Part shown: piece by piece, positions 1 through 30,766 of the stretch | Position numbering within the stretch: position 1 is the stretch's first letter | Layout: each line of letters opens with the position of its first letter | DNA from: Pseudomonadota bacterium | Lineage (GTDB): Bacteria; Bdellovibrionota; FAC87; UBA2466 | NCBI GenBank assembly: GCA_043767805.1 | Contig: JAYUGC010000090.1 | Coordinates: 1-30,766 of the forward strand | DNA: 30,766 nt | Reading direction: 5' to 3' | Translations under genes and position numbers: made by a program | The notes under the pieces: model-generated | What the model was told of the DNA's origin: nothing | What the model saw: only the letters and a program-made list of their open reading frames with translations | The model's database searches: none

Positions 1-1148
1 CCGAAAGACAAAATAAAGGGACCTACCTCATTCGCGTTTTTTAGTCCCTTCAGCCCGAAAAGTACCTCGGCCATCCTATCTTGCTTTTCCGGATAGCTCG
101 GCTGGACGATGTTCATGTGGGGGCCGTGAAACAGATCGTTTGCCGCGACCATTCTTCTGAGAGCGGGGCTCAGAAGCAAAGCATCGCGCAGCGTTTGTTC
201 GGCGCGGGCGTCCAGAACGAGATTCTTTTCCTTTACCTCACGCAGAGCCGCAATGATATCTGGTCCGGACTTAGTCCATTGCGTTTGGGAAAGACTTTTT
301 TCCTTCCAGCCGTAGTCACTCTCGGTATTCCAACGAGCATATTCCCCAAGCTTCAGCAAATTATGGACTCGGTCCGAAATTTCCGTCGTGGGCTCGCTTT
401 CAACAGGGGCCGAAGTCGGACCCTTTCTTTCTCTACTTTCGGTCTTTAGGCGATCTGCCAACGCGTAATCGCGATCGAAATGAGGAAACCAACGCCGGCC
501 CCCATTGGGCTTCTCGAAGTAGTTGGCGTATTTTACGACGTCCTCCGGAATGGGAAATCCGTTCTCCTTCATCTCCTCGATCGTCTGAAAGAACTCCGCG
601 CGCGCCCTCAGGGTGCGGGAAAGCCTTGAGGCAAAATTAATCGCGGTAACTCCAAAAAGCGGAATGCCTATGACGCCGTTGCCGCTTCCATCGTGCATTA
701 GAAGAGCCCCAGACAAAGCCGTGAACCCACCGGAGAATCCAAGGCCCAGGATATTGCGCTTAAAGCCCAGGCTCTCCATGGTGAGAACGCGATCGATCAC
801 TCGTAGGGCAGCGCCCTTCTCGAAAGTTTCCTTCCACTGCGCCTGGTACTCGCGGCCTCCGTCCCAGTGAGCTTCTTGAAAATCGCTGTAGCGGACATTG
901 GAATTTACGATCAAAGCTTGTTGGGCGGCGAGAGGTAGCTGAGAAATCTCCCGCATCCCTCCCTGCAGAAGTACGTCTTTTTCGGCATTCGCGCGCTCGG
1001 TACGGATTCCCAGGAGAATAGTTTGCGCGCGCTCAAGCGTGGTGGCCCGGCGAAGCAGGAGGATCGTTTCTTCGACTGACGCTGGTGTTTCCGCGAACGC
1101 GCGCGCCGACAGCAAAACCAGACAAGAAAATAGAACTATCCTCAACAT
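1..1148 (-). CDS. Hypothetical exported/membrane protein, partial (runs off the left edge)
   Basis: Not in the ORF track because no stop occurs in the window. ATG at 1148 gives MLRIVLFSCLVLLSARAFAETP (signal peptide, AFA site), and the frame reads open where checked down to the window edge (...EVGPFILSF). Two hydrophobic stretches lie mid-protein. Confidence 0.75.
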   Translation of the reverse strand, partial: MLRIVLFSCLVLLSARAFAETPASVEETILLLRRATTLERAQTILLGIRTERANAEKDVLLQGGMREISQLPLAAQQALIVNSNVRYSDFQEAHWDGGREYQAQWKETFEKGAALRVIDRVLTMESLGFKRNILGLGFSGGFTALSGALLMHDGSGNGVIGIPLFGVTAINFASRLSRTLRARAEFFQTIEEMKENGFPIPEDVVKYANYFEKPNGGRRWFPHFDRDYALADRLKTESRERKGPTSAPVESEPTTEISDRVHNLLKLGEYARWNTESDYGWKEKSLSQTQWTKSGPDIIAALREVKEKNLVLDARAEQTLRDALLLSPALRRMVAANDLFHGPHMNIVQPSYPEKQDRMAEVLFGLKGLKNANEVGPFILSF

Positions 1149-1348
1149 CCCAGGCCCCCCGCCAAGATTGTTGCAAAGCAAAAGCCAGCCCGTCTCGCTC
1201 GATTCACGCACGAAACCCCTTCGGGGACCGTCTGTCATGATGAGGGACTACGGGCCAAGGACGTATTTTGGACGTATTCTGTTTGTCTTATGACAGCGAT
1301 AACCTCTCTTTATTAGTCACGGGGGTGGCGCCATGAGTAGATAGGGAC

Positions 1349-2503
1349 ATGAAATACTTATTGATGCTTCTTGGGCTCGCTTCTCCGGTGTTTGCCACCC
1401 AGGCGCCGTATGTCGAAATTTTCAAGCCTCAGAACGGACAGCTCTTATTGGGCGTGGACCGCACCGCTACGAATTGGGGAGAAGACGTCGCGCACGGCCT
1501 CTCTGCAACGCCTCAGGTAGATCTGAGATGGCTTGGAACCTATAGCTTTTCCGGGCTTTTTGCCGGCGGCAAAGTCACCCTCGCGGTGACTTCTTATCAG
1601 ATGTGGCTTCTCACTCACCCGCAGGCGCATCGCAAAGACATTCCCGAGAACACTGAGAAAATGGCGGCCAAATTCGAGCTGCGGTTTCTAAAAGGCGCTC
1701 AATTGCTCTCGACTCAAACGGTAGTGGCCGATCAAGTCTTGGCTCGCCAAGAGTCGGACTACTGTTTCAAATGCGAAGATCATTCGAATCCGGCGTATGC
1801 GATTTTGGGCTCCGCCCAGGCGGACATTCCCTCGGACGCGACCGACGTGCACGCGGTGCTGCTCAAGGTGGTCGATTTGGACGGCGTAGAAAGCTCGCCA
1901 ATAGCCTTCGCGCAGAACTTCCCGATTTATTACCACGCCGATCCGAATCCCATTCACGTGCAAGGCAAGGCGCCCTTGAATCCTCTCGATACGAATGTTT
2001 CCCAGTTTCGCGTGATGGAGTCGGGCCGGCTAAAGAGCGGCAGCGCGGTGCAGATCGAGGCCGATGGATTTTTTAGCTCGCGGTCTTGGGCTTTCATTTT
2101 CGGCAACACGCCGGTGCGCGCGGCTTACGAAAAAACCCCGGTCTGCTACGACCGCATGAACCCGTCGCGCGCTCATTTTTCGAACGGCAACGACATCGAT
2201 CTCGATAAGAAGACGCTTTTCTACCGCGTCGACCGCGGTCAGTGGCAGAAAGCGGAGCTCTCCGCGAAACGGATGTTTGAGATCCCCGCCGTTAAAGGCG
2301 CGCTCCTCGAGCTCGCCTTCGAGTACACCTTCTCCAATAACTTGGAGAAAGGCTTATTCGACATCAACCGCTGCTATCAGATTAGCTCGAGCTTCGAATG
2401 GGTTCCCGTGCAGCCCGGAGTCAAGAGTGTGCCGCTCGGGACTTTTTACGATTCGCCCACGGGCAATTTGACGCAAGGCTGGGAGATTCAGCTCGAGCCC
2501 TAG
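1349..2503 (+). CDS. Hypothetical secreted protein (384 aa)
   Basis: Long ORF with signal peptide MKYLLMLLGLASPVFA; no family recognised. Confidence 0.8.
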   Translation: MKYLLMLLGLASPVFATQAPYVEIFKPQNGQLLLGVDRTATNWGEDVAHGLSATPQVDLRWLGTYSFSGLFAGGKVTLAVTSYQMWLLTHPQAHRKDIPENTEKMAAKFELRFLKGAQLLSTQTVVADQVLARQESDYCFKCEDHSNPAYAILGSAQADIPSDATDVHAVLLKVVDLDGVESSPIAFAQNFPIYYHADPNPIHVQGKAPLNPLDTNVSQFRVMESGRLKSGSAVQIEADGFFSSRSWAFIFGNTPVRAAYEKTPVCYDRMNPSRAHFSNGNDIDLDKKTLFYRVDRGQWQKAELSAKRMFEIPAVKGALLELAFEYTFSNNLEKGLFDINRCYQISSSFEWVPVQPGVKSVPLGTFYDSPTGNLTQGWEIQLEP

Positions 2504-3507
2504 GCGAGCACTGCTTCGGGCTCCGGATCGGGGCCGGGAACGATGACGCCCTTGCGTTTCAGATTCCAGTTCCAATAGCCGTCGAGCGCGAAGGCCGTCG
2601 CGACCGCGTAGACCGAGCCCCAGAGGATATCGAGTACGTAATGGTGGTTGAGATAGACCGCCGAGAAGCACATCAAAAGGAAGAACAACGTCGAGAACAC
2701 TCTGAGCGCGCCGAAGCGGAACGCGTAGTAAGCCATCATGAGCGGGTACGCGATGTGGAGAGACGGTATCGCGCCGTGCACATCCGCCGAGTGACCATAC
2801 CATTCGCGGAAGATGGGCATTCCGATCAAAGCATCGAAGCGCGCGCAACCGGCGACGTTCGCGGGCACATCTAACCGCGCGGGCCCAAGACCATAGAGTG
2901 CGACATACCAAGGCGGCGAAGCCGCGTACCAGTAATACGTCGAGTACCCGATGAGGTTCACCCAGAAGAACGCCCACATGATCTGCGGCGCCCGGTAACC
3001 GATGCTCCGCGGGTGCGCGATAGCCGTTCCCTTACGAGGCAACCAGAACCGCATGTAGAGCGCAGAGCCGAAGTAAACCGGAATGAAAATGATGTACGCA
3101 AGCCCCGTAAAGAAATCGAGAACGGGAATCGTATTGAGCTGCCACCACTCGTTCGGAGTCAGCACGCCCTTCGCCGTGTGGATGCCGAAGAAGCGCTTAT
3201 CGAACGCATACGGCTCCTGCACGTGAATGGGTCCCCGGATGAAATCCGAGTAGTAGCGCTGGCTATCGTAAATGGCGCTGATCAAGCAGAGCGGAAAAAC
3301 GAAATCGAGAAACGGCCTTACCTTTGGCCCCAAGTAGTAAAGCACCAGGGGGACGAAGCTGAAGACGAAGAGGTCCGGACGAAGGCCGCCCAAAGACGAA
3401 AGCACCGTCCAATACCCGATCGCCGCGACCAAAGGCCACCCGCGCTGAAAGGGCGTCAGAGGCTGCCACCAGTTCAGCCACTCTTGCTTGTTCCAGAATC
3501 TTTTCAC
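2500..3507 (-). CDS. PAP2-superfamily membrane phosphotransferase, AUR1/inositol-phosphorylceramide-synthase-like
   Basis: Multiple TM segments plus motifs PPWY, AGCARFD, GAIPSLH and SAVYLNHHYVLD, typical of the PAP2_3/Aur1-like family. Confidence 0.8.
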   Translation of the reverse strand: MKRFWNKQEWLNWWQPLTPFQRGWPLVAAIGYWTVLSSLGGLRPDLFVFSFVPLVLYYLGPKVRPFLDFVFPLCLISAIYDSQRYYSDFIRGPIHVQEPYAFDKRFFGIHTAKGVLTPNEWWQLNTIPVLDFFTGLAYIIFIPVYFGSALYMRFWLPRKGTAIAHPRSIGYRAPQIMWAFFWVNLIGYSTYYWYAASPPWYVALYGLGPARLDVPANVAGCARFDALIGMPIFREWYGHSADVHGAIPSLHIAYPLMMAYYAFRFGALRVFSTLFFLLMCFSAVYLNHHYVLDILWGSVYAVATAFALDGYWNWNLKRKGVIVPGPDPEPEAVLA

Positions 3508-3523
3508 GGCTGGGCTGGCTATA

Positions 3524-3991
3524 TCAGAAAACGATGCCTAATCCAGCTTTGATCTCGTTGGATCCGCCGCCAGGAAGATACCGGGTGTAGGTCACGTAAA
3601 CCCGGTCCAGCATGCCTACCAAACCGATGGTCAGACCGCCCGAAAGCACGCCGCCGAGTGAGCCCGAGCCGAACTTCTGAGCGCCGCCGCCGACCTCGAA
3701 GCCGAGTTTCGGGGCGAGGGCGAAATTGAGGAGCGCTTCGAAGTTGGTGAGCATGACGGAATTACCCAAAGGATCTTTCAGAGGCGAAATTCCCACTTCA
3801 CCCCGCAGACCTACCGGACCGAGCCCGAAAATCGGGGTCCAGGCGATTTGACCCGAGTAGCTATCCGACCCGCCACCGAGGATTGCGATGCCGCCCGCTT
3901 GGAACGAAAGGATCTTCACATCCGCCCGCGCGGGGCTGGAGGAAAAGGCCAGGGTCAGCCCGAACAGGACCAAAATGCCGAGTTTCTTCAT
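3524..3991 (-). CDS. Small outer-membrane beta-barrel protein
   Basis: GAGG SD before ATG 3991, signal peptide ending ARA, Gly-rich amphipathic strands and C-terminal AGLGIVF (terminal Phe). Confidence 0.7.
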   Translation of the reverse strand: MKKLGILVLFGLTLAFSSSPARADVKILSFQAGGIAILGGGSDSYSGQIAWTPIFGLGPVGLRGEVGISPLKDPLGNSVMLTNFEALLNFALAPKLGFEVGGGAQKFGSGSLGGVLSGGLTIGLVGMLDRVYVTYTRYLPGGGSNEIKAGLGIVF

Positions 3992-4116
3992 GATGTGCCT
4001 CACTTGGGGAGCTTTGGTTTCCCTATTTTTAACATTAAATGGAGAGCGGGGCCAGCCGGGCAAAACTAGGGTTGCCCAAGCCGTAAAACCCCGTTAAATC
4101 ATAGCGAACTGGTTAT

Positions 4117-4210
4117 GGCTCGGCCCTGCGCGACAAGTCCGTGCAAACCCCGTCAGGTCCGGAAGGAAGCAGCGGTAGCATCTGGATGAGTAGACGCAGG
4201 TACCCGAGCC
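4117..4210 (+). ncRNA. ffs: Signal recognition particle RNA (small bacterial 4.5S type)
   Basis: Conserved domain IV TCAGGTCCGGAAGGAAGCAGC, terminal stem GGCTCGG/CCGAGCC, downstream T-tract and canonical position upstream of dnaX. Confidence 0.95.
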
Positions 4211-4233
4211 TTCTTTTTTTGACTTAAGACTTC

Positions 4234-5979
4234 ATGGCTTATCTGGCGATAGCCCGAAAGTGGCGCCCTAGTACCTTCGAGGATTTAGTAGGGCAGACCC
4301 ACGTCGTTCAGACCTTAAAGAACGCGATCACGTACCAGCGTGTTTCCCATGCCTACTTGTTCAGTGGCGCCCGCGGGGTCGGCAAAACTTCCGTCGCGCG
4401 CATCTTCGCGATGGCGCTTCGTTGCCCGAACGTCAAAGACGGCACGCCCTGCAACACCTGCGAAGAGTGCCGCTCCATCATCGAAAGCCGCTCGGTGGAC
4501 GTCGCCGAAATCGACGGCGCTTCCAATAACGGCGTCGAAGCCGTGCGCGGCATCCGCGAGAACGTGGCGTACGCGCCCTCCAGCGGCATCTACAAGATTT
4601 ACATCATCGACGAAGTCCACATGCTTTCCTTAAGCGCGTTCAACGCGCTCTTGAAAACTTTGGAAGAGCCGCCCGAGCACGTGATCTTCATCTTTGCGAC
4701 GACCGAAGTGCAGAAGATCCCGGTCACTATTTTGTCGCGGTGCCAGCGTTTCGAGTTCCGCCGGCTCACCAATCCGCAAATCGTCGCGCGGCTCGAGCAC
4801 ATTCTCAAAGAAGAGAACTTGAAGCTGACCGAAGAAGCGCTGCGCACTCTCGCCGCTTACGGCGATGGCTCGCTTCGCGACTCGCTTTCGCTTCTCGATC
4901 AGGTTTTGTCGTATTACAGCCACGGCGAAGGCAGCCGTTCCGCGCTCGATGAAAAACAAGTCGTGGAAGCCTTGGGACTCAGCGATTCCAGCACGGTAGT
5001 CGCCTTCCTCGGCGCCATTCTCGCCAAAGACACCTCGTCCATCTTGAAAATCGTCGGCGACACCTATCAAAGCGGCGTCGACTTAAAGCGCTTCGCCGAG
5101 CGTTGTCTCGAAGAGCTCCGGCTCTTGTTTCTGCTCGTCGTCGCCCGCGATGGCTCCGAAAAGCTCACGGCGGAAAATCTCGATCTGTCGTCGAGCCGTT
5201 TCGCGGCTATCGAGCAAGTCGCGCAAAAGGCATCCTTGCTGCAAGTCGAGCGCATGTCGCAGATTTTGGGAAAGGCCATTCAGCAGATCGGCTGGAGTAG
5301 CCTGCCTCGTTACGTCATGGAGATGGCCGGCATCCGCATGTCGAAGCTCGACTTACTCGAGCAAATCGAAAAGTCGATGCTCGGTGGGGAGGCGCCCCAG
5401 GCCGCCCCTCAGCCTAAGCTTTCGCCTTCAGCTCCGGTTCCGCAGGCTAAATCTGAGGCTAAGGAGACGATGCCGGCCCCTCTAAGGACGGCTCCCGTTG
5501 CTCAAAGAGAGCAGCCTCCGCCGCCGACAGAAAATTTTCAAAGCAGGCCGTCTGGCCCGCCTCCCGGTCCTCCGCCCATGGGCACTGGCGGAAACAAAAG
5601 CTGGCAGGGTTTCGTCGACACGATCATGAAAAAGCGCCCGCTTCTCGGCGCCATTCTTTGCCACGGCGAGTTTCAATTGAAAGACGTCGCCGGCAGTGGC
5701 CGCATTGCTTCGATCACTTTCCCCGAAGGCAGCTTTTACGAGCGCCAGGCCAAGGAAACCAAAAACCGCGCCGACACCGAAGAGCTCTTGAAAGCTTATT
5801 TCGGCCCCGATGTCCGGCTCGAGCTTTCCTCCGGCAAGGGAGAAGAGATTAAAAGTATCGAGCACAACAAGCAGGCCGAAGCGGCTCAGATCCGTCAGGA
5901 CGCCCTCACCCATCCTACGGTCGTTAAAATGAAAGAGATGCTGGGCGCGGAAGTCATCGACGTTAACATCGAGGTCTAA
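4234..5979 (+). CDS. dnaX: DNA polymerase III subunit gamma/tau
   Basis: ARKWRP, Walker A GARGVGKT, Zn cluster PCNTCEEC, EIDGAS, IIDEVHML, SRC motif and Pro-rich linker. Confidence 0.97.
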   Translation: MAYLAIARKWRPSTFEDLVGQTHVVQTLKNAITYQRVSHAYLFSGARGVGKTSVARIFAMALRCPNVKDGTPCNTCEECRSIIESRSVDVAEIDGASNNGVEAVRGIRENVAYAPSSGIYKIYIIDEVHMLSLSAFNALLKTLEEPPEHVIFIFATTEVQKIPVTILSRCQRFEFRRLTNPQIVARLEHILKEENLKLTEEALRTLAAYGDGSLRDSLSLLDQVLSYYSHGEGSRSALDEKQVVEALGLSDSSTVVAFLGAILAKDTSSILKIVGDTYQSGVDLKRFAERCLEELRLLFLLVVARDGSEKLTAENLDLSSSRFAAIEQVAQKASLLQVERMSQILGKAIQQIGWSSLPRYVMEMAGIRMSKLDLLEQIEKSMLGGEAPQAAPQPKLSPSAPVPQAKSEAKETMPAPLRTAPVAQREQPPPPTENFQSRPSGPPPGPPPMGTGGNKSWQGFVDTIMKKRPLLGAILCHGEFQLKDVAGSGRIASITFPEGSFYERQAKETKNRADTEELLKAYFGPDVRLELSSGKGEEIKSIEHNKQAEAAQIRQDALTHPTVVKMKEMLGAEVIDVNIEV

Positions 5980-5981
5980 TC

Positions 5982-6299
5982 ATGTTCGACATGTTCAAGA
6001 AGGCTCAGGCGATGCGCGAGGAAATGGACCGCGTTCAGAATGAGATGGCCAAAATGACGGTGGAAGCCATGTCGGGCGGCGGCATGGTGAAAGTGACCTG
6101 TAATGGGAAACAAGAAATCCTGTCGGTGACGATCGATCCGGAAGTGCTTAAGCTTAACGATAAGGCGATGCTTCAGGATCTGGTGGTGGCGGGCGTGAAC
6201 TCGGCGATCAAGGCGAGCCAGGAGCTGGCGGCCAAGGAAGTCGCCAAATTGACCGCGGGCCTGGGCCCGCTGGCGGCGATGCTTAAGGGAGGCCAATGA
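5982..6299 (+). CDS. ybaB: YbaB/EbfC nucleoid-associated protein
   Basis: SGGGMVKV and LQDLVVAGVN motifs; lies between dnaX and recR. Confidence 0.95.
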   Translation: MFDMFKKAQAMREEMDRVQNEMAKMTVEAMSGGGMVKVTCNGKQEILSVTIDPEVLKLNDKAMLQDLVVAGVNSAIKASQELAAKEVAKLTAGLGPLAAMLKGGQ

Positions 6300-6916
6300 G
6301 CTTTTCGACCCCAAATCCGAGTAATGAGCCCTCACTTCTGGAAGCGCTCATCGACCAGCTGAAACAGCTTCCGGGCATCGGCAACAAAACCGCGACGCGC
6401 CTGGCCTATTTCGTCCTGCGCCAGCCCGATGAGTACGCCCGCAATTTAGCGACCGCGCTGATCGATGCTCGCGAAAAGCTTCATTTTTGCTCCGAGTGCT
6501 GCAATTTCAGTGAGACGCCTCTGTGTAACCTTTGCGCGAGCTCCGATCGGACGGACTCGATCGTCTGCGTCGTGGAACAGCCATCCGACGTCATCGCTTT
6601 CGAGAAAAGCCGGCAATTCAACGGCAAATACCACGTGCTCCACGGCGCCATTTCTCCTTTGGATGGGCCCGAAGAGAGCAATCTCAAGATTCAGCAGCTA
6701 CAAAACCGCGTTCGCTCCGGAAAGGTGAAGGAAGTCGTGCTCGCCACGAACCCCACCGCCGAGGGTGATACGACGGCGTTGTATGTGGCCAGGCTCATCA
6801 AATACAATGACGTCAAGGTGAGCCGTATCGCTCACGGAATACCTGTGGGCGCCGAGATCGAGTATCTCGACGGGGCGACCTTGGGAAAAGCGCTTCAGAA
6901 CCGCGTTGCGCTATAA
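6296..6916 (+). CDS. recR: Recombination mediator RecR
   Basis: HhH LPGIGNKTA, Zn finger CSEC..CNLC, Toprim CVVE, YHVLHG, LATNPTAEG and SRIAHGIP. Confidence 0.97.
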   Translation: MSFSTPNPSNEPSLLEALIDQLKQLPGIGNKTATRLAYFVLRQPDEYARNLATALIDAREKLHFCSECCNFSETPLCNLCASSDRTDSIVCVVEQPSDVIAFEKSRQFNGKYHVLHGAISPLDGPEESNLKIQQLQNRVRSGKVKEVVLATNPTAEGDTTALYVARLIKYNDVKVSRIAHGIPVGAEIEYLDGATLGKALQNRVAL

Positions 6917-6945
6917 GCGGACGCCTCTAGTAGTACGGATAACGA

Positions 6946-7527
6946 ATGTCGTTCATCAATCATGCCGCCCGGGAGATCAACTGTAAGGTGGTCTATTACG
7001 GACCGGGCTTGAGCGGCAAAACGACGAACCTCCAATACATCTTCGCGCAAACCGCTCCCGCGAGCCGTGGCGAGATGGTGTCGTTTCCGGGCGAGACTGA
7101 GCGCACTCTCTTTTTCGATTTTCTTCCGTTAAACATCGGCGAAATCCGCGGATTCAAAACCCGCTTTCACCTTTGCACCGTTCCCGGCCAGCATTTTTAC
7201 GATGCGAGCCGGCGCATGGTGCTAAAGGGCGTCGACGGGATCGTGTTCGTGGCGGATTCCACCGTCGAGCGCATGGAAGAAAATCTCGATAGTTTGAAAA
7301 GTCTCGACGTGAACTTGCGCGAGCAAGGTTACGACATGAAGCACATTCCGTTCGTCTTTCAGTGGAACAAGCGGGATGTCGAAAATCCGATTCCGGCCCA
7401 GGTGTTGAGAGAGCAGCTTAATACTTTCGGAGCGCCGGAGCTGGAAGCCATTGCCGTGCAGGGAGTTGGGGTCTTCGATACCCTGAAAGAGATCTCCAAA
7501 CTCATCTTGCGCTCCTTGCGCAGCTAA
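6946..7527 (+). CDS. mglA: MglA-family small Ras-like GTPase
   Basis: MSFIN..REINCK, P-loop YYGPGLSGKTT, RTLFFDFLP, TVPGQ and NKRD; closely resembles myxobacterial MglA. Confidence 0.95.
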   Translation: MSFINHAAREINCKVVYYGPGLSGKTTNLQYIFAQTAPASRGEMVSFPGETERTLFFDFLPLNIGEIRGFKTRFHLCTVPGQHFYDASRRMVLKGVDGIVFVADSTVERMEENLDSLKSLDVNLREQGYDMKHIPFVFQWNKRDVENPIPAQVLREQLNTFGAPELEAIAVQGVGVFDTLKEISKLILRSLRS

Positions 7528-7542
7528 CCGACGGGACGACAC

Positions 7543-7665
7543 TTGAAAACTCTGCCGCTTGCTTTGGCATTGCTTGGCTCCGCTCTGGCGCACGCCCACG
7601 ATAGCCAGGGCTGGGATATCGGCGTAAAGGGCGGCATCGTCACAGGGCGTCTGACAACACCTTGA
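7543..7665 (+). pseudogene. N-terminal remnant of a secreted/outer-membrane protein (40 aa)
   Basis: TTG start gives MKTLPLALALLGSALAHAHDSQGWDIGVKGGIVTGRLTTP*: a signal peptide plus an IGVKGG strand typical of OM barrel N-termini, then an abrupt stop. Confidence 0.5.
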
Positions 7666-7693
7666 CTGCCGAACTGGGCTATCGTATCGCGCT

Positions 7694-8410
7694 TTGACGA
7701 CGATGGAAGATTTAACTCCCATAGGCTATCTCAAGACCTGCTTCACGGAAAAATTCGGCGTGCCCCGGCAAGCGTTGATGACGACGGAAGCGCGCGGAGT
7801 CTTGAAGCTTAAGGACGATACGAAGTTTCGCGCGGCACTGGGGCATCTGGACCAGTTCAGCCATGTTTGGATCGTCTTTCTCTTTCATAAGAACGGCGGG
7901 GACTGGCATCCGCACATCGATTCGCCTCGCCTGGACGCGCCCAAAAACGTCGGAGTCTTCGCCACGCGCTCCCCGCACCGGCCAAATCCGATTGGTTTGT
8001 CGGCGGTGAAACTCGATCGCGTGGATCTAGAGGCGGAAGGCGGGCCGGAGATTCATTTGAGCGGCGTCGATATTTTGGATGGCACGCCGGTCTTGGACAT
8101 CAAGCCGTACCTTCCCTACGCCGATTCCATTCCTACCGCCAATATGGGTTGGATCGAAGGCGAGATAGAAAAGTACTCGGTCAGCTTTTCCCCTGACGCT
8201 CTGCAAGCCGTCAAAGATCCGCAAACCAAGCGGCTCATCGAGCAAATGCTCGAATGGGATCCTCGGCCAACGTCTCAACGACGCTCAGCGCCAATGAATG
8301 CGCCCGAGAGCGAAGGCAAACGGTTCGCCTTTCGGATCCTCGACCTCGACGTCAAATGGGAGATCAGGAAAGGCGGCCTCTTCGTCTTCGCCATCGTTCC
8401 TCTCCCCTAA
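7694..8410 (+). CDS. tsaA: tRNA (t6A37-N6)-methyltransferase TrmO/TsaA
   Basis: KFGVPRQ, GVFATRSPHRPNPIGLS and DGTPVLDIKPY. The start may be ATG 7703. Confidence 0.93.
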   Translation: MTTMEDLTPIGYLKTCFTEKFGVPRQALMTTEARGVLKLKDDTKFRAALGHLDQFSHVWIVFLFHKNGGDWHPHIDSPRLDAPKNVGVFATRSPHRPNPIGLSAVKLDRVDLEAEGGPEIHLSGVDILDGTPVLDIKPYLPYADSIPTANMGWIEGEIEKYSVSFSPDALQAVKDPQTKRLIEQMLEWDPRPTSQRRSAPMNAPESEGKRFAFRILDLDVKWEIRKGGLFVFAIVPLP

Positions 8411-8531
8411 ACAGCTGAGACTGCCTACAAAATCTTACTGGTTCCTTAACTAGTCCGCGATCGTGCGGGCTGCTAGTATCCGGCCGAAAACAAAACGAGA
8501 GCTCGAAGCTCTCAAAGTAGAGGAACACATC

Positions 8532-9050
8532 ATGAAGTACCTATTCGTAACTGCGATAGCGTTCTGTTTGTCGGCGTCCAACGTATTTGCCGAGAACCCG
8601 GATCCGGGCGGAATCGATCTTCAGGCCCTTGAGCAGGCGTTCGCCATCGAGAACACCTGGGCCAAGAAAGAGATCAAAGGACCTTGCGGCGAGATCCATT
8701 TGACCGACGCGCAGAAGGCGACCTTGAAAACCGCTTTCCTCAATCACAAGAAAGCCACCATTCAGTCGGAAGCCGCGCTCAAAGTCGCGGGTCTCGATTA
8801 TATCTTGGCTCTTACCGACGGCGCGGCGACACGTGCTACGGCCGACACGGCCGCGGGTAACCTCGCCACGGCGAAGGCAAAAATCGGAACGAACCATATG
8901 AACTTCGGCCACGAAGTTCTCTTCGACATCATCTCGGCGGATCAAAGAACGCCCGCGCTCAAGTGCATGCACCAGATTCACGAGCACATGAAAGCGGCGA
9001 AGCTGAAGCAGGCTTGCTCCAAGAAGCCTAAGCACCATCACCATCCCTAG
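8532..9050 (+). CDS. Secreted helical protein, possibly Spy/CpxP-like, with His-rich tail
   Basis: GAGGA SD, signal peptide ending VFA, LTDAQ (LTxxQ) and ISADQR motifs, C-terminal KHHHHP. Confidence 0.65.
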   Translation: MKYLFVTAIAFCLSASNVFAENPDPGGIDLQALEQAFAIENTWAKKEIKGPCGEIHLTDAQKATLKTAFLNHKKATIQSEAALKVAGLDYILALTDGAATRATADTAAGNLATAKAKIGTNHMNFGHEVLFDIISADQRTPALKCMHQIHEHMKAAKLKQACSKKPKHHHHP

Positions 9051-9056
9051 TCTTAA

Positions 9057-9088
9057 GACTCGGCCCCTGCGCGCGCGGGGGCCGAGTC
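9057..9088 (+). terminator. GC-rich hairpin, probable terminator
   Basis: GACTCGGCCCC...GGGGCCGAGTC directly after the stop at 9050; U-tract is weak. Confidence 0.6.
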
Positions 9089-9164
9089 GACTTTAAGTCT
9101 CCTCGGGATTTGATGGGCCGTCGGACCTGTGACACATCAGACCGAACCTTAATGAGGAGAGCCA

Positions 9165-9362
9165 ATGACCCGCATCCGTACCGCCCTGTTTAGCCTGATT
9201 TTCTGGTTCGCTGGCGTAAGCCAAGCCTCCTCGGCCAATCGCATCCTCGAGTGCGCGGGCGTGAACCTGGCCATCAAGGGCTGCGACGGTTACATCCGCC
9301 TCTATCTTTCCGAGCGTTCAGAGTCGGCCTTTATCACACCGCTCGCCAATGCCCGTTTCTAA
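9165..9362 (+). CDS. Short secreted ORF, probably a truncated remnant
   Basis: GAGGAG SD and signal peptide MTRIRTALFSLIFWFAGVSQA; only 65 aa. Confidence 0.45.
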   Translation: MTRIRTALFSLIFWFAGVSQASSANRILECAGVNLAIKGCDGYIRLYLSERSESAFITPLANARF

Positions 9363-9860
9363 AACCGTGGCTCGCGGTGCTTCCCTTTCTCTTTCCCTAT
9401 TTTACTTTTTTCAGCCGCTTGATTTGGGACTGCCACGCACCCTTGGCCGTACTCGCTTGCGTGAGCTATCTGATTTTTCTGAACTCCCCGCGACGAACTC
9501 TTCCCTCGGAGTGCTGATTAGCTACGTCGAGTCTCGCTCGGCTGCTCCCTGACGGGCCCCATCTTACTTACGGCCATCGACATCAGTAGATACCTTGGAC
9601 CTGGTTGGTACCTCACCGGGAATGGAAGCGTCTGGCTTTTGCGGATCGCGAATGCCAGCGTCGTAGTCTATTTCTTCTTCTACGCGGGGCTCGCCGATAT
9701 GATTCGTTACGTGCACAAGCGTTGGGGAAAACCGGTTCGTGCGATTCGCCACCGCGTTCTACGCCTTCTGTCTCATCGTGTGCTTAGTGAAGCTCGCGTT
9801 AAATCAAAGGCAGTGGGCGTAGGCGGTCACTATTCGCGCCCAATTCGCGTCTCTCTTTAA
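9350..9860 (+). pseudogene. Fragments of a degraded polytopic membrane protein (ArnT/GT-C-like?)
   Basis: Hydrophobic fragments in different frames (KPWLAVLPFLFPYFTFFSRLIWD..., GPGWYLTGNGSVWLLRIANASVVVYFFFYAGL) with no intact ORF. Confidence 0.4.
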
Positions 9861-10759
9861 TGGGTTTCCAAGGCGCCCTGCTTCTCTCACTACTAGTACA
9901 CGTCGCCCTGTTACGTCTGGGCGAAACGCGCACTGACGTAGCGCCTTCTTCCCCGGGAACTCCCGTTGAAATTTGGTCCCCGAAAGAAGGCGGCGCGGGC
10001 GCCGGAGGCAAGATCGCCAACGGTTCCGGCTCGGGTCATGCGAGGAAGCTCACCCTGCGAAGCCTCCTCGATATCGGTCCCGGCTCTCCCGGAGACACTG
10101 CCGGAACGGGGGGCCCAGGAAAGGGCGGCGGGGGCGGCGCCGATCTCGACACGCTAACCGAAGCGCGCGGCATGAAGTTTGAAGACGAGGTCGCCCGCTG
10201 GCCCTGGCTTGATTCCGTCTGGAAGCGCGTCGATTCGGGCGTCAATTACCCTGAGGATTTCGTAAAGCAACGGATCGCGGGCTCGGTCCATCTTCAGCTG
10301 CGGCTCGACGGCGAAGGAAAACTCGTGGGCGGTTTTCGCCGGATCGAGTCGGATCATCCCTACCTTCGTGCTTATGTACTGACGGCTTTGATAAACGCAC
10401 TCAAAACGCCTCTACCGCGATCTTTTTGCCGGGAGAAGGGCATGGCGGTGGCTCTCCATTTCGAGTTCAAGGGAAGCTCGGATCCCGGCGCGGTATTGCG
10501 CGACCGGGGCAAGTTCGCCCGAAATCAGATGACCTTTCTTCGGACGGCCTTCGTCCCTCCCCTTTGGGAAGAAAAGCTGGAGCAGCTCAGGAAATTTCTT
10601 CCGCCCATCTTGCCGCTACCAGGCGGAGCCTTCGTCGATTTCGTGCAGGCATATCGGATGATCGACTCCTGGGGCAAACAGAGCGAGCAGGAGCTCCGGG
10701 CGGATCGCACCGCGGAAATTTATCACCTCTTGAAGCGCCAAATAGAAAAGGCAAATTAG
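9860..10759 (+). CDS. TonB/TolA-like energy transducer family protein
   Basis: N-terminal TM with SLLVH (SxxxH), Gly-rich linker and TonB-C-like segment YPEDFVKQRIAGSVHLQLRLDGEG. Confidence 0.7.
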   Translation: MGFQGALLLSLLVHVALLRLGETRTDVAPSSPGTPVEIWSPKEGGAGAGGKIANGSGSGHARKLTLRSLLDIGPGSPGDTAGTGGPGKGGGGGADLDTLTEARGMKFEDEVARWPWLDSVWKRVDSGVNYPEDFVKQRIAGSVHLQLRLDGEGKLVGGFRRIESDHPYLRAYVLTALINALKTPLPRSFCREKGMAVALHFEFKGSSDPGAVLRDRGKFARNQMTFLRTAFVPPLWEEKLEQLRKFLPPILPLPGGAFVDFVQAYRMIDSWGKQSEQELRADRTAEIYHLLKRQIEKAN

Positions 10760-10863
10760 CTTAGGCACTTTTTGGTATGGGGCAACAGGCAACTTACAAT
10801 CACCGCGCCGCTTTCACTGGCTAAAAGTCCAGACACCTTTTGTTTTCGGGGTAGAATAGTCCC

Positions 10864-11277
10864 ATGGAAGGCGAAGGCGCGGTCGTAGGCAAGAAGGCCC
10901 CTAACTTCATTCTGAGCGATCAAGACGGTAAGGACATCGCTTTGAATGAGATCTGTAAGAATGGTCCGGTGATGATCGCATTCTATCCAGGAGATTTTAC
11001 TCTCACGTGCACCAAGCAACTGTGCAATTACCGGGATAATTTAAATCAGTTCACGGAAATGGGAGTCACAGTCTTGGGAATCAGCAAGAATTCCCCCACC
11101 GAGCACAAGAAATTTTCCGACCATTACAGCCTCACGTTTCCTCTGCTTAGCGATCCAGATAAAGACGTGGCGAAGAAATTCAAGTGCGAATCGCTCGTCA
11201 TGCTGGGAGCCGTGAGCCGAGCGGTCGACAAAAGAATGGGAGGATCACTTCATGAAGTTTGGTTTTACTGGGCTTAA
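10864..11277 (+). pseudogene. bcp: Peroxiredoxin (Bcp/PrxQ family), apparently C-terminally truncated
   Basis: APNFILSDQDG, FYPGDFTLTCTKQLC and FPLLSD. After the catalytic-Arg segment SRAV, the expected F-I-I-D/N-x-x-G strand is replaced by unrelated sequence at ~11228. Confidence 0.7.
11228..11239 (+). repeat. 12-bp direct repeat, left copy (ACAAAAGAATGG)
   Basis: Identical to 16910-16921 and coincides with the bcp breakpoint. Confidence 0.75.
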
Positions 11278-11632
11278 GTTCAAGATGGTTATCGCTCTTT
11301 CGTTATTGTTCGCGCTGAATGGATCGCCTGCCGGTGCTATCCCTTGCGATGAGGGAACTGTCTCGGTGTTCGACGGAACCGAGATAGTAACGGAATCCAG
11401 CGAATTCATGAATGAGATTGGAGCCTGCAATATTGCCCGCGAAACCGCCGAAAATCGAGTTTTTACCGAAGTGAGTCGCCTGCGCGATGAGCTCTGTATC
11501 TATGATAAAGGCGATGTCTATTTGACTGGAACTTTGAATACTTCACATTGTGGCTGCAGTTCCACTCCTGGCACCTCGCGATGCTCGGCTCAAGCGTCCC
11601 AGGAATATGTCTGCTGCAAGCAGATGAAATAG
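11252..11632 (+). CDS. Small Cys-rich secreted protein
   Basis: GGAGG SD, signal peptide ending AGA and 8 Cys in the mature region. Confidence 0.65.
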   Translation: MKFGFTGLKFKMVIALSLLFALNGSPAGAIPCDEGTVSVFDGTEIVTESSEFMNEIGACNIARETAENRVFTEVSRLRDELCIYDKGDVYLTGTLNTSHCGCSSTPGTSRCSAQASQEYVCCKQMK

Positions 11633-12293
11633 TCCCGCCTATTGCTCAAGCATCAGTGTTTTTGTAGAAAGATTTCATTGGTGACCTCCAAATAAGGTCA
11701 TAAAAGCTAGGCTCCTCACGGTGCTTTAGAACCGCGATTTCCGGTTTCTCCAGCCCTGCTTTTTGACAAGCTTCTTTGGAGATAAGTGAATCACGACTGC
11801 CTCTCCAGGTTGTACGGGTCCGATGCGGCTTTTCTCATCAATCCTATAGAGAGACGTATTCACGCGAATGTAATATCCCTGCAGCTTATCGATACTGATT
11901 CGGAATTTCCCTGCCTCCACGGAAGCGCGCCTTCAAAAAGAAGAAACGCCTCCTTTATGATAGGGACGTTTACGACTCTCCTGATTGGACCTTCTCCGAG
12001 TGCTGTACGCTGGGACTTTTGCCATAGAAGGTGCTCGCGGACGTATCGCCTGTAGGTCCACGCCTTCGCCCACTTCGAGGGATAGCTCACATTTTCATTT
12101 TCATCGCTCGTGTGGGTACCGGCTCCGTGGACGGTGACCTAAGGGACCAATCTTTTGTGGGACGGTTACGGGGGCGGGAACGTGGGGGTCAGAAAAAACT
12201 CAATAATATCAAATATAAATGCCCCCCCCTGGTGGACGACTTTCGAACCGCTCTACGGGCAATTGCAGTCTGAAATGAGGGCGCTCTTTCTTG

Positions 12294-12330
12294 TTCCCTC
12301 GTTCTCCGGTTAATGACGGGAACGAGGGAA
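12294..12330. repeat. 11-bp perfect inverted repeat (hairpin)
   Basis: TTCCCTCGTTC (12294-12304) / GAACGAGGGAA (12320-12330). Confidence 0.6.
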
Positions 12331-12472
12331 ATGTATAACCACTGACTCCCTTTCCTATGCGTACGCACTCGGCTGGAGGTCCAATAACGCCTCTAGGCGG
12401 CCAGAGCCGCCAACCCGGCTTATTTACAGACTAGCGATCACTGCTTACGCGACGTATTAATCCTGGCTATAC

Positions 12473-12498
12473 ATGATTTTAAGTCATATAATGATTTT
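12473..12498 (+). promoter_or_regulatory. TA operon promoter: -10 TATAAT with adjacent imperfect palindrome (candidate operator)
   Basis: ATGATTTTAAGTCAT at 12473-12487, TATAAT at 12487-12492, 6 nt before ATG 12499. Confidence 0.55.
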
Positions 12499-12828
12499 AT
12501 GGCGCCGGTTGATTATAAGGTGCAGAGAATGAGCCGGAACGAGGCTCGGAAGCAGGTGACGAAAATTGTCACTGCGACGCCAGGCGAAATCCGTTTTAGC
12601 GGCCACGCCCTTAAGGAGCTGAGTGCTGATGGGCTAACGACGTTGGACGCGCTGAATGTCCTGAAAAGCACGGCAAGCCGGATCAATGCGGAAGGGGAAT
12701 TGGATAAGGGCAGTTATCGGTACCGGATTGAGACGAATTTTATTTTGGTCGTGGTGGCTTTTAGCCCAGACGGTTCTGGTTTGTCCGTGGTTACCGCCTG
12801 GGACAAGAGAAAAAGGGGAAAGAAATGA
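12499..12828 (+). CDS. DUF4258-like putative toxin
   Basis: IRFSGHALKEL, YRYRIE and C-terminal VVTAW; overlaps the start of the Zn-finger/HTH gene (ATGA). Confidence 0.7.
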   Translation: MAPVDYKVQRMSRNEARKQVTKIVTATPGEIRFSGHALKELSADGLTTLDALNVLKSTASRINAEGELDKGSYRYRIETNFILVVVAFSPDGSGLSVVTAWDKRKRGKK

Positions 12829-13319
12829 ACTGTATTTGCGAAAATAAGAAGCCCCTGAAACGGGAATTGGTTACGAAAAAATACATTGAGGGCGGGCTTG
12901 AGAACGTCACCCTCGTCAACGTGGAGCGGTTCCATTGCCCCGAGTGCGGAGAAGAATTCTTCGGGTATGGGAATCTGGAAGCCCTGCATGAGAAAATCGC
13001 CGCCCTGTTCTTGCAAAAAAAGGCTCTTCTGACCGGCAAGGAAATACGTTTCATCCGAAAACACCTGGGATACAGCGGGATAAAGTTTGCCGAATTGGTC
13101 GGCTACGAGCCAGAGACTGTCTATAGAATCGAAGGGGGGAAAAATCCAGTGACTCCTGCGTTTGACCGGCTCATTCGGTTCTTCGCCGCAAGCAAAATCA
13201 CGGACCGCAACTACGATCTGCACGATTTGCTTGCCTCGGGAAAACTACGGGACTTTGAGTCAATCAAGCTACGACACGCTAGATCTGGCGAGTGGAAACT
13301 ATTGGACGATGCTGCATAG
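12825..13319 (+). CDS. MqsA/YgiT-type Zn-ribbon + XRE HTH antitoxin
   Basis: CxC N-terminus, GLENVTL, CPECGE and HTH LTGKEIRFIRKHLGYSGIKFAELVG..ETVYRIE. Confidence 0.85.
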   Translation: MNCICENKKPLKRELVTKKYIEGGLENVTLVNVERFHCPECGEEFFGYGNLEALHEKIAALFLQKKALLTGKEIRFIRKHLGYSGIKFAELVGYEPETVYRIEGGKNPVTPAFDRLIRFFAASKITDRNYDLHDLLASGKLRDFESIKLRHARSGEWKLLDDAA

Positions 13320-13374
13320 GTAATTGATTTTTACTGCCGCCAGTCAACTTCATACCTACATGCTGTAACCGTTT

Positions 13375-14199
13375 CTAAAACCAGCTAAAGAGATCAAAAT
13401 TCATTTGGTAGGTTCTTTTTTGGGGAGATCCCTTAACCAGATGCTCGGTCTCCTTCACCAAGAGCCGGAATCTGGCTTTAATTTGGGCCATGGTTTCATC
13501 GTCGGTGGAAAACGTGGTCATGAAACAATGCTTTTCCTCTTCGGGGAGCCGGATCACTTGCGTCGCGCTGAAGAGACGAAGCAGCGTCTGGTGTAGGCGC
13601 ATCAAGGGGTGATCCGTGCCGAAATGCACCCGACTTTGCAGAACGCGGGTTATCTTCTGTCCTTCTCCAAGTTCGACGAAATTCAATCCCTCCAGCTTCT
13701 TGAGGGTGCGTTGCAAGCGTTGGGACGTGATGCCGAGGAGCGGACAGAGGCGGCCAGGGTTTTTCAGGTAACCGGGAATGGCCAGAGACACATGTACCAA
13801 AACGCAGAGCGGATCAAAAAGATAGTCCATCTCCTGATTCAGTTGCCGAGCCCTGAACTCCTGAACGGGCGCGCTCACCTCCCGTGACCTGCGGATCTGA
13901 TCCAATTTCTTCTGAAGAAATTCCCGGCGACCCTTGTCCTGGGAAATGGCGTGGGCCCGCAACAAAAAGATGAAATCGATCTCATTGGGCAGGAACTCTA
14001 GAAGGTGACATACAGAAAAAAGGTGATCCTCATTAAGATGCGCCTTCTCATCGTGGAGAGTCTTTGAAAGATAGGTGGCTTGGAGCGGAATTTTTTCGGC
14101 GATTCTCTTGAGGGTGATCCGCTTTCCCTGCGCGGCGAGGGCCTTAACTCTACCCCGCAGAAGAGCCTTATAGTCCGCCTCCTGAAAGATGTCCTTCAT
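13375..14199 (-). CDS. TIGR02147/DUF4423-like HTH protein
   Basis: 274 aa with DYKALL start, HTH (LKRIAEKIP.QATYLS), second wHTH, HQ motif and YQMNFDLF C-terminus, matching the layout of this family. Confidence 0.75.
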   Translation of the reverse strand: MKDIFQEADYKALLRGRVKALAAQGKRITLKRIAEKIPLQATYLSKTLHDEKAHLNEDHLFSVCHLLEFLPNEIDFIFLLRAHAISQDKGRREFLQKKLDQIRRSREVSAPVQEFRARQLNQEMDYLFDPLCVLVHVSLAIPGYLKNPGRLCPLLGITSQRLQRTLKKLEGLNFVELGEGQKITRVLQSRVHFGTDHPLMRLHQTLLRLFSATQVIRLPEEEKHCFMTTFSTDDETMAQIKARFRLLVKETEHLVKGSPQKRTYQMNFDLFSWF

Positions 14200-14211
14200 T
14201 CAAAATCCCAT

Positions 14212-14267
14212 TTCATATACTAGAGGTGTATGAACTTGAACGATCTTATAGCATTATTTTATGCTAT
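14212..14267. promoter_or_regulatory. AT-rich divergent promoter region with two inverted repeats
   Basis: TTCATATAC-5nt-GTGTATGAA (1 mismatch) and ATAGCAT-6nt-ATGCTAT (14248-14267). Confidence 0.5.
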
Positions 14268-14352
14268 TTGAATAAGTTATTTCCTAGAGTTGGGTCTGGA
14301 ACGCCTCTCTTTAAAGAGGGGCTCAATGGAACTCAGACGAAAGGAACGCCCA

Positions 14353-14862
14353 ATGAAAAAACTTATTCTATTGTTTACCGTCACGTCCTTCGCTCCTAGT
14401 TACGCCGGACTATTTCCAGGCCCTACTCAGCAAGAACCTCGGGCTTGGAGTCAGGGAGGAACTTGCACGGACTTCTCGGGCTTGTGGAAAGGAAAGTGTC
14501 TGAATACCCCGCAAAGCACCGACGATACCTTCGAGATCGAGCAAAATGGCTGTAATTATCTTTCAACAAAGAAAGAGCACTTTGTCGTTGGCGGGACAAG
14601 AACGACGGTGGAAACCGACCCTCAGTTGGCCCTAGGCGGGTCTTCCGCGATGGTAAGAACGAGCACGATGGCCTTGGATTGGAACCAGGACAAGACTGAG
14701 CTTCTTGGCCACGGCGCGTGGGACTGGCATGAAGCGGGTGCCGCGAGTTCAGGAGGGGCGGTAGCTTTCACGGGTCGGATGGGAGTGAAGGGGAAGCGTC
14801 TAATGGCGGAGTTTTCGGTGGCGGGGAAGCCCTTCCGTTGCGTATACGACAAACAAAACTAG
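14353..14862 (+). CDS. Hypothetical secreted protein
   Basis: AAGGA SD, signal peptide MKKLILLFTVTSFAPSYA, CTDFSGLWKGKC motif and beta-rich sequence. Confidence 0.75.
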   Translation: MKKLILLFTVTSFAPSYAGLFPGPTQQEPRAWSQGGTCTDFSGLWKGKCLNTPQSTDDTFEIEQNGCNYLSTKKEHFVVGGTRTTVETDPQLALGGSSAMVRTSTMALDWNQDKTELLGHGAWDWHEAGAASSGGAVAFTGRMGVKGKRLMAEFSVAGKPFRCVYDKQN

Positions 14863-14922
14863 TGCTAGCTTGCCCTGCCAGCGAGGGGGGGGGGCCACTG
14901 TGGTCCCCCTCGATTTACTAAA

Positions 14923-16137
14923 ATGGTCATGATGCGCAAGAACCTCTTTTTCTCTTTCTTCGGTGGTCTATCCTGCCTCCTTTTCGCCTGTGGTCGGCCT
15001 ATTGTTAGCGGTCCCGCTGCCGAGGAGGGTTGGGTATCTTCGGGTGGCGAGCTTATCAAGGGTGGGCAGAATCCCTGGTGGCTTAAAAACACCACGGTGG
15101 TTAATTATTGCGTTCAGATTGATAAGGATACCGTGTCCGCTTCCCCGGAAAGGATCGCCGCTCTAATCGAGAAAGCCCTTGGGTACTGGAAGTCTGAGTT
15201 TGCCCGCAGGGCCGAAATTCTCCCTATCTCGGACGTGATGAACTTGTCGTTTAACGAGATCGGAGTAGGCGCGCAGGAGTTTCGGAACGGACCCTGCACA
15301 GGAAATGAGGATCTGAGATTCCAGTTCGGTCTTGGCACTTTGACGTCGGAGCAGATTGCCCAAATCCGAAACCCCCAGACCTATATCGCCCTTGCGGTAC
15401 GCACCTATTACGATGAAAAACAGATGAAAGGTAAGGGGTTCGTTTATATATCCTCGGATAAAGGAACGAAACGACCGTCCGGTGATTCCGAGTTCATGGA
15501 AACCCCCTGGCAGCACGACACGGTCCTGAGCATGGTCCTTATACATGAGTTAGGCCACGTGTTTGGCATCCCCCATATGGGCGAGAAGTTTAGCCTCATG
15601 TCCCAAGATCTCCCTGAGATCATTGTGAGCAAGCTGGCGGAAAAGGACATAAAGAGGGTTCCCCTCGAAGACGTCCTCTCTTTTCCTTTTTTCCTTCCTC
15701 CGAGTCATTTCCGAGGTGGGCACTTCGACGAAGGGACATTTGAAATTTCCAGGCGCTTTCTCGGTCTGCCCCCGAATCCTTCGGTCCACATTCATCTAAA
15801 CGTGAAAGCACCAGGGAATGAAATCCAAGTTGCCGTTAGCGAAGGGGCAAAATCCCCTCAGACTTCAGTGGGGGTCATCAAAGACCTTAAACTTAAATCG
15901 ATCATCCACATGGCCATTGTCTTGCACCTACCACCGAGCCAAGAGGTCTTTCCCGTGGAATCATACTCAACCCACCTTCGTCCGGGACCCTTTCGGCTGG
16001 AAATGCAGGGCACGGGCATCTATGAGTCGGCCTCGGGTACGGGCGGGCCGGTGTTTCTCAACCTCACACAGGCTCAATCTTTCCAGGTCTACGGGGTTGT
16101 GAACGGAAAACTCGAAGAGCTAATCTCGGCGAAGTAG
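14923..16137 (+). CDS. Zinc metalloprotease lipoprotein (metzincin, matrixin-like)
   Basis: Lipobox LFAC, HELGHVFGIPH (HExxHxxGxxH) and Met-turn SLMS. Confidence 0.85.
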   Translation: MVMMRKNLFFSFFGGLSCLLFACGRPIVSGPAAEEGWVSSGGELIKGGQNPWWLKNTTVVNYCVQIDKDTVSASPERIAALIEKALGYWKSEFARRAEILPISDVMNLSFNEIGVGAQEFRNGPCTGNEDLRFQFGLGTLTSEQIAQIRNPQTYIALAVRTYYDEKQMKGKGFVYISSDKGTKRPSGDSEFMETPWQHDTVLSMVLIHELGHVFGIPHMGEKFSLMSQDLPEIIVSKLAEKDIKRVPLEDVLSFPFFLPPSHFRGGHFDEGTFEISRRFLGLPPNPSVHIHLNVKAPGNEIQVAVSEGAKSPQTSVGVIKDLKLKSIIHMAIVLHLPPSQEVFPVESYSTHLRPGPFRLEMQGTGIYESASGTGGPVFLNLTQAQSFQVYGVVNGKLEELISAK

Positions 16138-16280
16138 TCCCGCCCTTCTTCTAGGATCAATGTGAGGGAAGGGTCCGTGCAGGGAAGTCCGTTGGATCAA
16201 ATATCCCCCGCCGGCGGAGGGACCTCCACCTTGGCATCGAAGCAGTAGCCTGACTCACTAAAGTAGTGAAGAATATAGAA

Positions 16281-16526
16281 ATGAGTCAGTTTGAAGAAGG
16301 ACATTCAAAGACAGGCGGACGGCAGAAAGGCACACCGAACAAGAAAACCGCGCTGCTTCATCAAACTTTCGAGCGCCTGAGCTGCGATGTGCCTGCCTTA
16401 ATAATTGAAGCTCTCCCTGACCTTACTCCGGACAAGCGCGTGGACGTATTACTCGCCTTGATGCAGTACCTCTACCCCAAACGACGGCCCTTCGCGCTCA
16501 CTCTAATGGAAGAGATGTCCGCCTAG
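16281..16526 (+). CDS. Phage-like small protein (terminase-small-subunit-like N-terminus)
   Basis: FEEGHSKTGGRQKGTPNKKT motif common in phage proteins, and YLYPK near the C-terminus. Confidence 0.6.
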   Translation: MSQFEEGHSKTGGRQKGTPNKKTALLHQTFERLSCDVPALIIEALPDLTPDKRVDVLLALMQYLYPKRRPFALTLMEEMSA

Positions 16527-16699
16527 TTCCAAAGCCCGGTATCGGGGTTTTCTGCACACTTCCCAAGGCATCTTGACCAAGCCGAAGTCCAAAGGCTAGG
16601 AGAGGGATAATGGGACGGGATGGGAGAGGGAACGAGGTCCGCCAGGCATGGAATATCCCGCAATTAGGATCGGGGCCAGGCGACGAATGCCGGGAAGAG

Positions 16700-16921
16700 C
16701 AGGCCCAGTTGCAGCTTCATACGACTACGCTGGAAACTGCCAAATCCATTCTCGAACTGGCGACATCCGCTAAAACATTGTGGTTTTCTCGTTCGGCCCC
16801 CGAACGACGGGCCTGCTTAGATCGGATACTCTCGAACCCCGTGTTAGATGGCCCAACCGTTCGATATGAACTGAAAAAACCGTTCCTGGCCTTGGCAAGA
16901 ATGAAGGAAACAAAAGAATGG
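16700..16921 (+). pseudogene. C-terminal remnant of a large serine recombinase
   Basis: ETAKSILELATSAKTLW...PERRACLDRILSNPVLDG..V.YELKKPF...KEW reading into the tRNA 3' end; no catalytic N-terminus upstream. The left boundary is approximate. Confidence 0.7.
16910..16921 (+). repeat. 12-bp direct repeat, right copy, overlapping the tRNA CCA
   Basis: ACAAAAGAATGG; the final TGG is the complement of the tRNA CCA end. Confidence 0.75.
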
Positions 16922-16959
16922 CTCCCGGGGAGGGACTCGAACCCCCGACAGGGTGGTTA

Positions 16960-17258
16960 CAGTAAACCCTCATGTTTCCATGAGGTCTGGACTATCTCAT
17001 CACCCTCGACTTTACGTTAGGGTGTCGGGCGCTAATGGGGCTTATTGCTGCGTTACTCATCCCCTAGTCTCTGCACGTTTCCGGCTACATCTACGCTTTG
17101 CCGGACTTCGCTCAGGATTACCCTTCCTATTCGGTTAGGGTTTCCCTGAATTCACCCGATTTTTCAATCCGCCTTTCGGCGGAAAGCTGCATTTGGGCAT
17201 GAAGCTCACGATGGCAGTTGGCGCAAACCAACACTCCATCGAGATTCCTACCCGAGTT
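16960..17258 (-). ncRNA. Group I self-splicing intron (299 nt) at tRNA position 35/36
   Basis: Exon 1 ends in U and the intron ends in G. IGS GCAGCT (17190-17185) pairs with exon GGCTGT through a U-G pair. Motifs: P AATTCAGGGAA, Q AATCCTGAGC, R TGCAGAGACTA, S GAGATAGTCC; P3 TCGGGTG/CGCCCGA; P7 GACTA/TAGTC; P8 CACCCT/AGGGTG; GAAA-capped P2 and P9. Confidence 0.93.
17127..17258 (-). pseudogene. C-terminal remnant of an HNH homing endonuclease inside the intron
   Basis: Frame NSGRNLDGVLVCANCHRELHAQMQLSAERRIEKSGEFRETLTE* carries the CANCHxxxH motif of HNH nuclease C-termini; no N-terminal half. Confidence 0.7.
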
Positions 17259-17385
17259 ACAGCCACCTGCTCTACCAACTGAGCTACCCGGGAACAACCT
17301 TGGACGATTGCCAAATATTACAAACGAAGGGGGATTTGAAAAGGCCTATCTTGGCCCCCCGCATTCTTCCCGGTAAATAATGTGG

Positions 17386-17511
17386 ATGACCCCCATTTTC
17401 CCCGAAGCCCTGAAACAACTCTTTACCGAAGCCCATACCCACAACGGCTGGCTGGACGAGCCCGTCCCCGACCCGGGCCTCTTCTTCGACGAAGCCTGCC
17501 AGGTGGTCTAA
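17386..17511 (+). pseudogene. rutE: Internally deleted RutE-like nitroreductase-family gene (41 aa)
   Basis: MTPIFPEALKQLFTEAHTHNGWLDEPVPD (RutE-like N-terminus) fused in frame to PGLFFDEACQVV* (RutE-like C-terminus). Confidence 0.75.
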
Positions 17512-17520
17512 GGTCGAGTC

Positions 17521-18693
17521 ATGTCCCTGAAGGTCCGAAGGCTGAGCTCACTTACTGAAGTCGATCCCGTCCAATGGGACGCCCTTGCCTCGCCGGACTT
17601 TCCGTTTCATCAATACGCTTTTCTAAACACCCTCGAAGAGACGGGAAGTGTCGGCGAAAAAGCCGGGTGGAAACCCGTTCATTTCACGGCCTGGAAAGAC
17701 GGAGAGCTTGTCGGGGCGATCCCCTGCTACGAAAAAACTCACAGCTACGGCGAGTATATTTTCGATTGGGACTGGGCGCGCGCTTACGCGCAAAATGGCA
17801 TTCCTTATTACCCGAAGTGGCTTGCCGCCGTTCCCTTCACTCCCGCGACCGGTCCGAAGATTTTGATCACCGCAGATAGTGAAGCCGAGCCCATTCGCAA
17901 AGCTTTGGTCAAAGCGCTGAAGGAAGGAGCGAAGGCCGAACATTTGAGCTCCGCGCACGCCCTCTTCGTAACCGAAGCGGAATCAAAAGCCTTCGAAGCG
18001 GAAGGCTATCTCATCCGCCACACTTTCCAGTTTCATTGGCGCAATGAAGGGTTCGCGAGCTTCGACGCATTTCTGGGTTCCCTGAAATCACGAAAGCGAA
18101 AACAAATCGTGCGCGAGCGCCGCCAACTATCGGAAGCCGGGCTATCGATTCGGATGTTGACTGGGCCCGAGCTCAAGCCCGAGCACGGCGAGCTGCTACA
18201 CCGCTGTTATTTATCCACCGTCCAAAAGATGGGCGGCATTCCTTATCTCGCCGCCGATTTCTATCCGAAGATCTTGGAGCGAATGCCCGAGCAAGTCGCG
18301 CTAGCCGTAGCGTACCGAGGGGATACGGGAATCGCGGCCGCCATTCACTTTCGCGGGGAAAACTCACTTTACGGCCGTCACTGGGGCTGCCTCGAAGACG
18401 TGCGCAATCTGCACTTTGAGCTCTGCTACTACCAGGCGCTGGAGCTCGCCATCCGCGAAGGCTTTGATCGAGTGGAAGCCGGAGCCCAGGGCGAGCACAA
18501 AGTGCAGCGCGGTTATCTGCCGGCTCTCACTCTCAGCGCGCACTGGATTGACGATCCCCGCTTTCGCAAAGCCATCGATCGCGTGGTCAGCCAGGAGCGG
18601 GAGGCTGTCACCGAAGGGCTCGCCGGCTTTGAGGGAAGCCCTTACGGAGAAGAGGTTCCAGGCGTATCTTTGCCAGAAAAAGGTACCCCTTGA
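17521..18693 (+). CDS. FemAB-like GNAT family protein (DUF482)
   Basis: HSYGEYIFDWDWA, YYPK..AVPFTPATG, QFHWRN, LHFELCYYQ and EAGAQGEHK..RGYLP. Confidence 0.92.
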   Translation: MSLKVRRLSSLTEVDPVQWDALASPDFPFHQYAFLNTLEETGSVGEKAGWKPVHFTAWKDGELVGAIPCYEKTHSYGEYIFDWDWARAYAQNGIPYYPKWLAAVPFTPATGPKILITADSEAEPIRKALVKALKEGAKAEHLSSAHALFVTEAESKAFEAEGYLIRHTFQFHWRNEGFASFDAFLGSLKSRKRKQIVRERRQLSEAGLSIRMLTGPELKPEHGELLHRCYLSTVQKMGGIPYLAADFYPKILERMPEQVALAVAYRGDTGIAAAIHFRGENSLYGRHWGCLEDVRNLHFELCYYQALELAIREGFDRVEAGAQGEHKVQRGYLPALTLSAHWIDDPRFRKAIDRVVSQEREAVTEGLAGFEGSPYGEEVPGVSLPEKGTP

Positions 18694-18751
18694 TCCCGCT
18701 AGGCCCCTTTGTTATCTCTACTCAATCTAACCACCCGTTCGAGGAGAAATC

Positions 18752-19201
18752 ATGTTTGGTAAAGCCCTTTTAGCTACCCTTCTGGCCACCTCTCTCAACG
18801 CCTTCGGCTTGGAGAGCGTGCGTTGCACCTTGAGCCCGAGCAGCGGCAATCCAGTCGATTTCTCGATTTCCCGCACGGGTGTGATCCGGCTTGAAACCAA
18901 CTACGGCATCGCGGTGGTGACGGCCGGCGAAAGACACGTCGATCCCTGCGCGGCGGGCGTACTTTGCTTCGACATTGGAATGGGCCTCGCGAAATCCTTC
19001 AAGGACGCGAAGAAGCTCGAGACCGCTTTCGTCCCCACCACCATCCAAGATCAAATCGATAGCTCCGTGAAATTCGTCTCGAGTTACGCCCACACCACCA
19101 TGTCTTTCGAGACCGTGGGCCAGTCGCGGCTTCTCCATCTCGCGGAAAGCGGAAGCTGGGGCGCCATTCGCGAGCTCTCGCTCAGCTGTCACAAGCCCTA
19201 A
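18752..19201 (+). CDS. Hypothetical secreted protein
   Basis: GAGGAG SD, signal peptide ending AFG and 4 Cys. Confidence 0.75.
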   Translation: MFGKALLATLLATSLNAFGLESVRCTLSPSSGNPVDFSISRTGVIRLETNYGIAVVTAGERHVDPCAAGVLCFDIGMGLAKSFKDAKKLETAFVPTTIQDQIDSSVKFVSSYAHTTMSFETVGQSRLLHLAESGSWGAIRELSLSCHKP

Positions 19202-19394
19202 TTCAAATTGAATTCACCAAGGTTTTTCTTGGTGCCCAAATTCTCGTCAACTTTGCGCTAATCGGCACCGAATACGCATTCCCTTTGAGCGCCTTGTAAT
19301 GAGGCGCGTTTTGCCCTCTCTCGTCCCTCCTCGCTCTGTGGCATCAACTTTGTAATACACCCATTGGTTCGTAATTCTTGCAGGAGTGGAAGTT

Positions 19395-20480
19395 ATGCGT
19401 TTAGCGATGCGCTTTGTAGTTTGTACTTTAGCTTTAGTGGCGGCTCTCAGCAGCCGCTATGGTTTTGCCGAGCCTGCGAACGATCATGCCGTTGCCGACG
19501 CCACCGATACGGCGAAAGGCACGGGTCACGCCGCAACGGAGACCAAAGCCGAGCTCTCAGTCACGCCCGTGACCGAATGGGATCCGGACATGGAATTGAT
19601 TCCGTTTAACGCGAAGGAAGGCCTTCGCCTGATGCTGGCCTACACCCGGACGCAGGTAAACGAGATCAAGAAAGATCCTTCCATCAAGGAAGAAGAAAAA
19701 GAGAAAATCATCGAGCAACTCGAAAAATTCCAACGGAGCTTGATGGTGACCTTCCGCTCGGTGAACGAGTACACCTCCCTCACCGCGGGCATGTTCATCT
19801 GCCCCATGGGCGTTGAAATTCCCCTTCAGTTTCTTTTGCCGAAAAAAGCTCAGGGCGCGAAGCTCAGCATCGCCGGAGCGCCTTGCCTCCTTCTCGCCAT
19901 GACGAAAAATTACGGCGCGGACCGGACCAATGGCTTAGTGTTGGGAATCGGAGGATGGGGCGGCGCTCAGATAGCCAATAACGATAAGAACCCCACCACG
20001 GGTAATCCGGTCGGCGGGCAAGTCGAAATCCAGCACTCGGCTGGTTTCATCTTGCCGCTTAATGGCCGCGCTCCGGTGCTGAAGCTGGGAGACATTCAAG
20101 GTTACTACGCCGGCGGAGGCTTGGAGTTCGCCGTCGATTCGAGCAAGACCACCGAGAACAACGGCGGCAGCGCCAGTGTCGGTGCGTACGCGAAGATTGA
20201 AGGCTTACATAAGCCGGATGTCGCCATCCTCATGGGAGTCGTGGGACGAAACGATCAGCTCGCGCCTTTCCACCTGAAGGGTGAAGCGTTCTACTTCGGC
20301 GTACCTTACGCGAGCGACGGTTCCAGAACGCGCTCGCCCACGTATCCGTTCACGAACATTCCCGTCACGGATGCAGGCAAGTCGAGCTCGCACCGTCCTG
20401 AGGAACGCCTGAAGTCGCTCTCTTCGAAAGAGATCCTTGAGCTCATCAAGGAATCGAAGACCGAGCTCAAGAAGAAATAA
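19395..20480 (+). CDS. Hypothetical secreted protein
   Basis: AGGAG SD, signal peptide and Gly-rich beta region; long ORF with host-like codon usage. Confidence 0.8.
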   Translation: MRLAMRFVVCTLALVAALSSRYGFAEPANDHAVADATDTAKGTGHAATETKAELSVTPVTEWDPDMELIPFNAKEGLRLMLAYTRTQVNEIKKDPSIKEEEKEKIIEQLEKFQRSLMVTFRSVNEYTSLTAGMFICPMGVEIPLQFLLPKKAQGAKLSIAGAPCLLLAMTKNYGADRTNGLVLGIGGWGGAQIANNDKNPTTGNPVGGQVEIQHSAGFILPLNGRAPVLKLGDIQGYYAGGGLEFAVDSSKTTENNGGSASVGAYAKIEGLHKPDVAILMGVVGRNDQLAPFHLKGEAFYFGVPYASDGSRTRSPTYPFTNIPVTDAGKSSSHRPEERLKSLSSKEILELIKESKTELKKK

Positions 20481-20503
20481 TTCAATCCAGTCCTATTTGC
20501 CCG

Positions 20504-21817
20504 TTGTGGGAGTTGCTGTTGCTTTTTGCGGTACGTAAATTGGGAGCGCCGAAGAGGCGGACTATCGTCCGTTCTCTCCTTTTGCTTTTTCTGTGCGCGC
20601 TTCCAGGCCACTCCCAAGGGGCTTGTCCCTGGTACTCCAAGCTCGCCACCTTCATCTTTCCCATCAAGCGTCCGGTAAGCGACGAGTCCTTCGACAAGGC
20701 CAAAACCAAGTGGGACTCGGTCCTCGCCACAGACAAAAACATCGCGCTCGAAACTTTGCTCGCCAAGCTCAACGAGGAAGGCGCTAGCAGCCCCGAGAGC
20801 CTCATGGCGCTCATGGACTCGCTCGGCCCGAAGGGCCACCTCCCTTTCAAAGAGTGGCTCGCGCGGCTCGAGGAGAAGGGAATCCAAGTCAGGTTTCGAA
20901 CCATGGGAAACCAAGAGAAACTAGGCCGGCACGACGAATTGAGATGGAAATGGACTCTGTCCAAGGCCGTGCCCCCGATGCAAAAGAAGGCGAAGGTTCT
21001 AGACATTTGGCTTCCCGATACGCCTCCGAAAAACGCCAAAGAGCTTCTCGCGAGGCTCTACACGCTTTCCGCCGCGTTCTCCGGGGCCGAGCTCGAAATG
21101 ACGGCGCGCAAAGCTCCCTTATTCTCTATTCCGGTGGGGAGCTGGGAAAACTCGTACCCCAAGCAGTTGAGAGACGCGGTTAGAAGAGCCGAAGAGAGAG
21201 TCTACGGCACAATCCACGAATGGGAGTCGCGCTGGGGCAAAGCGCCGCTCGATCTTCCCGCCAAAGGCACGGGAAATTGGCACGGCAGTTACGCCACCCT
21301 GCCCCTAATGCTTTCCTGGCGCTCCATTTTCCCTTTCTATAATCCCGTCGCCAAATATCGGGCGAATCAAAAAGGGTACGAGAAATACAAAGAAGGGCTC
21401 CAGGGAACTCAGCATGGCGGCCTAACGCCCCTTGAGCGAGACATTAAAAATAGGTTTCAGATTCGGGGCACCGAAAAATACATCGTCGATACCTACCTGC
21501 GCTTTCTTCAAACTTGGGGAGCGGTAGCCCTGATCAAGGGCACCTATAAGTTAGGCGTCGCCCTTAAGGATGGAACCCTACGAGCCGCGTTGGCGACCAG
21601 CGCACGGTTCGTAAATGGGCTGCGTGATCCGGATAAGCTGAACGAGGATTTGAAAGAGTACACGGAGGACGAGGTCGGCGATCCCGTGGTGAACGCCTTC
21701 TATGACGAGCAGATTGAGGTGATAAAAAAGGAAATCGCCACCAAGGGAGACCCTCACGGAGAGCTGGCCAAGAAGATTCGCGTTCTCATCAGCGAGCGGG
21801 ACTTCTTGAAGAACTGA
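20504..21817 (+). CDS. Hypothetical exported protein (start uncertain)
   Basis: 437-aa ORF with a hydrophobic leader followed by ACPWYSKL. Confidence 0.7.
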   Translation: MWELLLLFAVRKLGAPKRRTIVRSLLLLFLCALPGHSQGACPWYSKLATFIFPIKRPVSDESFDKAKTKWDSVLATDKNIALETLLAKLNEEGASSPESLMALMDSLGPKGHLPFKEWLARLEEKGIQVRFRTMGNQEKLGRHDELRWKWTLSKAVPPMQKKAKVLDIWLPDTPPKNAKELLARLYTLSAAFSGAELEMTARKAPLFSIPVGSWENSYPKQLRDAVRRAEERVYGTIHEWESRWGKAPLDLPAKGTGNWHGSYATLPLMLSWRSIFPFYNPVAKYRANQKGYEKYKEGLQGTQHGGLTPLERDIKNRFQIRGTEKYIVDTYLRFLQTWGAVALIKGTYKLGVALKDGTLRAALATSARFVNGLRDPDKLNEDLKEYTEDEVGDPVVNAFYDEQIEVIKKEIATKGDPHGELAKKIRVLISERDFLKN

Positions 21818-22703
21818 TCTTCACGCCCTCAGCCTTCCACATCCCGTTGAAGACTTTCTTGAACTGGTAGGGATCGACGGCAAGCCCGTTCACCCGAATG
21901 CCCCAGTGCAGATGCGGCCCAGTGACCCGGCCCGTGGCTCCCGCCATTCCAATCTTCTCTCCTCGCTTCAAGCTTTGGCCGAGAGTGACCCCGATGACGC
22001 TCAAGTGGTTGTAACTCGAGTAGAGGCCCATGCCGTGATCGATGACGACCATATTTCCCCCGAAGAAGGCTTCTCTCGCGAAAATGACCTTGCCAGCGTT
22101 CGCGCAGAGAATCGGCGTCTTCAAGCCCGCGCGGATGTCGACGCCGTAGTGCACCGTTTTTACTTCGCCGTTGAAAACGCGCTGGCTGCCAAACGCACTC
22201 GTCACGGTACCTTTCACGGGCATCAGAAAATCCGCGTCCCAAAACGGCGTGGGATTGGGAGTGCTATACATCGCTTTGAAATCTTCCCGGTCCTTGTCGA
22301 TTTTCTTTTGGTCCTCGGGACTCGGGCTCGTTTGGCTGGGCGCCACTTTCAACTTCGTCTTGGGATATTTCTTTTCCGTAATAGCGAGGGCCAGCGACTC
22401 GGTTTTCGCGGCTTCGCCCTCGGTCCACTTGAGGGCGACTGGAAAGGTCGTCTTTGCTTCCAGTGGCGTCGACACCAAGCCGCAGCGGGCTTCTTTTTGT
22501 TTGGGGCACTCAAAAAGCGGAATCGGAATCTCACCGCCCATCACCGCCAGATCGGCGGGCAAAGCCGCGCCCTTCGGCGCCGACAGACGAATCAGGGCCA
22601 CTTCGCCCCCGGAAATTTTCCTGGGAGTGAGCTCGGCCTTCACGGCCACCGCCGCCTGGGACGAAATACCGACGAGAGTTAAGAAAAACAAGATGCCGTT
22701 CAT
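21789..22703 (-). CDS. M23-family peptidoglycan metallopeptidase
   Basis: HYGVD (HxxxD), GNMVVIDHG, YNHLS and GATGRVTGPHLHW. Start reassigned to ATG 22703, which gives a signal peptide. Confidence 0.92.
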   Translation of the reverse strand: MNGILFFLTLVGISSQAAVAVKAELTPRKISGGEVALIRLSAPKGAALPADLAVMGGEIPIPLFECPKQKEARCGLVSTPLEAKTTFPVALKWTEGEAAKTESLALAITEKKYPKTKLKVAPSQTSPSPEDQKKIDKDREDFKAMYSTPNPTPFWDADFLMPVKGTVTSAFGSQRVFNGEVKTVHYGVDIRAGLKTPILCANAGKVIFAREAFFGGNMVVIDHGMGLYSSYNHLSVIGVTLGQSLKRGEKIGMAGATGRVTGPHLHWGIRVNGLAVDPYQFKKVFNGMWKAEGVKISSSRSPAR

Positions 22704-22830
22704 AGAACGTAAGCTTGCCGCTTGATTAAGCCCGCGGCAACCACCGCGCGCGCCTTGCCCCGCGTCGGAAAGCCCCCTTGCAGAGCTGGGGAGAGAGGAC
22801 GTATACCCAAGATTACCTTTGGGAGGGTTC

Positions 22831-23217
22831 ATGCATAAATTGGGTTGGATTTTGGGGATGTTACTTCTCGCCTCGGCGAGCTTCGGCGCCACTTTGAAAT
22901 GCGGCATCGGCAGCGACGCCGACAAGCTCGACCACGTTCGTACCGCGCGATTTAATCGCGGCGACAAGGAAGTCACTCTTCTTTTTAAAGACGCGAATAA
23001 GTACGGTCTCGGCTATTACCAGGCGAAAGTGTACTTGGATTTCAAAGCCGAAGGCGACACGGACAAGGACGTCGTCGAGCTCATCCTGGCGCCCATCACG
23101 GGCTACACGGCCATCAGCTCCCAAAAGGTAACCACTTTGGATGGCGGCGAAGCTTTCACGCTCTATCTGGTGAAATCAAAGACCAACTTCGTTCAGCTTC
23201 TCTGCGTAGTGCATTAG
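22831..23217 (+). CDS. Hypothetical secreted protein
   Basis: GGAGG SD, signal peptide and a terminal Cys pair (LKC...LLC). Confidence 0.75.
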   Translation: MHKLGWILGMLLLASASFGATLKCGIGSDADKLDHVRTARFNRGDKEVTLLFKDANKYGLGYYQAKVYLDFKAEGDTDKDVVELILAPITGYTAISSQKVTTLDGGEAFTLYLVKSKTNFVQLLCVVH

Positions 23218-23354
23218 TCATTGGGGCCGGTGGAGAGCTTTCTCTTCACCGGCCGCCCAGCTCCCCCCTTTTGTTTACGAATTCGTTCCAAAATCATTTT
23301 ACTTTCCTCGACCCCACGCGGCGCTTGCGTTAGAGATGGGGCAAAGGAGCTCTT

Positions 23355-23810
23355 ATGAAAAATACTTTCTTCGTTCTCTCGGCCCTGATGTTGTCTCACC
23401 TAGCGCTCGGTCTCGAGCCGCCTCAGCCGCTCTTAAAGTACGAGTCGCACTCCGGCTTCGTTCTCCCGGCCATGCGGTACTCGCACCAGTGCTTCGTTTT
23501 CAAGGATTCGGTCAATACGATCTACAAGAAGGCGGAAGCCGCGCCGGTCAACAAGACGAAGCGGATTAAGTTCAACGGCGACGTCCGTTCGGTTAGAGAC
23601 ATCACGGTTCTCGTCGAGACCGCTCGTCGGGGCAGACTCGTGAAGACCACGGCGCCGACCGACGGCAACAGCATTCACTATCAAGGGTTTCAAGTGGGCG
23701 GTACGGCCCCGGTGGAGTTGAAGCAGTATTATTCCGGTTTCCGGCAGGAGAACTCGTCTCCCGCGGCGGCGAAGCTCGTGAAGTTTCTCGACCTGAATTG
23801 CACTAAGTAA
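23355..23810 (+). CDS. Hypothetical secreted protein
   Basis: AAGGAG SD, signal peptide, 2 Cys and a downstream hairpin. Confidence 0.75.
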   Translation: MKNTFFVLSALMLSHLALGLEPPQPLLKYESHSGFVLPAMRYSHQCFVFKDSVNTIYKKAEAAPVNKTKRIKFNGDVRSVRDITVLVETARRGRLVKTTAPTDGNSIHYQGFQVGGTAPVELKQYYSGFRQENSSPAAAKLVKFLDLNCTK

Positions 23811-23819
23811 GCTTGGATC

Positions 23820-23859
23820 GAAGGGGTGGGGGAGGCGCGACTCTGGCCCCCACCCCTTC
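23820..23859 (+). terminator. 13-bp stem hairpin, probable terminator
   Basis: GAAGGGGTGGGGG / CCCCCACCCCTTC just after the stop at 23810; no strong U-tract. Confidence 0.55.
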
Positions 23860-24029
23860 AGTCCTTGATGCACGGGACAAGACGCTTAAATTGGTTTTTT
23901 CCCTACCTTGCTCCTAGTAGCGACTTTTCTCCCCGTCTCGGCTCGCCCTAATTTATCCTAGTAATTCAAATGTGTTACCTTATGTCCGGACCCGCCAATC
24001 CCGTAATCTGATACCCTGTAAGGCTAGCC

Positions 24030-24785
24030 GTGAAGCCTCCTTTGCCCGCAATTTGGATAGTTCTGTTACTCCTTTTAGGATGCGTTCCTCTCGCGGCGGA
24101 CCCGACTTGTCCCTGGGCCGGCCTGAAAGCCCGTACGACCGAACCGCGCTCTTCCAACCAGCCTACCCCCAACTTCGAGATGGGCCGGGATGCCTCCATG
24201 CTCGCCGCCGATCCGCTCAGGCCCACGGAAGCAAAGCTTCTGGAAAAAGCGAGACTCGCGCTTTACCCCGACCGAGAGGCTCACGATCCCCGGAAGCCGG
24301 CCGCCCAGTTCGAGGACTGGGCAAGGGACCTAGACGACTATCTTCAGGAGAACCGCAATAACCCGATGCTGAAAGACCTCGTTCAGAAATTTGTCGTCGA
24401 TTATGTAAATAATCCGAGGGACGAGCATCTTCCCGGCGATACGGTTTGGACCAAGCCTCGGCACGTGGACGACTATCGCGACGCCTACCGCCTTCCGCTC
24501 AATTACGACATGGAGGGGAACGTCTTACTGATGAAAGACTCGAATCAGCCTTCTCATGGCATACCCGCGAAAATCTCCGGCGAAGCACTGGCCAAGGAAA
24601 CCACCATGATGAGCCAGGTTACCGGAAATTTGAGAAACGGCATGGGCTTCGTGGAAGTCATCCGGGACCGGACGTATGAAGGAGATCGCGCGCTGGCGAA
24701 GACGGTCGGGTTGCGACGTCAGTACCTCACCTTACGCTTGCTCGAGCAAGGCCAGATCTACGCCAAAGAATCACAGAAGCCCTAA
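24030..24785 (+). CDS. Hypothetical exported protein
   Basis: Signal peptide followed by ADPTCPWAGL; 251 aa. Confidence 0.7.
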   Translation: MKPPLPAIWIVLLLLLGCVPLAADPTCPWAGLKARTTEPRSSNQPTPNFEMGRDASMLAADPLRPTEAKLLEKARLALYPDREAHDPRKPAAQFEDWARDLDDYLQENRNNPMLKDLVQKFVVDYVNNPRDEHLPGDTVWTKPRHVDDYRDAYRLPLNYDMEGNVLLMKDSNQPSHGIPAKISGEALAKETTMMSQVTGNLRNGMGFVEVIRDRTYEGDRALAKTVGLRRQYLTLRLLEQGQIYAKESQKP

Positions 24786-25124
24786 GACGTTTTCGGGCGG
24801 CCGGCCCAGCACCGCTTTGTCTCCGTGAACCACGATGGGTCTCTCGAGGAGCTCCGGATGACGAGCGATCGCCTTTAGCAACGCCGCCTCATCTTCCAAA
24901 TCGAGCTTGAGCTCGGCGAACTTGGGCTCCTTCGCGCGGACGATGTCGCGCGCTTTGAGCCCTAGCTTACGAAGCAGAGCTTTCAACTCCGCTTCGGTGG
25001 GCGGAGCTTTCAGGTAATCGACGATTCTCGGCGTGATTCCCTTTTCCTCGAGAATCTCCAAAGCGCCCCGGCACTTACTGCAGCGAGAGTTATGGTAGAT
25101 GATCCAGTCGTTGGTAGAGGGCAT
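24771..25124 (-). CDS. arsC: ArsC-family arsenate reductase (glutaredoxin-dependent type)
   Basis: IYHNSRCSKCR, DYLKAPP, LLERPIV and LGRPPE. Confidence 0.88.
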   Translation of the reverse strand: MPSTNDWIIYHNSRCSKCRGALEILEEKGITPRIVDYLKAPPTEAELKALLRKLGLKARDIVRAKEPKFAELKLDLEDEAALLKAIARHPELLERPIVVHGDKAVLGRPPENVLGLL

Positions 25125-25142
25125 GAACGAAATCTAACCAAC

Positions 25143-26450
25143 TTACTTGTTTTCGGAAAGCGCCTTGATGCAGAAGTTCGCAGTGGCGTCGTCTTTGGTG
25201 AGATCGACCCAGCCCGTGGACGCGCGATAAAAACTTTGGCCGGGCTTGGCTCGCGACTCCACCATGGGACGGCCGCCGCCACCCAAGAGAAGCGGAACGT
25301 TCGACGTCTTGTCGAAAGGGTGACCGCCCTTCGCGTAACGAATGGCGACGTAAAACTTATCTCCCGCCTGCACGCGCACGGGCCAGTTCAAGTCGACGGT
25401 GTGAAAGCCGCTAGTGTCCGCCACGCCTTCTTTTAACGACAGCAGATCGGAAAGCTCTCCGTTCTCGAACTTGCCGTACACTTCGGCCGCATACTCGACG
25501 TCATCTTCCGTCGTATAGAAGCTCACCGCGGTGATGGTTTCTTTTCCGGAGGCAGCGCCTTTAGCCTCGAACGCGTTGAAGGCTTCCTTCACGTTCTTCG
25601 TATCGCGCCAGCCGTGGTAATCGTGAAAGTATACGTTCATGTACTTGTTGGGCTCGACGTTTTGAAAGCTGACCGCGCCCATCTCTTTGTGCTGGCCCGC
25701 GATTTTGTCGTAGTACGAAATCCAGAAGTAACCGCCCTCGCCCCAGCTGGAGCCCCAGCTGTTCTTGATGAGCCAGGCGCCCGGTTTCGCGGCTTTAGTT
25801 TGCTTCGCGTCGTCCCAGCCGACGATGGCGACCGCATGGTTGGGGTCCGACGTATCGCTCGCGGGCTGATAGAAGGTGTGCGTCGTCGTGTTGTAGTAAG
25901 CATTGTCCCAGGTGAGCGCCGTACCGACGACACCGTGATCGTAGAGCGCTTGCTTGATTTTATCGATGTTCTCCAGATTCGGGCCCGCCGCCATCCAAGT
26001 GATGTCTCGCACGTAAAACCGATGATAAGTCGAAGCGTCTTCCTTCGGCGCCGTCGTGTAACTTTGCCCGTCCGCTTCGCGCACCGGACCGCCGCGCGTG
26101 AGAAAGGCCGCGGCCACCCGGTAGTCGCCCCCTTGATGCACGGTCAAGCCGCCGGTGGTGGGCGCTATGTCGGCGTTGTAATGCTGATTGAAACCATTCC
26201 ACCAATCCAGATGATATTCGGCGAGATTCGCTTCTCCCGTTTCCCCGCTCGATTTCCAGACGCCGGTCTTTAAAAGATTGCCCTCGATCCCGGCCATGGT
26301 GCCGTGGGTCCAGCAGGTGCCGCCGCTTTGGCTTTTTACAGCGGACACGAAGCTCTTACCGCCGACGCTTCGCAGGTCGTAAGAAGACGGTAAGGCGGAG
26401 CCAAAAGCGGAAAACGCCCAAGCCAAAGCAAGCCACGGCTTCCAACTCAT
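25143..26450 (-). CDS. Secreted papain-like (C1) cysteine protease with C-terminal lectin-like domain
   Basis: Signal peptide, LPSSYDLR, Q..GTCW, NHAVAIVGWDD, WLIKNSWG and a C-terminal CIKA motif. Confidence 0.9.
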   Translation of the reverse strand: MSWKPWLALAWAFSAFGSALPSSYDLRSVGGKSFVSAVKSQSGGTCWTHGTMAGIEGNLLKTGVWKSSGETGEANLAEYHLDWWNGFNQHYNADIAPTTGGLTVHQGGDYRVAAAFLTRGGPVREADGQSYTTAPKEDASTYHRFYVRDITWMAAGPNLENIDKIKQALYDHGVVGTALTWDNAYYNTTTHTFYQPASDTSDPNHAVAIVGWDDAKQTKAAKPGAWLIKNSWGSSWGEGGYFWISYYDKIAGQHKEMGAVSFQNVEPNKYMNVYFHDYHGWRDTKNVKEAFNAFEAKGAASGKETITAVSFYTTEDDVEYAAEVYGKFENGELSDLLSLKEGVADTSGFHTVDLNWPVRVQAGDKFYVAIRYAKGGHPFDKTSNVPLLLGGGGRPMVESRAKPGQSFYRASTGWVDLTKDDATANFCIKALSENK

Positions 26451-26663
26451 GAGGGACCTCCAAATTTTTGGGGGATGGGGAAAGAAAAAGCTCTCTCTTA
26501 ATGTTAGGGCATGTCGTCGGTAAACCCTTACCCGATGCGTCTTTTGCGTTAACCCTTGCTAAAAGGCCGCGTCATGAAATTCCCCCGCACGATGCGACGT
26601 ATAAAAAGCGGAATCACAAAGCCGCAACTTGCGAGGCGGCAGCCCTTCGGGCACGGTTTCCTG

Positions 26664-27374
26664 ATGAAAATCGCTTTGGCTTTTGGGTTGGTCCTCGCGC
26701 TCGCGAGTTGTGGAAAAAATGAGACGGCGGCGCTCTCGGGAACTTCCGGAGCGCTGCTCACCTCTCTCTCGGTGAAGTTCGAGCCCGTAACCCGCGAGTT
26801 AGTCGTGACCGGTCTCTTGAACGATTCCAAAGGCACCGGCGAGACCGAATTTTTCTACTACACCGGAAAGCGCGAGTCCGGAGCCGTATTGAAAGACCCG
26901 ATCGAAAAGACGACGCTGACTCTGCTCTGCGATTTTTCGGATTGCTCGAGTCTTTCCTTCTTCATCAAAGGCAAACGGCTTGCTTTGAATGAAAGCGTGA
27001 AAGTGAAAATTCTCAGCGTGAGCTCGGCCCGCTCCGAAATCGACGCCAGGGATTTCACAGGCGACACCTTCGCCACCTCCTGGAAAGAGCTTTTACGCCA
27101 CGGCATCGATCCCGCTCAGTCTTCGATATGCGTATCACGCTGGGCGAACAAAACGTTCCACGGCATTTTGCTGACGGGCGCTTCCAGGTCCCTCACCCAT
27201 TGGGTGCACGTTTCCGGAGAAAGCGCGGCCCAGATGCTTTCTGTCGATTATTCCTATGAAGGGAAGTCAGGCCCCATCTACACTTTGGGAACCGAGCCCG
27301 GCACCGTCGGTAGCGACGGCCCCACCCCTTGGGTCATCGGGCTTCCGGGCGGAAGGTACTTTCTTTTCCACTAA
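26664..27374 (+). CDS. Hypothetical lipoprotein
   Basis: MKIALAFGLVLALASC lipobox from ATG 26664. Confidence 0.75.
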   Translation: MKIALAFGLVLALASCGKNETAALSGTSGALLTSLSVKFEPVTRELVVTGLLNDSKGTGETEFFYYTGKRESGAVLKDPIEKTTLTLLCDFSDCSSLSFFIKGKRLALNESVKVKILSVSSARSEIDARDFTGDTFATSWKELLRHGIDPAQSSICVSRWANKTFHGILLTGASRSLTHWVHVSGESAAQMLSVDYSYEGKSGPIYTLGTEPGTVGSDGPTPWVIGLPGGRYFLFH

Positions 27375-27868
27375 TCGCGGACGTAGTGGCAGTTGTACCC
27401 CTTCGGATTCTTGACCAGGTATTTCTGGTGGTAATCCTCGGCATCGTAGAACTCCTCCGCGGGAACGATTTCCGTCACGATCGCTGAGCGCCATTTGCCT
27501 GATTTATCGATCTCTGCTTTCACCGATTCCGCCGCCTTTTTCTGCGCTTCCGAGTGATAAAAAATCGAAGAGCGGTACTGAGTGCCGACGTCGTTGGACT
27601 GGCGATTTTTCGTCGTCGGATCGTGGAGCCGGAAAAACAAGCGAAGCAGGTTCTCGAAGCTCAAGACAGCGGGATCGAAGGTGATTTGCACGGCTTCCGC
27701 GTGGCCGGTCTGCCCGGTCTTGACCTGCTCGTAAGTGGCGTTTGGAACCTGGCCGCCGGTATACCCGACGACGGTCTTCGTGATGCCGGGAGTCTGGCGC
27801 AGAATCTCTTCCACTCCCCAAAAACACCCTCCCGCTAACGTCGCTGCTTCGGTCTTCGGTTTGTCCAT
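27371..27868 (-). CDS. msrA: Peptide methionine sulfoxide reductase A
   Basis: GGCFWG, TGHAEAV, HDPT, GTQYRS and AEDYHQKY; GGAGG SD. Confidence 0.97.
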   Translation of the reverse strand: MDKPKTEAATLAGGCFWGVEEILRQTPGITKTVVGYTGGQVPNATYEQVKTGQTGHAEAVQITFDPAVLSFENLLRLFFRLHDPTTKNRQSNDVGTQYRSSIFYHSEAQKKAAESVKAEIDKSGKWRSAIVTEIVPAEEFYDAEDYHQKYLVKNPKGYNCHYVRD

Positions 27869-27997
27869 GAAAGGCCTCCTTCGATGCGAAGGCGATTCTT
27901 CATGAAGGAAGAAGAAGAATCAAGGGGTTCCAAGCGACCAGAGCGTTGCCAGACGTAGCCCCCGGGGTTAAAACCTCTTTTTTTGGAGGTAATCTCG

Positions 27998-28729
27998 ATG
28001 GACCGATTTCTGAAACTGGGTGGCCTTTTACTCGCGTTCTGTCTCAGTGCCGCCGCCGCCGAGACCGCTCCCGCCAAGGCACTCGCCAACGAATCCGAGC
28101 TTGGGATCGTCGTCGCGGGTGGTAACAGCGACACCCAGACGTTCACCGCGAAGCACGAAACGGTTTATACCTTCGATTCAAACATCACGAAATTGTTCGG
28201 CCACTACCTTCTCGGCAAATCGGGCGGCATCAAGACTTCCGAAAACTGGGACATCGGCGCTCGTTACGAACGCGATTTCCCTCCGTCCCTTGCCGCGTTC
28301 GCGCAGTATAAGCTGGACAGCAACGTGCTCGCGGGCCTCGATCTCCGACACACCATCGATGCCGGCGGTAAGTACTACTTCTGGAAAGAGCCTGGCCAAC
28401 AACTCTTCAATGAAACGGGTTATCGGTTCACGTCGGAGAATCGTCTCGGTCCCGCAGTGACGGTGAACAGTCATTTCATTCGTCTCTACTTCGAGTACAA
28501 CCGCAATCTCTCGGAATTGATCACGGCGAAACTTGGCGTCGAGCTCCTTCCGAACTTGTCCGATTCCAAGGGCTACCAAGCGAACCTCGAAGCGGCGATT
28601 CTCGCGAGCCTTTCCCCCGTCTTCTCGATCAAGACGGGTTACTCGCTCCAGTATCGCAATCAGCCCGCGGGCGTGGGCAAGAAGCGCACGGACTCGCTCT
28701 TTACGACCTCCGTCGTCGCCAAGTTCTAA
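27998..28729 (+). CDS. DUF481/YdiY-family outer-membrane barrel
   Basis: GGAGG SD, signal peptide, ESELG....GN motif, amphipathic strands and terminal Phe. Confidence 0.85.
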   Translation: MDRFLKLGGLLLAFCLSAAAAETAPAKALANESELGIVVAGGNSDTQTFTAKHETVYTFDSNITKLFGHYLLGKSGGIKTSENWDIGARYERDFPPSLAAFAQYKLDSNVLAGLDLRHTIDAGGKYYFWKEPGQQLFNETGYRFTSENRLGPAVTVNSHFIRLYFEYNRNLSELITAKLGVELLPNLSDSKGYQANLEAAILASLSPVFSIKTGYSLQYRNQPAGVGKKRTDSLFTTSVVAKF

Positions 28730-28768
28730 GGCTAAAGTTACGTCCCAAAAAGTCCGATACCCGTGCGT

Positions 28769-29047
28769 ATGGCTTACCGAAGGTTCATCCCAGCGTGCGC
28801 GTTGTTAGTGGCTGTTTTAATTGGCAATGCCGTGGCGCAAAGCCGGCAGGAGTCCGGCCGCATGGCGGAATCTCGCAGCCTCAAAAACGAAGAGCTGAAG
28901 CCCAATCTGCCTAGCCCGCTACCCGACGCGGATGCCGCGCGCCTACAGCTCGAAGCGGACGCCGACAGAAAGCCGGCGGAAGTGCTTTATAAGAACGAGC
29001 CCAAGCCGAAGGCTAAAAACCGGAACGAAGGCCCTTTCAGCCGGTAG
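28769..29047 (+). CDS. Small secreted hypothetical protein
   Basis: Signal peptide ending AVA and a charged low-complexity mature part. Confidence 0.6.
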   Translation: MAYRRFIPACALLVAVLIGNAVAQSRQESGRMAESRSLKNEELKPNLPSPLPDADAARLQLEADADRKPAEVLYKNEPKPKAKNRNEGPFSR

Positions 29048-29092
29048 CTCGGGATCTTTCCGAATCCTCTAAGAGCTGTTCCTTCGCCATGA

Positions 29093-29449
29093 CTAGCAGC
29101 TCGCGCTCGATTTTTTGCAAAGGTGCCCGCAAAATCCCAAAGCCGGACTCCGTCCAAAACGGATCGGTCCCGAATTTCCGTCCATACCGCTCCATCGAAT
29201 CCCGCACCCGGAGATGGTGGCATGGCTCGTCCTATCCACGCCGGTCTCGAAAAAAAGGCAGGGCGATAGCAGGACCAGCATCCCGACAGACTGAGCGGAG
29301 GGGCCATTGGGACGTTTCGCCAAGTCGAGGGCATGGGAACCGATGAGACTTCCCCCCAAAATTCCCAGCGAGAGAGAGCAAAAATAAACTACGCGAAGCG
29401 TGCGCACACGGGCAGCGCGGAGGGAGGTCAAATCGAGTTGAATGGCCAC
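29093..29449 (-). CDS. Small membrane protein, possibly frameshifted
   Basis: Extended -10 (TGa-TAAAAT) 6 nt before GTG and two hydrophobic segments; the C-terminal half looks more protein-like in another frame. Confidence 0.4.
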   Translation of the reverse strand: MAIQLDLTSLRAARVRTLRVVYFCSLSLGILGGSLIGSHALDLAKRPNGPSAQSVGMLVLLSPCLFFETGVDRTSHATISGCGIRWSGMDGNSGPIRFGRSPALGFCGHLCKKSSASC

Positions 29450-29532
29450 GAGCCTATTTTATCAGAGAAGACTAACGCACCGTTTACGCTGAAGGCCGTG
29501 ACCTATCGGGTATTTCCAGGTGAAATTTATAA

Positions 29533-30156
29533 ATGAAGAAAATCTCCTGGCTCGGCCTGATTTGGGTAACGACGGCTCTCTTCACTTTCGCTAGGCCCGC
29601 GCAGGGCGCCTTCGTAGTAGGGGCCCAAGTTCATCCTTTGAACTTCTTCATTCTTCCCAGCGGAACGGGGCTATCGACGAACGGAAAGTTCGGGACGGGC
29701 GCGGTTTTCGCCGGTGTCTCGGCCTCGACTTATTTCGATCTGCAGGCTTATCTATCGAGCGACAATACGGGGACGTTCCACGGCACGGGAACCCTTTTCG
29801 GATCCACCGGCACTTTCGACGGCAAATTCAAAGTGCTCTCCTACGGCGTCGAGATGAAGCTCGCGCCGCCGGCCTTTCCGCTCTATTTCAAATTGGGAGC
29901 CGGCTTGTGCGACCTGACTTCCGATGTGACCTACACCGTCGCGGGGGTTCCCGCGGGAAATCCCTTCGGCACCTTCGAAGCGTCCTTCGAAGGGCATTTC
30001 GGCTTGGGCTTCGCTTTCAAGCTCTCGGCTATCCGAATCCACGCCGGCCTGGATTCGGTACTAGTGAAGTTAAAGAGCAACGCTCAAACCACCGCCGCGG
30101 GAGTCTCCGCTTTCGTTTACTTCCGCCCCAACGTGGGGCTTTCTTTATTCTTGTAG
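29533..30156 (+). CDS. Outer-membrane beta-barrel protein
   Basis: Signal peptide ending AQG, alternating strands (YFKLGAG, HFGLGFAF) and C-terminal VGLSLFL. Confidence 0.75.
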   Translation: MKKISWLGLIWVTTALFTFARPAQGAFVVGAQVHPLNFFILPSGTGLSTNGKFGTGAVFAGVSASTYFDLQAYLSSDNTGTFHGTGTLFGSTGTFDGKFKVLSYGVEMKLAPPAFPLYFKLGAGLCDLTSDVTYTVAGVPAGNPFGTFEASFEGHFGLGFAFKLSAIRIHAGLDSVLVKLKSNAQTTAAGVSAFVYFRPNVGLSLFL

Positions 30157-30177
30157 GCGTTCGCTCCGAGCCTTCCT

Positions 30178-30766
30178 ATGAAAGCCCTCCGCCAAAAACT
30201 GAAAAGCGTGCACAGTCCGTTTACCGTCGGGATTTTGGTGCTGAACACGCTCATCTATCTTTATCTCACGGCGATAGGCCCCGAGAGCTTTCTCATCACG
30301 CTGGAATATGCGGCGATCCCCGAGCGCATTCTCGCTTCGATTCACTGGCTGAGAATCGAAGGGCCGGCCTGGGAAAACATCGAGCCGCTCTTGACGCTTT
30401 TCTCCGCCACGTTTCTTCATGGGAGCGAGACCCACCTCGGAAACAATATGTTGTTTCTGTGGATTTTCGGCAGCCTCATCGAGCGCCACTTGGGCGCGGT
30501 TTGGCTGGTGATGCTCTATCTGATTTGCGGGGCGGCCGGTAATCTCGCGCAAATCTATCTCGAGCCCGGCTCTCAGGTGCCCATCATCGGCGCCTCGGGC
30601 GCTATTGCGGGTCTCGAAGCCATCTACCTCGTGCTCGCCCTTCGCTGGGAGCTTTCTTGGCCCCATGTCTGGCCCATGGCCCGCCCGATCCCGCCGGGGC
30701 AGCTGGCGGCGGTCGCGGTTGTCGGTTTCGTCCTGGACGTCGTTTCTCTCGGCGATCGCGTTTCCC
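30178..30766 (+). CDS. Rhomboid intramembrane serine protease, partial (runs off the right edge)
   Basis: Not in the ORF track. ATG 30178 frame contains FLHGSETHLGNNMLFLWIFG..IE..LG and the catalytic GASG. Confidence 0.92.
   Translation, partial: MKALRQKLKSVHSPFTVGILVLNTLIYLYLTAIGPESFLITLEYAAIPERILASIHWLRIEGPAWENIEPLLTLFSATFLHGSETHLGNNMLFLWIFGSLIERHLGAVWLVMLYLICGAAGNLAQIYLEPGSQVPIIGASGAIAGLEAIYLVLALRWELSWPHVWPMARPIPPGQLAAVAVVGFVLDVVSLGDRVS

Follow-up and report, generated by a model that had tools for sequence, protein, structure and literature searches.

A tRNA-Asn(GUU) gene split within its anticodon by a compact group I intron with the remnant of an HNH endonuclease gene

How does a bacterium read its asparagine codons when default tRNA finders report that its genome has no tRNA-Asn? 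The question is raised by a 30,766-nt stretch of DNA, hereafter the window, in which ARAGORN at default settings found no tRNA at all. With introns allowed, the same program called a tRNA-Asn(gtt) at 16919-17293 on the minus strand, interrupted by a 299-nt intron at 35-36, and the exons joined in silico were recognized as a normal 76-nt tRNA-Asn(gtt), with the CCA encoded in the gene (Table 1). An earlier note, made from the letters of this DNA, had placed a group I intron at exactly these positions and had suspected that standard annotation misses the tRNA. Both statements stand, and a passage of the tRNAscan-SE 2.0 paper (PMC8450103) describes that tool as not designed to detect group I introns. 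The same annotation error is to be expected in every genome that carries such an intron.

ARAGORN's intron mode is itself unreliable: it labeled several true Asn introns as Thr(tgt), His(gtg) or Ser and called many false introns in phage tRNA arrays. We therefore set junctions by the rule CUGU/...G/UAA, in which slashes mark the cuts, together with Rfam matches. Eight cuts would keep a seven-nucleotide anticodon loop, and as read from the sequence only 35/36 has both a U before the 5' cut and a G as the last base of the intron, just as had been claimed. The uninterrupted gene of a relative (G010) fixes the splice junction independently of this rule, because its halves lie directly next to each other and are 100% identical to exon 1 and exon 2, respectively. 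A promoter scan found no sigma-70-like promoter upstream of the gene on the minus strand, and the lone 'terminator' called at the locus by a terminator scan was rejected as the intron's own P9.

Table 1. Features of the split tRNA-Asn(GUU) gene. A window coordinate equals 17294 minus the precursor position; pairing is given for ten aligned copies.
Feature	Window coordinates	Precursor positions	Strand	Description and basis
Whole split tRNA-Asn(GUU) gene	16919..17293	1-375	(-)	ARAGORN with introns allowed, and sequence
Exon 1, 35 nt	17259..17293		(-)	Ends ...GGCUGU; acceptor 5' strand, D arm, anticodon stem 5' strand, C32 U33 G34 U35
Group I intron, 299 nt	16960..17258		(-)	No intact ORF; Rfam RF00028, pair counts
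Exon 2, 41 nt	16919..16959		(-)	Starts UAACCACC..., ends GCCA; U36 A37 A38, anticodon stem 3' strand, variable loop, T arm, acceptor 3' strand, G73, CCA
P1	Exon 17263-17259 (G31-U35) with 17190-17186	31-35 / 104-108	(-)	GCUGU/GCAGC, U35.G104 wobble at the 5' splice site
P1 loop, 68 nt	17191..17258		(-)	Long imperfect hairpin in the minimum-free-energy (MFE) fold; alignment
HNH homing-endonuclease gene stump, 14 codons VLVCANCHRELHAQ	17193..17234		(-)	Final codons ahead of the guide sequence; by alignment, counterpart of the 3' end of the intact G009 intron ORF
Internal guide sequence GCAGC	17186..17190		(-)	U.G pair kept in 10/10 aligned copies; 49/50 P1 cells paired
P2 hairpin, GAAA loop	17168..17183	111-116 / 121-126	(-)	2/6 pairs compensatory
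P3	17159-17153 with 17031-17025	135-141 / 263-269	(-)	Invariant, 100% paired; encloses P4, P5, P6/P6a
P4	17149-17144 / 17117-17112	145-150 / 177-182	(-)	Invariant, 100% paired
P5	17140-17138 / 17123-17121	154-156 / 171-173	(-)	Invariant, 100% paired
P6/P6a	17111-17075	183-219	(-)	P6a: 3/5 pairs compensatory
P7 pseudoknot	16989..17071: R element 17071-17065 with S element 16994-16989	223, 225-229 / 300-305	(-)	6 pairs, invariant, 100% paired; R/S consensus in the Rfam alignment
Extra hairpin, between P7 and P3 3' strand	17037..17064	230-257	(-)	Insert relative to the Rfam model; 1/4 stem pairs compensatory
P8 hairpin	17002..17023	271-292	(-)	3/7 pairs compensatory
P9.0	16988-16987 with 16962-16961	306-307 / 332-333	(-)	Invariant in 10/10; CU before the terminal G pairs with AG of J7/9
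P9, GAAA loop	16985-16968	309-326	(-)	3/7 pairs compensatory
Terminal G	16960	334	(-)	Invariant in 10/10

Two Rfam matches in the window reached the gathering level, one to SRP RNA and the other to the group I model RF00028 (Intron_gpI). The latter spans the full model (1-253) at 16968-17211 on the minus strand and scores 107.4 bits against a cut-off of 50 (E 3.1e-27). We scored a pairing model comprising P1-P9 and the tRNA on ten aligned copies from relatives, with 99.3% of 830 cells paired. Changes on both sides were seen in 15 of the 87 pairs, compared with 4.7 +/- 1.4 in column shuffles, none of 500 of which reached 15; slid partners gave one to three. These compensatory changes are located in P2, P5a, P6a, the extra hairpin, P8, P9 and the T stem, whereas P3, P4, P5, P7 and P9.0, being invariant among the ten copies, give no covariation evidence either way. 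The hallmarks that had been read from the letters (U.G at the 5' splice site, guide sequence, terminal G, P3, P7, P8 and P9) are borne out, as is P4.

Left unconstrained, the 375-nt precursor folds with an MFE of -151.7 kcal/mol (100 shuffled sequences: -121.6 +/- 5.8; z -5.2). The tRNA arms reappear in this fold, together with P1-P6, P8, P9 and the extra hairpin. As for a possible place in subgroup IC3, the additional hairpin that follows P7 and precedes the 3' strand of P3 is inserted with respect to the Rfam model; IA group I introns carry P7.1/P7.2 at about the place where this hairpin sits, and the tRNA-Ile(CAU) introns of the window's phylum have the same hairpin.

ARAGORN found 40 tRNAs and one tmRNA in the 204-contig assembly to which the window belongs, none of them for Asn. 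A search of the assembly with the Rfam tRNA model gave 39 matches and no further Asn gene, and a short-word BLAST of the joined exons against the assembly placed both halves at the 16919-17293 locus alone. The window intron is also the only group I match in the whole genome; eight other 'introns' called there by ARAGORN's intron mode had no group I support. Because neither another tRNA-Asn gene nor another group I intron was found, decoding of Asn probably depends on splicing of the window intron, as the earlier note had supposed, and the ribozyme has probably been kept by selection for this decoding. If the gene is the sole one for tRNA-Asn, the ribozyme is an obligatory step in the decoding of two codons.

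ARAGORN likewise found no tRNAs for Ile, Trp and Tyr in this draft assembly. Some tRNA genes must therefore be unassembled, and a second tRNA-Asn could be hidden among them, in which case the split gene might be dead or redundant and its intron need not splice. We consider this very unlikely, since both exons are 100% identical to the uninterrupted gene of the relative, 15 compensatory changes keep the intron helices paired, and ten intron-bearing relatives were searched without finding a second full tRNA-Asn match in any. The anatomy, conservation and covariation of the window intron are seen directly in the sequences; its splicing and essentiality are what we infer.

The P1 loop, as read from the alignment, is 68 nt long in the window and 4-13 nt in the shortest relatives. 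Among the 13 copies of the window's lineage, ten introns measure 243-259 nt and the remaining three 281 nt (G013), 299 nt (the window) and 566 nt (G009). In G009, which belongs to the same family, an ORF in the P1 loop begins a few bases into the intron, passes the guide sequence, P2 and P3, and reaches its stop codon in L5. Its pattern, C-x2-C ... HH ... N ... C-x2-C-H, is that of HNH nucleases, and the HNH ORFs score 21.3 bits on the Pfam HNH model, slightly below the cut-off of 21.4. A 57%-identical ORF occupies the same place in G069, a genome from another family of the same phylum. The window intron contains no intact endonuclease ORF, only the 14-codon stump, and G013 retains a shorter one. 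When the G009 protein was compared with the window's genome by tblastn, the sole strong match was the stump; the next had an E of 0.009.

Seven of the 14 stump codons differ from those of G009, by eight bases, and all seven differences are synonymous. Selection at the protein level therefore acted on the gene over most of the period since the two introns diverged, and the deletion in the window's line is recent. Judged from its sequence, the window intron is the descendant of a mobile form with an HNH homing endonuclease in its P1 loop, and we infer past mobility from the stump. Since only the final 14 codons of that gene have survived deletion, the window copy can probably no longer move by itself. 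Overall, we think it very likely that the locus is a working tRNA-Asn(GUU) gene with a compact group I intron between U35 and U36, descended from an HNH-bearing mobile form.

In such a gene, on the established group I pathway, the precursor would be transcribed as a single RNA. P1 would form in it between the guide GCAGC and exon bases G31-U35, the U.G wobble marking the cut, and the attack after U35 would come from a free guanosine bound in P7; the terminal G, held by P9.0, would then occupy the same site, and U35 would attack after the terminal G. CUGU would thereby be joined to UAAC and the seven-nucleotide anticodon loop restored. By inspection, we found no convincing P10 pairing of the first bases of exon 2 with bases 5' of the guide sequence, and the tRNA's own anticodon stem would probably align the exons in place of P10. 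The enzyme tRNA-guanine transglycosylase (TGT) recognises U33-G34-U35. In the precursor these bases would be paired in P1 and severed from U36, so that queuosine insertion would follow splicing. The genome has two TGT-family genes.

The intron might instead be removed only with the help of a maturase-like protein or a chaperone, its folding being hampered by the P1-loop stump and the missing P10. The length of the P1 loop, far above that of most relatives, fits this idea, as does the Rfam alignment, which pairs the guide with an intron-internal stretch rather than with the exon and so indicates a possible competing helix; the Hausner 2014 review states that some group I introns need host factors. 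In the MFE fold, however, P1 forms with the exon and the stump lies in a separate hairpin, the core is intact and compact like those of self-splicing bacterial tRNA introns, and there is neither a pointer to a specific cofactor nor an intact intron ORF. Dependence on a protein is improbable on this evidence.

Splicing by the RNA alone remains our preferred reading, and RNA data were searched for its product. Six RNA runs contained only 5-7% of the sampled words, and four of them were compared with the locus. Two RNA contigs (X16 and X19) join 16959 to 17259 exactly, as a spliced transcript would. We rejected them as evidence of splicing, because their two to four mismatches per side and unrelated flanks indicate that they come from uninterrupted genes of other organisms. 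Other RNA contigs cover parts of the intron with 90-99% likeness and were not accepted as evidence of transcription in the window's organism.

To describe the distribution of the intron, we used a sample of 401 genomes of the window's phylum and counted as close copies those with E below 1e-70. Close copies are present in 13 genomes: 12 of the 34 in the window's own family, f1 (the window included), and one of the four in family f2. The gene is uninterrupted in 20 of the 34 f1 genomes, with exon halves that abut, and two gave no match (genomes 83% and 89% complete). Presence and absence of the intron are both seen within genera g1, g5, g10 and g12. A second lineage of introns at tRNA-Asn 35/36, without the extra hairpin and with a core 61-63% identical to the window's, occurs in four of the 401 genomes (G040 and G103 of family f6, G041 of f12 and G069 of f16). 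Three genomes (G199, G201 and G220) have introns in tRNA-Ile(CAU) at 36/37, with the extra hairpin and with P3-P7 cores 71-73% identical to that of the window.

The window's genome is a metagenome bin with an estimated contamination of 2.8%, and the intron family is found in many phyla and in viral contigs, so the contig could be a binning contaminant, its gene deriving from a different organism such as a phage or a CPR bacterium. The neighbourhood and the kinship of the intron make this scarcely credible. Its closest relatives (82-89% core identity) make up a single clade, and every one of them is from a genome of the same family or order. Furthermore, G001, from the window's own genus, has the orthologous tRNA gene in uninterrupted form; about 70 nt upstream of that gene are alike (75% identity), and the flanks are roughly collinear. 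The 30.8-kb contig itself carries housekeeping genes (SRP RNA, recR).

Taking the intron as resident in family f1, we find in this one family the series from endonuclease-bearing intron to stump, bare intron and empty site: the endonuclease is intact in one genome, stumps are present in the window, G013 and perhaps G023, nine genomes have bare introns and 20 have empty sites. Homing endonucleases reportedly pass through a cycle of invasion, endonuclease decay, intron loss and reinvasion, an idea attributed to Goddard and Burt in 1999, and the stages from intact endonuclease to empty site are all represented in a single bacterial family. Unlike in the homing cycle, the ribozyme could not decay before precise loss of the intron, because its host is the only tRNA-Asn gene found. 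Monophyly was not rejected in intra-family AU tests for genus g12 (p 0.13) and genus g3 (p 0.42), with groups chosen post hoc and the unrelated long rows G069 and G199 included, and the genus-level incongruence of the intron tree is not significant. A single entry into the family, followed by decay of the endonuclease and repeated precise loss, is enough to account for the pattern.

Using the G009 and G069 proteins and narrow peptide patterns, we searched species-representative genomes for the HNH ORF. The search yielded at least 12 loci, a lower bound because the patterns were narrow: G009 and G069 themselves and, by record title, Omnitrophota (three), Elusimicrobiaceae, Planctomycetia, Melainabacteria, Berkelbacteria, Peregrinibacteria, Actinobacteria and Sphingobacteriales. 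ARAGORN's intron mode called a split tRNA in ten of the 12, all ten of which read as tRNA-Asn 35/36 once their junctions had been checked, and Rfam found a group I core in nine of the 12. The locus in the MAG titled Actinobacteria (G401) has a 239-nt intron without an ORF that belongs to the window's lineage (75% core identity, extra hairpin present); its HNH gene adjoins the tRNA on the opposite strand. Within the class of G401, four of the five genomes have copies like it, and across its phylum 12 of 301 sampled genomes do.

The intron phylogeny that the earlier note had proposed was informative near the tips only. In core trees the f1 and f2 copies form one clade (82/100, and 100/100 with outgroups from the phylum of G401), and the f6 and f16 copies group with the Melainabacteria copy (100/97). 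The backbone has no resolved deep branches and drew long-branch warnings; with three groups, an unrooted core tree is as compatible with a window lineage nearer the Ile introns as with one nearer the second Asn lineage. The phylum contains two separately related lineages, each with nearer kin in another phylum, which argues for transfer between phyla.

These counts change one part of the earlier assessment. A copy in this phylum had been thought to widen the host range, and this overstated its novelty: 17 of the 401 phylum genomes have an intron at the site, and MAGs whose titles name at least six other groups carry HNH-bearing versions. The tRNA-Asn 35/36 arrangement is widespread. What is new is the endonuclease stump with its synonymous-only divergence, which the earlier note had not recognised in the long P1 loop, the polymorphism within genera, the presence of two lineages at the site and the hairpin in common with Ile(CAU) introns; knowledge of group I introns is unchanged in kind.

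By the naming rule of Williams 2020 (10.1101/2020.01.27.920355), the window intron is Asn.4Ug, that is, in tRNA-Asn, after the fourth base of the anticodon loop, with U before the cut and G at the end. That study gives four classical settings, Leu.3Ug, Arg.5Ug, fMet.2Ug and Ile2.5Ug, all of them IC3, and reports that its software raises the known tRNA intron settings from four to 21. 'Asn' occurs zero times in its main text, the 17 new settings being listed in Table 1/Fig. 3. A passage of the CPR genome paper (PMC8172020) mentions some tRNAs with group I introns, and a literature search of titles and abstract openings returned nothing on a bacterial tRNA-Asn intron.

Like the classical introns of tRNA-Ile(CAU) of Azoarcus, tRNA-Arg(CCU), tRNA-Leu(UAA) and tRNA-fMet, the window copy is a small group I intron in the anticodon loop that draws on loop bases for P1, and it has the same GAAA loops on P2 and P9, P9.0 and terminal G. 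Unlike them, it sits inside the anticodon, at 35/36 rather than 33/34, 34/35 or 36/37, and it carries the additional hairpin between P7 and P3' and the endonuclease stump in the P1 loop. With the HNH-bearing tRNA-Asn 35/36 introns (L053-L060 and the viral L077) it shares the site and the guide core GCAG; in those introns, an HNH ORF 51-68% identical to that of G009 lies at the same place in the P1 loop and reads into the ribozyme core. Relative to the Asn.4Ug setting, the window copy has lost its endonuclease gene, whereas the HNH-bearing introns of other phyla have kept theirs intact; their cores are 55-62% identical to the window's and most are without the extra hairpin.

The extra hairpin, with its internal motif UGAG...CAAUAA, is common to the window's lineage, both in its own order and in the phylum of G401. 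Because it is found in this lineage and in the Ile(CAU) introns of the same phylum and not in the other Asn lineage, one ribozyme lineage may have switched between tRNA-Asn 35/36 and tRNA-Ile(CAU) 36/37, retargeted by a changed guide sequence and an HNH endonuclease family whose genes otherwise often stand alone in phage tRNA arrays, with phages as the likely vehicle between phyla. We offer this combined scenario tentatively and regard it as rather unlikely. At least 553 stretches of viral contigs encode a relative of the HNH protein, and this abundance would make phages a plausible vehicle. Twenty of 80 viral HNH loci were scanned: in 17 the HNH gene is surrounded by ordinary tRNA genes, two have a group I core and one has neither. 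In the viral locus L077 the HNH gene lies inside a split tRNA, and in L093 it lies directly upstream of a split tRNA-Asn.

Group I introns resembling that in the tRNA-Asn of the window also occur in another tRNA within the same phylum. In three genomes (G199, G201 and G220), introns roughly 245 nt long split tRNA-Ile(CAU) at 36/37, the insertion site of the classical Azoarcus intron. From P3 to P7, the cores of these introns are 71-73% identical to that of the window's intron, with which they have in common an extra hairpin carrying a UGAG...CAAUAA motif, inserted relative to the Rfam group I model between P7 and the 3' strand of P3.

Between 16925 and 17094, metatranscriptome contigs from three studies (runs X16, X17 and X19) cover the 3' half of the window's intron with 90-99% likeness, and two of them include the start of exon 2. 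These contigs are precursors from relatives, excised introns or carried-over DNA. On the antisense strand, a 136-aa ORF with an ATG start (16610-17020, +) spans exon 2 together with the intron's 3' half. This ORF matches no Pfam family and is probably not a real gene. An annotator might call it as one instead of tRNA-Asn.

Using ARAGORN across the whole genome containing the window (G000), we found only two CAU tRNAs, and tRNAs for Ile, Trp and Tyr were likewise not found. Because no group I match accounts for these three absences, they are probably assembly gaps. The same genome encodes two genes of the TGT (tRNA-guanine transglycosylase) family.

Locations of introns and genes in the window and in other genomes
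Feature	Source	Position	Strand	Remark
SRP RNA	window	4117-4213	+	59.1 bits
581-aa ORF	window	4234-5979	+	next after SRP RNA
recR	window	6296-6916	+	after 581-aa ORF; assigned by Pfam domains and by homologues' source names
TGT-family gene, first	G000:C168	14980-16029		
TGT-family gene, second	G000:C148	10036-11091		within 691-aa open frame
tRNA-Ile(CAU) intron locus	G199:C60 (L016; positions in the locus)	about 1424-1748		
tRNA-Ile(CAU) intron locus	G201:C12 (L017; positions in the locus)	about 1424-1748		
tRNA-Ile(CAU) intron locus	G220:C1 (L018; positions in the locus)	about 1424-1748		
Intron-bearing tRNA-Asn	G401:C27 (L061 / L065)	781-1095 in L061	-	
HNH match	G401:C27 (L061 / L065)	1201-1482 in L061	+	

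Relatives of the HNH intron endonuclease also lie outside introns. In G401, a 1.3-Mb MAG titled Actinobacteria, the tRNA-Asn intron has no ORF, and a homologous HNH gene adjoins the tRNA on the opposite strand rather than lying within the intron. Viral contigs are rich in such relatives, encoding at least 553 of them (loci L077-L156 included). When 20 viral loci were scanned, the HNH gene stood free within a phage tRNA array in 17, and a group I core adjoined or enclosed it in only two. One viral contig (L122) contains a manA RNA motif (744-958, 87.7 bits) in a phage tRNA array adjoining the HNH homologue.
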